From positions 176,072 through 240,071 of the forward strand of contig CAVTET010000004.1 in the NCBI GenBank assembly GCA_963733675.1: a stretch of 64,000 bases of DNA. Direction: 5' to 3'. The position numbers were made by a program, and so were the translations under genes. This DNA comes from an uncultured Methanosarcinaceae archaeon. GTDB lineage: Archaea; Halobacteriota; Methanosarcinia; Methanosarcinales; Methanosarcinaceae. Every line of letters begins with the position of its first letter. Position 1 is the stretch's first letter. The notes under the pieces are model-generated. The model made no database searches and had not been told where the DNA came from. It saw only the letters and a program-made list of their open reading frames with translations. Positions 1 to 64,000 of the stretch are shown here, one piece after another.

Positions 1-1
1 T

Positions 2-142
2 TTCGATGGAGGTGATATTGGAATTTTAGCTTTTAAAGGTTGGAGAATATCTGAAAAATGTTATGCCTTTGCATGTGAATCAACAAGTGATTTATTAAAT
101 TTTTATTTATTGCTCCTTCCATATAGCATCTACGTTTTATAA
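2..142 (+). CDS. 3' end of an ORF entering from upstream of the window (46 codons plus stop); product unknown
   Basis: Frame 2 is open from base 2 to TAA at 140-142 (FDGGDIGILAFKGWRISEKCYAFACES...). Too short to identify. Confidence 0.2.
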   Translation, partial: FDGGDIGILAFKGWRISEKCYAFACESTSDLLNFYLLLLPYSIYVL

Positions 143-996
143 TTGGAAATAAATGAAATCTGAAAACATTTTGTTCCTAAAAAGAAAAATAAAATAGATT
201 CAAAATTAATTTCGCAACTTACACTTAATAATATAACCCAGCTATCAAAAGTTTTTGCAAAATATCATAGCATATTTCGTTCATGCATTTGGCTTCACGA
301 AAAACAGGACGAAAAAATGGCATGTATAATAACTGAAGCTCATACTATTCTTTCCTCTGAAATGTTTAATCGAAACGGTGTGCTTATAGATATTTTTGGG
401 AAAAACGATATCTTAGTCGGTAAGGAATTTATTTAGGGAAGACAGTCAATTAAGATGATAAAAAACCTTTCACCAAATGTTCGTAAAAGAAATGTTTAGA
501 TAAGAGAAATTTTGAGGCCATAAAAAAATCTCAAAATGCGGTAGTAGGCTTTAGAAGTATCTATTGCGTCAAAATAAAAATAGAATAATTGGTAGGCTAA
601 ATATTTAAGATCATTTTATACAGTTAAGACTGATTACAGTTACTGAAAACCGAAACAAATTTAATTTAGACAATTCCAAAAGATGTTCAAAAGTCTCATA
701 TTCAAACTTCTGACTTAAAAAGAAGCTTATTAGTTATTTAGCTACCCAAAATCAGTCTAGTAATATTTCATTTAGTTTAAAAAATGTGCAATTGTCAATC
801 CATTCAAAAATATAAAACAAAATCAATAATCAACAATTAAAGAGACTGATTTTGAAAACACTTGGCCATAATAAGTTAAATAAGATGGATAATAATGCTT
901 TTTCTCAAGCTGAATAATTAAGAAGTATATTTTATTTCATTTTAATTATCACAAAAATTTAATAAATCAAGTAAGCATACTTAATATAGATACTTT

Positions 997-1093
997 ATTA
1001 TTTTCTGGGCTTTCGATTGATTAGAGTCATTTAATTTTGGAAATAATTATCATTTTCGATTATCCCAGAAGATACTAAAAGTCTCTAAATTAA
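997..1093 (+). repeat. R3 repeat family, copy a
   Basis: ATTATTTTCTGGGCTTTCGATTGATTAGAGTCA...TCCCAGAAGATACTAAAAGTCTCTAAATTAAG. Confidence 0.7.
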
Positions 1094-1713
1094 GACAAAT
1101 TCGCAATCCAATTTAATCCGTTTAATGTGGATATTGGATTGATATAGAGGAGGGACAGAAGAGAGAGATTACTAACACTAAGAATTGGCTAGTTGGTGCT
1201 CAAAGATTTATATATTACAAATTAGGCATCAAAAAAGTATAATTTGCTAGCTATGAAAGGATCAGAGGGTCCTTATTTAAGTCCCAGCGAAAAAGGGAAT
1301 TGTCAAAAGCAATTTAAATAAGACCTTAAAAATGGGAATCCTTTGAAGATTAACTAGATTCTTGAAAATGAGATTGAAATCTAAAATAAAAGAATTTTTT
1401 TCCAAAGCTGAAAGCTGATTGAGGAGTTGAATCTATGACAGAAAAAAAGAAGGAAGAACCAAAGAAAGAAGAAGAAACTAAAGTAGAGCCCATACACCCC
1501 TCTGAAAAAGAAAGGGGCGGTAAAAAGAAGGGGCTTCTAGATACTTGTAAGTGAATAAGCTCCTATTTAGTAGTGGGGATGAGTATGTAATCAACTCAGA
1601 AAAAAATGAGCTCGCCCTTGTTTGGAAAATATACAGAGACTCATATGCGTATAGTATTCAGCAACTCACCTCACAATCTGAAAGTCAAACCGAATATTTA
1701 TGATTTAAAATAC

Positions 1714-1804
1714 AGAGGATTTCGAAAAACCCCTAAATTTCATCATATGCTTACAAATAGTATATGGATGACTCATGAAAATCGGAGGTTTCTCAAAATC
1801 CTCT
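1714..1804 (-). repeat. M1 palindromic MITE-like repeat, copy 1
   Basis: AGAGGATTTCGAAAAACCCC...GGAGGTTTCTCAAAATCCTCT. Coordinates +/-3 bp. Confidence 0.85.
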
Positions 1805-2214
1805 ACAATAAACTAATGAATCAATTTTTTTTGAAAATAAATTTGTGGTAATTCTGGAAGAAATCTTTTCTTTCTCCCGAAGTCATATAAGAGAAAGCAG
1901 TTAGCACATCCTCTCTCCAAAAAAAGAGCTTAAAAGTATTTCTTTACTCTGCTAAGGTAAATCTACTCTTTTTAAGGTTTCAGCTGAGTAATTGCATAAG
2001 AGTTGGTTATTGAGTTAGGAAAGAAATTTGACTTTCTCTAACGCAACTTTTCAAAATCTCCCTGATATAAATGAAGATTTTTATAAAAAATAACTAGCCT
2101 ATAGCATTAAATTTCGGTGTCTTAGAAGGATAGGAGTATGAGTTTGTCTGAAGCAAGCATCAATACTCTGTTCCTAATATTATGTGAATATCTATGGACA
2201 ATCCCACTTCCTGT

Positions 2215-2290
2215 AGATGTCACAAGAATTCCACTTATTTTCTCAATATGACAGTAGATTAAAAATTGATTTAACTTTGCAAATATTTCA
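2215..2290 (+). repeat. R2 repeat family, copy a (partial)
   Basis: AAGAATTCCACTTATTTTCTCAATATGACAGTAGATTAAAAATTGATTTAACTTTGCAA. Confidence 0.6.
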
Positions 2291-3091
2291 CTTCGGAAAA
2301 ACAGTGTCATTGACCATTTTTACTAAGATTCAATGAGTCGATTTCAGTGAGCTGATTTTAAATAACTATAGTCTATTGATTATGTTTTCTTTCCCCATCA
2401 ATTAATACTCAGAAGTGCCTATTGCATCAAAATAGATACAACAAACTTATTTTAGGTAGGCTATAATAGTATGATATTTGATTGGCAAAGTTGTTTATTT
2501 GATCCACTTTTTTATTTGTTGCAAAAAAGATGTATTTTTGCACTGATCCAACATTGCAACAATATTGAAAATTGGTTCGCCATCCTCAAACTTATATTCA
2601 CATACATTAAAAGTATTTTCAGTTACCTCAATGTGCTTTTCAAGAATTCCTTAATCCTATTTTTGGATTTAGCTTCGATTACATATTCTAGCCTTCCCTC
2701 ATCTTTTTTTGAGAGAACTCTCTGTCAAAAAATATCTATCCATATATAAAGGTTTCCAGCTTTACTCTCATTATTTCAATCCTTTAAAATAGGCATTTTC
2801 CGAAGGGGGCAAGTATTCTTTGCCTAAATAATTTAATACTTATGGAATGCTTAGAGTCACTAATCCAACGGCCTTTGTTAAGGGCTGAAGGGACCCCTTG
2901 AATCTTTTTATTTTTGTTTAACCCTCAAAATCATCGGCTTATTTGTAAAATGAGTTTATTTTTGTCACCATGTCAGAAGTGGTTTCAAATACCTCTAACC
3001 AGTAGTGATACACATTGAAATTAAAAAACTTTATCATAGCTACAGTCAGATCACCTATAACATAGCATTGGTGCCTAACTGTCGATACAAT

Positions 3092-3181
3092 ATAGAAAAT
3101 TTTGATAAACTTCGATTTTAACGAGTCATATATATACAAATTCTAAGAATAGGACAAAATTAATGGTTTCTCGAAATCCTC
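3092..3181 (+). repeat. M1 repeat, copy 2 (abuts IS200-like relic A)
   Basis: ATAGAAAATTTTGATAAAC...GGTTTCTCGAAATCCTC. Confidence 0.85.
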
Positions 3182-3665
3182 GAGATATCATATTGTTTTT
3201 TTTGCATGAATTATCGTGAAAAACTTCATTTAGGCAATGATATAATCAACGATTTTGAAATATATTCGCTTTAAAATGGTAAGAGATATCTTTTTGAGTT
3301 CGATGTAATCTCTACTGATGATGATCATTTACATCTTTTCATTGGTGCTGAACTAAAAGATTCTCTTTCAATAGTGATGCAGATTATAAAAAGTACCATA
3401 GCAAGAAAAGTTGTTAAAGAATACTATGAGATTAAAAAGCAGTTGTATTTGATAGGCTTTGGAGCGATTGATGTCACATTGAAACCGTAAGTGATGCTAT
3501 AACTTCAGATGTACCTAAAAATGACGTTCAAAACTAGGGCAAGCAGAAAGAAAAAGAAGTATATTAAGTAAATGAGAATATTTTATTTTGAATAATTTCC
3601 ACATATCCAGAGCAAGTGAGCTACTAAATCCATTGCTTGCAACGGAGCCGGATACCGAAATTTGA
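3182..3665 (+). pseudogene. IS200-like element relic A: Y1 (HUH) transposase TnpA pseudogene plus conserved 3' end
   Basis: Frame-hopping translation gives SRYHIVFF / CMNYREKLHLGNDIINDF...FEFDVISTDDDHLHLFIGAELKDSLSIVMQIIKSTIARK, with stops and shifts. It ends at TTTTGAATAAT, followed by the CCAGAGCAAG...TTGCTTGCAACGGAGCC motif. Confidence 0.75.
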
Positions 3666-3740
3666 AGTAGGATTATAATATTTAGTTTATGTAACTTACT
3701 GGGAAAAGTTGAAAATAATCCATTGTTTATAAAAAATTAA

Positions 3741-4373
3741 TTATGTAATATCCTCTTCGTCCCCTGCATCAAATTCCTTGTAACTGTCGCTTCCTACCAT
3801 TGCGGCCGAGATAGAATCAATGCCATCAAGCCATTCCGCAACAATACCATAAGGAAGTTCAGCCATAACATTTTCGGGCAAGCTTTTCCCTTTGAGCACA
3901 AGTGCACCACATTGTGCAGTATAATCAAGAGCAAGTTCAAGGTTGTCGGAGGCTTCAGCCTCAACGGCTGCTTTTACCAGTTCCTCGATATTTGCTCCTT
4001 CTTCATAGTCACCCATAATATAACATTCAAAAGCGACAAGCGTCCCCATAAGAGAGGTCTGGATCGAGTCAATCATAAGATCGATATCTTCGGAAATTGG
4101 TTCTACCTCGGAAAGTACTATGTCCCTGATTTCCTTCAGAATTTGTAGAGCTTGTTCTCTTAAGACAATACCTTTTTCAAAGCGAGCAGTCAATTTTAGG
4201 CAAGCTAGGATAACATCATCGACCATATTCACAAATATGGCACTTTCTTTTCCGGCTTCGTCTTCCGTTTCCTTTATCTGGAAACCGCTCTCTTTTGCCC
4301 GTCCGAGCCAGTTTTCCCAGCGCTTTTGGGTGTAGAATTCATAGGGGACCTGGTTCATTTCCTGTTCAGGCAC
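3741..4373 (-). CDS. conserved hypothetical protein (acidic, helical); family not recognised with certainty
   Basis: Uninterrupted 210-aa ORF with coding-like composition in an AT-rich context. It lies in the same orientation as the adjacent UPF0179 and egsA genes. Confidence 0.6.
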   Translation of the reverse strand: MPEQEMNQVPYEFYTQKRWENWLGRAKESGFQIKETEDEAGKESAIFVNMVDDVILACLKLTARFEKGIVLREQALQILKEIRDIVLSEVEPISEDIDLMIDSIQTSLMGTLVAFECYIMGDYEEGANIEELVKAAVEAEASDNLELALDYTAQCGALVLKGKSLPENVMAELPYGIVAEWLDGIDSISAAMVGSDSYKEFDAGDEEDIT

Positions 4374-4452
4374 TTATAACACCGCTTCAACCTTTTTATT
4401 TATTATTAATAAGTAATCAATCCTACTATTACTAAAGTGTGTCCATCTACAT

Positions 4453-4902
4453 TTACCAGGCTAATTTCACTTTTTTAAGAGAATAGCCGGTTTCACACTT
4501 AGAGTCAAGGCTTTCAAGCACCTCTACAATTTTACATTTGTCTCCTCTTGAAAGTCCTTCAGGATGACATATCGCATACATGCTGCACTCCTTCTTATCG
4601 CATTTTGGAATCTCATAACCAATTTTTGCTCCGTCGACTGCTTTTCTTGATTCTATTGTAGTCAATATAGGAGCCCTGCTCACGTCCACAGCAAGTACCC
4701 CGTTATCATGCAGGAAACATTCATGGATATCGTTGCTTCTTACTCTTTCTATCCTGTACCTACGTCCAGGTTCAAGGTTAAGGCAGGTGTTCTTTAGCCG
4801 ACATTTTTTGCATTCAGGCATTTCACCTTTGAATATGAATTCCAGCCCTTCCCTTGCAAGCCGTGATCCGATAAGTGTAATTTTAGTATTGCTCTCTGTC
4901 AT
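4453..4902 (-). CDS. UPF0179-family small Cys-rich archaeal protein
   Basis: 149 aa. The N-terminus MTESNTKITLIGSRLAREG and spaced Cys pairs (CKKCRLKNTC, KCDKKEC) match my memory of the archaeal UPF0179 family. Confidence 0.65.
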   Translation of the reverse strand: MTESNTKITLIGSRLAREGLEFIFKGEMPECKKCRLKNTCLNLEPGRRYRIERVRSNDIHECFLHDNGVLAVDVSRAPILTTIESRKAVDGAKIGYEIPKCDKKECSMYAICHPEGLSRGDKCKIVEVLESLDSKCETGYSLKKVKLAW

Positions 4903-5162
4903 AATACTCTTCCATTCAATTTTTATGGCCTGTGCCAGTTTTTGAGGGATGCCTGGAGCTTATCCCTAAATAAGTAAAATCCAATTATTTGAATCGATTT
5001 GAAATGAGATATAGATTAAAAATAAATGACTATGGATTAATCTAATACACTTTAGAAGGGAATGATTTTCCTTAAGCTTTAAATAGACTATTCATCCAGC
5101 CTTAAATTAATGTATTTTAAACATACACTGATTTTCTGCTTCGATTGGATAAGAACAGCTTT

Positions 5163-6233
5163 TCAATTTATGACCTTTGTGATTCTTGCAACTTTTTCAG
5201 CAGCCGAGGGGGTCAGCCCTTTCCCGAGAATTGTGTACCGCTCAGGGCGGATCTTATGTGCATGTAACAGGGCTTCGACTATATATCTGTCTTCTATGCC
5301 CAATTCTTCTGCATTTATGGGAGCACCTATCTTTTTTAAGGCTTCCCTGATTTCCTGCCAGTTACCTCCGTGAAGGTACATCATCATGATTGTGCCGACA
5401 CCACACTGTTCTCCGTGAAGCGCTGGTTTTGGGACTATCCTATCTAGGGAATGACTGAACATATGTTCCGATCCTGATGCAGGTCTTGAAGAGCCTGCAA
5501 TACTCATTGCAACCCCGTTAGAGACCAGAGCCTTTACTACAAGCCTTGCAGAAATCTCATGCTCTGGCTTGATAGAGTCTGCAGACTCTATAATTACCCG
5601 AGCAGCCATGCGGGCGAGAGCTGCGGCATATTCTCCAAAGTACTCGTTAAGGAGTCTGCTTGCGAGTTCCCAGTCTAGAACTGCCGTATAATTTGAGATT
5701 ATATCTCCACAACCAGCTGCAAGGAAATTGAATGGAGCTGCAGAAATGATTTCAGTATCTGCAATGACCGCAATTGGAGCCTTCGCTTTTATTGAAGTAT
5801 TTTTTCCATTATCCACAATTGAGGCATGGGAAGACGCAATGCCATCGTGAGAAGCTGCAGTTGGAATACTGATGAAGGGTAGATCTAGCTTGGTTGATGC
5901 GAGTTTTGCAAGATCTATAGATCTGCCACTTCCGACTCCAAGAAGAAAATTTGCTTCTGTTTCAAGAGCTCTTTCTATAACCTTGTCAACTTCTTCCATA
6001 GTAGTTCTACAAGTTCGAACTGTCTCTGCATTGCTTCCAGTACTTCGAAGTTCATCACAAACTTTCTTGCCTGCAATGCCCCATGTAGTGCTGCCGGTTA
6101 CTATTAGTGCATTTCCTGTCAATTTCAGGTCTCTGCATACATACCCAACATCCTCAATCACCCCGTGTCCGACGAGTACATCTCTGGGAAGCTGCATTAA
6201 TTTCGAGCTATTTTTTTTGAAGGTCAATTTCAT
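5163..6233 (-). CDS. egsA: sn-glycerol-1-phosphate dehydrogenase (archaeal lipid backbone synthesis)
   Basis: 356 aa. Shows DHQS/iron-ADH-like fold motifs ([20 protein letters not shown]) and the N-terminal [17 protein letters not shown] typical of EgsA. The true start may be the internal Met at 6197. Confidence 0.88.
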
Positions 6234-6374
6234 ACCTACATCAGTATTTGATCATAATAAATGACAAATTGGGTTTTATAAGCCCGCATATATGTCATAA
6301 GTCACAAATCACGAAGATCGTTTGCTTACTGGGATGTTAATATATATCAATCTTTATTACAGGCAGCTTAATCT

Positions 6375-6465
6375 AGAGGATTTTGATAAACCTCCAATTT
6401 TCACGAATAAAATATATACAATTTATAAGATATGACAAAATTAAAGAAATCATTAAATTCGTTCT
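6375..6465 (+). repeat. M1 repeat, copy 3 (right end degenerate)
   Basis: AGAGGATTTTGATAAACCTCCAATTTTCACGA... Confidence 0.8.
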
Positions 6466-6820
6466 AAAAATTACTACTCTATACAACAGATTCTCTATTA
6501 TTAGCGGACACCTAATTTCAGGTACTTACCTTAATATGTTGATTTAATTCATCAACCGAATTCATGATTTACTTGAATCTAGTACACTATTCAAGATTAA
6601 TTTTTTCAAAATACTTTTATTCAGAATAAAATGTGGGCCATTAGTTACTGAAAACCTGGAGAGGGGGAGATGTACTTTATTTATACTTCCCTCAAATACA
6701 AGAAATATACCAGTTTTTAAAATTGATCAATAATTAAGAACATGATGCATAATTAATTTAGCTATTATTCTATAGGATTACTCCTAGATGTGTGATTTAA
6801 GACTCACAATTACATAGATT

Positions 6821-6912
6821 ATAGAAAATTTAGATAAACCCCTAGATTTTATCATATTCTTATAAACAACATATAAATGATTAGTAAAAATCAGAGGTTT
6901 ATCGAGATCCTC
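6821..6912 (-). repeat. M1 repeat, copy 4
   Basis: ATAGAAAATTTAGATAAACCCC...GAGGTTTATCGAGATCCTC. Confidence 0.85.
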
Positions 6913-7171
6913 AAATGTATTAGGATATTGCCACTTTGAATGAGTGATATATGAGTTTTTTAATAAGATAATATTAGTACCTATTATCTCGACTCGCATA
7001 AGGACTCATGAAGGATATAATCCTATAAACAAGTTTATTTGGCCAATATTATTGAGGATTGCGTATTATGGATTTTCAGGTTTGTCGAGAATCTGGAGGT
7101 GGAAATCATATCTAGCTTTATTGTTTCTGTACTGCCTTTCATATTTGGAGGCTTTTATCCCTATATTTTTA

Positions 7172-7262
7172 AGAGGACCTGATAAACTCCTAAATTTTGT
7201 CATATGTATATAAGAGACATATAAATAATTCGTGAAAGTCAGATATTTATTGAAATAATCTT
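7172..7262 (-). repeat. M1 repeat, copy 5
   Basis: AGAGGACCTGATAAACTCC...CGTGAAAGTCAGATATTTATTGAAATAATC. Confidence 0.75.
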
Positions 7263-7949
7263 AAAGATTTTCCGACAGGTATTTCTCAGCAACCATTGGC
7301 ACATATGTTTATAAATTCCACATTTACTTCATGGTCTATGCAATAACTATAGACTGCTCTAGCTCTCAATCAGCCGGAGAAAGCAAAGTTGGGAAAGGAT
7401 TTATATCTCATGTTTGTAGACATAGAACTATTATAATTTTTTTGAAGACCCTATTCTCTTGATGCACTTCTAGAGAGTTGTGGCCACTCAAATCTCCTTA
7501 TTTATACTAGGAGCACAAATAGGATTGACATCTTCCATTACCTGGTTATCTATAGTTTTCAAATCTTCGATATTTATAGCCCCTCTTTAATCTCTACATC
7601 CTGCTAGGCATAAGATGGATGATTCCTCGACGTATATAGGAGTAGATACATTAGGATACTATGAAAAAGATGTAGTAACTCAATACTTCATCCAGTTAAC
7701 TGACACAGTATTGGTTATGTATCCATTGAAGTTTATTATCCGCATAGAAATTTTTTATTTGATTGACGTTCACTTTGAAGATAATAGTAATATTCACCCA
7801 TGAAAACGTTAATCATAATGATTTTTTTTATCCGTGGGTTTTCTCCTTCGACCCGGAATGAAATCAGAATGATACTGGGAATCTGATATTAAATTGGATA
7901 TACTGATACATGTGTTTTAATTTAAGATTAAAAGATACAAATATTTCTG

Positions 7950-8705
7950 GTGAGAATAAGTATGGGAAGAGAAGAAGATTATGGCATGCGTAGTGAAGGG
8001 GAAGTAGTACAAATCGAAACCCTGGACGAAAGGATGGAAAATAGAAGATATGTTGGGGAAAAAAAAGATTCTTATACCGCTAAAACGGAAGCAAATACCT
8101 TTCAAGTTGGCAGAAACAACTCAAAAAAAGACGAGTTTATTGGATACATGACCATGCTATGGCCGTATCTGGTTATTATAATCGTTGTATTTTTCGGATC
8201 TTTACTCATGGGTTATGCTTCAGCAGCAAGTTTCCCTCATATGGCCGATAACCTGATGAAAGAGTTTAGTTCTCGCTTCGCGCCACTCCTGACACTGAGC
8301 CCCATCTACATATTGATCACGATCTTCCTTAATAATACCTTTGTGAGCCTAGTTTCCCTGATACTCGGGATAGCTGTAGGAATTTTCCCCATACTATTTA
8401 TCGCTTCAAATGGATATTTTGTTGGAATGATCTCGTACCTGGTAGGTCAGCAAAAGGGCTTTGTCTTTATTCTCCTTGCTCTTCTCCCTCACGGAGTAGT
8501 AGAGCTGCCTACGGTCTTCCTATCTGCAAGCATAGGGCTTCGGCTTGGGCACCATGTGTTTCTCTCTCTTATAGGCAGACCGACCGAGGTCAGAGAGGAA
8601 ATTAAGAACGGGCTCAAGTTCTATTTCAGCTTGATCATGCCCTTCCTTTTCATTGCAGCAATTATTGAAACTTTTATTACGCCTCGCATCCTAAGTATTA
8701 TTTAA
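7950..8705 (+). CDS. SpoIIM-like (DUF95) integral membrane protein
   Basis: The C-terminal ~185 aa form 5-6 hydrophobic helices with the LPHGVVELP motif typical of the stage II sporulation protein M family. The first ~66 codons are hydrophilic, so the real start may be Met at 8148. Confidence 0.6.
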   Translation: MRISMGREEDYGMRSEGEVVQIETLDERMENRRYVGEKKDSYTAKTEANTFQVGRNNSKKDEFIGYMTMLWPYLVIIIVVFFGSLLMGYASAASFPHMADNLMKEFSSRFAPLLTLSPIYILITIFLNNTFVSLVSLILGIAVGIFPILFIASNGYFVGMISYLVGQQKGFVFILLALLPHGVVELPTVFLSASIGLRLGHHVFLSLIGRPTEVREEIKNGLKFYFSLIMPFLFIAAIIETFITPRILSII

Positions 8706-9096
8706 AGAGCCTTGAAGGGTATGGATATCACTGGAAAGGATCAGAGTATTTATTCTGGCCTACCCCCTATTATATAAATGATTACTGCTATTAGAAAGAG
8801 TTTTAATGGGTAAAGCTGTAAGGGAATTTTCATGAGTTATTGATAAAATCTGGAAAACGAGTATAAATATAATCCTATTGAAAAAATATCTAGAGTGTCT
8901 TATGGTTTGTGATTTTTTACAATTCACAGATACTATCAGCTGTTAATTGAAAATAAATCTCTTCGAACTTCTATTTGATAAACTTCGCAGTAATTACTAG
9001 AATATGCAAGTCGAGAAATTTCCACTAGAGTATTAAGTTTGAGAAATGCTCATCATCATCCATTGGAAGAAATTTCCAAAGCTGAGGATTAGATAC

Positions 9097-10260
9097 ATGA
9101 TTGACAGGAAAGAGATTAAGGAAATTGTTGAAGGTTACTATACATATGCTGATAAGATAAAAATAGGAACTATAGCATCTCACTCAGGACTCGATATCTG
9201 CGACGGGGCAATTGAAGAGGAATTCAGAACTCTTGAAGTATGCCAAGCTGGTAGGGAAAAGACCTACAGCAAATATTTTAGATCCCAGAGAGACTCTCAT
9301 GGGAAATTAAAACGGGGAATCATTGACGAGACAATTGTTTTTAATAAGTATGATGAGATCCTTCTGCCCGAAAACCAAAAAAAACTGGTTGAAGAGAATG
9401 TACTCTTTGTTCCCAACAGATCTTTCACCTCTTACTGTAATATAGATGAGATAGAGGAGAACTTCAGGGTACCTCTTGTAGGAAGCCGAAATCTCCTTCG
9501 GAGCGAAGAACGTAATGAGCTGCGTAGTTATTACTGGATTCTGGAAAAAGCAGGTTTACCCTTCCCAGAAAAAATAGAGTCACCTAAGGATATTAACGAA
9601 TTGGTAATAGTTAAGCTTCCACATGCAGTAAAAACACAGGAAAGAGGGTTTTTTACTGCTTCAAACTACGAGGAATACCTGGATAAATCCAAAACCCTCC
9701 TTAAGCAGGGGATCATTAAACGGGAAGCACTTGAAAAAGCCAGAATAGAGCGGTATATCATAGGCCCTGTATTTAACCTTGACTTTTTTTACTCTCCAAT
9801 AGAGCCTGAAATGAGCAATCTGGAACTTCTTGGCGTTGACTGGCGCTTTGAGACAAGCCTTGACGGACATGTAAGGCTTCCTGCCCCGCAACAAATTTCC
9901 CTAGTCAAACATCAGCTAACTCCTGAATACACGGTATGCGGGCACAACTCTGCAACACTTCGGGAGTCTCTTCTCGAAAAAGTGTTTGAAATGGGAGAAA
10001 AGTATGTAATGGCTACCCAGGAACATTATGCTCCAGGAATTATAGGACCTTTCTGTCTGCAAACCTGTGTGGACAAGGACCTGAATTTCTATATTTACGA
10101 TGTAGCCCCAAGAGTGGGAGGTGGAACAAATGTGCACATGTCAGTTGGGCATTCTTACGGTAACTCACTCTGGAGGAGACCAATGAGTACGGGAAGAAGA
10201 TTAGCCTTTGAGATCAGGCGTGCTCTGGAACTCGAGAAACTCGAAATGATAGTCACATAA
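9097..10260 (+). CDS. purP: 5-formaminoimidazole-4-carboxamide ribonucleotide (FAICAR) synthetase PurP, ATP-grasp
   Basis: Aligns by eye along its length with archaeal PurP (IGTIASHSGLDI, VGSRNLLRSEER, ERYIIGPVFNLDFFYSP, GPFCLQ, RVGGGTN). The start is moved to ATG 9097, which follows GAGGA at 9085. Confidence 0.88.
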   Translation: MIDRKEIKEIVEGYYTYADKIKIGTIASHSGLDICDGAIEEEFRTLEVCQAGREKTYSKYFRSQRDSHGKLKRGIIDETIVFNKYDEILLPENQKKLVEENVLFVPNRSFTSYCNIDEIEENFRVPLVGSRNLLRSEERNELRSYYWILEKAGLPFPEKIESPKDINELVIVKLPHAVKTQERGFFTASNYEEYLDKSKTLLKQGIIKREALEKARIERYIIGPVFNLDFFYSPIEPEMSNLELLGVDWRFETSLDGHVRLPAPQQISLVKHQLTPEYTVCGHNSATLRESLLEKVFEMGEKYVMATQEHYAPGIIGPFCLQTCVDKDLNFYIYDVAPRVGGGTNVHMSVGHSYGNSLWRRPMSTGRRLAFEIRRALELEKLEMIVT

Positions 10261-10494
10261 ATATATAAAGGCTTTCCGGCATTAGTAGATATATAATTAT
10301 GCAGCATATTATAAACTTTAGAATTATCGTCTGAATCTGCAAAATTCATGTCGCGAAAAAAATATAATGAAATAACTTGCCCGAATTTTCGATTATGAAA
10401 ATTCAGAATCTACCCACGGATCAGAAATGGATTCCAAGTTAATTTTTAAGCCAACATCCAGCGAAAATCCCGGTTTAAAATACAATTATACTAT

Positions 10495-10584
10495 ATAGGA
10501 TTTTGATAACCCTCTGAGTTTCACGAGTTATTTATTTACCATTTGTGATCAATGACCAAATTCAGGGGTTTATCTAAATTCTCT
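10495..10584 (+). repeat. M1 repeat, copy 6
   Basis: ATAGGATTTTGATAACCCTCTGAGTTTCACGAG...GGGGTTTATCTAAATTCTCT. Confidence 0.85.
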
Positions 10585-10726
10585 ATAAATTGCAGGCCAG
10601 ATGAGTTTAGATTTGGGATTTGCGGACCCTCTTAAAAAAACAATGTAAAATTCTTATGGCACATATTTCAGATCAAATACCTGTCTTATATCGGATTAGC
10701 TTCATTTTACTGGAGGAAATTACAAC

Positions 10727-11953
10727 TTGAGTCAGCCCTGTGTTAATATCGGCATGGTAGGACATGTCGACCATGGAAAAACCACGCTTGTTAAAGCCTT
10801 ATCAGGCGTCTGGACAGATACGCATAGTGAAGAAGTAAAAAGAGGAATTTCTATCAGGCTGGGGTATGCAGACTCACCATTTATGAAGTGTCCTAAATGC
10901 CTTGAGCCTTATTGTTACACTGTGGAAAAGACTTGTCCTAACTGCGGTGAAAAAACGGTAGAACATCGGACAGTGTCTTTTGTAGATGCTCCAGGACACG
11001 AAACCCTGATGGCAACCATGCTCTCAGGAGCTGCAATTATGGATGGTGCAGTGCTGGTAATTGCTGCAAATGAAGATTGCCCACAGCCACAGACAAAGGA
11101 ACATTTGATGGCCCTGGATATAATAGGGATTGAAAATATCGTAATAGTGCAAAATAAAATTGATCTTGTATCCAAAGAACGTCTTATGGAGCACTACAAT
11201 CAGATAAAGGAGTTTGTCAAAGGAACGGTGGCCGAAAAAGCACCTATAATACCTATCTCTGCTCAACAGAATATCAACATTGATGTCCTGATCGACGCTC
11301 TAAAAACCCAAATTCCGACTCCTGTCCACAAAATGGATAAGCCTGCAAGCATGCTGATTGCGCGGTCTTTTGACATCAACAAGCCGGGGGCTTCAATCGA
11401 CGAAATTTATGGAGGAGTCATTGGAGGCACCTTGACAGATGGTGTACTTCATCCTGGGGACGAACTCGAGATAAGGCCTGGAATTAAGGTTACAACCGAA
11501 GGAAGTACCAGATGGATTCCCATCTTAACAGTTGTTTCATCTATCTATGCAGGAGCAAAAAAAGTAGAAGAAGCAACTCCAGGAGGTCTTCTGGCTGTTG
11601 GAACTTATCTTGATCCTACCCTTACGAAAGGTGATTCTTTAACAGGACAGATTGCAGGCGCACCAGGTACACTTCCAGATACTAGACACCAGTTTGTTAT
11701 GGAATTACACTTGCTTGAGAGGGTTGTTGGAGTTACAAGAGAAGAAAAAATCAATGAAATTAAGACCAGCGAACCCCTTATGCTCAACATAGGAACCGCA
11801 ACGACTGTAGGAGTAGTCACAAGTGCTAGGAAAAATGAAGCACAAGTAGCACTTAAACGTCCGATAAGTGCAGCCATTGGGGCACGGGTTGCTATTAGCA
11901 GGAGAATTGATTCTCGCTGGCGGCTCATTGGAGTAGGGGTAATTAAAAGTTGA
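10727..11953 (+). CDS. eif2g: translation initiation factor aIF2 gamma subunit
   Basis: GTPase motifs [15 protein letters not shown] and NKID, plus the zinc knuckle CPKC...CPNC. TTG start. Confidence 0.95.
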
Positions 11954-12315
11954 AAATCATAATTGACACTAATGGATTCATGGTCCCAATCCAATTCGGA
12001 GTAGATATTTTCGAAGAACTTAATAGGCTGGGGTTTAACGAATTTTGTGTGCCCGAAGCTGTAATATTCGAGATAGAAAGACTGATAAAGCGGGAAAAAG
12101 GTTCGGACAGAACAGCCGCAAAAGTCGCCAGGTCCATGATGGGGAGATGCGAGCGAATAGTTGCTACAGGGTCTGCAGATGATGTGATTCTAAGGCTAGC
12201 AAAGAATATGGGAGCCGCTGTTCTGACAAACGATAGAGAATTGAAGCGAAGGCTTGCAGATAATAGGATACAGACTGTTTCCATGCGTCAGAAAAACAAG
12301 CTGGACATCGTATAA
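11950..12315 (+). CDS. PIN-domain protein of the conserved aIF2gamma-rpoE' cluster
   Basis: 121 aa. IIDTNGFM at the N-terminus and [11 protein letters not shown] near the C-terminus are PIN acidic-residue motifs. There is a 4-nt overlap with the eif2g stop codon. Confidence 0.8.
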
Positions 12316-12375
12316 AGAGCCACCATTTTTTTTAAGGTAGTATTGTAATTGATTGTGTTTAAAGGTGATTAACAT

Positions 12376-12960
12376 ATGTATAAAATGATGACACTAGTTG
12401 ATACTGTTCGCATCCCTCCTACCTTGCTTGGGGAAGAAGTGATGTCAACTATTAAAAACGCTTTAAGGGAAAAACTGGAGGGACAAGTCGACAAAAAACT
12501 TGGTTCCCTCGTAGCTATTTGCAAGATCACCGAAATTGGAGAAGGGCATATACTCGTAGGAGACGGGGCAGTATATTATGATGTGACGTTCGAAGCCGTC
12601 ATGTTTGTACCTGAGCTCCAGGAAATAATTGAAGGTGAAGTTGTGGAAGCCGTCGGTTTCGGAGTTTTCGTAGGCATGGGGCCAATGGACGGATTGCTTC
12701 ACGTCAGCCAAATTACGGATGATTTTTTTTCATACGATTCCAAAAACGCGAGGCTTGTAACCAAAAATGGAAGCAAGTCAATCGCTGAGGGAGATCATGT
12801 GAGAGCCAGGGTTGTTGCAGTAAGCATCAACGAAAGAGAGCCAAAAGAGAGCAAAATAGGACTTACCATGCGTCAGACTGCTCTTGGAAAACTTCAGTGG
12901 CTCGAAGAAGCCAACAAAAAGAAACAGCTTCATGAAGTTCTAAATGAAGGGACTGCATGA
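12376..12960 (+). CDS. rpoE: DNA-directed RNA polymerase subunit E' (Rpo7)
   Basis: N-terminal MTLVDTVRIPP and a C-terminal S1 fold (GEVVEAVGFGVFVGMGPMDGLLHVSQI). Confidence 0.9.
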   Translation: MYKMMTLVDTVRIPPTLLGEEVMSTIKNALREKLEGQVDKKLGSLVAICKITEIGEGHILVGDGAVYYDVTFEAVMFVPELQEIIEGEVVEAVGFGVFVGMGPMDGLLHVSQITDDFFSYDSKNARLVTKNGSKSIAEGDHVRARVVAVSINEREPKESKIGLTMRQTALGKLQWLEEANKKKQLHEVLNEGTA

Positions 12961-12985
12961 AAAGAAACAAAAAAGAGGATTTTTA

Positions 12986-13171
12986 ATGACAGAAAAAGTT
13001 TGTCGTCACTGCATGAGGGTCTTGGAAGGACAAAATTGCCCTATCTGCGGGACTTCAGATCTGGCAGAAGGATGGAGTGGGCTTTTAATTATTCTGGACG
13101 CTGAGCGCTCAAAAATCGCAAAAAAACTTGGGGTAGATATCCCAGATAGATTTGCCTTGAAGGTGCGCTGA
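12986..13171 (+). CDS. spt4: transcription elongation factor Spt4 / RNA polymerase subunit E''
   Basis: 61 aa with the zinc ribbon CRHC...CPIC. Start placed at ATG 12986 after AGAGGA; the tracked ORF starts earlier at 12944. Confidence 0.85.
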   Translation: MTEKVCRHCMRVLEGQNCPICGTSDLAEGWSGLLIILDAERSKIAKKLGVDIPDRFALKVR

Positions 13172-13172
13172 T

Positions 13173-13760
13173 TTGAGAATTCAAATAGAACTGCCTAGAG
13201 AACTTCGCCCTCTTATGAAAAAACCTTTCGGTAAACTTTATGCAGGGAATGGCAGCGATACCATAGAGAAGTTTGTAGGGGAGCTTGCAAGCTCCACAAA
13301 ACTTATATCCGTAGGGGATGTTACTACCTTCCACTTACTAGAAGCTGGGATTTTTCCGGACATCTGTATTGTGGACAATCGCACCAAAAGGAAACCTGTT
13401 GCTAGACATGTTTCGACTCGGAACATGGACAACGTCTATGAAGAAGTTTCTGTGGAGAATCCAGCAGGGATTATTACAGATGAATTAATTAAAACCCTTT
13501 GTGAAGCTTTTACCTCCGAAAAGCCTATAAGGATTTTCGTAAAAGGAGAAGAAGATCTGGCCACCCTTCCTGTAATCTTGTTGGCTCCCCTGGGAGCTGT
13601 GGTTCTGTACGGCCAACCTGATGAAGGCGTAGTTTTTGTGAAGGTCACTGAGGAAAAGAAAAGGGAGATAAGGACTCTATTTGAAAAACTCATCAGCGAT
13701 AATCAGAATTACGAATTGGATAAAATACGGAGAATCTTAGATGGACATAAAGATCCTTAA
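13173..13760 (+). CDS. DUF359 protein (GTP-dependent dephospho-CoA kinase family)
   Basis: 195 aa in the conserved position after spt4. Motifs VGDVTT and VKGEEDL are typical of DUF359. TTG start 2 nt after the spt4 stop. Confidence 0.78.
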
Positions 13761-14046
13761 AGACAAAAAAAATGCACTTTTAAACAGAAGGGAACTGAAT
13801 TTCATAGTGAAATATGAAGGTTCGACTCCTTCCAGAAATGATGTCAGGAATAAACTTGCTGCAATATTGAATGCACCCCTTGAAATGCTAGTAATCCAGA
13901 GAATCAAAACAGAATACGGAATGCAGGAAAGTAAGGGCTATGCCAAACTCTACGAAAATGCAAATCGCATGAAAGAAGTAGAACTGGAATACATCTTGAA
14001 GAGAAAACAAGCTCCCTTAGAAGAAACTGAGGGGAAAGAGGCCTAA
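13741..14046 (+). CDS. rps24e: 30S ribosomal protein S24e
   Basis: [23 protein letters not shown]... matches the S24e N-terminus. Overlaps the preceding gene by 20 nt. Confidence 0.9.
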
Positions 14047-14069
14047 AACCTTGATAGAGGTGTATACAC

Positions 14070-14219
14070 ATGCCAGTTAAAAAATACTATAAAGTCCAGG
14101 GCGATTCAGTAACCAGACTCAAGCAATTCTGTCCAAGATGTGGACCAGGTGTATTCCTTGCCGAACACAAAAACCGCCTTGCCTGTGGAAAGTGCGGTTA
14201 TACTGAATTCAAGAAGTAA
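14070..14219 (+). CDS. rps27ae: 30S ribosomal protein S27ae (zinc ribbon)
   Basis: Below the 60-aa cutoff of the ORF track. I read ATG at 14070 and TAA at 14217-14219, giving 49 aa: [49 protein letters not shown]. It has CPRC...CGKC and the canonical position after S24e. Confidence 0.85.
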
Positions 14220-14362
14220 TCTATTTTATAAAATAATTTAAATGAATTAGGAATGCTACAGTATTAATAATCTCATAGTTCCGAAATCATTTCTACAAAT
14301 CAGAAAAATATCCAATAAAATTATTTAAAGCAATGAAGTGGTTAATTAAAACAACGGAAAAT

Positions 14363-14400
14363 AACTCCACTTTTGGTATAGACACAACCAGTTTATTTCC
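14363..14400 (+). repeat. R4 short repeat, copy a
   Basis: AACTCCACTTTTGGTATAGACACAACCAGTTTATTTCC. Confidence 0.6.
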
Positions 14401-14589
14401 TATATTTTTTAAATTAGGTAGTATCTTTGATAAATTAATTTATCTGATTAAGTAAACTATGGATATCAAGAAGTTTTTAATTTTTATTTCATGCTGTTAC
14501 AGCCTCTACAAATTCTCTTGAGTCTACAACCAACGATCTAAGGTCAGAAATACGAGAATAAGAATTTATTAAATTTATATTATTTTGGA

Positions 14590-15080
14590 TTAAATAAAAG
14601 TTGTGGTGCTGCACTCATTTTGAAAAAACGTTGTATGTTCATATTACCACGCTGGTTATATAGAAATTGTTCACAATCAATTGTTTTTATTTGCTAAGTA
14701 TGCTTTGTTTTCGTTCTGCATTCCCTTGTTTTGAACATACCTTTTAATTACATCGGAAGTTGTGCCATCAACCGCAGTTCCAATGTAATCTCAATTACTC
14801 TTAAGTCGATCAAATACAACTGTTTTTAAATTTCAGAGTATTCTTCAACAACTTTTCTTGCTGTGGTACCTTTTATAATCTGCATCACTATTGAAAAAAA
14901 ATAGTTTAGTTCAGCACCAATGAAAAGATGTAAATGATCATCACCAATAGAGATTACATCAAACTAAAAACAATATCTCTTACCATTTTAAAGCGAATAT
15001 ATTTCAAAATCGTTGATTCTATCATTGCCTAAATGAAATTTCTCACGATATTCATGCAAATAAAAACAATATGATATCTT
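14590..15080 (-). pseudogene. IS200-like element relic B (reverse orientation)
   Basis: The reverse complement of 14860-15080 is nearly identical to 3182-3400. The C-terminal part (SIVMQIIKGTTARKVVEEYSEI-stop...SDVIKRYVQNKG) carries stops. Confidence 0.75.
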
Positions 15081-15174
15081 AGAGGATTTCGAGAAGCTCC
15101 TAAATTTGATCACATGATTATAAGTTATATATAAGTTACTAGTGAAAATTAGAGAGGTTTAACAGAATTCTCCT
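15081..15174 (-). repeat. M1 repeat, copy 7 (abuts IS200-like relic B)
   Basis: AGAGGATTTCGAGAAGCTCC...GAGAGGTTTAACAGAATTCTCC. Confidence 0.85.
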
Positions 15175-15315
15175 TATTTTTATAAACACAATAGTTTGAA
15201 TTCCGTAATTACATTTTAGAGTTCAAAAGTAGATAAAAATATGAATCAGTTAGTTGACAAAGGTTTTCGGGGAAGTTTGCATTCCCATTGAAAGCTAAAG
15301 GTATTCGATTTGAAT

Positions 15316-15342
15316 AAAAAAAAGTGAAAATTCAGTTTTCAC
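15316..15342 (-). terminator. hairpin plus T8 at the end of the por operon
   Basis: The minus strand reads GTGAAAA-CTGAA-TTTTCAC followed by TTTTTTTT. The hairpin includes the porB stop codon. Confidence 0.45.
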
Positions 15343-16229
15343 TTAAGACCATAGTGTTTTATATTCCAGTCTGCAGTGTCCTGGATTTTCTGGATTTCTT
15401 CTTCACCTCCTTCCATGGTGAAGAGGTGTTTGAATCTTTTTTGAGTTCTTAGGTATTCATCGACTGGCCTGGGATCCTTGATCCTCCTGACCTGCATTAT
15501 TTCTCCGTATTCCATATCATACATCGGCCAGAGACCGGTTTCTACTGCGAGTTTGGCAATCTCCAAGGTCTTTGAAGTGTCAAAGCCCCAGCCTGTAGTA
15601 CATGGGGAGTGGGAATGGATATATGTAGGGCCTACGATTTCTGTAGCTTTTTTTACCTTCCGGATCATGTCTCTTGGGAAGCCTATTGAGGTTGTGGCTA
15701 CATACGGAGAGCCGTGAGCTGCAATAATGGCGGGCATATTTTTTTTTGGCCGCGGGTTTCCAAAGGAGAATTTTCCAGCTGGGCTTGTTGTGGTACTAGC
15801 ATCGTACGGGGTTCCACTGCTGCGTTGGATTCCAGTGTTCATGTAGGCTTCGTTGTCCATGCATATATAAGTGAAATCATGACCCCGCTCAAAAGCACCT
15901 GAAATGGCACCGATTCCGATGTCCATCGTAGAGCCATCGCCTCCGATCGCGATAACCTTGATGTCGTTTTTTTTACCAAGGGCTTTTAAGGCAGCTTCTA
16001 CACCTGATGCCACTGCGCCTCCATTTTCAAAGAGAGAGTGAATCCAGGGGACCTTCCAAGATGACAGCGGGAAAGGTGTTGACATAACTTCAAGGCAGCC
16101 GGTAGGATTAACTACAATACAATTCGGACCTGCGCCCATAAGTGTGAATTTTGCAACAAAGGCATCACAGCAGCCTGCACAACCGCTATGCCCCGAAGAA
16201 AGATACATTTTTGGTGCAACTTTAGTCAT
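15339..16229 (-). CDS. porB: pyruvate:ferredoxin oxidoreductase beta subunit
   Basis: TPP-binding GGDGSTMDIG and N-terminal Cys ligands (SGHSGCAGCCD). 4-nt overlap with porA. Confidence 0.92.
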   Translation of the reverse strand: MTKVAPKMYLSSGHSGCAGCCDAFVAKFTLMGAGPNCIVVNPTGCLEVMSTPFPLSSWKVPWIHSLFENGGAVASGVEAALKALGKKNDIKVIAIGGDGSTMDIGIGAISGAFERGHDFTYICMDNEAYMNTGIQRSSGTPYDASTTTSPAGKFSFGNPRPKKNMPAIIAAHGSPYVATTSIGFPRDMIRKVKKATEIVGPTYIHSHSPCTTGWGFDTSKTLEIAKLAVETGLWPMYDMEYGEIMQVRRIKDPRPVDEYLRTQKRFKHLFTMEGGEEEIQKIQDTADWNIKHYGLK

Positions 16230-17434
16230 AGTAACTCCTCCTTAAGGTCCAGGAATTGGCTTTCAACCATGATTCCAGATTTTGCAGCTGCCTTGGTTCC
16301 TTCAATAACTTTTACAATGCTTTCTATACGAATGTCACGGCCTCCATGACCCAGAGTATAGCCCACGAGCGGTATGCGGACTTTGCTATTATAGAGGCAG
16401 GATTTGGTTTCGGTAAACAGGGCTCCTTCGTTTGTTCCTATAGATATATTCTTATCAAGCACAACAACTGCATTCGCATTCTGAATTGACTCAAGAATCT
16501 GCTCCTTCGGGAAGGGCCTGAAAGATCTGACTTTTAAAACACCAATCTTTTCTCCTTTTGCCCTGTACTGATCCACAACATCTTTAACAGTCCCAAGAAC
16601 AGAGCCCATACCCATGATAACAATTTCAGCATCCTCAATCATGTATCCATCAACAAGCCCACCGTGAAACCTGCCGAAAACTTCCTCAAACTCCTTCGCC
16701 ACGGCTTCAATCTTCGGAAGAGCTTTCCGCATTGCCTGTTCCTGTAAGTATCTGAATTCTTCGTAAGTATCAGGCGTTGCAAAGGCTCCAAAAGTCTTAG
16801 GATCTTCCGGGTCAAGCACATTTTCGGGATGGAAAGGCGGGAGGAAATTATCAACAAGATTCTGTTCAAGCAATACAACGGGCTCATAAACATGCGATAG
16901 AATAAAACCATCCATGCAGACCATTCCTGGTAACATGATTTCATGATCCTCTGCAATCTTATAGATTTGAGGTAGGGTATCAGATGCTTCCTGCACATCT
17001 TCTACATAAAGCTGAATCCAGCCGGTATCTCTTTGGGCAATCGCATCCTGATGGTCATTCCATATATTTATAGGAGCACTAACAGCCCTGTTTGTAACTG
17101 TCATTATAATTGGAAACCTCATGCCTGAAGCGTTAAAAAGTGCCTCATGCATTAGTAAGAGTCCCTGAGAAGTGGTAGCTGAATAGGTTCTTGCGCCTAC
17201 TGCTGCTGCTCCTATAAGCGAAGAAATTGCCGAGAATTCTGATTCAACATTTAAATATTCACAGTTGGGAATCTCACCATCTGCTATGAATTGAGCCAGA
17301 TTTTCAACAATATGGGTTTGGGGGGTGATTGGATAAGCTGAGATTACGTTTGGATGACAGATTTTTGCGGAATGAGCCACAGCATAAGAACCTTCCACGA
17401 CTACCATTTTCTCTTTATCAGCCGGGTTGATCAT
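16226..17434 (-). CDS. porA: pyruvate:ferredoxin oxidoreductase alpha subunit
   Basis: 402 aa with the typical N-terminus VVEGSYAVAHSAKICHPNVISAYPITPQT. Confidence 0.92.
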   Translation of the reverse strand: MINPADKEKMVVVEGSYAVAHSAKICHPNVISAYPITPQTHIVENLAQFIADGEIPNCEYLNVESEFSAISSLIGAAAVGARTYSATTSQGLLLMHEALFNASGMRFPIIMTVTNRAVSAPINIWNDHQDAIAQRDTGWIQLYVEDVQEASDTLPQIYKIAEDHEIMLPGMVCMDGFILSHVYEPVVLLEQNLVDNFLPPFHPENVLDPEDPKTFGAFATPDTYEEFRYLQEQAMRKALPKIEAVAKEFEEVFGRFHGGLVDGYMIEDAEIVIMGMGSVLGTVKDVVDQYRAKGEKIGVLKVRSFRPFPKEQILESIQNANAVVVLDKNISIGTNEGALFTETKSCLYNSKVRIPLVGYTLGHGGRDIRIESIVKVIEGTKAAAKSGIMVESQFLDLKEELL

Positions 17435-17766
17435 TATTTCTCCTCCAAAATCATCTCGATTGCATCTTCAGGGCACTCATTTGCGCAGATACCGCAGCCT
17501 TTGCAATAATCGTAATCGTGCTCGAAAAAGCCGTCTTCCCTAGGTTTGACTGACATGTCAGGGCATACGATCTCGCAGATTCCGCACTTGGTACATTTGT
17601 CATAATTATAAATAGGACGAAAATTCCTCCAGCCTCCTGTTTTGTTTTTAAGGGTCGAACCAGGTTTACAGACACTGCAGCATGTGATTTTCGATTCTCT
17701 CGTTTCATGATCATTTTTTAAAATTTCAGGACATATTGTGCTGTCTTGACTAGCTTCAATAGTCAT
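17434..17766 (-). CDS. porD: pyruvate:ferredoxin oxidoreductase delta subunit (2x[4Fe-4S] ferredoxin)
   Basis: Two CxxCxxCxxxCP motifs ([24 protein letters not shown]). Confidence 0.9.
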
Positions 17767-18308
17767 ACTCTCACCTTAATGAGCTCGTAAGCTTTTTGAA
17801 TCGCCTCTGCATTCTTTTCTCCAATTTTTCCTGGAAAACGAGCCTTTATCGCATGATAGATAGATTCCACTTTAATTTCTTCAGTTGCGCCCGCAAAAGC
17901 TCCAAGGAGAACAGTGTTTACTATGGGACGACCTATGATATCCATTGCCACCTTTGTAGCGTCCGCAGTCATAACTCTAGCATTTGTATTAATTTTCAAA
18001 CTTTCCGGTTTTTCTGTAGTGTTGACAATAATTACTCCATCATCTTTTATCCCGTTTGCAACGTCAACAGTTTCAAGGAGGGTTACATCCTGAACAATAA
18101 CATAATCAGGGGTATATATCTGGCTTCTGAGCCTGATTGGATTGTTACTGATCCTGGTAAATGCTTGTACAGGAGCGCCTCTGCGCTCTACCCCAAAAGC
18201 AGGAAAAGCCTGGCTAAATTTTCCATCTTTAAAAGCTGCGACGGAAAGCAGCTCAGCCGCGGTGACAGAACCTTGACCTCCTCGACCATGTATTCTAATT
18301 TCCTTCAT
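17763..18308 (-). CDS. porC: pyruvate:ferredoxin oxidoreductase gamma subunit
   Basis: [21 protein letters not shown] is the canonical gamma-subunit N-terminus. AAGGAG lies 7 nt upstream of the ATG. Confidence 0.9.
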
Positions 18309-18496
18309 ATGGATTCTCCTTCTTGAATCGCTTATCTAGATGTCATTATGTCTATTGATTCGTCAGAAAAAATTTAAACATTAGACGATTTATTCAGGCA
18401 CCACTGCGATATTCACTACTGATCACAAGGCTTTAAAACATAGATTGTTAACAGTTAGACGTTCAATCCGTTTCTGTTCCTTTTTTGACTGATTGT

Positions 18497-18586
18497 AGAG
18501 AATTTCGATAAACCGATGAATTTCAAGAGTCATATATACTATTTATAAACCATATGACAAAGTTTTGGAGTTTATCTAAATTCTCT
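18497..18586 (+). repeat. M1 repeat, copy 8
   Basis: AGAGAATTTCGATAAACCGATGAATTTCAAGAG...GGAGTTTATCTAAATTCTCT. Confidence 0.85.
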
Positions 18587-18935
18587 CTAGTCAATTTGTA
18601 GTGGAATTAATAGTAAGTTTTGGTGATCTAAGAAAATATTAAAAAATCTCCAAACATCGATCTGGAACTATTCATATAACTTATTACAACAATCAATAAA
18701 ATCAATATATTCATAATTATATATCCATGCCTTCAGTGCCCAATAGCTCATGGATAATAATGTAAGTTATTATTAGGTTTTCGGTGGGATTAGATAAATG
18801 TGTCTATATTTCTCCATTTTAGATTATATTCTGAATGTATTTATCTTCAAACTCTTCAAATTTAACTTGTACCAATAATTATGTTTTAAATGGGTTTGAT
18901 TATAAACGAATCTTATTTTTTTAAAAAATTATTTT

Positions 18936-19943
18936 TTAATCTTTTTCCTGACAGGAGCTCCTTACCAGATCAAATATGGCCTTTCCATCTTTTAGACCAT
19001 TAATCTTTTCCCTAATATTTCGTGAATTATGTAATCCTTTTGTAAACCAGTGAGCATGCATCCTCAGATTTTGAGAAGATAACAGATTATGTTCTTCAAG
19101 TAGGGTGATATATAATTCAAAATCTTCAAGCTGTCGGGCCTGCTTGTCTAGTTCCAGCTTTTCTCCGGTTTCCAGATAATATCTAATTCTCCTGAATATG
19201 AACGGATTTCCCATTGCAGCCCGCCCTATCATAAGCCCATCACAGCCTGTAAACTCAATAGTATTTTCTGCAGACTCTTCGTCCTTTATGTCACCGTTTG
19301 CAATCACTGGAATTGAAAGTTCGCGTTTGACTGCCTTGATAGCTACAAGATCCGAGCTTCCGGAGTACATCTGCTTTGCCTCCCTGCCATGCACCGTTAT
19401 GGCAAGAGCTCCTGCATTTTCGATAAGTTGCGCAATCTCAAGGGTCTTTTCATCTCTTTCCAAAATCCTGATCTTTACAGTTACAGGTGTTTTCAGGGCA
19501 TATGTTAACTCTGAGACTATTTCAGAAACAAGCTCTGGAGATTTGAGAAGAGCTGAACCGCACCCTGCTCCTATAATGCATTGTACGGGGCAGCCCATAT
19601 TGATATCGATGACTTCAGGCCTAAACTCACTTTCAACAAAGATGGCAGCTTCCCGCAGCTTTTCAGTTGAACTCCCAACAAGCTGAACTCCAAAAGGCCG
19701 GTCATAAAGTGAGCTCAGTCCTTTAAGAAGAGATTTCCGATTTTTGCTGAGCAAGGCATCTGAGTTGATCATTTCGGTGTATGTTATGTCAGCTCCATGC
19801 TGCCGGCATAGCAACCTGAAAGCTAAATTTGTAACTCCTGCCATGGGTGCAAGAAAAAGGTTTCCAGAAGTTTCAAGCTGACCAATTTTTAATTTATTAA
19901 GCGTCATTTTTATACAATTCAAATTACTTTTTTTTAAAGCCAT
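18936..19943 (-). CDS. dus: tRNA-dihydrouridine synthase (Dus family)
   Basis: FLAPMAGVTNLAFR, DINMGCP and VHGR motifs of the FMN TIM-barrel Dus family. The start may be the internal Met 12 codons downstream. Confidence 0.85.
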   Translation of the reverse strand: MALKKSNLNCIKMTLNKLKIGQLETSGNLFLAPMAGVTNLAFRLLCRQHGADITYTEMINSDALLSKNRKSLLKGLSSLYDRPFGVQLVGSSTEKLREAAIFVESEFRPEVIDINMGCPVQCIIGAGCGSALLKSPELVSEIVSELTYALKTPVTVKIRILERDEKTLEIAQLIENAGALAITVHGREAKQMYSGSSDLVAIKAVKRELSIPVIANGDIKDEESAENTIEFTGCDGLMIGRAAMGNPFIFRRIRYYLETGEKLELDKQARQLEDFELYITLLEEHNLLSSQNLRMHAHWFTKGLHNSRNIREKINGLKDGKAIFDLVRSSCQEKD

Positions 19944-20139
19944 TTTATGAATTAGATCTACTGTGATTTGTTAAAACTCAAATAGATTTCGCACAATTAT
20001 TTGAAAAATATCAGAATTTATATATGAAAGCCCTAAAATCGGAAACTAAAATGGATAATCTATAAAGGCCTTAAGAAGCAAAAGAGAAATAAAATAATCG
20101 AATCAAGAGATTGTGAAAGCGGAGACAAAATGCTAATTT

Positions 20140-21090
20140 TGAAAGTTTAGTCAAAAATTAATGTCTTTTTATGTTATTCTGTCCAATGAATACAAACACA
20201 AAAAAATCCCCTTCAATTTCTATCAAGAATATATGCGTTCCTATTAAATCGACTCTTGCGATTCAATTTTTTATGAAAACTTAATTTTTGTGATATTTTA
20301 GCAAGCATAACAGAAAGGATTTGGTTATCAATAAATTATTGATAGTCTTGGTGATATATAAGCTCACCAATAATTTTCGCATCAGAGAAGCTGGCAAATG
20401 GTTAAATAAGGGAAAAATTATCGACATCTCCGACCTCAAAAAATTTCATGAAAAGGTCCTTTACAGAACTCTTGAAATCTTGAAGAGTAACGAAAGAGAA
20501 ATCCTCCCTGATATTCTGAACAATATTTTTCAGTTGACGATTCAAAAAAAAGATTTAACTTTGGACTGAGCAAGTATAGTTCTTCAAAGCACTAAATCCA
20601 AACTTGGCAAGTATGGATATAGTAGTGATCAGAGACATGATGGATTATGGATAACAGTCTAATTTATTAAACTCAAGGAAACCATAAACATATCATGAAG
20701 TTACAGTTAATGGAGGCAATGTTCTTGACTTGCAGCATTTTTCTGACAATTTTATGATCAGGTGAAAATGAACTCAAAAACGGTTCTTGAATAATTTTTG
20801 ACAATGGAACTAATTCAGAAAACAATATTCAACTTCCTCAAAAAGAGAATATTAAGTATCTAGCTCCAATGAAACAGAATACAAGTGATAATAGAATAAT
20901 TGAAAAGTTTGATAAGAAAAAAGTCGAAAAGATAAACCCAGAAAAAGTATACGTGGGGTAAAAATCGTCAAGTTAAGTAGCATCCTCCATTCCGTAAATG
21001 TACAATTTGTTCACCAATTTGCCCACTATTATTCATTGAAAGTGAACAAATAGGCTAACAAATCATACATCTGTGTACATTTGTAGAGTA
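20140..21090 (+). pseudogene. DDE transposase relic (IS4/IS1634-like; assignment tentative)
   Basis: ORF 20321-20569 continues, after stops, into ...STKSKLGKYGYSSDQRHDG..., which resembles the GYSxDxRxD region of IS1634-type transposases. It is heavily interrupted. Confidence 0.55.
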
Positions 21091-21131
21091 AGGATTTAAA
21101 AAAAATAAATTGAAAATTATAGTTCAATTGG

Positions 21132-21683
21132 TTATGAGAATAATAGCCTGATATATCCTAGATAAGGAATCCTATACTGTGCAGTCCCTATAATCCACTT
21201 GTCTTTTACAAGCCCACTTATATCTCCTTGCTGGTCAAAGTACTGGTTAGTTATAACATTATCTCCTTTGGTGATATAACCAGAATACTGAGCAAGAGGC
21301 CCGCCTTCCCACATTGGCTCTCCAGCTTTTACCCTGTACATGGCTCTATGAATTATTGGGGTTACATCTTCAGTGCCATTAGGACGATAAAGAATCACAT
21401 CTCCATAATTTTTAAAAGATTCATATCCCGATTTTTTTCCTTCTTCATTCGTGATAATGTTCACTCGATCAATACTTTTCATAAAAACAATATCTCCGAT
21501 CTGTATATGCGGATCCATACTCTCTGACTCTACAGCAACCATAGGAGTCCAGAGACCAAATACCAACTTGGAAAGGAACATAAAAGTAATCAGTACAGCT
21601 ACAACCAACAGCAAGTCCTTTCCAAGTGAAACCCAGGAATTATCATCTTCCTGGGTACTATTTTCCTCATTAATTTTGCTCAT
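21132..21683 (-). CDS. signal peptidase I (archaeal/eukaryal Sec11 type)
   Basis: An N-terminal transmembrane helix followed by VESESMDP (catalytic Ser box) and TPIIHRAMY (His box). Confidence 0.85.
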   Translation of the reverse strand: MSKINEENSTQEDDNSWVSLGKDLLLVVAVLITFMFLSKLVFGLWTPMVAVESESMDPHIQIGDIVFMKSIDRVNIITNEEGKKSGYESFKNYGDVILYRPNGTEDVTPIIHRAMYRVKAGEPMWEGGPLAQYSGYITKGDNVITNQYFDQQGDISGLVKDKWIIGTAQYRIPYLGYIRLLFS

Positions 21684-21794
21684 ACTCAGTCTTTATTCCT
21701 TTAATTTCACTTTTTTTCGCGCCCATTAATTCTATTAGTCTTTGTCTGACAAAAATGTTATTCATTAAGTTATTGGGTATATACGCCAGGCTTT

Positions 21795-21890
21795 ATAGAA
21801 AATTTTTATAAACCCACTAATTTCTTCATATGCTTATAAAATGGTATATAAGTAATTCATGAAAATCAGAGTTTTATCGGAATCCTCTAT
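21795..21890 (-). repeat. M1 repeat, copy 9
   Basis: ATAGAAAATTTTTATAAACCC...CAGAGTTTTATCGGAATCCTCTAT. Confidence 0.85.
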
Positions 21891-22049
21891 TATTATTCCT
21901 TAAATTATTTCAGGCTACAATATAACCTCAGAGTTAAATATAGCTCTTTCTGTTAGTCTGACTTATTAAAAATAATTAAGTCTTTTTCCAGTATTTTTGC
22001 CTATTATTTGTTTTTATAAGAGACTAATTTTAAATCCCAATTTTCATAG

Positions 22050-22175
22050 ATTTACACAATAATGGCATTCGTTTTCTAAATATGACAGTTGTTTAAAAAT
22101 TAATTTAACTTTCAATATTATTAGTTGGCAAATAGGAAAACAAAATATATACCTGTGTATATCTGCAGAATGTCT
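22050..22175 (+). repeat. R2 repeat family, copy b
   Basis: ATAATGGCATTCGTTTTCTAAATATGACAGTTGTTTAAAAATTAATTTAACTTTCAAT...GGCAAATAGGAAAACAAAATATATACCTGTGTATATCTGCAGAATG. Confidence 0.65.
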
Positions 22176-22524
22176 GTTAAATCTATTCATCCAGTTATCA
22201 TATTTGTATAGTCATTTACTTAAAAAGAGGCAGATATCTTTTATAGTAGGCAGGAATCAAAAGGTATAAGTGTTACATGGGGAATATAAAATTTTTTAGA
22301 ATTACAATTTCATTTCATAAATTAATTTTAACACATTAATTTAGTATCTGTTAAGCATATATTTTGTATCTTATTAACTTTTATATTTTAAACATGTCTT
22401 TTGCTTGAGATCTTTTAAATTTGGAGCCAAATGAACCTTATGATAAATCAGATCCAAAAGGTTTAGAAAAGTTTATTTCGGTTTGGAAAGATTTGTGTCA
22501 GTCTAGGAATGTTAGGTTGGAAGT

Positions 22525-24498
22525 ATGGACAAGAGCGAGATTATAAAGGCAGTTATAGAAAAAGAGTACCAGATAAGCCCTGAAGCCGTTGAACTCATTA
22601 AATCCAGCAACTCGCCAGAATGCCTACTAAAATATGTCCTTTCAACTGTAAATGACTTTGTTGTTGTCATAGGGGCCGAGCATATAGATCTTGAAAGTTT
22701 TGTTGCTCATGACAGAGCTTCAAAGCTAATTCATGCAGAAAATAAAAAAAATCCTGGTTTCGAAAATTCAACCGAAAAGCCAAACTATGATGAAATACCA
22801 ATTTCTTCTTTAAAAGCAGGAGAATTTCTTTCAGTATCTAGCAAACTTTCCCCTAAATTAGATGATGTTTCCTCAGAGACGGGGATCCCTTCTCCAGTCA
22901 ACGACTCTGTGCCGAGCCTCTACCCAAATCCGCTTCCAGATTCAATTTCAGTACCAGATATAACTTATAAACCAATTCCAGATCTCAAATCAGATAATAT
23001 TTCATCAGAGGAGGCATCGAGTTCTTACATTGCTTCAAGCTCGATTTCTTCATTGAGAACTGATCCTGAATTGGCCTTTTCCTTGCCATCTTCACAAGCT
23101 GGAGACAGATCAACTTCATCTTTTTTCGGAGAGGGGAATTCTCTACCTTCGTCCCCTTCAAACCGAGTTTCCAGGGAAAATCCATCTTTATCTGTTTTCG
23201 GAAAGGGCTTCTCGTCTAGTCCCAGTGACAAAGTGCACAGAAGTTTTCCCGGCAGGAATCCTGTGACCGTAATTTCCGATATATCAGGGGATTCAACATG
23301 TGTTGGAGAATATATGCAGTTTGTTCAATACTTCAGGAATAGATACAGCAGGCTTTCAGCGATTATACGGAGTAGAATAAGTGCGCGTCCTATAGAAAGT
23401 TTAAGACGAAGAAGAAGCCTTCGTCGTGAAGGGGACTGGGATTCTGAAGAAATATCTATAATCGGGATGGTTTCTGACATCAGTAGCACAAATAACGGCC
23501 ACAAAATATTATCTCTTGAAGATCCAACCGGCTCCTTCTCAGTTCTCATTCGAAATACTGATAAAGAACTTTTTGAACTGGCCTCACGAGTCCTGCTTGA
23601 TGAGGTCATAGGAGTAACGGGTTTGGTAAAGAGCGCCGGAAACCTGATGTTTGCCACAAAACTCATTCAGCCAGATGTACCCAATGGCGTTCAACAAAGA
23701 ACCCGAAGTCAAGGGAAAATAGTGATGATATCTGATGTGCATATAGGAAGTTCCCAGTTTCTTGAAGACGCTTGGCTGGATTTTCTTGACTTTTTGAAAG
23801 GAGAGTCTGAATCAGAAGTCATGCGGGAACTTGCCGCCAGTATCCGTTATCTTATTGTTGCAGGAGATCTTGTTGATGGGATAGGGATTTATCCTGATCA
23901 GGAATTAGAACTGGACATTATGGATATCTATGAGCAGTACATGAAAGCTGCAGAGTACTTAAAGGAAATTCCGGAGCATATACGTGTGATAATAAGTCCC
24001 GGTAATCATGATGCTGTTCGCCAGGCAGAACCTCAGCCTGCGCTTCCTGAAATAGTTCAGGCCTATTTCCCTCAAAATGTTATTTTCGTTGGTAACCCTT
24101 CTCTTGTTGATCTGGATGGTACTCGCATCCTCATCTACCACGGAAGATCAATTGATGACCTCGTAGCAAGCATTTCGGGGATCTCCTATCAGGAACCCGC
24201 CATGGCCGTTCTTGAAATGGTGAAGCGCAGGCACCTTGCTCCGACTTATGGGAGCAGGGTTTCCATATCTCCGGAAAAAATGGATTATTTCGTTATCGAC
24301 CATGTGCCGGATATCATCCACACTGGCCACGTCCATACCCTCGGAGTCCAGCGCTATAAAAATATCCTTCTTGTTAATTCCGGAACCTGGCAGGGTCAGA
24401 CAGAGTTTCAGAAACATGTAAACCTCACGCCAGTACCTGCAAGAGTCCCAATTGTGGATCTCGCGGATTTTACCTATAAAATTCTTAATTTTGACTGA
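22525..24498 (+). CDS. polB: DNA polymerase II (PolD) small subunit DP1
   Basis: C-terminal calcineurin-type phosphoesterase motifs (ISDVHIGS, VAGDLVDG, PGNHD, HTGHVH) and an OB region. It carries a long Ser/Pro-rich linker. Confidence 0.9.
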   Translation: MDKSEIIKAVIEKEYQISPEAVELIKSSNSPECLLKYVLSTVNDFVVVIGAEHIDLESFVAHDRASKLIHAENKKNPGFENSTEKPNYDEIPISSLKAGEFLSVSSKLSPKLDDVSSETGIPSPVNDSVPSLYPNPLPDSISVPDITYKPIPDLKSDNISSEEASSSYIASSSISSLRTDPELAFSLPSSQAGDRSTSSFFGEGNSLPSSPSNRVSRENPSLSVFGKGFSSSPSDKVHRSFPGRNPVTVISDISGDSTCVGEYMQFVQYFRNRYSRLSAIIRSRISARPIESLRRRRSLRREGDWDSEEISIIGMVSDISSTNNGHKILSLEDPTGSFSVLIRNTDKELFELASRVLLDEVIGVTGLVKSAGNLMFATKLIQPDVPNGVQQRTRSQGKIVMISDVHIGSSQFLEDAWLDFLDFLKGESESEVMRELAASIRYLIVAGDLVDGIGIYPDQELELDIMDIYEQYMKAAEYLKEIPEHIRVIISPGNHDAVRQAEPQPALPEIVQAYFPQNVIFVGNPSLVDLDGTRILIYHGRSIDDLVASISGISYQEPAMAVLEMVKRRHLAPTYGSRVSISPEKMDYFVIDHVPDIIHTGHVHTLGVQRYKNILLVNSGTWQGQTEFQKHVNLTPVPARVPIVDLADFTYKILNFD

Positions 24499-24625
24499 AT
24501 CTGGCCTGAAAAATCTTAACTTCAATGACTGAATTTGCGCAGATAGACAGTTCAAATAATTCTTATAGACCACAAATTTATCTAAAAATACTGCCCGATC
24601 TTTATATATACAACTAAGATTTAAT

Positions 24626-25639
24626 ATGCTGCAAATGCCTCAGGAAGAAAAGAAGGAGGACTTCGAAGAAGATTTATCGATTGTTCAGAAAGAAAACTGG
24701 AATAAAGAGTATACTTCTTTGCCAGTTGAGCCCTCTGATTTAAATACCCTTCTGAAAAAACAGGGCTATGCCCTCGCAGGCTGCCACTCAGCAGTTAAGA
24801 CCTGTCTCTGGCTTAGACACGCTATGAACGGTCAAGGTTTCTGCTATAAATCCAAATTTTATGGAGTACAATCTCACCGCTGCCTTCAGATGACTCCTAC
24901 TCTTATGTGCAACCAGAGGTGCCTCTTTTGCTGGCGACCCACTGAGATTTCTGTTCCTACGCCTGGTGAATGGGATTCTCCCAAAAAGATTGTAGAAGAA
25001 AGCATTGCCTGCCAGCACAAGTTGATCACGGGTTTTGGCGGTTCTCAGATCGCAATTAAGGAACGTTGGATTGAGAGCAATGAGCCGAATAATGTCGCCA
25101 TTTCCCTTTCTGGAGAGCCGACCATTTATCCTTACCTGCCAGAGCTTATCGAAGAATACAAAAAAATGGGCTTCACAGTTTTTTTAGTCACGAATGGAAC
25201 AAATCCTGAAATGCTTACAAAAGTTTTTCCTTCCCAGCTTTATATGAGTCTTGATGCTCCTGACATGGAAACTTATCTGAAGATATGTAAGCCCAAATCA
25301 GCTGCGCTCTGGGACAGAATCAACGAATCTCTGTCCATACTAGGGGGAAAAAAATCACGGACAGTCATCCGTACAACGCTGGTCAAGGGAAAAAACATGT
25401 TTAGATCCGAGCATTATGCCGAGCTGATAAAAAAAGGTTCTCCTGACTTTGTCGAAGTAAAAGCTTATATGCATCTGGGCTTTTCACGGCTTCGTCTTGA
25501 CCGCTCTTCCATGCCCACTCATGTTGAGGTCTTAGAGTTCTCAAAAGAACTTGCAAAATGCCTGGGGTATGAAATAGCAGATGAATCTGAGATTAGCCGG
25601 GTTGTACTACTTTCAAAGGATGGTAAAATCCCACTTTGA
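24626..25639 (+). CDS. taw1: radical-SAM 4-demethylwyosine synthase Taw1 (TYW1 homolog)
   Basis: Radical-SAM CNQRCLFCWR plus the upstream Cys region (HSAVKTCLW, CYKSKFYG). The length is typical of archaeal Taw1. Confidence 0.88.
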   Translation: MLQMPQEEKKEDFEEDLSIVQKENWNKEYTSLPVEPSDLNTLLKKQGYALAGCHSAVKTCLWLRHAMNGQGFCYKSKFYGVQSHRCLQMTPTLMCNQRCLFCWRPTEISVPTPGEWDSPKKIVEESIACQHKLITGFGGSQIAIKERWIESNEPNNVAISLSGEPTIYPYLPELIEEYKKMGFTVFLVTNGTNPEMLTKVFPSQLYMSLDAPDMETYLKICKPKSAALWDRINESLSILGGKKSRTVIRTTLVKGKNMFRSEHYAELIKKGSPDFVEVKAYMHLGFSRLRLDRSSMPTHVEVLEFSKELAKCLGYEIADESEISRVVLLSKDGKIPL

Positions 25640-26540
25640 AAAGATCGTCAAATAAAACTAAAACCTAAATGGTCAATTTAAAATAACGCTCAATTTTTCC
25701 CATTCCAGTTAGCTTTATTTTTATCAGGTAGCCCATCATTAGTAATTGATGTTTTCATAATTAAATTTCCATTGTAACGAAATTTGTGTTTTCATGTACT
25801 GAAGCACATCTTGTCTAGCTCACAGCAATGGGTGCGGGTCGAGAACTACCAGAAAACTGCACTAAGTGCATTTTGGAAATCAATCAAATTAATAAAGTAC
25901 AGCGTTTATCTTAATAAACCAACAACTTTGAAGTAAAAATAAGTGTATATGAAGCTTTTGTCTTTATATGAATATATTATTTCAGTCTAGTGATAGAATC
26001 AAATTTAAACTTAAGTTTCAATTGGGATATGCCTTCATTAGGGATTAATTCAATTTTAAGCCAATTAGGTACAATTTAAGTAAAATCATGTCTCATATTT
26101 AGTTCGATCAACAGAATACGAAATGGGATAGGTTTGCACAGTATAAAGGGAGTTAACTGCGTATCAAAATTTTAGAGGCGCCTATTTATCTGGCAGATCT
26201 ATTCTTACTTTCAGGTTCTTCGTGTCTGAGCAATTTTTAGATTATACTTTTAAGTTGAGACGGATATTTACTGTTTGATTTTTCTTTATCAAATTTTCAG
26301 TTCACTATTGCCAAGTTAACCGAAAAGCTAAATGAATTGTAAACTGAATAACTAAATTTATTACGAAATCAAATTGATAATCTCATACAATTTCTTAGAT
26401 TGATAATCTCAAATATTTCTCAAATATTATAATCTCAAATTTCGATTCAAATATGACTGCATCGATTAGATAACAGATTTAAAATCAAATTTGCAGGAAA
26501 TACCAGAATTTAATCACTTGCCTATTGGAGAATTTTCGAA

Positions 26541-27788
26541 ATGACTGAACAATCCGCACATCAAAAGTATGAATTTAAGAAGAAGCTTGAAAGTCTCAGG
26601 GATAAGAAAGGAAGAAGTACTGAGCTGATTACTCTTTATATTCCTCTAGACAAACAAATTTTTGATGTTACAAACCAGTTGAAAGAAGAGCATGGACAAG
26701 CTGCAAACATTAAGTCCAAGCTTACCAGGACGAATGTACAGGGAGCCATAGAATCTCTTTTATCAAGGCTGAAATATCTTGACAAAGTGCCTGAAAATGG
26801 TATAGTATACTTTACAGGGGCTGTGGACATTGGGGCCAACAAAACCAACATGGAAAGTGAGGTGATAATTCCTCCGGAACCAATTATAGCTTACAAATAT
26901 CACTGCAATTCCACCTTTTACCTCGAGCCTCTTGAAGATATGCTCAAGGACAAAAATACCTTTGGGCTTTTGGTTCTGGATCGCAGGGAAGCTACTGTAG
27001 GATTGCTGGTTGGTAAGCGAATACAAGCCTTCCGCCATCTTACTTCCACGGTTCCGGGGAAGCAGAGGAAAGGAGGGCAGAGTGCCCACCGTTTTCAGCA
27101 GCTCAGGCTCATTGCTATCCATGATTTTTATAAAAAAATAGGCGCTGCTGCAAGTGAAATATTCCTTTCCATTGACCATAAGGATTTGAAAGGCGTCCTT
27201 ATAGGTGGGCCTTCTCCGACAAAAGAAGAGTTTTACGCAGGGGAGTTTCTGCACCATGAGCTCCAGAGGAAAATCATCGGACTATTTGACATATCTTACA
27301 CAGATGAATCCGGACTTCCCGAACTGTTGAATGCTGCAGGGGAAAAGCTCCAGGATCTTGAGCTTATGGGGCAAAAAAATGCTGTCAAGGCCTTTTTCAA
27401 AGAACTTATTTCTGACTCAGGAAAAGTAGCTTATGGGGAAACTCAGGTTCGGGCAAACCTCGAGATTAATGCTGTTGAAATGCTCTTACTCTCCGAAGAT
27501 CTACGGGCTGAAAGGGTGACCACGAAATGCAGCGTATGTGGATACGAGAATAAATGGACGAGGCGCTGGAAACCAGGTGAATCTGCTCCTACAGCCGGAA
27601 ACTGCCCAGAGTGCGGTTCTTCCATTGATGTAACAGATGTAACTGATATAGTTGATGAACTATCAGCGCTTGCTGACAAAAGCAATGCAAAGGTTACTTT
27701 CGTGTCTACAGACTTTGACGAAGGTTCACAGCTCATGAATGCTTTTGGAGGCATTGCTGCAATCCTGAGGTACAATACAGGGGTCTGA
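26541..27788 (+). CDS. prf1: peptide chain release factor aRF1
   Basis: NIKS loop (ANIKSKLTR), GGQ (KGGQSAHRF), YxCxxxF-like YHCNSTF, and a C-terminal domain with a CxxC...CxxC insert. Confidence 0.95.
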   Translation: MTEQSAHQKYEFKKKLESLRDKKGRSTELITLYIPLDKQIFDVTNQLKEEHGQAANIKSKLTRTNVQGAIESLLSRLKYLDKVPENGIVYFTGAVDIGANKTNMESEVIIPPEPIIAYKYHCNSTFYLEPLEDMLKDKNTFGLLVLDRREATVGLLVGKRIQAFRHLTSTVPGKQRKGGQSAHRFQQLRLIAIHDFYKKIGAAASEIFLSIDHKDLKGVLIGGPSPTKEEFYAGEFLHHELQRKIIGLFDISYTDESGLPELLNAAGEKLQDLELMGQKNAVKAFFKELISDSGKVAYGETQVRANLEINAVEMLLLSEDLRAERVTTKCSVCGYENKWTRRWKPGESAPTAGNCPECGSSIDVTDVTDIVDELSALADKSNAKVTFVSTDFDEGSQLMNAFGGIAAILRYNTGV

Positions 27789-27897
27789 TTTCGCTAATGC
27801 GGCCTGTCCCCCATATCAAGCACCTTTTTACCCAATACTTTTTAATGGAACTGCCCTTAGATCAGTGGATCAAAATTTAGTAAATAAATAATTTTTT

Positions 27898-27993
27898 CAT
27901 TATTTTCTGGGTTTTGATTGATTGCAGTCAATTGCCAATTAATTAATGGTGAATTTTTAATATTCCAGAGGATATTAAAAAATCTCTAAATTA
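27898..27993 (+). repeat. R3 repeat family, copy b (ends 43 bp upstream of the argS start)
   Basis: CATTATTTTCTGGGTTTTGATTGATTGCAGTCA...TTCCAGAGGATATTAAAAAATCTCTAAATTAATG. Confidence 0.7.
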
Positions 27994-28035
27994 ATGTTGT
28001 TATATTATTTTCATAGTTGTTAAAGGTGATTTATC

Positions 28036-29745
28036 TTGTTCATGGAACTCAAAGCTCAGGCTGTATCAATTTTAAAAGATGCTATCCAAAAAATCGGATT
28101 TGATGTTAAGGATTCCGAACTTTATTTTGAAACTTCTTCTCATGCCGACCTTGCAAGCAGAGCTGCCTTCAGGCTGGCAAGCCTTCACAGACAAAATCCC
28201 ACATACATAGCATCACGCATTGGTTCGGCAATTAAAATTCCTGCTGGTTCGTATATAGACAAAGTAGATTCCTCGGGTCCTTATATTAATTTCCATGGAG
28301 GAAGACATTACTTGAATAGGACTATCGCCACAATCCTGGAAGAGAAAGAAAAATTCGGTTGTGGAGCCCAAAAAAATACAATTATCCTTGAACATACCTC
28401 AGCAAACCCTAACGGCCCATTGCACGTGGGACACATCCGTAATTCAATTATTGGAGATACTCTTGCTCGCATTCTCAAGCGCGCAGGGTACAATGTGGAA
28501 GTGCAGTACTATGTCAATGATATGGGACGCCAGATTGCTGTGGTCTCCTGGGCATGTGAACACTTTGAGCTTGACCGTTCCAAAAAACCAGATGCTGCTA
28601 TTGCTGACATATATATTAAGGCAAACACCGAATTGAATAAAAATTCAGAATATGTAACTGAAATAGATGTCCTTATGAAAAATGTGGAAGCTGGAGACGT
28701 CAAGACCATAGAACGCTTTGATAAGGCAGTTGCCCTAGCAATTGACGGAATCAAGGAGACTCTTCTTCGGTTAAACGTAGTTCATGATAAGTTCGTCAAT
28801 GAATCTCGTTTCCTTAAATCCGGAGCAGTAAAAGGTATCATCGAGCGGATCAAGGCTACTGGAAGGACAAAAATTGACAACGGAGCCGTTGTGGTAAACC
28901 TTTCTGACTACGGGTTTGAGAAAACCCTCGTAATACAGCGCTCAAATGGAACTTCTCTTTACACTACAAGAGACCTTGCTTATCACGAATGGAAAATGGA
29001 GCAAGCAGACCGTGTAATTGATGTACTTGGGGCAGATCACAAACTGATATCTGGCCAACTCAGAGCTACACTGAATGCAATCGGAATAGAGGAACCTGAG
29101 ATTGTGATCTTCGAGTTTGTATCTCTCCCTGAAGGCTCAATGAGCACACGCAGTGGCCAGTTCATAAGTGCTGATGACCTTTTTGGCAGGGTCATTGAAG
29201 CTGCCCTCAAACAGGTAAATACGCGCCGTCCGGAAACATCTGATGATTTCAAGAAGGAGGTCTCAGAAATGGTCGGAATAGGTGCAGTGAGATACGATAT
29301 AGTCAAGGTCTCCCCAGAAAAATCTACCGTTTTCAACTGGAAAACGGCTCTGGACTTTGAGAAGCAGGGAGCTCCTTATATCCAATATTCCTATGCCAGA
29401 GCCTGCAGTATCCTCGAAAAAGCAAAAGAGGATGCTACCTGGAAATTTTCCTTAGAAATAGATCCCTCCCTACTTGTTGAGGATAGCGAAATAAATCTAA
29501 TCAAAAAAATGGCAATGTTTGACCATATAATAGATCTTGGGGCTCTAGAACTCAAACCTCATGTTCTCGCAATCTATGCTCGCGAACTCGCCGATGCTTT
29601 TAATCAGTTCTATCATTTTATTCCGGTCATTTCTGCCGAAGATGAAAAAGTCAAGGGTGCAAGACTAGCCCTTGTAGACTGTGCAAGGATTGTGCTTGCA
29701 AATTCCCTTGATACTCTTGGAATCGCAGCCCCTGAATCTATGTGA
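28036..29745 (+). CDS. argS: arginine--tRNA ligase
   Basis: HIGH-type motif PNGPLHVGHIRN, an MSTRSG loop and a DALR anticodon-binding C-terminus. TTG start at 28036 or ATG at 28042. Confidence 0.95.
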   Translation: MFMELKAQAVSILKDAIQKIGFDVKDSELYFETSSHADLASRAAFRLASLHRQNPTYIASRIGSAIKIPAGSYIDKVDSSGPYINFHGGRHYLNRTIATILEEKEKFGCGAQKNTIILEHTSANPNGPLHVGHIRNSIIGDTLARILKRAGYNVEVQYYVNDMGRQIAVVSWACEHFELDRSKKPDAAIADIYIKANTELNKNSEYVTEIDVLMKNVEAGDVKTIERFDKAVALAIDGIKETLLRLNVVHDKFVNESRFLKSGAVKGIIERIKATGRTKIDNGAVVVNLSDYGFEKTLVIQRSNGTSLYTTRDLAYHEWKMEQADRVIDVLGADHKLISGQLRATLNAIGIEEPEIVIFEFVSLPEGSMSTRSGQFISADDLFGRVIEAALKQVNTRRPETSDDFKKEVSEMVGIGAVRYDIVKVSPEKSTVFNWKTALDFEKQGAPYIQYSYARACSILEKAKEDATWKFSLEIDPSLLVEDSEINLIKKMAMFDHIIDLGALELKPHVLAIYARELADAFNQFYHFIPVISAEDEKVKGARLALVDCARIVLANSLDTLGIAAPESM

Positions 29746-29938
29746 TAAGAAAAAAGTGATAAAAGAGATAAAATAAAAAGTAAAAAATGAATTTTTCTCA
29801 TCAATTAATAATCTTAATACTATTCCTTCGCATCACAGTTTACATATAACTAATTTAATGCGATTCACTTGTTATAAATAGTATACCATTCAACTAGTTT
29901 TCAACAGGCTTGAAGATAATGATTTGTTACGAGTGTAA

Positions 29939-30391
29939 ATGATAAATGAGGAAGTAACGATCCAATGGATTGAGGATATCAACATAATTACAGCGCTGAT
30001 ATCTTTCATTTACCGCTCTATCCATAAGTATTTTGCTAGAGAACTTGGTCAGTATCACATTGGATGGGGACATTTCGCTATTCTGATGTCACTGTATGAT
30101 CAGGAAGACCGTAGCCAGGATAGCCTTGCACAATCAAAAGGATTTAATAAAACGATGATTGCCAAATCTATATTGAGACTGGAAGAAGGTATTGTTTACC
30201 GTAAAATCGATCCGGAAGACAAACGAATCAAAAGGCTATATCTTACAGAAATTGGCAGAAAATTGAAGCCGGAGATGGTTAGAATAGAATTTGAGATAAA
30301 TGCATTTTTGCTTAAGGGTTTTGATTCAGATGAATTTTCATCAGCTACTGAGGTCGTTAGGAAGATTGCATTGAATGCAGCTAGACTCTAA
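29939..30391 (+). CDS. MarR-family winged-helix transcriptional regulator
   Basis: 150 aa. The central wHTH (SQDSLAQSKGFNKTMIAKSILRLEEGIVYRKIDPEDKRIKRLYLT) is typical of MarR. Lies upstream of the ABC exporter pair. Confidence 0.75.
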   Translation: MINEEVTIQWIEDINIITALISFIYRSIHKYFARELGQYHIGWGHFAILMSLYDQEDRSQDSLAQSKGFNKTMIAKSILRLEEGIVYRKIDPEDKRIKRLYLTEIGRKLKPEMVRIEFEINAFLLKGFDSDEFSSATEVVRKIALNAARL

Positions 30392-30420
30392 TGAACACAC
30401 ATTCCAAAGATAAAAATTAA

Positions 30421-30511
30421 AGAGGATTTCGATAAACCTCTGACTTTTTTGAATTATGTATATACAATTTATAGGCATAGGACGAAATATGGGGTTTTAT
30501 AGAAATCCTCT
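30421..30511 (+). repeat. M1 repeat, copy 10
   Basis: AGAGGATTTCGATAAACCTCTGAC...GGGGTTTTATAGAAATCCTCT. Confidence 0.88.
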
Positions 30512-30867
30512 AAAATATTATTTAAAATGAGCTCCAAGCAGCAATAAGGACTTACGCACTTAAGAAACAAAATTAAGCATAATATACATCATGATTTAAA
30601 ATCTATATTAAAGCCGGCTAGGTTTTAGAGCTGTGATTTTTCAGTCTAACAGGTTAAGTCCTGAAGAATATAGTACCTTTGAATGTTTGCAAGTGCTGAA
30701 AATGGGACAAATTTATAAATATTGTACCAGGCCCCAATTATGGGAAATCTTTCTTTTAGAACATTGTGTAGAATTCTTCCTGTAAATCTGTGTATCATAA
30801 GAAACTTTTAATATAAAAATTGTCTAAATTTAATATTTTTTTAATTGAAAAAACACAAGGATCAATC

Positions 30868-31662
30868 ATGCAAAATATACTTGTAGTCCAATCCCTTACT
30901 AAAAAATTTGACGATTTCACCGCTGTAGATGACATCAGCTTTAATGTTGAAAAAGGTTCGATATTCGCTTTTCTAGGTCCAAACGGCGCAGGCAAATCCA
31001 CGACAATAAAAATGCTCACAACAGTCCTGAAACCCACATTCGGAGAAATAAGCATCAATGGTTTCGATGTGCTCAAAGAACAAAGTAAGGCTCGTGAATC
31101 TTTTGGGATCGTCTTCCAAGATAATAGTCTTGATGAAGATCTTACAGCCTACGAAAACATGGTCTACCATGCAGTTATCTACAAAGTACCTAAAAAAGAA
31201 AGAGCAGAAAGGATTCAGAAAGCTCTTGCTATTGTTGGACTCTGTGATAGATGGAGCGAATATGTCAAAAAGTATTCAGGGGGGATGAAGCGTAGGCTAG
31301 AGATTGCGCGGTCATTTGTCCATTACCCTAAAATTCTTTTCCTAGATGAGCCCACTGTGGGTCTTGACCCCCAGACTAGAAACGCTATATGGAGCCACAT
31401 CAGAAAATTGAACGAAGAACAAAAAATAACGGTTTTTCTAACAACGCATTACATGGAAGAAGCTGAAGCAATTGCAAACAATGTCGCAATCATTGATCAC
31501 GGTAAAATTATAGAATCTGGCACAGTTGAGGAAATTAAAAAACGAACCAAAACCGAATTATTAGAGGAGGCATTCCTTAAGTTGACAGGTAGGGATATTC
31601 GCGATGATAATAATGGAGCAAATAAACAAAAAATGATGCGTGGCTTGGGGAGGATGAGATAA
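30868..31662 (+). CDS. ABC transporter ATP-binding protein (DrrA/ABC-2 type)
   Basis: Walker A GPNGAGKST, signature YSGGMKRRL, Walker B ILFLDEPT. The start is moved to ATG 30868 after AAGGA. Confidence 0.9.
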   Translation: MQNILVVQSLTKKFDDFTAVDDISFNVEKGSIFAFLGPNGAGKSTTIKMLTTVLKPTFGEISINGFDVLKEQSKARESFGIVFQDNSLDEDLTAYENMVYHAVIYKVPKKERAERIQKALAIVGLCDRWSEYVKKYSGGMKRRLEIARSFVHYPKILFLDEPTVGLDPQTRNAIWSHIRKLNEEQKITVFLTTHYMEEAEAIANNVAIIDHGKIIESGTVEEIKKRTKTELLEEAFLKLTGRDIRDDNNGANKQKMMRGLGRMR

Positions 31663-32414
31663 TGATCGAAATTGTCTATATACTCTGCCTGAGGCAGTTC
31701 AAGCATTATTGGCGCTCCAAGGCTAGATTAATAGGTTCTCTTGGCCAGCCTCTACTTTTCATGGTAGCATTCGGATTCGGATTTGGTCCAATGTATACCA
31801 GAGCTAATGAAGGGGCAAACTACATTGACTTTATAGCTCCGGGAATTATCACCATGGCAATTCTCTTTACAGCTGTTTTTTCGGGCCTTGAGATAATATG
31901 GGACAGAAAATTCGGTTTTCTTAAAGAGACCCTGGTAGCTCCGATATCTAGGACAGAAATCATGATCGGTAAAACATTTGGAGGAGCAATCATATCAATG
32001 ATTCAGGGCCTAATAATGCTAAGCATAACCTATTTGTTTGGGTTCAGGATTCCCAATCTAGGTAGCCTTTGGATGGGGCTAATTTTCATGTTCCTGATAG
32101 CTATATTCTTTTCAGGCCTTGGTCTTACAATAGCCTCCAAAATGGAAGATATGCAAGGCTTCCAAATGATATTGAACTTCGTGATTATGCCCATCTTTTT
32201 CCTATCAGGTGCTTTCTTTTCCCTCAAAGATTTGCCGGATTCAATTTATTTAATAAGTAGACTCGATCCACTTACCTATGGCGTAGACGGCCTCAGAGGA
32301 TCATTGGGCGGAGTAAGCACTTTTGGCATCTACAACGATCTGTTAGCAATAGGTTCACTGTCAGTCCTTATATGTGCAATTGGAACAGTGTTTTTTTTGA
32401 AAATCGAGGCATAA
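31662..32414 (+). CDS. ABC-2 type transporter permease
   Basis: 250 aa with about six hydrophobic helices. The start overlaps the stop of the ATPase gene (ATAATG). Confidence 0.85.
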   Translation: MIEIVYILCLRQFKHYWRSKARLIGSLGQPLLFMVAFGFGFGPMYTRANEGANYIDFIAPGIITMAILFTAVFSGLEIIWDRKFGFLKETLVAPISRTEIMIGKTFGGAIISMIQGLIMLSITYLFGFRIPNLGSLWMGLIFMFLIAIFFSGLGLTIASKMEDMQGFQMILNFVIMPIFFLSGAFFSLKDLPDSIYLISRLDPLTYGVDGLRGSLGGVSTFGIYNDLLAIGSLSVLICAIGTVFFLKIEA

Positions 32415-32525
32415 GCATCCATAGTTACTCTCCAAAAAACTGGGTTTAAAGGTCCAAAGATTGAAAAACCAAAAAAGGATCAGGAGAGGCAGTAATTTCG
32501 ATTTGATGTAGTTCCGAGTGACTAT

Positions 32526-32585
32526 TGAGGATTAAAATAAATCTCTGATTTTCACGAGTCATTTGAGAATTTCGATAAACTCTAT
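32526..32585 (+). repeat. M1 repeat, copy 11 (a truncated left half followed by a second left terminus)
   Basis: TGAGGATTAAAATAAATCTCTGATTTTCACGAGTCATT, then GAGAATTTCGATAAACTC. Confidence 0.7.
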
Positions 32586-33583
32586 CCATTTGACATTGGA
32601 AAGCTTAAGTCTTTAACAATAATTTTTACTCATGAAAAATTTTACTTATTTTGCTCTTAAAGAAGAATGTAAATATTTTCAGCCAGTTGGAACTAAATTT
32701 GCTGAAATCGATTCCTTAATTCCTTGAAAATCTTTCAGTATCATTTTTGAGTTTTTTTGTCTATGTTTTCGATAACTTGATCATTGCATTTTATACAAAA
32801 ATATATCGTATTTGACCAATTACATCCCAGTAAATGCAAAAAAGTATTCTGAAGTACAGAAATATATTAAGTATATTTTGATGCAGGTTAAGTATAAATT
32901 AATTAATTGTTATATGACGTCTGGTTGGTTTGTCAGAAATTGGATAACGGATTTGAAATAGTATAGTAAACTTTAAAAGTTGGCGCCAGAAATTTTATTA
33001 CCACCTAACATAACACTTTACTGGCGCTACTTTCACAATCACCATGGATGACACTTCAATAAAACTATAAATAAAAATACTAATAGAATAATCATTGTCT
33101 ATTAAATTTAATTTATTTTTTGCATCATTAAATTATATAATAACTTTTTGGCTTTTTAACATAATAATGGCCTTGCTTGCGACTAACTATTTTCTGTTTA
33201 TCAGTTAATGTGATACAGCTGATCTTATGTGTTAAAAAGTTGATTTTCTTGGCTGCAGTTGATCTGATACCTCAACCTGCCGGCAAGTCAACTGCAAGGT
33301 ACGGGAATACCTATGAATTATAACTAGATTTAAAGTATTCTATATCTTTTACATATTGTTGCATATATACTACTTAGTACTAACTTAAACTAATTTATGA
33401 AATTTCTGTGGTCTGATCTTTTATATTAGAAGTGGATCTGTCCTCCCTGCCCTTTTTGAAAAACCGGATTGAATTTTATTATAATCATATAAATATGAAT
33501 AGATCAAATTCCCATAAATGCATAGTTTTTGTGTTAAAAGCTCTGAATTTTCGAAGTTACATCCAGAATAAAAAAACATTGAA

Positions 33584-33676
33584 GATCTGTTACTAATGGA
33601 GTTTATGGGACTCCTAAAACATATGGAGTTCATGGAACACTTGGAACTAATTAGCTTATACCACGATCATAAACAG
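33584..33676 (-). repeat. T1 small TIR-bearing element, copy 1
   Basis: Its reverse complement matches 36414-36495 (TGATCGTGG-TAAG-TAATTAGTTCCAAGT...GAGTCCCATAA-TCCAT-AGTAA-AGATC) with a ~22-bp insertion. Confidence 0.7.
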
Positions 33677-33767
33677 AAAACAATGAAAAAATAGTTATAT
33701 AATTTTAGCTATGTATTAAAAATTTTATGAAGTGCGGTTGATTCTATATCTTTTTCTTCCCGATGAA

Positions 33768-34287
33768 AAACAGGAATTGATCAGTCTGTTAGAAGATAGA
33801 GTTAAAGAGGAGGGGAAAATAAGCTTTAAAGTATTGGGTTGATTATCTTGCTAACTGTATACTCAATATTATATTGTTGTTAACTTCCTGTTAATAGATG
33901 GATTCTCTAGATGTAGTTTTAAAAAATTGGTCACCTAATTCCGAGGCCAATAATGACATTCTTTAAGGTCATCAATATGTCCCATTTCTTTTTTGAGTCT
34001 TCTGCATTACTTATCATTAATTATAATGAAGGACAAAATAATAAGTACCGCAGAAGACTCAAAAAAGAAATGGGACATATTGATGACCTTAAAGAATGTC
34101 ATTATTGGCCTCGGAATTAGGTGACCAATTTTTTAAAACTACATCTAGAGAATCCATCTATTAACAGGAAGTTAACAACAATATAATATTGAGTATACAG
34201 TTAGCAAGATAATCAACCCAATACTTTAAAGCTTATTTTCCCCTCCTCTTTAACTCTATCTTCTAACAGACTGATCAATTCCTGTTT
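33768..34287. repeat. exact 238-bp inverted repeat (arms 33768-34005 and 34050-34287) with a 44-bp spacer
   Basis: Base-by-base reading shows the two arms are perfect reverse complements. After a 2-nt mismatch, another 7 bp pair (34008-14 with 34041-47), leaving a ~26-nt apical loop. Confidence 0.9.
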
Positions 34288-34321
34288 ACAGTATGATACT
34301 TAACTTTTGTCTAATTTTCAC

Positions 34322-34375
34322 GATTATAATGCCGAATGCCCACTGCTTCAGATGTGGGTGATCTACCTTATAATC
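34322..34375. repeat. hairpin element H-A
   Basis: Outer stem GATTATAA/TTATAATC, inner stem CCCAC/GTGGG, loop TGCTTCAGAT. Preceded by AATTTTCAC. Confidence 0.7.
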
Positions 34376-34669
34376 ATAGCAAAATAGATCGCAAGTGAAT
34401 TTATTGATTTTACCTATGTGTTTTTAATATTTTTTTTGCATTTATTGGAATTTCCTATAATATACGAAGTGATCAAGTTTACAGATACATAGACAATAAT
34501 CTGGTTCTTCGCTATTTTGTGTGAATTAAAATTAATTATCCAGTAAAGAAGTTATGACACCAACGTGATTAATGCTCTAGGAAAAGATAATGTTAGATTC
34601 TGATGACTCCACAAATAGCAACAACAATTCTTAATATTTATTTGTTTTTTGATTGCAAAAAATTTTATG

Positions 34670-34762
34670 CGAAGTTATTTTTTGTTTAGAAACTATTTTT
34701 CTATGCAAGATTATGTTTTATTTAGAAACTATTTTTCATATAATTAATTTAAAATAACTTCG
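34670..34762. repeat. 12-bp inverted repeats bracketing two 16-bp direct repeats
   Basis: CGAAGTTATTTT (34670-81) and AAAATAACTTCG (34751-62). TTTAGAAACTATTTTT occurs at 34685-700 and 34721-36. A third, related TTGTTTAGAAACTAT lies at 36375-89. Confidence 0.75.
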
Positions 34763-34879
34763 AAGATAATTATGTATTGTATCGTATCGTATCACTGGTA
34801 TCACAGAACGAACAGATCAATAAGAGTGAAAAGTCACAGCTACAGTAGGACTAAAAAGCAGAGTAGAATAGCTTGGAGG

Positions 34880-34921
34880 ACGTTGTCTTATTTCGAATTA
34901 ACGTTGTCTTATTTCGAATTA
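34880..34921. repeat. perfect tandem duplication, 2 x 21 bp
   Basis: ACGTTGTCTTATTTCGAATTA repeated twice with no spacer. Confidence 0.9.
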
Positions 34922-35228
34922 AATTTATGACTTGTGATATATATTCGAAGTAACTGGATCTGAAGAGACAGTACAGACAACTCTTCCAAGTTTCCATCCA
35001 ATCTTTTTTAATGCGCTCTATTTGGTAAAATGCATAATTTATGCCACAACAAATATGCATATTCTCAACGTCAATTTTCCATTATAATATTTTTCACTAT
35101 TAAAACCTAACTCACAAGCTTAAAAGTATAGAGAAACGCAGAGTCATTTGAATTTAAACAAATTATTTTTCCAGCTCAATTTGCTTTTCTGTTCACAAGT
35201 CTTAATACTAAATGTGATTTCATTTTCA

Positions 35229-35286
35229 CGATTATTAATATAGGATAACCACTGCGTTAGATGTGGTTATCCTATATTAATAATCG
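35229..35286. repeat. hairpin element H-B (24-bp perfect stem, 10-nt loop)
   Basis: CGATTATTAATATAGGATAACCAC - TGCGTTAGAT - GTGGTTATCCTATATTAATAATCG. Preceded by CATTTTCAC. Confidence 0.85.
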
Positions 35287-35884
35287 CGATACACAATATA
35301 GCCCACTTAGTCCATATCGATTTTATAAAATTTTCATAACTTCAATACATTTGACTATATTCTTTTTTAAAATTTTCATATCATTAATTTGAGCTTTCCA
35401 ACGATTGAACTGTATATTCCTTCCAAATAATCTCTACTTATCGAACTTGATTGTTCAAAGCATTAATTCCGTCATTTGCTACAGTAATCAGTATCTTCCC
35501 GCCTGTTAACTAAACATTAAAAAATCTTTAACATGGGAATCATTAGGATTATCGGGCTTCATTACATTGATTGAAACAGTAAATTTCATAAATTAGGAAA
35601 TTGGTAAATTCAGATTTGTTCCATGACCCAAGAACACGACCTGAATTTGATATGAAATAAACATATGTTGCTTCTTAGAAAGAACTCTATGCTAAATTTA
35701 GGAAATTATCTGGAAATAATAAAAACATCATTAATATCAAATTGTTGTTCAAAATTAAAATATTTTGTTCAGTAGTAACTTTTATTCCAAACCTATTTTT
35801 ACAAAATTGATTAAAAATAATTTAGGAATTTGGTTACATTTCAACAAAAATTAAGAGTTCCAAAGCAGAAAAGGAGATCGAATA

Positions 35885-36312
35885 AGGGCAACTTTAAAAT
35901 TTCTGAAGTTTGACACCGATGATGGTGCAGAAAATAATTTGAATTGATCGCGGGTTTCAGAAAGGAGTAATTGATTAAATTGCACGATGCAGCAATAGCC
36001 ACCTGGCCTATTGGGAAAAAACCAAAACCAAAGCATTTGCCTGATTTCCTTTATTCCTTTATTTGGCCTGGTCGCCGGGGCCACAATAGGTGCATTTGCC
36101 GGTTCCATGATCTACCTGGGTATTAATGAAGATTTCATAATATCGATCCGTAAAAAATGACTGAAGGAACTTCAACTCTTTTTCTGATGACTAGCGATGC
36201 CGTTGAGGATAGGATAGTAGAAGCTATGAAACAATCCAAGTTTGAAATTATTGCTATCAACCTAGCCAAGGAAGAAGAGGCCAAACTGCATGCAGTCTTT
36301 GCTGAAGAATAA
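35885..36312 (+). pseudogene. DUF1269-like membrane protein remnant
   Basis: Fragments in different frames: LIKLHDAAIATWPIGKKPKPK; GLVAGATIGAFAGSMIYLGINEDFIISIRKK; TEGTSTLFLMTSDAVEDRIVEAMKQSKFEIIAINLAKEEEAKLHAVFAEE-stop (TAA 36310-12). Confidence 0.55.
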
Positions 36313-36413
36313 AATTCGCCGAAAAAGAAATCAGTTTCTACCAGAGAGTTAACTTTCTGAAATCCACTTTAGTTTTGTTTAGAAACTATATAATTATCTT
36401 TTTTCTAATTTTT

Positions 36414-36495
36414 CTATTTCTGATCGTGGCCTAAGATAATTAGTTCCAAGTTTTCTGCGAGTCCCATAAGTCCATGAGTAATAGATCAGAAATAG
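36414..36495 (+). repeat. T1 small TIR-bearing element, copy 2
   Basis: 12-bp terminal inverted repeats CTATTTCTGATC / GATCAGAAATAG flanking ~58 bp. Confidence 0.75.
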
Positions 36496-36589
36496 TTTCT
36501 TATTCTATATGGAACTTTGGAAATTCAGAGATTTTAGTCAAAAACTATGCATCAAAGATGTCATAAAAACACATGTTTTGTCAGCCTTA

Positions 36590-36790
36590 CCAAGATTCTA
36601 CATCCTACTATATTTTACAGAACTTTTGGTACACTTCCGATGTAATTAAAAAATATGTAGAAAATCATGATAACCAAGAAGAAAAAAAGCATATAAACAA
36701 ATTAAAAAAAATCTTATTTTGAATAATTTTATTCATATCCCGAGCAATAGCATACACATTTACTTGCAGCGGGTGCCCCACATAAATCTA
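36590..36790 (+). pseudogene. IS200-like element relic C (3' portion only)
   Basis: SDVIKKYVENHDNQEEKKHINKLKKILF-stop, followed by TTGAATAAT...CCCGAGCAAT...TTACTTGCAGCGGGTGCC. Confidence 0.6.
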
Positions 36791-36856
36791 TATTAAATTG
36801 GAAGAAAAGATTTTAAAAGCTCCTGAAGAGAAAAAATATAATCAAGTCTAAATCCC

Positions 36857-37354
36857 CTAAAGTGGGCAACCAATCTCTTTTATTATTAGCTTTATAGCTT
36901 CATCGACACCTTTGATAACTTCAGGGCTTATCTCTAACGTAGCTTCAGTTACCCTGGCTCCTATTTCGATCCCAATGACTATAATTTCTGGAAGAAGCTG
37001 GATCTCATTCCCAATACGTAATACATCTGTAATTGTAAGATCGTGAACTGAGACCAGGTTACAAGGCTCAGTGTCTTTTTTGATAAGGTCTTTACCCTCT
37101 ATACGGTGTACAGAACCTACAGGACTGTCCGCAAGAATTGCATCCACTAAAATGATCTTTCGAGCTCCGTCAAAAATATTAAGAAGGTCGAGCCCACATA
37201 CACCTGCATCTACGATATCAATGCCTTCGCTATTTTTAAGTTCCGTTTTTTGAAGAGTCTCAATGACCTTCAGACCAATACCATCATTTCCCATTAATAG
37301 GCTTCCGCACCCTAAGACACGGACCGGAGCATGTAATATAGACATATTCTTCAT
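36857..37354 (-). CDS. vhtD: [NiFe]-hydrogenase maturation endopeptidase
   Basis: VLGCGSLLMGNDGIG and a late HD motif of the HyaD/HybD protease family. It is the last gene of the vht operon. Confidence 0.85.
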   Translation of the reverse strand: MKNMSILHAPVRVLGCGSLLMGNDGIGLKVIETLQKTELKNSEGIDIVDAGVCGLDLLNIFDGARKIILVDAILADSPVGSVHRIEGKDLIKKDTEPCNLVSVHDLTITDVLRIGNEIQLLPEIIVIGIEIGARVTEATLEISPEVIKGVDEAIKLIIKEIGCPL

Positions 37355-37423
37355 CTTACTAAGGCTTATACAGAGTGGACATGTCTATATTACCTTTCTA
37401 CATTTTTTTAAATGACTTTCAAA

Positions 37424-38200
37424 TTAATGGTTTCGGCGTCCTTTATCAACAAGATTGTTGGGAGTTTTGACAACTTCTACGTAGTGAGTATCTTTAAGGT
37501 CTTCTTTTCCTGACCAGAAGATAGCTTTGTAGTACTTCCAAATATTTGGATCAAACTCCAGAATACCAACATGCACTACCAGTTCGAAGACAAACCAGTA
37601 AGTCATCAGCAGATGAAGAACCCTCAGAAACTCAAGGGAACTCAATCCGAAAGAAGGTGCAATCAGGCCTCCTGCAGACAGGATCCAGGAAGCTATAGGG
37701 AAGCCAACTAGTGACCAGCTCTGACTGTACAGAACGATACCTGAAACAGCAATTATGACTATGGCCACACCTTCCAGCACAATCAAGATTTTCATTAGTG
37801 GGTGGAGCTTAGTCTTATAGTGTCCCGATGCTTCATCATATATGGTAAATGCTGGATATTTGCCCTTCCCAAAGAAATTACCAATTATTCCTGCCATGCG
37901 TGATGCATCTCTGGGACCGAAAACATAATGGTCCAAAAAATGTGAAAATTTTTCCTTAATCCCGCCACCAGTTGCAAGAACAATGGAAACAGGAATAAGG
38001 AACCAATTCACCACGAGCAAGAAAGGAACTGCGAACATATGGAGAGCGCGAGCTGTATGGAAACTCATAAAGCTCCAGCCAAAATAGATCTTTAACCCGG
38101 TGATAATGAGCGTCAGCATTGCAGCGGCATGAACTATGTGTACCACTCTATCAAGGAGGCTATAGCGCTCAACAATTGTTGGGTTGCCATTAGCTTTCAT
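37424..38200 (-). CDS. vhtC: hydrogenase cytochrome b subunit (membrane anchor)
   Basis: 258 aa with multiple transmembrane helices carrying conserved His residues. Positioned after the large subunit. Confidence 0.85.
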
Positions 38201-38237
38201 TAGGGATCATCTCCTTATTATAATATTCTTCATCTTC

Positions 38238-40025
38238 TTACAATATTCTCAAGGTCCTTGGAGCGTTTTTCCCTGTCAGGTCAATTGTATGAACTGCACA
38301 TGAAATGCAAGGGTCATAGGATCTACCTATATGGAAAATTCCAACAGGATTGGCATAATCGACACCAAGAATGTTTCCAACGGCATTGATTTTTGATCCG
38401 ACGAGGGATTGTTCAAGAGGACCAGGGGTACCTGTTGCATCTCTCGGGGACATATTCCAGGTACCTGGAACTACGCACTGATAGTTGACAACCTTTCCCT
38501 TGCTGTCAGTGGATACCCAGTGTCCAAGAGCTCCACGTGGAGCTTCCCACACGCCCATACCATGGGAATCGTTACCTTTAGAAAGGTCTAAAGGTACTGC
38601 GATCTTACCGTTCGGGTCAAAGTCAACTGTCACCCACTTTAGGAGCTCATTTGCGATAATAGCAGTTTCCTGCATACGAGCTAGCATTCTTGTATAGACA
38701 TTTGCTGCAGAGTAACCTTTATCATGAAAAGCAAGGGCTAGTCCAGTTACCAATGGCTCTTTTATTGCAAGCATACGTGCAAGAGGACCGACTTCACAAG
38801 GAATTCCGTCATATCTTGGGGCTTTATCCCAGCTGTATCTGCTATTCGGACCCTGGTTATAGACTATTTTTCCCGGATCTGTAAATGGAACTGTTTCACC
38901 TTTTGAAGGAGGGAGGTTGTCGTTGTTTTCATAGAAAGAGTGAGCAATGCTTTCCGTAATCTTACTTGGATCAAAGTTTTTATGTTCGAGTTTTCCTGTT
39001 ACGATACCTGAGGTCATGAATCTATTTCCTGCAGGGCTGTTCGGGTCGTATCCGTCTCCGTTTTCGGGCTTGTAGAATCCACCATATGAAAGGAAGTTGA
39101 TCTTTGAGGGATCGCCGTACCCACCTATTCTGTCGTGTTTAAGGCTTGTAGGAAGGTGAAGGAGATTTTCTCCTACTAATTCAGAGCCGAAAGCTGCATA
39201 GAATTCAACATCTCCCCACCCTGCTGCTCTGGAAAAGTCATTTGTACTAAGTGATTTATTAATAAGGCCCTGGAGGTGCTCAACCACAAAGTTTACAGCT
39301 TTAGTAGGTGAGCTTGCCTTGTAGGTATTTTCAATCCAGGTGTCGAAGGGCACTTGGAGGGTGTACTTTGATACAAAGTCCATAACCTGCAGATAGTAAG
39401 AGGAAATCTTTACAACATCTGCAACTGTTGGCTTATAGAAATATCCTCCTGGGTATGGAGTGACAGGGCCTGGCATTCTGCCGCCTATGATTGCAATAGC
39501 TTCCTGTAAGCGTTTCTTTTCAGGTATTGCTGCCAGGTAAGAGGTTCCCGCAGGAATCGGTACGCCGTCTATTTTGTAGCTAATTGGAGCAAATCTTCCG
39601 ACCATTTCTTTCCAGATCGCGTTTCCGGTATCTTTGAGTGTTGCAAGGACATTTCTGTACGCAGGGTTCGCAAGGTCCGGACCCCAAAGCACATATATAT
39701 GAGTCGCATGGCTTGCAATAGTGTTTAGAGCCTGAAAAATGTTCCTTGTGACAAGAGCATCTTTTGGAACATGTTCAGCCACACCATAAAGATTGTCAAG
39801 GGCATTTGTAGCTGTCAAGGAATGAGATAGAGGACAAACACCACATATTCTTTGGACGAGAATTGCTGCGTCCCTTGGATCCTGATTTTGTAGTATGCGT
39901 TCAAAACCTCTAAACATCAAACTGGAACTCTGAGCATCTGTAATAACACCATCAGCACCTACTTCAGTGGATATGCGTTGATGGCCTTCAATTCTTGTTA
40001 AGGGATCAATTGTAACATTTACCAT
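38238..40025 (-). CDS. vhtA: methanophenazine-reducing [NiFe]-hydrogenase large subunit
   Basis: N-terminal RIEGH and [10 protein letters not shown], and C-terminal DPCISCAVH followed by a 16-residue extension to be cleaved by the protease. Confidence 0.93.
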
Positions 40026-40032
40026 TTTTTAC

Positions 40033-41190
40033 TCACTCTCCTTTCATTCTTCTTACAGCATGTACGCCTGCAGCAACTGCAGCGGCGCCAATCGCGACTT
40101 TGGCTATAGTACCGACATTCTCTCCTAGAAGCACTCCCTTGCCTTCAGATTCTACATACAGGGGTCTTGAAGAGTCCGGCCAGCCAGGTTCTACGCAAGC
40201 ACTGCAGGGCCCTGCCTGGGTACACACGCTCAATGAATTGTTCCATTTGCGAATTGCACAGTCTCCATGAGCATATGGGGCTTTACATCCCAATTTCCAC
40301 AGACAATATGGCCCACCTGCCTGATCTTCGAATAGTCCCTGGTCATAGTATCCACGACGAGGGCAGTTGTCATGGACAACATGGTCTGGAGGATAGAAGA
40401 CCTTTGGCCTGTGGTACTGGTCCAGAATTACCGGAAGATCATCAGGAACTCTGATCTTTCCAAGGATTACAGCGCCTAATGTAAGGAGGATCCAATCAGG
40501 GTGAGGAGGACAACCAGCAATATTGATTACAGGTTTATCGATGTTAAGTTCACTAAGAATGCCTTTTGAAGCATCAGTCTTTAAGAAAGCTGTTCCTCTA
40601 TAATCCGTCTCATGGACAATAGCACTGTTTGCAGAGGTAATTCCTCCCCAACATGCACAAGCTCCGACCGCAAGAATGGCGTTGGCATTCTTTGCAGCTT
40701 CTCCAACGATATCCTTGAAAGGCTTGTTCCCAAGAACAAGGTAGCGACCTGAACCATTAGGTCCCATTGGAATAGCGCCCTCAACAACTAAAATATAGTT
40801 TCCTTCTTTGATAAGATCGTCAAGGAGAATCTCTGAGTTAAGTTCAGAAGTGTTTGCAAGCTTATTATCTACCCATATCCCCTGCTGGGCAAGAAGAGTT
40901 TCATGGTAAGCAAGATTGACATTGAGCTTAGTGAGTGCCTGTAAAATGTCAGGATTTGCTGCATTCAAGAGGGATTCTGAGCATCCAGTGCATTCGGCAC
41001 CATGGAGCCAAACAATCTTTGTTTCTGCAAATTCAAGAGCGTTTACGATCTCAGTTTGGTAACTGCTGAGGAATGTACTTGCTCCGAGAAAGCCCACAGC
41101 TTTCATGAAAGTGCGTCGATCCATTTTTAAGAAGTCAACACTATCCAGTGTTTGAACAAGATTTTTTATTCCAGTACTCATCTCTACCAC
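40033..41190 (-). CDS. vhtG: methanophenazine-reducing [NiFe]-hydrogenase small subunit (Tat-exported)
   Basis: Twin-arginine signal MDRRTFMKAVGFLGAS, and Fe-S Cys ligands including CTGCSES and GCPP. Confidence 0.93.
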   Translation of the reverse strand: MVEMSTGIKNLVQTLDSVDFLKMDRRTFMKAVGFLGASTFLSSYQTEIVNALEFAETKIVWLHGAECTGCSESLLNAANPDILQALTKLNVNLAYHETLLAQQGIWVDNKLANTSELNSEILLDDLIKEGNYILVVEGAIPMGPNGSGRYLVLGNKPFKDIVGEAAKNANAILAVGACACWGGITSANSAIVHETDYRGTAFLKTDASKGILSELNIDKPVINIAGCPPHPDWILLTLGAVILGKIRVPDDLPVILDQYHRPKVFYPPDHVVHDNCPRRGYYDQGLFEDQAGGPYCLWKLGCKAPYAHGDCAIRKWNNSLSVCTQAGPCSACVEPGWPDSSRPLYVESEGKGVLLGENVGTIAKVAIGAAAVAAGVHAVRRMKGE

Positions 41191-41384
41191 ATCTTGGTTT
41201 TAACAAAATTCATACATTTAAAAGAAATACAAATTAAATATTTACTATAATTATATAAATGCGAACATAAACCTATCGCTAATGTTTTCAATGAGGGAAT
41301 AGTATATAAGTTTTTTTGATTTTAACAATATTTAATACATTAATAGGAAAAAGTAGATTCCGAATATATGTGAATTACCACTCA

Positions 41385-42535
41385 TCTAAAAACTAGTGGC
41401 TTCTTGGCCCATTCCGTCCTCTTATGAGAACAAGTTCCCAAGCACACCCACAGCATTAAAGAGTTTCAGATTCCAATTAGACTTAAATCAATGAGCGCGA
41501 ATTTTTTGATATTAATTGCAGTATTAATGTCTCTTTATTGTTATTGTTTTGTAATCAGGACATTTCCATTCTATATCTCATTCTATATCTTTTAGTATCA
41601 GCTCAGAATTATGATATCCATAAAAATGACAGATCTTAGGTATGGTTCAAATTTACCTATGCATAAGAACGATTTTTCATGAGCATTCTGATCTATATTC
41701 CAATTTTGTCGCAAATAATAATGCACGCCGAATCACATATAGCCTGTGCTAAATGATGATTTTTAATCATGCCTTTAACTCAGAGTTTCAACAGCTATTG
41801 CTTAGTTCTAGTTAACAAGTTTAAAAGATAGTTTTTGTTGAAAATCATTTTTCCTATATGTTTTTCCTCGTGAAGTATAACAAGTTTTTGTTTTGCTTTT
41901 TATCTGTTTTTAGAACCGTTCTGTTTTCTGCTAACTCTTTTTTGGAGTACTTTGACTTTCTTCAAAGATTTTTTTCAAGTACTTAGGTTTACAACCTTTT
42001 TTACAGTTGATATCACAACGAAATCTTTTATCCCAAGTCTACACCAATAGGCTTAGATTCAGAAAACACTTGTTTAACTGAAAGTTTTTCCCATCTTCCA
42101 TTAAAACGCTGCTATCTTTCTTGTAAAAGACTTCGAAATCGTAGCGATTTTTAATTCGCATTCAAATATTTTGTGAAGAACTGCTTCGATTTCTCCAATC
42201 TTAGGAAGCTTAAGAGTATTGTTTTCAAAATCCACATTGTAGTGTCATGGTATCATGAATGATTAATTGATTCTTCTTTGATTTGAATTTAGGAAAATCA
42301 TTTTTTTCTTTGAAAATCTAATGAATGCAGATTCTACCTGTTTAGTCATACTCTGAAATGAATGAGAATTGACTTCTCCTAAAAATGGATTGTGGAGTTT
42401 GTTGGATCGATCAATTGTTGGATAAAGCCAAACCTGAATGATTTCATCGTTAAATACTCCATACAATTTAACAGAATCCATGTATATAGGGATGTATATA
42501 ATATTGTTAAAAAATGGATCTGAACATAAAATCAT
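41385..42535 (-). pseudogene. TnpB (IS605/IS1341-type RuvC-like nuclease) pseudogene
   Basis: Minus-strand translation with several stops gives LKLPKIGEIEAVLHK..., LGIKDFVVISTVKK..., SLKKVKVLQKRVSRKQNGSKNR-KAKQKL..., VKGMIKNHHLAQAI..., KLEYRSECS-KIV..., KICHFYGY..., NAVGVLGN...EATSF. Confidence 0.75.
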
Positions 42536-42594
42536 AGAGATTTTTGTTAATACATAACATTATCTTTGTGTGCAAGTATCGAAAAAAGATACTA

Positions 42595-42905
42595 GAATAG
42601 ATTGGTGAAGAACTCAAACAGATAATTCATGACATTGAAAAGGAAGACGATTTTGAAATTAATAGAAATGAAAACAACAAAGACATATCAATCTACTCAT
42701 TAAGAACTAGCCAAAAGTCAGTATTCTTGCGATCATTCGAAAATTGAAGCAAGAGACAGCAATTAGGATATAGAAAACTCAAAAAGAGTATTTGAAAAAA
42801 ATACTATTGGAAAAAAACATACACTATTGAGTGACGGATATCTCGCATTTTCTATCGGCAATATTAACAAAGCAGCAGCCAGAAATTATATACAGAACCA
42901 GTGTT
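42595..42905 (+). pseudogene. second-type IS200/IS605 TnpA relic, divergent from the tnpB relic
   Basis: IGEELKQIIHDIEKEDDFEI...DISIYSL (decayed HUH)...LSDGYLAFSIGNINKAAARNYIQNQ, with stops. Confidence 0.55.
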
Positions 42906-43390
42906 GAAGTTGACACTGCATCCATTGGGCTGAAAACCCTTTAATTTTAGGCTTTGTCCTATAAAATCAATCCATCAAAATTTGTTCATCGGACCTTAGT
43001 AAAGAAAGCTATAGGTATTTTTTTCTTTAAAGGATGAATAGTTACCAATTTATAGTAAAAAATTAGAGGATCTAGTGATTTGGATAGAAAAATAATTTAG
43101 AATTAAAGGATAAATATGAAACCTGAAGGCTACCAAAATAGAATTAATATATGGATATGTATATATATAAGAATATAGATTATATAGGTGCAAATATACA
43201 TATCATAATTTAATTTTATTAAGATAGCATGCATACAAATTATAAAAAAATATGATCACAAACAAGTACGATGATACTTAAACTATTACTTCATTTCGCA
43301 TTGATTTTGCATAGAGATTTTGGAGAGGAAATTTCAACAAAATATTGAGAAGCCTTTTTTTAAATGAAGATGTTGAGCAAATCAAACTTG

Positions 43391-43482
43391 AGAGGATCAT
43401 CGATAAACTTTTGATTTTCATGAATCATTTATACACTATTTATAAACATATAGCGAAATTTATGGGTTTATCGAAATCCTCT
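43391..43482 (+). repeat. M1 repeat, copy 12
   Basis: AGAGGATCATCGATAAACTTTTGATTTTCATGA...GGGTTTATCGAAATCCTCT. Confidence 0.88.
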
Positions 43483-44073
43483 ATTAATTGGGTTACATAT
43501 TAAAAATCAATCTGTTCCAAATTTAGATTGAAAAGAAATTTTAACAGTTGTAAACCACCTTCAAATCAACTTATAGGCTCAAAAAACATTTTTAAATTAT
43601 TCAGGAGAAGTGAAAAAACACAAAAGATATAATATAGAACTATAGAATTGCGAAAAACAATTTATTTCTTGATTTACTTCAAAAATCCAGAATCTAGTTT
43701 TAATCATTGAACCTGTACTCTTTTATTCGAGGCAATAGTAAAAGTAAAAAATGACTATTTAAAAACAGCGATCAAAAGAACAAAAGTGGATATTAACCAT
43801 AATTATATCTAGCGCAAGGGTAATAAAATAACTAATTACAGAAGTTAAGGCTTAAATAAAGACCGGGAATGGGGATGAAGCCTGTTTATTCAGTAATGAG
43901 AATAAAATTTTAAAGGCTTTTTGCTGATTTTAAACCCCAAACATATTTCTTGCTATAATAAATCTTGCTACAATAAAATTTCCGTAAAAAAATAACTCGA
44001 ATACTAAAAACTAATCTAGAACAGTTAAACGGCATAATTTAACCATATTTTGAAAGAAAACAGTAGAGGTAAC

Positions 44074-44334
44074 ATGTGTATAGCTATTCCTGGAAAAATT
44101 ACGCATATAGTAAATGAAAACACTGCCATTGTCAACATGGGTGGAATCTGTAGAAACGTAAATATGGATCTAATGGGAGGTGCAAGCGAAGCCATGCTCG
44201 GGAAACATGTCCTCGTCCATGTGGGATACGCAATATCTGAAATATCGGAAGAAGAAAGTGAAGAAACGATGCACCTTCTCAAGCAGATCGCAGGTCTTGA
44301 AGATATAGATACCTTTGAAAATGAATCTCAATGA
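44074..44334 (+). CDS. hypC: hydrogenase assembly chaperone HypC
   Basis: The obligate N-terminal MCIAIPGKI fixes the start at ATG 44074, which follows GAGGT. The tracked ORF starts 24 nt earlier at a TTG. Confidence 0.9.
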   Translation: MCIAIPGKITHIVNENTAIVNMGGICRNVNMDLMGGASEAMLGKHVLVHVGYAISEISEEESEETMHLLKQIAGLEDIDTFENESQ

Positions 44335-45472
44335 AGAAGGGATACTGATTAAAATGGAAAACGGAAATTCTCCTTCAATATCAGCTATTACTAAACTTGA
44401 AAAAAAACTCCTGGAAAGAATTGGGAATTCAAAGATATCGCTTCGCATAATGCATGTATGTGGAACGCACGAGAGGACTATTGCAAAAAATGGGCTTAGA
44501 AGCGTGCTTCCAAAAAGTATTGAAGTTATTAGCGGCCCTGGATGCCCGGTCTGTGTCACTCCGGGAGAAGACATAGATATTGCAATCGCCCTTGCGAGAA
44601 GCGGAATGACTGTTGTCACCTTCGGAGATATGATGAGAGTCCCGGGTTCTTCAGAAAGTTTGCTGGATTCAAAATCTGAAGGGACAGATGTAAGGATGGT
44701 CTATAGCATTGACGATGCTGTTGCCCTTGCAGAAAAAAAGCCAGAACTCGAAATAGTCTTTTTGGGGATAGGCTTCGAAACCACAGTTCCTGCAAATGCT
44801 GCTTCCCTTTTGAGAAATACCCCCGATAACTTTAGCCTCCTCACCTCTCAGAAGAGGACGCCTCCCGCAATAGAGCTCCTGGCCAATGGTACAGAAGTTG
44901 ATGCCTTTATTGCTCCAGGGCATGTAGCGACAATTATAGGCACAAAACCCTTTGAACCTCTTGCAAAGAAGGGTTTTCCTGTTGTTATTAGCGGTTTTGA
45001 GGTCAGAGATATTCTCCTTGGGATAAACATGTTACAAATACAGGTAGAGGAAGGATTCTCAAGGGTGGACAACGGCTACTCAAGAGTTGTAAAACAGGAC
45101 GGAAACCTGGTAGCTTTAGAAATGATGGGCAAAGTATTCGAAACTTCGGATTCTGAATGGAGAGGTATCGGGAGAATAGAGAATTCAGGGCTGGTACTCA
45201 GGAAAAAGTTTGAAGAAAAAGATGCAGCAAAGAAGTACATAGATATCTATGCCTCTTTAGTTAAGGATATTCGAAAAAAAGCAGAAATAAAAGGCAAAAA
45301 GTGTTGTATTTGCGCAGCTATCCTCACAGGGAAAGCAAAACCTCCCCAATGTCCTAACTTCGGACAAACATGCACTCCACGCAGCCCCGCTGGGCCATGT
45401 ATGATCAGCCAAGAGGGAATGTGTTATAACTGGTTAAAATATTTGAGGGTAGGGGGTAGTGAACTTGCATGA
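44315..45472 (+). CDS. hypD: hydrogenase maturation protein HypD
   Basis: Motifs MHVCGTHE, GPGCPVCVTP and FETT, and a C-terminal Cys cluster. The start is uncertain: 44315, or Met at 44354. Confidence 0.9.
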   Translation: MKMNLNEEGILIKMENGNSPSISAITKLEKKLLERIGNSKISLRIMHVCGTHERTIAKNGLRSVLPKSIEVISGPGCPVCVTPGEDIDIAIALARSGMTVVTFGDMMRVPGSSESLLDSKSEGTDVRMVYSIDDAVALAEKKPELEIVFLGIGFETTVPANAASLLRNTPDNFSLLTSQKRTPPAIELLANGTEVDAFIAPGHVATIIGTKPFEPLAKKGFPVVISGFEVRDILLGINMLQIQVEEGFSRVDNGYSRVVKQDGNLVALEMMGKVFETSDSEWRGIGRIENSGLVLRKKFEEKDAAKKYIDIYASLVKDIRKKAEIKGKKCCICAAILTGKAKPPQCPNFGQTCTPRSPAGPCMISQEGMCYNWLKYLRVGGSELA

Positions 45473-45881
45473 ACTTTCAATTGCTTGTGAGATCTTTGAA
45501 CAAGTAATTAATTCAGCTACATCTCACAGAGCAACGAAAGTTAAGCAAGTGACTCTCCAGATTGGAAGGTTAACACACAATAATCCTGAACAACTGAGTT
45601 TCTGCTTCAAAGCCATTGCAGAGGGAAGCATTGCAGAAGATGCAGATTTCAGTGTAGAAATGATACCACCTTCGCTTGAATGTGAGTGTGGATATGAGGG
45701 AACTGTGAGCAAATCACAGATCCGAGAAAGCAGCGAACTCAAAAGCGAGCTTCTTGCTTATACAGCAGCTATGGAATGTCCAATTTGTGGAAAACTGGCC
45801 CATATTATAGGCGGAAGAGAATTGATAATTAAAAGCATTGAGATCGAAACAAAAGACGAAGATTTAGCTGAAGACAGGTAA
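45465..45881 (+). CDS. hypA: hydrogenase nickel-insertion protein HypA
   Basis: Zinc site CECG...CPICG. Starting at TTG 45465 gives the conserved N-terminal M-H-E-L-S; the tracked GTG at 45459 would add two residues. Confidence 0.85.
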   Translation: MHELSIACEIFEQVINSATSHRATKVKQVTLQIGRLTHNNPEQLSFCFKAIAEGSIAEDADFSVEMIPPSLECECGYEGTVSKSQIRESSELKSELLAYTAAMECPICGKLAHIIGGRELIIKSIEIETKDEDLAEDR

Positions 45882-45905
45882 AAATAAGCCTTGAAGTGAT
45901 ATATT

Positions 45906-46574
45906 ATGTTAATGCATGTAATCCATATGGAATACGACGTTTTCAAAGCAAACGATAAAATTGCTGGAAAAAATAGACAAAATCTTGACAAACATCATAT
46001 CTTTTCAGTCAATGTCATGGGAGCAATAGGATCTGGAAAAACAACTCTAATTGAGGAGGCAATTAAACATCTTAAAGGGAAGTATAAAATAGCTGTAATT
46101 GCAGGAGATGTAATCGCGGAAATGGACGCTTCCCGTTTTAGGGAACTCGGGGTACCGACAATTCCTGTAAATACTGGGAAAGAGTGCCATCTGGATGCAA
46201 AGCTATTGGAAAAGGCCCTTAATGAAATAGACCTTGAAAACACTGATATCCTTTTAATTGAAAACGTAGGCAATTTAATCTGCCCTGTGGACTTCAAACT
46301 AGGAGAGCACCTCAGGATAGTAATCGTAAGTGTAACAGAGGGAGATGATATCATCCTCAAGCATCCGATGATCTTTAAGACTGCAGACCTTGCAATCATA
46401 AATAAAGTTGATATTGCATATGCAGTTGACTGTAATACAAAGAAAATGCAAGAGGATATTCTTTCCTTAAATCCTGATGTTCCTGTTATCCTGACTTCGA
46501 AACACGACTTTAAAAGTCTGGAAACCTGGATTAGCTTTATCGAGCTTAGCTTCAAGAAAAATGCGGAGAAATAA
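45906..46574 (+). CDS. hypB: hydrogenase nickel-incorporation GTPase HypB
   Basis: P-loop GAIGSGKTT, ENVGNLICP and NKVD motifs. Confidence 0.9.
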   Translation: MLMHVIHMEYDVFKANDKIAGKNRQNLDKHHIFSVNVMGAIGSGKTTLIEEAIKHLKGKYKIAVIAGDVIAEMDASRFRELGVPTIPVNTGKECHLDAKLLEKALNEIDLENTDILLIENVGNLICPVDFKLGEHLRIVIVSVTEGDDIILKHPMIFKTADLAIINKVDIAYAVDCNTKKMQEDILSLNPDVPVILTSKHDFKSLETWISFIELSFKKNAEK

Positions 46575-46615
46575 GATATATTAGGAGAGCAAAAAGCGGG
46601 AAAAAGGAGACGTAT

Positions 46616-47662
46616 ATGAAACCCGATACCATTTCTCTTGAGCATGGTGCAGGCGGAGAGATCATGCAGGCACTGATAAAAGATATAATCCTTAAAAACT
46701 TCCACAACAAAAGTGCAGGTTCTGTTGGGCTCGAAAACCTTGATGATGGGTCCACTGTCAGGCTTGAGAATTTCAATCCCGCATCCGAACTCGTCCTGAC
46801 TACTGACAGTTATGTGATAACACCTTCCTTTTTCCCAGATACTAATATAGGGAGACTTGCAGTTGCAGGCACAATCAATGACCTCACTGTTATGGGAGCA
46901 AAACCACTTGCTCTTACCTGTGCTGTCGTAGTTCCTGAAGGCTTTTCACTCCAGAAATTTGAAGAGATAATCAAAACAATGGATGAAACTGCTTCAGAAG
47001 TTGGCGTGCCTATAATAACTGGAGATACAAAGACGGTCGAGAAAACAGCACTTGATTCTATTATCTTGAACACTGCAGGTCTGGGTATTACTGATAGCCC
47101 TGTAAGAGATTCGGGGCTCAGCCCAGGAGACAGAGTCCTAGTCACAGGCACTGTTGGAGACCATGGGATTTCTCTTATAGTCCACAGGGGAGGTTTTGAC
47201 TTCGATACCGACCTGGTCTCAGATTCGGCTCCCTTATGGGATCTTATAAAGCCTATTTTGAAGCTTAGAACACTAGAAGGAGAGCCTGTTGTCACGGCAA
47301 TGAAAGATCCAACGCGTGGCGGGCTTGCAAACTCCTTGAACGAAATGGCAACAAAATCCAGAACAGGTATCCTTATTGAAGAAGACTGGATCCCATTCAA
47401 GCCTGCAGTTTCCGCGGCCTGCGAGATGCTGGGTCTGGATCCTCTCGAAGTTGCAAATGAAGGAAAAGCAATAATTGGGATAAAGTCCGGCTTCGAAGAA
47501 GAGGTTCTCTCAATTCTTAGGCGGCACCCTTACGGCAGAAATGCCGCTATTATAGGGGAAGTTACTGCAGAAAACAAAGGAGAAGTAATCCTGAAGAACC
47601 GTTTCGGTGGCATGCGCTATGTAGATATGCCTTCCGGAGATCCGATTCCACGCGTATGTTAA
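46616..47662 (+). CDS. hypE: hydrogenase maturation carbamoyl dehydratase HypE
   Basis: AIR-synthase-like fold (HGAGG, INDLTVMGAKP) and the diagnostic C-terminal PRVC. Confidence 0.92.
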   Translation: MKPDTISLEHGAGGEIMQALIKDIILKNFHNKSAGSVGLENLDDGSTVRLENFNPASELVLTTDSYVITPSFFPDTNIGRLAVAGTINDLTVMGAKPLALTCAVVVPEGFSLQKFEEIIKTMDETASEVGVPIITGDTKTVEKTALDSIILNTAGLGITDSPVRDSGLSPGDRVLVTGTVGDHGISLIVHRGGFDFDTDLVSDSAPLWDLIKPILKLRTLEGEPVVTAMKDPTRGGLANSLNEMATKSRTGILIEEDWIPFKPAVSAACEMLGLDPLEVANEGKAIIGIKSGFEEEVLSILRRHPYGRNAAIIGEVTAENKGEVILKNRFGGMRYVDMPSGDPIPRVC

Positions 47663-47992
47663 CCGAGTTGTACCTATATAATTGGGATTCAGCATCTTAC
47701 GGTTCGTTTTGCTAATTCAAGTGAACTTATTTATTTATCTATTTTTATTTATTTTTGTGACCTATCAACTTTAAGTTCTCAACTAATTTTTGAAAGGAGG
47801 GGATTTATCAGTGTATCATAACTATACCTAAAAATGTGGTTTTTAATTTTTCAAATATGTGTAATTGTAATTTATACAAAACTGATAAACACAACTTAAT
47901 AGTTAGCAATTACAGAAAATGAGCTTCAGTAAACTCACTCACTAATTTATAATAGATGAGTGATTATTTGTTTTACCGGGTTGGATAACTAC

Positions 47993-48105
47993 ATCGGATT
48001 TCAATAAACTCCTAAATTTTGTCATATAATTAGAGGTTATATACAAAATGACCCGTGAAAATAAGAGATTTATTGAAATCTGATGTTTATCGAAATATTA
48101 TAGAG
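47993..48105 (-). repeat. M1 repeat, copy 13, plus an extra terminal fragment
   Basis: ATCGGATTTCAATAAACTCC...CGTGAAAATAAGAGATTTATTGAAATCTGAT, followed by GTTTATCGAAATATTATAGAG. Confidence 0.75.
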
Positions 48106-48180
48106 AATCCGGCTAAAGAAGATATACAATCTTATGCTCAAAAGCATTAATTCTTCTGAATTTCGCACGAATATGATTAA

Positions 48181-49052
48181 GAGCCTATCCGAAAAATAAT
48201 CTACTTTCAATTTAAGATCATGTGTGGTAATGACAAAACGGAAAATTGTTCAGAACTACGAACTTTCTGAAGATTATTGGACAAAAATAGAACCTTTACT
48301 ACCTGTACCTCAGCCAAAAAAGAAGTCTTGAAGACCTAGAAAGGGTGATAGGAAAATAATGAGTGGCATTTTCTATCTCCTTTTTACTGTTTGCCAATGG
48401 AAAGCATTGCCCCGATTTTATGGAGCTTCAAGCACTGTACATGATCGATTTCAGGAATGGCAACTATCAGGCTTATTTGAGAGCATGTGGCTGGCTGGTC
48501 TTGTTGAGTATGATTTCGAAAAAGGATTAGAATGGGAATGATAATCAATTGATGGTGCTATGACAAAAGCACCATTAGGTGGAGCTGGAACAGGAGCCAA
48601 TCCTACTGATCGTGGCAAAAAAGGTACAAAAAGGATTGTTTTAACTGATGGTAAAGGCATATCACTTTCTGTTGTCTTTGATGGAGCCAATCGTCACGAT
48701 AAAAAGCTTGTAAAAAGGACTTTAGACGCCATATTCTTTGAAAGACCTTCTCCAGAAGACATAATTCAGAATATATGCATGGATAAGGGTTATGATTTCA
48801 CCGATATCAGAAAATTGGTTGAAGAATATGGTTATACTGCGCATATCAAAAGTTGTGGAGAAGAAAACATAAGAAGAGGCATACCTGGTTTTAGGGCAAG
48901 AAGATGGGTTGTAGAAAGGACACATTCTTAGCTGAATAGATTCAAAAGACTCCTTATAAGATGGGAAAAGAAAATTGAAAATTACCTTGCTATCCTACAT
49001 TTAGCGTGCGCATTGATAACATTCAGATCAGCAGGACTTTTCAGATAGCCTC
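48181..49052 (+). mobile_element. IS5-family insertion sequence (small IS427/IS1031-like size class), inactivated
   Basis: Imperfect terminal inverted repeats GAGCCTATCCGAAAA (48181-48195) and TTTTCAGATAGCCTC (49038-49052). TAA is present on both flanks (48178-80 and 49053-55). About 872 bp. Confidence 0.8.
48230..49048 (+). pseudogene. IS5-family DDE transposase; single reading frame broken by four in-frame stops
   Basis: One frame runs from ATG 48230 to TAG 49046-48 and contains DGKG, MDKGYD and RWVVERTHS-LNRF motifs. It is interrupted by TGA 48329, TGA-TAA 48539-44 and TAG 48929. I saw no frameshift. Confidence 0.8.
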
Positions 49053-49474
49053 TAATTAAGAAGGAGTTAGAAGATGCTTCCCAGAAAAAAGAAAACAAGG
49101 CAATCTCACGAATTTGCCATAAATTCATAGTTAAATTTTCACATACTATATGTTTTTAGGATTTTCAACATGTTATTTCCGTTCTCATAACTATTTAAGC
49201 GTTGAAATTTTACATGAAAATAAGAATACCGACAAAAAAAGTAATCCATGTAAATGTTTAGTTTTTAATTACGTAAATTTTGAGTCCTAAGTTATTAGTA
49301 TTGTGAAGACGGAAGAATCCTATATACAGAACAAAAAATGATTTATAGATAAAAGATAAAAGGGACTAAAATCGAGGGAACCGAAAAAGCAAATAAAATG
49401 AGCATAAGTGATAAAAAGATAATGAGAGTATTGAAGAAAATATGATAAGCCATAAAAACCAATAACGAAAATAT

Positions 49475-49978
49475 ATGACAAATATTCTCATCCGGAAAGC
49501 CAAAAAATCAGATACCCAGACGATTGAGAAGCTTTTATCCACTTACTTTCTTGACATGGAAGATCTTGAGCCAGAAGATTTCTTGCTGTATGAGATAGAT
49601 GGAAAAATTACAGGATGTATTTCCCTTATAAAAACTAAACTTCGTGGGGAAAATATTATGGAGATTCATTCCATTGCAGTCCATCCGAACTTTCGGGGAA
49701 AGGGCATCGGAACAAAGTTGGTGAAACGTCTTCTGAAAAATATAGAGAATAATTCATTCGATTTTTATGCGAGGACAACTGTTCCTAGATTTTTTGAAAA
49801 ACTTGATTTTGTGAAAATAGAAAATTCTGAAAAAATTTTTCTCTGGGAAGATTGCAAAAGTTGTGACCATTTTGAGAAATGCACTCAGTATGCGATGAAA
49901 TATTCTCCCAATCCGGTAAAATTCTACTCATCACGAGTTATACAAAAAAGTAATGTTGATGTCAAAAGCGATGAATAA
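49475..49978 (+). CDS. GNAT-family N-acetyltransferase
   Basis: Acetyl-CoA motif VHPNFRGKGIGTKLV. It has a short Cys-containing C-terminal tail (CKSCDHFEKC). Confidence 0.8.
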   Translation: MTNILIRKAKKSDTQTIEKLLSTYFLDMEDLEPEDFLLYEIDGKITGCISLIKTKLRGENIMEIHSIAVHPNFRGKGIGTKLVKRLLKNIENNSFDFYARTTVPRFFEKLDFVKIENSEKIFLWEDCKSCDHFEKCTQYAMKYSPNPVKFYSSRVIQKSNVDVKSDE

Positions 49979-50046
49979 TTTCCCATATTTAACGGATCAA
50001 ATTTACAAGCTCTAAATATTTAGGAAAAATTCGTGGACTGTGAATA

Positions 50047-50223
50047 ATGCTGAAAGAGAATGAAATTTTTTTGATAAAGGTTTTGAGTTCACAAAACTTG
50101 AGTATCATCGAAATCTTCAAGCAAACAGATTTTGAAGGAAAAATGTCAGAAATACATCCAGCTGGAAAGTTTCCCAAAATCACAGAAACTCTCCGAAAGA
50201 GAAAAACAAGCTTTATCTTTTAA
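50047..50223 (+). CDS. possible small (58-aa) helix-turn-helix-like protein
   Basis: Below the ORF-track cutoff. ATG 50047 to TAA 50221-23 gives MLKENEIFLIKVLSSQNLSIIEIFKQTDFEGKMSEIHPAGKFPKITETLRKRKTSFIF. It looks more protein-like than the overlapping antisense 64-aa ORF. Confidence 0.25.
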   Translation: MLKENEIFLIKVLSSQNLSIIEIFKQTDFEGKMSEIHPAGKFPKITETLRKRKTSFIF

Positions 50224-50239
50224 AATTCGTTCCCCAGAT

Positions 50240-50400
50240 ATGCATATAAGAATGCCATATATTTTCAATATGACAGTAGCTTATTTGATCTAACTTTTAA
50301 TGAATAAGAGTGGCCAAATGGACAAACAAGTTATATATCTGCGTACATTAGCACACATCTTTGGATCTCTGTGCACATTTGTGGATATCTGCGAAATGTA
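50240..50400 (+). repeat. R2 repeat family, copy c
   Basis: AAGAATGCCATATATTTTCAATATGACAGTAGC...GGCCAAATGGACAAACAAGTTATATATCTGCGTACAT...CTGTGCACATTTGTGGATATCTGCGAAATG. The second half also resembles 21040-21085. Confidence 0.65.
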
Positions 50401-51408
50401 GAATTGAAGGTATTTAAAAACTGTTCTACAAGAAGTAGTTGTCCCTATGGAGTAATCACTGGAAAAAAAATATCTATACAGACCAGATAAAAGTTTAGAT
50501 ATACAAAGGCTACGGAGTCTATAAAAAATTTTACCCTCATGGCATTATAAAAGGTAGCTCTTGTTCGTAATCAGTCCGTTTTGGAGAGTCTTAAAAGTCT
50601 TACAGCTTTAGTAATCCAGGTAAATACATGTGTTTTTTGTCTTAAAACCTATACATTAGTTAAACCAATGAATTCTTTTTTATCGCGAAAAGAAAGGATA
50701 AAGAATCAATCAAATTTTACAGAACTTTCGATGTACTGACGAACATCTAAATTTATATGCTTCTTAAACTTTAATTAGATATGATCTGCTATTAGAAATA
50801 GCATCCCTCCTTCGAAGGATATGCTACTATATTGTAGAACACTCCCCATCACAGCATCTCTTACAAACTCTTAGATGAAGCAAAATTTGTGATATGAGCA
50901 CATCGCATTAGATTCATATTCAAACTGGCCAGCATACTTAAATGTTTAGTCGATTAATTCTGGACAACTCTGTACCTTTTGTTTTCACAACAAAAAACAG
51001 AATTCATCGTTTTTACTGATGTATATATTTTGTGTCAAAACTTATGTATTTGTGAATCACTATAGCTGCAAGACTTATAAAGCACTCTAAGGTCAACTTA
51101 TAAGGAATAAAAGTTATGTTTTATGGATAAAATTAGCTATTTTCCAGTTTAAACAGTGTGTCTAATATTTCTATACAAAATTTCATGATATTAGTAACTT
51201 TACAGAAAAATCGACACATTAACGCAATAATTTTAAGTCTTGAAGCACAAAGGACAAAAATTTATTCCTGCTCCATCAGCAATAATAATAATCCATTTTA
51301 CATGCATTTATCCTCTTTCTGAAGAAAAATTGTGTATTCACTTACCAAGATTACCTGAGTAATTACCTTTTTTCTACCCTTTTATCTCAAGTTTCATTTT
51401 TTAACGAC

Positions 51409-52413
51409 TTATTTTTGCTTTCCTATTTCGATTTGTTTGAAAATTTCCTTTACAAAATTTTCTTTAGAATACAGATAAAAAGAAGCCGGAAGCCCGGTAT
51501 TTGAGATCATATAGAGTAAGTTCATAGCTGTCCTGTTAAGTATCGGGTAGCAGTTTAAAAGAGAGCTCCTTGATATCCTCACCATTGCATCCAGAGATTT
51601 TATCCCTGTAAGGTAACTTTTTATACCCATACTTCTCTGACTTTTTTCAAAAATCAGATCTATCCATGTATTCATCTCATCGATCAGAAGTTCCCTCGTA
51701 AGGTCTTCGGTAACTATGTAACTTTTCCCATTTTTGATATTTTTGAAGAACTCTCCAAAATTATCACCCTTTGCAAGAGTGTAAACCTGTCCGAGCTTTC
51801 CTGAATGAGTGTCTGTTGTCGCAGCAATGCCTTTGTTGAATCTTTCAGCAAGAGAAATTGTAAGTTCATTTTTCGTCTTTAGCTCATGCATGTTATACTC
51901 AAGTACAGGAAAAAACTTTGCCAGCCTTAGTACTGCAGATGGTTTAGGTTCCTGATGAAAGTCGAACCAGAAAGGATGATTATACATAAAAGGCAATCTT
52001 CGATTCTTGAGGTATCTAACAAAACTTTTCAAATCTCGTTCTACTTCGGCGATTTCTCGAAGCTCGAAGAAATCCTCCCTATCAAGCTCAAAAACGTTGA
52101 CATGCAGCTCGTGTCCTGCAAATTTCGGGTCAGCAACACTCATTTCAACTCCTGAAACAAGCTTTTCCCGATCCCATCCAAGAATCTCGTATGCCCCTAT
52201 GGTATCGTGGTCTGTAAATATAATGTAATCCATTCCCATCCCAAGGGCCTTCTCATAAAGACTCTCTGGATGCAGATTCTTTGCAGGAAGCACATCAAAG
52301 GAGCAGGTAGTATGCACGTGCAGGTCTGCTCGCCTCCAGCCCTCTTCTATAAGTTCCTCTGCACGGTCCGAAGTTATTAGCTTCTCTTCGTAATTTCTAT
52401 TTCTTCTCCCCAT
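51409..52413 (-). CDS. PHP-domain metal-dependent phosphoesterase
   Basis: The N-terminal DLHVHTTCSFD and later FTDHDT motifs are typical of the PHP family. Confidence 0.8.
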   Translation of the reverse strand: MGRRNRNYEEKLITSDRAEELIEEGWRRADLHVHTTCSFDVLPAKNLHPESLYEKALGMGMDYIIFTDHDTIGAYEILGWDREKLVSGVEMSVADPKFAGHELHVNVFELDREDFFELREIAEVERDLKSFVRYLKNRRLPFMYNHPFWFDFHQEPKPSAVLRLAKFFPVLEYNMHELKTKNELTISLAERFNKGIAATTDTHSGKLGQVYTLAKGDNFGEFFKNIKNGKSYIVTEDLTRELLIDEMNTWIDLIFEKSQRSMGIKSYLTGIKSLDAMVRISRSSLLNCYPILNRTAMNLLYMISNTGLPASFYLYSKENFVKEIFKQIEIGKQK

Positions 52414-52899
52414 AGGTGTTAATCCATCGATTTCAATTTTTTTGGATTATTTAAAATAGGTTTAAATTTTTTCCCAGTATAATATATCCTTTTTTAGATT
52501 AAGGTTTTTACGGAAAACTTTTAGGAGTATTTAAAAGTTATCCAACTCCTATAGCGATTTTTTAAGCTTTTTTCTTGTTTTAGAATCATATACACGTTTT
52601 TCCTGGCCCATTATACCATATTTATAAATATTCAGAAATTGCATCGTTTTTTTATAAAAAAGTTATAAAATATTGATCAATTTAGAAGCTGAGGAATATC
52701 ATCTACATAACTTTTGAAGACGAGTCAGAACAAAAAAGAGACTAATGTTGAAGGTATATAATGGAGCTTTTTGATTAAAAGCAATGTTTATCCGAGCCTT
52801 GACAAGTGGGTAAAAATAAGTATTTTCTTATGTGAGATTCTGTCAAATGCATACAAAAATAAAACGGAGAACATCTCCCATAATTTCTGAAAAAATATA

Positions 52900-53300
52900 T
52901 TTTTTCCTATCATATCTATTCTTGCTGTTCAATCTTTTCATGAAGAAATTAATTTTTGTGAAACTTTAGCAAGTATAAAGAAAAGTTTTGTGTCTCAATA
53001 ACTTATTGATAATTTTGTTGAACCATAAGCTCACAGGTAATTTTAGCATCGAAGAAGTTGGAAAATCTTTGAATTAATAAAAAATGATCTACACCTAAAT
53101 CTTGAAATATTCAATGAAAGAGTTCTTTACAAAATTCTTGAAATTTTAGGAAATAACAACGGGAGAATTCTCTCTGATATTCTGAGCAGTCTATTTTCTT
53201 TTTATGATATAAAAAAGCTGATCTAAACTTGTACTAGACGAGTATACTCTTTACTATACTATATACCAATTAGAAAAATAATGATATAGTATCACACAGT
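52900..53300 (+). pseudogene. second, more decayed copy of the 5' part of the same transposase relic
   Basis: 52945-53230 aligns by eye with 20270-20570 (AATTTTTGTGA-A-TTTAGCAAG-ATAA...AAATTCTTGAAAT). Confidence 0.5.
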
Positions 53301-53589
53301 ATAACTAATTTTAATAAACGTCTCTAAATTTCAGTATTAAAGAGTTTAAGTCTCTTAGCATTAATTTTAATTCATCCAAAATTTCACTAATTTTGCTCTT
53401 AAAAAACAGTAGGAACTTCTTCAATTAATAATGGACAAATTTGATGAAATTGATCCCTTAATCGATTGAAAATATTTTCGGATCATTTTTTAATCCATTA
53501 TACTTAACAAAACCGTTCTTCACTAAATTATTTGTATTTTAAGCTACTTTTCCACTATAAAAGGGAACTAATTCATGCAAAATATGGTA

Positions 53590-54075
53590 TATGTAGAACA
53601 AGATCTCATATGTTTTTTGCATTAATTATCGGGGGAAAATTTTCTTAGAAAATAAATCATCAATTATTTCAAATTAGTATGCCTTAAAATTGGTACAAAA
53701 TACTGTGTTTGAGTTTGATGCAATAGATATTGATGATGATCATCTACATCTGTTCGTTTGTGCTGAACCAAAAGATTCTCCTCCAAGAGTGAAGCAAATT
53801 ATAAAAAATATGACAGCAAGAAAAATGTTTAATAATACTCTAAAATCAAAAAAAATATTTGGTAGTGAATTGTGGAGTAAAGGAGGGTATATTGGAACCT
53901 TAGGTGATGGTAAGACTTTCAATTTCATTAAAAACAATATTGAAATCAGGGAAATTAATAAGAAAAAAAATCATATAAGCGAATGAAAGTATTTGATTTT
54001 GAATAATCTCTTCATGTCCAGGACGGTGGCGTGAACATACCCAGTTGCTTGCAGCGGGGAGCACAATCGCAAATA
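53590..54075 (+). pseudogene. IS200-like element relic D (contains the 98-aa ORF 53690-53986; N-terminally decayed TnpA)
   Basis: The ORF keeps the HUH motif (DDDHLHLFV) and WSKGGYIGTLG, but the ~45 N-terminal codons upstream are interrupted. The 3' end motif TTGAATAAT...TTGCTTGCAGCGGGGAGC is present. Confidence 0.65.
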
Positions 54076-54430
54076 CGAGTTTTTATTGTGGGATACGCAG
54101 GTAATTATTGGAAAAATAATACAGTTGATCAAAGTTTATTCTAAGATATGCCTCAACCAGCTAATTTAGCACGACTGAAATATATGGAATGTTAAATTCA
54201 AAAAAGCTAAAATGCAGTAAAATATATCTATTAAAAATTTAAAAAGAGCATTATATATATTTATCACAAAATTGATTTATCTTATTAGATCCTGACTTCA
54301 ATATTCAAATAGATTCTCATTCAAAATGCAGAACTTATCTTACCACTTATCTCTGTCACATTTTAAGTTCCGCTTCAGAAAATATGATTTTACAGCTAAA
54401 TTCCTTTCAACACCATTCAGCAGTATACAG

Positions 54431-55570
54431 ATGGAGCAAGTTCCCTTGACCGATAATGAAATCTTACTCTGGGATGAAACATTATTTAAAGACCTTTCCG
54501 TGCTTGAGCCTGACTATCTACCCGAATATTTCCCTCATAGAGATTCACAATTGGATGCACTCAAGTTCGCTCTTAGGCCAGCTCTGCGCAGCATGCGTCC
54601 TTTGAATTGTTTGCTTGTAGGCCCTCCTGGCACAGGAAAGACCAGCGCGATTATGAAAATTTTTAAAGAAGTCGATGTCTACGCCCCCAATGTGGTTGTT
54701 GTAAAAGTTAATTGCCAGATTGATTCCACACGCTTTGCAGTAATCTCGAGAATTTACAGGAAAATTTATGGGATTTCACCGCCTAATTCTGGAATTGCAT
54801 TTCGGAAAATCTTTGAAAATGTTGTTAATTTCCTTATTTCTTCAGAAAAGATTTTGCTTGTTGCTCTTGATGACCTCAATTATCTTTGCTATGAAGGAGG
54901 GCACACCAATGAAGTTATGTATTCCCTATTGAGGGCTCATGAACAGTATCCTGGGGTTAAAATAGGTGTAACCGGAATTGTGAATGATACTTCTGACCTA
55001 TATTGTATAGATTCCAGGGTGAATTCAATTTTTTTGCCAGAAGAGATATCTTTCCCGAAGTACGAGAATGCGGAAATTTATGATATTCTTAAGAACAGGA
55101 TAAAGTATGGATTCTACCCAAAGGTAATTTCTGATGAATTACTGAAACTTGTTGTCTCGTATGTGGAAAAGACAGGAGACCTCAGAATTGGAATAGATCT
55201 TCTTAAGCGTTCCGGTTTTAATGCCGAACGCAGGGGAAACCGTATGATTTCCCCTGAAGATGTAGAAAAAGCATATGAAGCATCAAAACTGCTCCATCTT
55301 TGCAGGGGCATAAGTCTCCTGTCATATCCTGAAAAACGTTTACTCGAGTTAATAGCAAGAACAGGAGAGATTCAGGCCGGTGAGCTCTACAAGTCCTTCC
55401 ATGAACTGCTGCATCTAGGATATACTCGTTTTTACGGAATTGTTAACAGGCTCCAGGTGCTTAACTACGTGGATGCGGATTTTTCTGGTAAGGGTCAGAG
55501 AGGCAGAACCCGGATCATAAAAACAAAGTATGAGACTGAGGATATAATTAACTGCCTCGAAAAGAGCTGA
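54431..55570 (+). CDS. cdc6: Orc1/Cdc6 replication initiator paralog
   Basis: AAA+ Walker A GPPGTGKTS, Walker B LVALDDLN and a C-terminal winged helix. The start is moved to ATG 54431, giving the usual N-terminal LLWDETLFKD...LEPDYLP. Confidence 0.9.
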   Translation: MEQVPLTDNEILLWDETLFKDLSVLEPDYLPEYFPHRDSQLDALKFALRPALRSMRPLNCLLVGPPGTGKTSAIMKIFKEVDVYAPNVVVVKVNCQIDSTRFAVISRIYRKIYGISPPNSGIAFRKIFENVVNFLISSEKILLVALDDLNYLCYEGGHTNEVMYSLLRAHEQYPGVKIGVTGIVNDTSDLYCIDSRVNSIFLPEEISFPKYENAEIYDILKNRIKYGFYPKVISDELLKLVVSYVEKTGDLRIGIDLLKRSGFNAERRGNRMISPEDVEKAYEASKLLHLCRGISLLSYPEKRLLELIARTGEIQAGELYKSFHELLHLGYTRFYGIVNRLQVLNYVDADFSGKGQRGRTRIIKTKYETEDIINCLEKS

Positions 55571-55688
55571 ATATATATTTCTAATTCTCATAAATATATG
55601 AAAATCTTGAAAAAAGAGATTTACATGGATTTTTGGTGAGAAGCTAGAAAAATTATTCTCCAGACTTTAATTTTTTGATGATAATGTT

Positions 55689-55718
55689 AAAAGGCACAGC
55701 TTGAAAGCTGTGCCTTTT
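55689..55718. terminator. perfect hairpin between convergent cdc6 and thermosome genes
   Basis: AAAAGGCACAGCTTGAAAGCTGTGCCTTTT: a 12-14 bp stem with A/T runs on both sides, so it could serve both convergent transcripts. Confidence 0.5.
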
Positions 55719-55758
55719 CCTAATTAGCCCGAATTAATCTTGGGATTTATTTTAGGAA

Positions 55759-57426
55759 TTACATCATTCCTGGAGGCATTCCCCCCATTCCCGGAGGCAT
55801 TCCCCCCATTCCCGGAGGCATTCCCCCCATTCCTTCTTCTGGGCCAGGTGCTGTACGAGTAGAAGCTATGACATCGTCGATCCTTAGGATCATAACTGCA
55901 GACTCGGTGGCGGCATTAATTACCTGGGTCTTGACTCTGAGAGGTTCAACTACAAAGTCTTCCCACATGTCAACAACCTTACCTTCGAAAACGTTAAGCC
56001 CTGCGGTTTTAACTCCCTTTTCATGTTGGGAACGAAGCTCCATGAGCATGTCAATGGGATCGAGTCCGGCATTTTCTGCAAGAGTTCTTGGGATAACTTC
56101 GAGAGCTTCAGCATAGGCCTTTACTGCAAGCTGTTCTCTGCCTTCAAGGGTTGCTGCATATTCCTGGAGCCTTAATGCAACTTCAACTTCAGGAGAGCCG
56201 CCGCCTGCAACGAGCTTGCCATCCTCAATTGCAACTGCCACCACACGAAGTGCATCTTCAAGAGCACTGTTTATACTTTCAACCACATGTTCTGTGCCAC
56301 CACGCAGCAGGATGCTTACAGCCTTTGGGTTGTGGCAACCTGTGACAAAGGTCATGTGGTCGCCTCCAACCTTCTTCTCCTCTACGAGTCCTGCATATCC
56401 AAGGTCTTCAGGAGCGACCTCATCTAGGTTAGTAATGAGTTTGCCACCTGTTGCTCTTGCAAGCTTTTCCATATCGCTTTTTTTAACCCTTCGAACAGCA
56501 AAAATTCCTGCCTTTGCAAGGTAGTGCTGGCCAAGATCTTCAATCCCCTTCTGACAAAAGACAACAGTTGTCTTGCTATCGATAACCTTCTGAATCATTT
56601 TTTTTAACATCTGCTCTTCCTGGTCGAGGAAAGACTGAAGCTGGTCAGGAGAGGTTATAGATATTTCCGCATCTACTTCAGTGTCCTTGAGTTCGATTGC
56701 GGTATTAAGGAGCATGATCTTTGCATCCTTAACCTTTTGAGGCATATTGGGGTGGATTCTTTCCTTATCAATGATCATGCCCTGAATAAGTTCGGAGTCT
56801 TCCACCTTGCCACCGACCTTCTTAACAACATTGATATTTTCTTTATCAATAATGTTCTTTCCGTTTGTGTCTGTGTCAACAATGCTTGTGACAGCATCAA
56901 CTGAAATTTTAGAGAGAAGCTTTTTGGAGAACTCTGCAGCCTTTCCAGTCATTGCAGTTTCAGAGATGCTGATTAGCAGGTTTCGGTCAGAAAGTATTAC
57001 TGGCATTGCCAAGGAATTAAGAACTTCCACGGCTTTTTCGGCTGCAAGCCTGTACCCTGATGCAATAATCGTCGGATGGATTTCCTGCTCGATTAAGTCT
57101 TCAGCTTTCTTCAAGAGTTCACCTGCGACTACAGCGGCACTGGTAGTACCGTCTCCGACTTGTTCATCCTGGGTTTTAGCTACCTCTACTACCATCTTTG
57201 CTGCGGGGTGTTCGATGTCCATTTCTTTGAGAATGGTTGCTCCATCATTTGTAATGACCACATCTCCCATTGAATCAACGAGCATTTTGTCCATACCCTT
57301 GGGGCCTAGGGTTGTTCTGACCGCTTCAGCTACTGCCTTTGCAGCCATTATGTTGTTACTTTGGGCATCCCTGCCTCTAGTTCGCTTACTTCCTTCTTTT
57401 AAAATGAATATTGGCTGTCCTGCCAC
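55759..57426 (-). CDS. ths: thermosome subunit (group II chaperonin)
   Basis: [16 protein letters not shown] and the C-terminal [24 protein letters not shown] tail, which is encoded by three near-identical 21-bp repeats at 55765-55830. Confidence 0.95.
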
Positions 57427-57910
57427 TATTTACTCCTCCATTAATGTGAGTTTGGAATAGCTCTTGAATTAGAATCGCAGTTTACATGTTTGTACTTCTA
57501 TATAAATTCATCCCATTGATAACCTTGGTATCTAGGGATTTTTGGGATTGATTTTCTAAAAGGACAGATCGATAAATCAGTTTTGCACCAATTTTTTCGC
57601 AGAATTTTGAAGTGCTGGCTATAAACAAGCCAGATTAAAAAAATTTAACTTTTACTTCATGATTTTTGTTGATATTTATGTTTTTTCTGGAAGTATTGAT
57701 ACTCATCAATAAACTAAAACTATTAATTAACTGGAACTATACTTCTCCCACATAACCAGTGAATTGAAAATAAAAACCGAGAACGATTTAAATTAAATTA
57801 AGAGGTTTACTATTTACGAATTTTGTCAGTTTCGAAACAATTACTCTAAATTATAAAAGTGTCGAAAAAATATTCAAAATAATGAATTCATAGATTATGA
57901 CAAGAACAAT

Positions 57911-57948
57911 GACTCAACTTTCGGTATAGACACAGCCAGTTTACTTTC
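57911..57948 (+). repeat. R4 short repeat, copy b
   Basis: GACTCAACTTTCGGTATAGACACAGCCAGTTTACTTTC. About 32 of 38 positions are identical to copy a by my count. Confidence 0.6.
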
Positions 57949-58213
57949 TTATCTTCTGGATTGGGGAGTATCGTTGATATGATAACTTTACCTGATCAGT
58001 AGTCCAGATTTAATTTAGTTCCAGATTTATTTGAGACCAGTAACTGTAGCCCAGAAAATTACCGGCACTTTTAATACCGCATAGATCCGCTTAGAATTCG
58101 TGAAAATAAATTATTTAATAGAAGGATAATAATTTTCTAAAAACAGATTTGAGATAAACTGAAAAAAAGAACCTATTAGCAATTGTGTAAAGCAGATGTC
58201 AGCCATAAAAAAG

Positions 58214-58852
58214 TCAGCACTCCAGCACTTCATGAATCAATTTCATTGCCTTTTTCTCATTTTCACCCCCACACTTGGAAGCTAAATTTCCATAATGCTG
58301 GATCAATTCAAGGTATTTTTTGTCACCTGAGAGCTGGTAGCGGGTTGCATGAACAGTGGCCTCAAGCACTGCATTGAATCCTCTGTTTGGAACCAGAATA
58401 TTTTTTTTTTTCACATCATTAAGACCTGTATCCATGGGAATAAGATCTGCTACCAGGATCTGATCTGTGTTCATAATATTAATGCATTTGAAAATGATCC
58501 AAGCTGCAGCTTCTTTCAGGATAGGAAAATTGAGCTTATGAGTAGTCACATAGTCAAACTCGAAAAGTTCAAGGTCGAAAAAAGTTGAACGTACAAAAAG
58601 GAGAGGATTGTAAATTACGTTTGCTGCCATATATCCTTCTTTAAGAACGTTTGCCCAAGTATGGCTGCCTCTGAAAAGTCTGACATAATATCTCCCATCT
58701 TTCACGATTATTCCGATTGGTGCAGCATTAGGACATTTCAGACCTGTGCTTACAATTGTTTCGGAAATCCCTTCCAGGATCCCGAATGCGGAAATATCTA
58801 CAGTGGAAAAGTTACTTCCATACTTTGTATAGTCAGAGGAAAGTTTGGTCAA
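58214..58852 (-). CDS. DUF447-family protein (H4MPT-biosynthesis-linked, function unknown)
   Basis: 212 aa. The flavin-reductase-like split-barrel N-terminal half and the gene context match my memory of DUF447. Confidence 0.65.
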   Translation of the reverse strand: MTKLSSDYTKYGSNFSTVDISAFGILEGISETIVSTGLKCPNAAPIGIIVKDGRYYVRLFRGSHTWANVLKEGYMAANVIYNPLLFVRSTFFDLELFEFDYVTTHKLNFPILKEAAAWIIFKCINIMNTDQILVADLIPMDTGLNDVKKKNILVPNRGFNAVLEATVHATRYQLSGDKKYLELIQHYGNLASKCGGENEKKAMKLIHEVLEC

Positions 58853-59877
58853 AAGCGCAGTCCTCCCAAAAGAGCAATGAAAATTCCGGCAATAACGATG
58901 TCAGCTGTTGAACCTGGATTGATTCTCTTTTTAAGAAGTTCGAGGTCAAATTCCTTTACTGCAGGAAGTATAGATGCAAAGTCTATGATCCTATTATCTG
59001 AAGGCTTTTCATAGGCCAGTAGAATTTCACATGCCCTGGATGAGACGTAATCTGCAGTAACTTTATCAAATTTAGTCTGGATAAAAGTATCCCTGTGCTT
59101 GGAAAGCAATTTCAAAAAGGCATATACTATAGCTTCGTTGATATCTGAGTGTGAACAATTCAAAACCGAGTATTCTACTCTTGAATTTCGGGATTGCATG
59201 AACTTTGTTATACTATTTGCTCCTTCAAGGCAGCAACCGAATCCTGACACCCATTCACCTGCAATCATATCATATCTTTCGGCCATCCCCATGAGCTCAT
59301 AAAGCGTAACTTTTTGTCCCCTGAGTTTGACAGTTGATTCGGAATCTCCAAGGCTAAATTCATCCACACTGTTTACCCTGACTCCTGCCATATTGAATGC
59401 CCTATAAAATTCGACCGCATCCTCACAGTCTGTTGCCCTGACAAAAAAATGTGCACGTGAAGCAAGATTTTCAAATTCTTCTGGTGAAAGCTTACAACGG
59501 ACTTTCCCGCATGAATGTAATAATTCTCCCGCAGCCATTGAAAGGGGAATCAGTAATAGAAAAGCTCCAAAATGAGTATTGCCCCCCTGTTGCCAGGCAG
59601 AACTCTCACAAACTGCACTTCTGAAAAGTGCCCCTATTCCACTCTTGCTTCTTGCAGCCATTTCAATTGCAGGATAAACACTCACTGAAGAAGCTATAAA
59701 ATGCTCAAAACAAGTATCAGGATAATTATGTTCCCTATCTACATTACCTGGCTTGGGAGAAGCAGAGACCTCCAGTAGCATAGCAAGCTGAGCACAACGA
59801 GCAATAAAATTTATGATCTGTGGGTCCCCCGCCCCTTTAGGCATGGGACAGGAAAAATCATTATTAATGAGACTCAT
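58849..59877 (-). CDS. triphosphoribosyl-dephospho-CoA synthase (CitG/MdcB)-like protein
   Basis: KPGNVDREHNYPDTCFEHF and the C-terminal NPGSTADI are typical of the CitG family. 4-nt overlap with the downstream gene. Confidence 0.78.
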   Translation of the reverse strand: MSLINNDFSCPMPKGAGDPQIINFIARCAQLAMLLEVSASPKPGNVDREHNYPDTCFEHFIASSVSVYPAIEMAARSKSGIGALFRSAVCESSAWQQGGNTHFGAFLLLIPLSMAAGELLHSCGKVRCKLSPEEFENLASRAHFFVRATDCEDAVEFYRAFNMAGVRVNSVDEFSLGDSESTVKLRGQKVTLYELMGMAERYDMIAGEWVSGFGCCLEGANSITKFMQSRNSRVEYSVLNCSHSDINEAIVYAFLKLLSKHRDTFIQTKFDKVTADYVSSRACEILLAYEKPSDNRIIDFASILPAVKEFDLELLKKRINPGSTADIVIAGIFIALLGGLRF

Positions 59878-61003
59878 TTACAGGGATCCTGGCGTTATCG
59901 AGTAAGTATTCAGCCAGTTGCTTTTTAAGTTTCATGTACTCTACATCAGAGAGACCAATTGTGTTTAACGCACCATCCCGGAGCCAGCATGGCTTGGTGA
60001 TTTTACAACACCAAACGAGGCTTCCGAAGCAGGTATCTCCTCCAAACTCCAGCATAGTTCCCTTCGCAAAGTCAAACTTCGTCTTGGTAAATTCTTCTGC
60101 TGTATAACCTAATTTTCGGAATTTTTCGTGCACAGGGCAGGGTTTAACAGGAAGGCAACAAAAAGCCAGAGCTCTGAAGTCACCGTCACTGCAAACATGC
60201 TTAGGAGCATTATACCAGCCAATGGATCGCTGATAGGAACTAACGCTTTCTACTAGCTCCCTTATAAGTTTAGGATTCTGCACGACTCCCCTAGCAACAG
60301 ATACCATGTCAGCACCGCGGGAAAACATATCCTTTGCTCCCTCAAAATCAGTGATCGAGTTATTACCTATCAGGAAGAGCCTTGTAGCATCCCTGTAATT
60401 ACTGATCGCATCAAGGTCAGCCCCAAAACCATCTAGGCTGGCATCAGAGTGTATTATGTCAGCACCTGACTTCTCTATGAGCCTTACGAGCTCGATGTCA
60501 TTAACAACATTTGACCTCACTTTTACTGAAAGTACGACTCCAGTCTCCTTTATCGCCTTGATCCAAGTAGAAAGTCGTGGAAAATCATGGAGAAGAGCTT
60601 CTCCGATTCCTACATCTAGCATTTCTGGTTGCCTGCAATGGGCATTTAACTCAAGGATTGCTTCCTCTTCTTTTATGAGTTTTGCAGCTTCGATAAGGGG
60701 TTCGAGTTTAGTACTTCTGACATTTACCGCGACTGCACTTTCGGACATGGTTGCACGAATTTCCTTTTTTATAAGTGCCATGGGTTCATCGGAGATGAAC
60801 TCTTTTCTACCCATAGCCACTAGATCTGATGCAATAGTAATTGAAACTTTATCCAGATTGAAAGCTCCAAGAACTACCAGACCTGCATTACTTGCATACT
60901 TATTAGCAAAACCGCTATCTACGATCCCTGCCATTGAAGCTAGTGCGATAGGATTTTTAAAACGAACATAGTCAATATGCAAATCGAACAGACAATCACT
61001 CAT
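59864..61003 (-). CDS. TIM-barrel (Dus/DHOD-like) protein fused to a Cys-rich domain resembling methanogenesis marker 9
   Basis: The N-terminal ~260 aa look like an FMN TIM barrel (ASMAGIVDS..., LNAHCRQPE). The C-terminus has two CCxxxKPC motifs (CCLPVKPC, CCKITKPC). Confidence 0.55.
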   Translation of the reverse strand: MSDCLFDLHIDYVRFKNPIALASMAGIVDSGFANKYASNAGLVVLGAFNLDKVSITIASDLVAMGRKEFISDEPMALIKKEIRATMSESAVAVNVRSTKLEPLIEAAKLIKEEEAILELNAHCRQPEMLDVGIGEALLHDFPRLSTWIKAIKETGVVLSVKVRSNVVNDIELVRLIEKSGADIIHSDASLDGFGADLDAISNYRDATRLFLIGNNSITDFEGAKDMFSRGADMVSVARGVVQNPKLIRELVESVSSYQRSIGWYNAPKHVCSDGDFRALAFCCLPVKPCPVHEKFRKLGYTAEEFTKTKFDFAKGTMLEFGGDTCFGSLVWCCKITKPCWLRDGALNTIGLSDVEYMKLKKQLAEYLLDNARIPVNESH

Positions 61004-61344
61004 GTTTTACCTCTTAAAAATAAACCTGAAAACTGACAAAAAATAATATTCATTATCAGATATCAAAAAGTAATGATAATTTTCTTTCGACAATCCTTGA
61101 AAAATGGAAAAATCCATCTATAACTTACGGACAATAATACATATATATTAATATTTTGATGCATTCAAATTCATAAGTTTATATCAAGTACAAGGAACTT
61201 ATGTAACTTCATAAGCTGACCTGGTAATAGAATCAAAATATCACAACATTATTGTAAAAATATCCTGCTTATCAACTTTGGAAATGCATGTTCCCAAAAA
61301 GATATATATACCTATAAATATCAATGCCAATTGATAATTAACAT

Positions 61345-61708
61345 GCGAGAGTGGCTGGACGGCTGACGGGCCTTCTGGTCTGAGGAAAGTCTCCCCACCA
61401 CTCCGAACACACGAACATCTGTAAAGGATGTCGGGCGAGAGCCCAGGCTCTGGCACAGAAACGAGAACCATGCCCTGAAAATGCGATGATACATACGTTG
61501 AGGTCTCAGGGAAAGTGGATGAAACGGCGAATCCTCGTGGGTGCAAGTTGAAAATCGGGAATAAAGAGCAGTTCGGAATCTCCCGGTTTTATTTGGAAAC
61601 GCATAGCTGAATGCCGTCACTGCAAGAGTCCTCAAGGACCTTTTCCTACACTGATGGGTGGCAGAAAATTTTTGCAGGAACAGAAGGGAGCTTATGAGCC
61701 TCACTCGC
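61345..61708 (+). ncRNA. rnpB: RNase P RNA (archaeal type A)
   Basis: Plus strand shows GAGGAAAGTC (CR-I) at ~61382, GGCACAGAAA, GGGTGCAAG and ACAGAAGGGAGCTTA (CR-V) at ~61680. The P1 helix pairs 5' GCGAG (61345-49) with 3' CTCGC (61704-08). It is a GC-rich island in AT-rich DNA. Confidence 0.9.
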
Positions 61709-61952
61709 ATAAAATTATCCTAAATTATTTATTATGTTCTAATTAACCTTAGAATTCATTGCTTTCCCATCATTTATTGGCTCTCGCTATTTCGAGTAGG
61801 CAATATATTGTGGTGTCCGCTTTAACTATAAATTCAAAGTCAAATTTTGGTGTACTGCTTATAATTAGATTCTTCGGATTGTGAAATATATCTACTTTAG
61901 AACTTATTGAGATTTGTGATTTCAAAGAAAATTGTGTACGCTGCATAATTTA

Positions 61953-62041
61953 TGAGGGTTTCGATAAACTCATTAATTAAGTCATATGCTTATAAATTGC
62001 ATGTAAATGACTAGTGAAAATCAGAGGTTGATCGAGACTCT
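61953..62041 (-). repeat. M1 repeat, copy 14
   Basis: TGAGGGTTTCGATAAACTC...CAGAGGTTGATCGAGACTCT. Confidence 0.8.
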
Positions 62042-62214
62042 TAATAGTCATTTCCTTGATTGTGGGTGCAATACATATAATATTTGAAAACATTAGTTTG
62101 TGGAATACCACATTCAAGCTCGATATCATCTATTTTGTGTAGTCATCTTCAACTGAACAATTGTTCTCAACCCACAAAAACAGAGAAAAGCCATTTCTTT
62201 TAGTTTTAGGGATT

Positions 62215-63354
62215 TTATTTTGGAGGCATGTTCAGCCAGAAAAAATTAAGCAATAACCACTGGACATAACCTTTATAATTTCTATTGATCACTACTTCAT
62301 CCAGATATTTTTCAAGAATTTCCCTGTTGCTAACGGCCAATTTGAAAGAGATTTCTGGAAAATGATGCATTACCTTCTCCAACTTAAGAGAACTGGCAAG
62401 GTAGTTCCCAAACTCCCGCCTACATCTTGATTCGTATTTTTGGATGTAATTTAACTTCCTGCCATACATAATAATTCCTGCAATGGTCTCCGCAGCAAGT
62501 TGTCCGGATCTAATAGCATAGGCTATGCCTTCTCCTGAAAAAGCTTCTACAAACCCCGCAGCATCACCGCTAAGAAGAAGTCTTGAATTTATTGTTTTTC
62601 TTGCTATTCCACCTACCGGGATAATATGGGAACGAATAGGAAAATTGCCAGTAAAACCATTTTCCTCCATAAAATCCAGCATTACTCTTTTCGGATTTTT
62701 AAAATATTGAGCTATTCCCATGACTCCTACAGAATAGTATCCTGCATGAGGAAAAATCCAGCCATATCCTCCCTGGACAATCCCGAAATGAATATCTAGA
62801 GTGCCTGGGCACTGACTCTGTATTGCCTCATCCTCATCAGTTATTTCTGACACAAGACCAAGACAGTATTCTGTTCTTTTATCTTTTGATCTAACTTTGT
62901 ATTTAAGAGATCCATCTGAGCCTTCTGCAATCAGAACAAATTTCCCAAGATAGGTGTTGGCCGTGGTCCTTACCTCAACAAAATCTTTTCCTTCAATACA
63001 ATCTAGAACCCTTTCTCCGGTATGAACCTCAATTCCAGTTTCTTTAGCTTTTTCTAACAGAAAATAGTCAAAAACCGTTCTGGAAATTAATAAAGCTAAG
63101 TTGCCTTCCTTCTCTGCCTCTACAAAACCGTCACTAAAATGAATCTTTACCTTTGAAATATATCTCTCAACCACATACTCAGGAAGACTGAAATCTAGGC
63201 AAGATAAACCATATGACGAAAGAGCACCCCCACAAGATTTGTACCTCGGAAAATGTTCTTTTTCAAGCAGAAGAGTGGAAAGTCCCTGTTTTCCAGCTAT
63301 CCTTCCGGCAGATGCTCCTGAGGGTCCTCCTCCTACTATAATAAGATCATACAT
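62215..63354 (-). CDS. geranylgeranyl reductase-family FAD-dependent oxidoreductase
   Basis: IIVGGGPSGASAG dinucleotide fold, SCGGALS and LLLSGDAAGFV motifs. Confidence 0.85.
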   Translation of the reverse strand: MYDLIIVGGGPSGASAGRIAGKQGLSTLLLEKEHFPRYKSCGGALSSYGLSCLDFSLPEYVVERYISKVKIHFSDGFVEAEKEGNLALLISRTVFDYFLLEKAKETGIEVHTGERVLDCIEGKDFVEVRTTANTYLGKFVLIAEGSDGSLKYKVRSKDKRTEYCLGLVSEITDEDEAIQSQCPGTLDIHFGIVQGGYGWIFPHAGYYSVGVMGIAQYFKNPKRVMLDFMEENGFTGNFPIRSHIIPVGGIARKTINSRLLLSGDAAGFVEAFSGEGIAYAIRSGQLAAETIAGIIMYGRKLNYIQKYESRCRREFGNYLASSLKLEKVMHHFPEISFKLAVSNREILEKYLDEVVINRNYKGYVQWLLLNFFWLNMPPK

Positions 63355-63372
63355 CTTGAAACACCTACTTAA

Positions 63373-64000
63373 TTACATGAGTTTAAAGTTTAGAAGACAC
63401 CACTGTAGAGAATCCTTATAATTAAGCCTGAAATCTACAACCTCGAAGTACTTATCAACCATTTTTTCATTGAAAGTAAAAATTTTGAATTTTCGGTCTG
63501 AAAAACAATGAATTATCTTGGAAAAAATCAGCGAGTACTTAAGGTGATTCCCTAACTCTATCTTGCAGAGAGACTTATATATGCCTAGATCTTTGAGATT
63601 TCCACAACACAGGCAAATTCCTGCGATCACTTCAGACGCAAATTGCCTTGGTATAATGGCATCTGTTAATTTTTCACCTGAAAAAGTATCTACAAATCCG
63701 GCAGTTTCCCTAACGATGAGACATCTAGAGCCAGTAGCTCTTCTTTTAATTATACCTCTTAGGATCCTATGGCCATGAATTTCATACTTGCCGAAAAAAT
63801 CATTTTTCCTTAGGAAGTCAAGGATGGATTTTGTAGGATATGAGAAATACTTGGCAACCCCGCTAATTCCAACAGAATAATAGATTTTGTGTGGAAAAAT
63901 CTGGCCATAGCCACCTCCAGCGATCCCAAAATAAAGTTCTAAATTATTATCCAGACGCTCTTTAATTTCGTTTTCTTTAGCAGATAATTCTGTAACTACA
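63373..64000 (-). CDS. second geranylgeranyl reductase paralog, 5'-truncated by the window edge; motifs degenerate
   Basis: The frame of tracked ORF 63373-63630 stays open to the window end by my translation (VVTELSAKEN...GGGYGQIFPH...IVRETAGFVDTFSGEKL...). It is colinear with the upstream paralog, but GDAAG is replaced by RETAG. Confidence 0.55.
   Translation of the reverse strand, partial: VVTELSAKENEIKERLDNNLELYFGIAGGGYGQIFPHKIYYSVGISGVAKYFSYPTKSILDFLRKNDFFGKYEIHGHRILRGIIKRRATGSRCLIVRETAGFVDTFSGEKLTDAIIPRQFASEVIAGICLCCGNLKDLGIYKSLCKIELGNHLKYSLIFSKIIHCFSDRKFKIFTFNEKMVDKYFEVVDFRLNYKDSLQWCLLNFKLM

Follow-up and report, generated by a model that had tools for sequence, protein, structure and literature searches.

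Results

The window analysed here is a 64-kb stretch of DNA from an uncultured Methanosarcina whose ABC-2 permease is 90–91% identical to that of the nearest sister species and 76–78% identical to those of cultured species. Within the window, a long foldback lies in a 4.4-kb gap (32415–36856) where two convergent gene sets face each other with their 3′ ends. The set on the + strand includes arginyl-tRNA synthetase, a MarR regulator, an ABC ATPase and an ABC-2 permease; the set on the − strand includes the small and large subunits of a NiFe hydrogenase (vht), a 258-aa protein and a HycI-type hydrogenase maturation protease. The initial annotation had described the site as a gene-free island, which agrees with this arrangement; the sole annotated gene within the gap is a 51-aa ORF at 36157–36312 (+), a gene call in related assemblies that has a Pfam match to DUF1269. 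A tRNA scan of the 64-kb window returned none, and a promoter/terminator scan gave counts no higher than those for shuffles, with bacterial-type models that are uninformative for an archaeon.

Base-by-base comparison of the left arm (the A module; 33768–34005, − strand) with the right arm (34050–34287, + strand) showed that the two are exact reverse complements over 238 bp. Moving inwards, two mismatches are followed by seven pairs, one mismatch and three further pairs, and a repeat finder reported 251-nt arms (33768–34018 and 34037–34287; 99%) around an 18-nt centre. The perfect inverted repeat first described at this site is therefore borne out by both approaches, and the seven further base pairs and ~26-nt loop attributed to it represent the same pairing as the 251-nt arms, counted more conservatively. 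Directly beyond both outer edges of the arms, complementarity is at random level. The 14-mers of the arm do not recur elsewhere in the 64-kb window, and BLAST found no second copy of the arm there; the earlier statement that the arm occurs nowhere else in the window is thus correct but misleading, since related genomes contain many copies of the dispersed family of which the arm is a member. Across the centre of the foldback, the longest ORF has 55 codons (33953–34120) rather than the 47 originally counted; among 5.8 billion proteins searched, its only match was to itself. When folded as single-stranded RNA, the foldback has a predicted energy of −425 kcal/mol (z = −52 relative to shuffles).

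The names of the contigs point to long-read assembly, and long reads can be foldback chimeras; we therefore considered whether a chimera of this type, or polishing that made similar arms look identical, could account for the structure. Using the flanking proteins to locate the foldback locus in other assemblies, we found the whole foldback, with the same unique flanks, in three separately assembled metagenome samples (ERZ25039528, ERZ25039593 and ERZ25039473). The structure, the junction and both unique flanks agree in all three; the 4.4-kb gap is 99.95–100% identical among them, all foldback-bearing assemblies representing one nearly clonal population. Inside the foldback, the assemblies differ only in a homopolymer T4A6 run, which is longer by one A in one of them. 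A short-read contig from an unrelated NCBI metagenome assembly (JBLFLA010437102.1) is an exact match over the outer 125 nt of the left arm and ends there, at the position where a de Bruijn graph with k≈127 would be expected to break on meeting a true inverted repeat. Moreover, the flanks of the foldback are not reverse complements of each other, indicating that it is not a foldback chimera. We conclude that an artefact of assembly or polishing, which the initial annotation had listed among three possible reasons for the identity of the arms, is effectively excluded, and we consider it extremely unlikely. No intermediate with diverged arms was found in a close relative; the nearest other species are ~91–92% identical in their genes.

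Sequence related to the arm is present in sister-species loci at about 76% identity. Four related Methanosarcina MAGs contain the most conserved block of the family, GAAGNTAACAACNATANAATATTG, at a total of 14 loci, of which one MAG has seven and another has four; 44 further loci are in peat and bog metagenomes. One of the 59 matches to this pattern was a chance bacterial match, leaving 58 family loci, or about 60 copies; the same search found no family copies in viral contigs. We found no named Methanosarcina family in the literature that matches the repeat. Family copies are old (74–89% identical), with a median pairwise identity of 82.9% for the A module. With family coordinates mapped onto a reference copy (L031 6700–7800), many copies run from position ~287 to ~893/894, corresponding to a unit of about 610 bp. 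Alternative ends are found at ~630–632 and ~686–689, and a longer form spans positions 121–981. Full units have imperfect terminal inverted repeats, (A)TGCAnAnnTTTTAC… on the left and …AAAAACTGTGCAT on the right, with about 14–15 of 22 positions complementary.

[quoted passage not shown] However, neither presence/absence polymorphism nor near-identical copies, either of which would show mobility, were seen among the fetched loci, a biased set. All orthologous pairs were filled and none of the 75 loci was an empty site, but these loci were fetched because they bear the repeat. There was likewise no clean empty site at the vht locus, and no common direct repeat that could represent a target-site duplication outside the termini of the copies inspected. 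We conclude that the family is MITE-like rather than a proven MITE.

Between species, orthologous copies diverge at least as fast as the sequences that flank them. Family copies thus behave as neutral DNA, and the identity of the arms is unlikely to be due to selection on sequence. Conservation across the A module is very uneven, with 61 invariant columns in an alignment of 27 representatives versus 9.5 expected; short palindromes (AACAATAtttTATTGTT and GGGCAATA…TATTGCCC) are among the conserved parts. The family linker has a conserved TATA-like TTATATAA box, and a stem and T-run are found at the inner end of the A module.

The left arm is part of a near-complete family unit (33518–34016, − strand) that comprises the A module, linker, X module and natural outer terminus. 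This left copy is inverted relative to the family reference, has lost its inner end from about family position 368, and is collinear over ~510 bp with single copies elsewhere (L020 1621–2131, L028 4748–4249, L030 69–600 and L031 7078–7592). Its natural terminus is the family terminal motif ATGCAtAGTTTTTGTGtTAAAAgC at 33518–33541, the single occurrence of that motif in the 64-kb window. The linker (33706–33767, − strand) abuts the arm, and its collinearity with the family consensus begins at the very first base beyond it. The TATA-like TTATATAA is located at 33697–33704 (+), on the border of X module and linker, and might be a promoter. The X module itself (33518–33705, − strand) has 9-nt tandem repeats, and has an old inverted paralogue at 36383–36552, within a solo X-module fragment (36383–36571, + strand) that is 72% identical to 33518–33705.

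An apparent 32-codon ORF in the X module (33598–33696, + strand; MEFMGLLKHMEFMEHLELISLYHDHKQKTMKK) has related ORFs in most copies, with a recurring motif, …MEHLELISPNNHHK*, and an ending of the form …MEHLELIS(P/L)NNH(H/R)K. We do not regard this small ORF as a gene, since the 9-nt tandem array leaves all frames open and coding cannot be inferred. We also rejected an ORF in the A module (VWLILYLFLPNEK…) that is interrupted by stops and indels in many copies; there is no conserved A-module ORF.

The right arm belongs to an ‘A-only’ family member (34013–34287, + strand; family positions ~340–630) whose start coincides with the CATTAATT boundary shared by other A-type copies. Adjacent to it is the R flank, a unique sequence (34288–35040, + strand). 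Collinearity with the orthologous interval in sister species extends over this flank and past the outer edge of the arm: positions 34059–35040 of the window form one alignment block with L007 11518–12426, L016 7837–8753 and related loci, at 77–80% identity. Sister species have one copy of the repeat at the orthologous site (L007–L010, L025 and L016), in the orientation of the right arm and collinear with the R flank, and the right copy is the positional orthologue of that single copy. Judged by this collinearity, the right copy is the ancestral resident of the locus.

The R flank contains two tandem repeats, one of a 36-nt unit present twice with 83–89% identity (34666–34737) and one of a 21-nt unit present twice without differences (34880–34922). 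Beyond it is a fragment (35062–35244, − strand) that is homologous to the module found to the left of long-form family units (family positions 98–276). A 64-nt imperfect hairpin at 35226–35289 (within 35055–35284) is 84% self-complementary and has sub-threshold, miRNA-like Rfam matches; the module that holds it is homologous to sequence left of long-form units and is partly repeated at 34314–34357.

The central 44 bp of the foldback (34006–34049) include the junction between the copies, the unpaired centre and the innermost homologous bases, three of which still differ. The two copies meet at 34006–34017, where a shared CATTA and the tandem CATTAcTTAT/CATTAaTTAT fit both. The family homology of the left copy ends at about 34016, and 34013–34049 matches the family consensus (…CATTAATTtcAAT·AAGGACAAAATgATAAG…) only as a continuation of the right copy; the unpaired 18-nt centre is at 34019–34036. 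By this match to the consensus, the loop consists of ~28 extra family bases kept by the right copy. At the other end, the outer edge of the perfect repeat is the point at which the family linker and the R flank diverge, and it is also a recurrent family end.

The gap between the ABC-2 permease and vht genes is rearranged differently in every species examined. Comparing orthologous intervals, a check that had been suggested to establish whether one arm, both or neither is present in relatives, gave a single copy in the sister species described above but an inverted pair of the same repeat in the sister species MFD01828. The members of this pair, − then +, are 7.2 kb apart (L021 7503–7849 and L031 7045–7391; contig_28173 of MFD01828.bin.2.33). 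Over 347 bp their identity is 97.7%, and in the central ~300 bp they differ at three positions (about 99% identity), a pattern that supports homogenisation in a second case. Between them are a TetR-like fragment and small ORFs only; there is no transposase or recombinase inside the pair. We considered MFD01828 as a candidate empty site for the right copy and rejected it, since 3 kb of unrelated DNA are found there.

In another relative, represented in JGI peat metagenomes, the sequence downstream of the ABC-2 permease has IS-related genes (DUF772, Y1_Tnp; L013 11148–12107 and L015 5829–6029), and mobile DNA seems to accumulate in the gap downstream of this gene. Elsewhere in the window, 53307–53513 is a small repeated module that is 73–77% similar to sequence just downstream of the ABC-2 permease of relatives (L016 6206–6410; L021 3637–3820). 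A separate dispersed repeat of ~90–130 bp has at least nine copies in the window (1713–1804, 3091–3191, 6375–6442, 6828–6912, 7165–7265, 10497–10584, 18491–18586, 43391–43482 and 61948–62073) that are 73–82% identical to L021 1435–1566; this is probably another MITE-like family.

We compared divergence between the arms with divergence in the family. The arms differ at 0 of 238 bp, whereas 3 of the innermost ~16 homologous bases differ (Fisher p = 2 × 10^−4), a contrast in which the inner 16 bp contribute few bases and their homology is assigned via alignment to the family consensus. The median divergence of the family is 17%, and the arms differ from their positional orthologues by 24%; at family divergence, the probability of observing no differences in 238 bp is 4 × 10^−20. 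The residual divergence of the innermost bases is at the level typical of the family. An identical outer stretch with a diverged inner stretch is the signature of a conversion tract that reaches the outer end of homology. Each copy also has family sequence that is absent from the other, with ~28 loop bases found only in the right copy and the linker and X module found only in the left copy, and each has a different collinear flank; hence, neither arm arose simply as a fresh copy of its partner. A neighbour-joining tree places both arms together on a long branch, apart from the clade of positional orthologues.

We conclude that the foldback most likely consists of two old paralogous copies of a MITE-like repeat, arranged head-to-head, whose arms have been homogenised by gene conversion, a reading to which we assign a probability of roughly 0.7. 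Active homogenisation is thus the favoured choice among the three explanations originally offered, whereas very recent formation by simple inverted duplication is contradicted by the collinearity of each arm with a different, independently attested outer flank. At 23 clade-specific sites, the arms have the family state at 16 and the clade state at 2, which suggests that the left copy overwrote the right copy; this is a weak test, since 10 of the sites are poorly aligned and some of the clade changes may post-date the split from the lineage of the window. The direction of conversion was therefore probably from the left copy to the right copy, as far as these sites can tell.

We found no evidence that the repeat encodes a structured RNA. 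Rfam searches of the foldback region gave only generic, plant-miRNA-like hairpin matches, all below the gathering score, and searches of three single-copy loci gave nothing at the repeat. RNAalifold analysis of 15 copies found no covariation (term +0.45; compensatory pairs 2/51). We therefore dropped a structured-RNA gene as a candidate. Near a family copy in a sister MAG, L028 2035–2128 (−) has a sub-threshold match to PYLIS_5, a pyrrolysine insertion sequence element of a transposase (42 bits versus a gathering score of 60).

Discussion

For the manner in which the foldback formed, we infer the mechanism of conversion, its direction and the route by which the copies became adjacent. The left copy, in opposite orientation and truncated at its inner end, meets the right copy's natural end at a few bases of microhomology; a deletion between inverted copies that were once further apart, closed by such a join, is a plausible way of bringing them together. 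Once the copies were adjacent, non-reciprocal recombination could have overwritten one arm with the other, either by gene conversion or by template switching across the hairpin, both of which would be associated with breakage or replication. The converted tract would then comprise the 238 bp up to the exact end of homology, with the innermost ~16 bp left unconverted.

Perfectly identical arms are also what would be expected if template switching or fold-back priming at an inverted microhomology had recently copied one arm de novo, in which case identity would simply reflect youth, and the junction has the microhomology and small quasi-palindrome (CATTA...TAATG; tandem CATTAcTTAT/CATTAaTTAT) that are the classic signature of this process. 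We nevertheless consider this unlikely. The left arm continues unbroken into ~250 bp of linker, X module and terminus, as independent copies do, and the right arm passes equally unbroken into its orthologous flank, R. Had an arm been copied, its end would have to coincide by chance with the exact point at which pre-existing family sequence resumes in register, and the three innermost differences are unexpected in a fresh copy. A mobile element of the foldback or long-TIR type, or a composite element with inverted copies at its ends, as in MFD01828, that has since collapsed to a remnant, would fit with the MITE-like origin of the arms. In MFD01828, the copies at this locus have the same orientations (− then +) around 7.2 kb, and deletion of the interior would yield a foldback. 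However, none of the 58 other family loci has a second, closely spaced inverted copy, and there is no second copy of the foldback among the 59 pattern-matching loci. Moreover, the outer edges (…GATGAAAA | … | TTACAGTA…) lack a target-site duplication and are internal points of longer homologies rather than boundaries of an insertion, and the MFD01828 interior has no transposase or recombinase and has flanks that are arranged differently. We conclude that mobility of the foldback as a unit, which the initial annotation had suggested as a possibility, is not supported, and that an origin of this kind is very improbable.

We also considered whether the foldback might be a functional unit maintained by selection, either as the source of a ~250-bp hairpin RNA transcribed from the TATA-like box in the linker and reading through the T-run at 33985–33997, or as a site recognised by a protein or as a cruciform. 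The conserved TTATATAA box, the stem and T-run at the inner end of the A module, the extreme stability of the predicted hairpin, and the uneven conservation, with far more invariant columns than expected, would all be consistent with function. However, the family alignment has no covariation and the repeat has no Rfam family, orthologous copies evolve at the speed of their flanks, only one foldback is found among the 59 pattern-matching loci, and the right arm lacks the linker promoter; hence, we regard selection for function as quite unlikely. A more speculative version, to which we give equally little credence, is that the family as a whole may be a functional transcription unit, with a TATA-like box, a ~260-nt non-coding RNA, and a stem and T-run. 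The pair might then be kept perfect through a ~240-bp double-stranded hairpin RNA produced by read-through, or as a recombination or cruciform site in a polyploid, tolerant archaeon. If true, this would be the first natural long-hairpin RNA locus in Methanosarcina.

Homogenisation of paired repeat copies, the reading that we prefer, has well-described parallels. Gene conversion from arm to arm keeps inverted repeats identical in human Y-chromosome palindromes, plastid inverted repeats and the long inverted repeats of C. elegans (PMC1803023). As in those systems, the arms of the foldback are far closer to each other than to their orthologues or paralogues, the identity stops sharply at the ends of homology, and a second lineage has the same concerted pattern. 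In contrast, the foldback measures hundreds of bp rather than kb to Mb, is in an archaeal host, has arms that are dispersed repeat copies rather than a duplicated block of genes, and reflects one inferable conversion tract rather than ongoing maintenance. Correction of quasi-palindromes occurs in bacteria. In template-switch homogenisation, imperfect inverted repeats are perfected by copying of one arm across the hairpin (PMC8604942); the foldback is similar in having a short spacer, but its tract is 238 bp, whereas the arms in described cases of template switching are tens of bp, and the bases nearest to its loop are uncorrected.

The genomes of Methanosarcina are reported to be rich in MITEs (PMC11602168). 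Like prokaryotic MITEs, the family described here is ~610 bp long, non-coding, multi-copy and intergenic, with discrete recurrent ends and imperfect TIRs, and is found in one clade. In contrast to those elements, no target-site duplication, empty site or autonomous partner was found for it in the fetched loci or the window, and its copies are old and modular, with several end points. Eukaryotic foldback (FB) transposons also have long inverted arms and a short centre, but they are multi-copy, with arms composed of tandem sub-repeats and with target-site duplications, whereas the foldback occupies one locus and combines two copies that differ in their flanks.

In E. coli, long palindromes are processed by SbcCD, a nuclease of the Mre11-Rad50 type, and central asymmetry stabilises them. 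The foldback, a perfect inverted repeat of >200 bp in a prokaryotic chromosome, resembles these palindromes as an expected hairpin or cruciform substrate. It differs from them in its 44-bp imperfect centre, which should hinder hairpin nucleation and by analogy probably helps the structure to survive.

We conclude that, rather than representing a new kind of element, the foldback illustrates well, on a small scale and in an archaeon, a process that is already known. Structures such as this break short-read assemblies exactly at sites of this kind, and are not to be over-read as new mobile elements or RNA genes. The repeat family to which the arms belong had not been named before; it is restricted to one clade and is strewn across the gaps that separate convergent operons in peat-soil Methanosarcina. 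The locus offers a clean and datable example, in an archaeon, of repeat-family copies whose arms have been homogenised with each other, and a sister species follows the same trend; it also shows that the chromosome of a natural Methanosarcina can retain a long and perfect near-palindrome.
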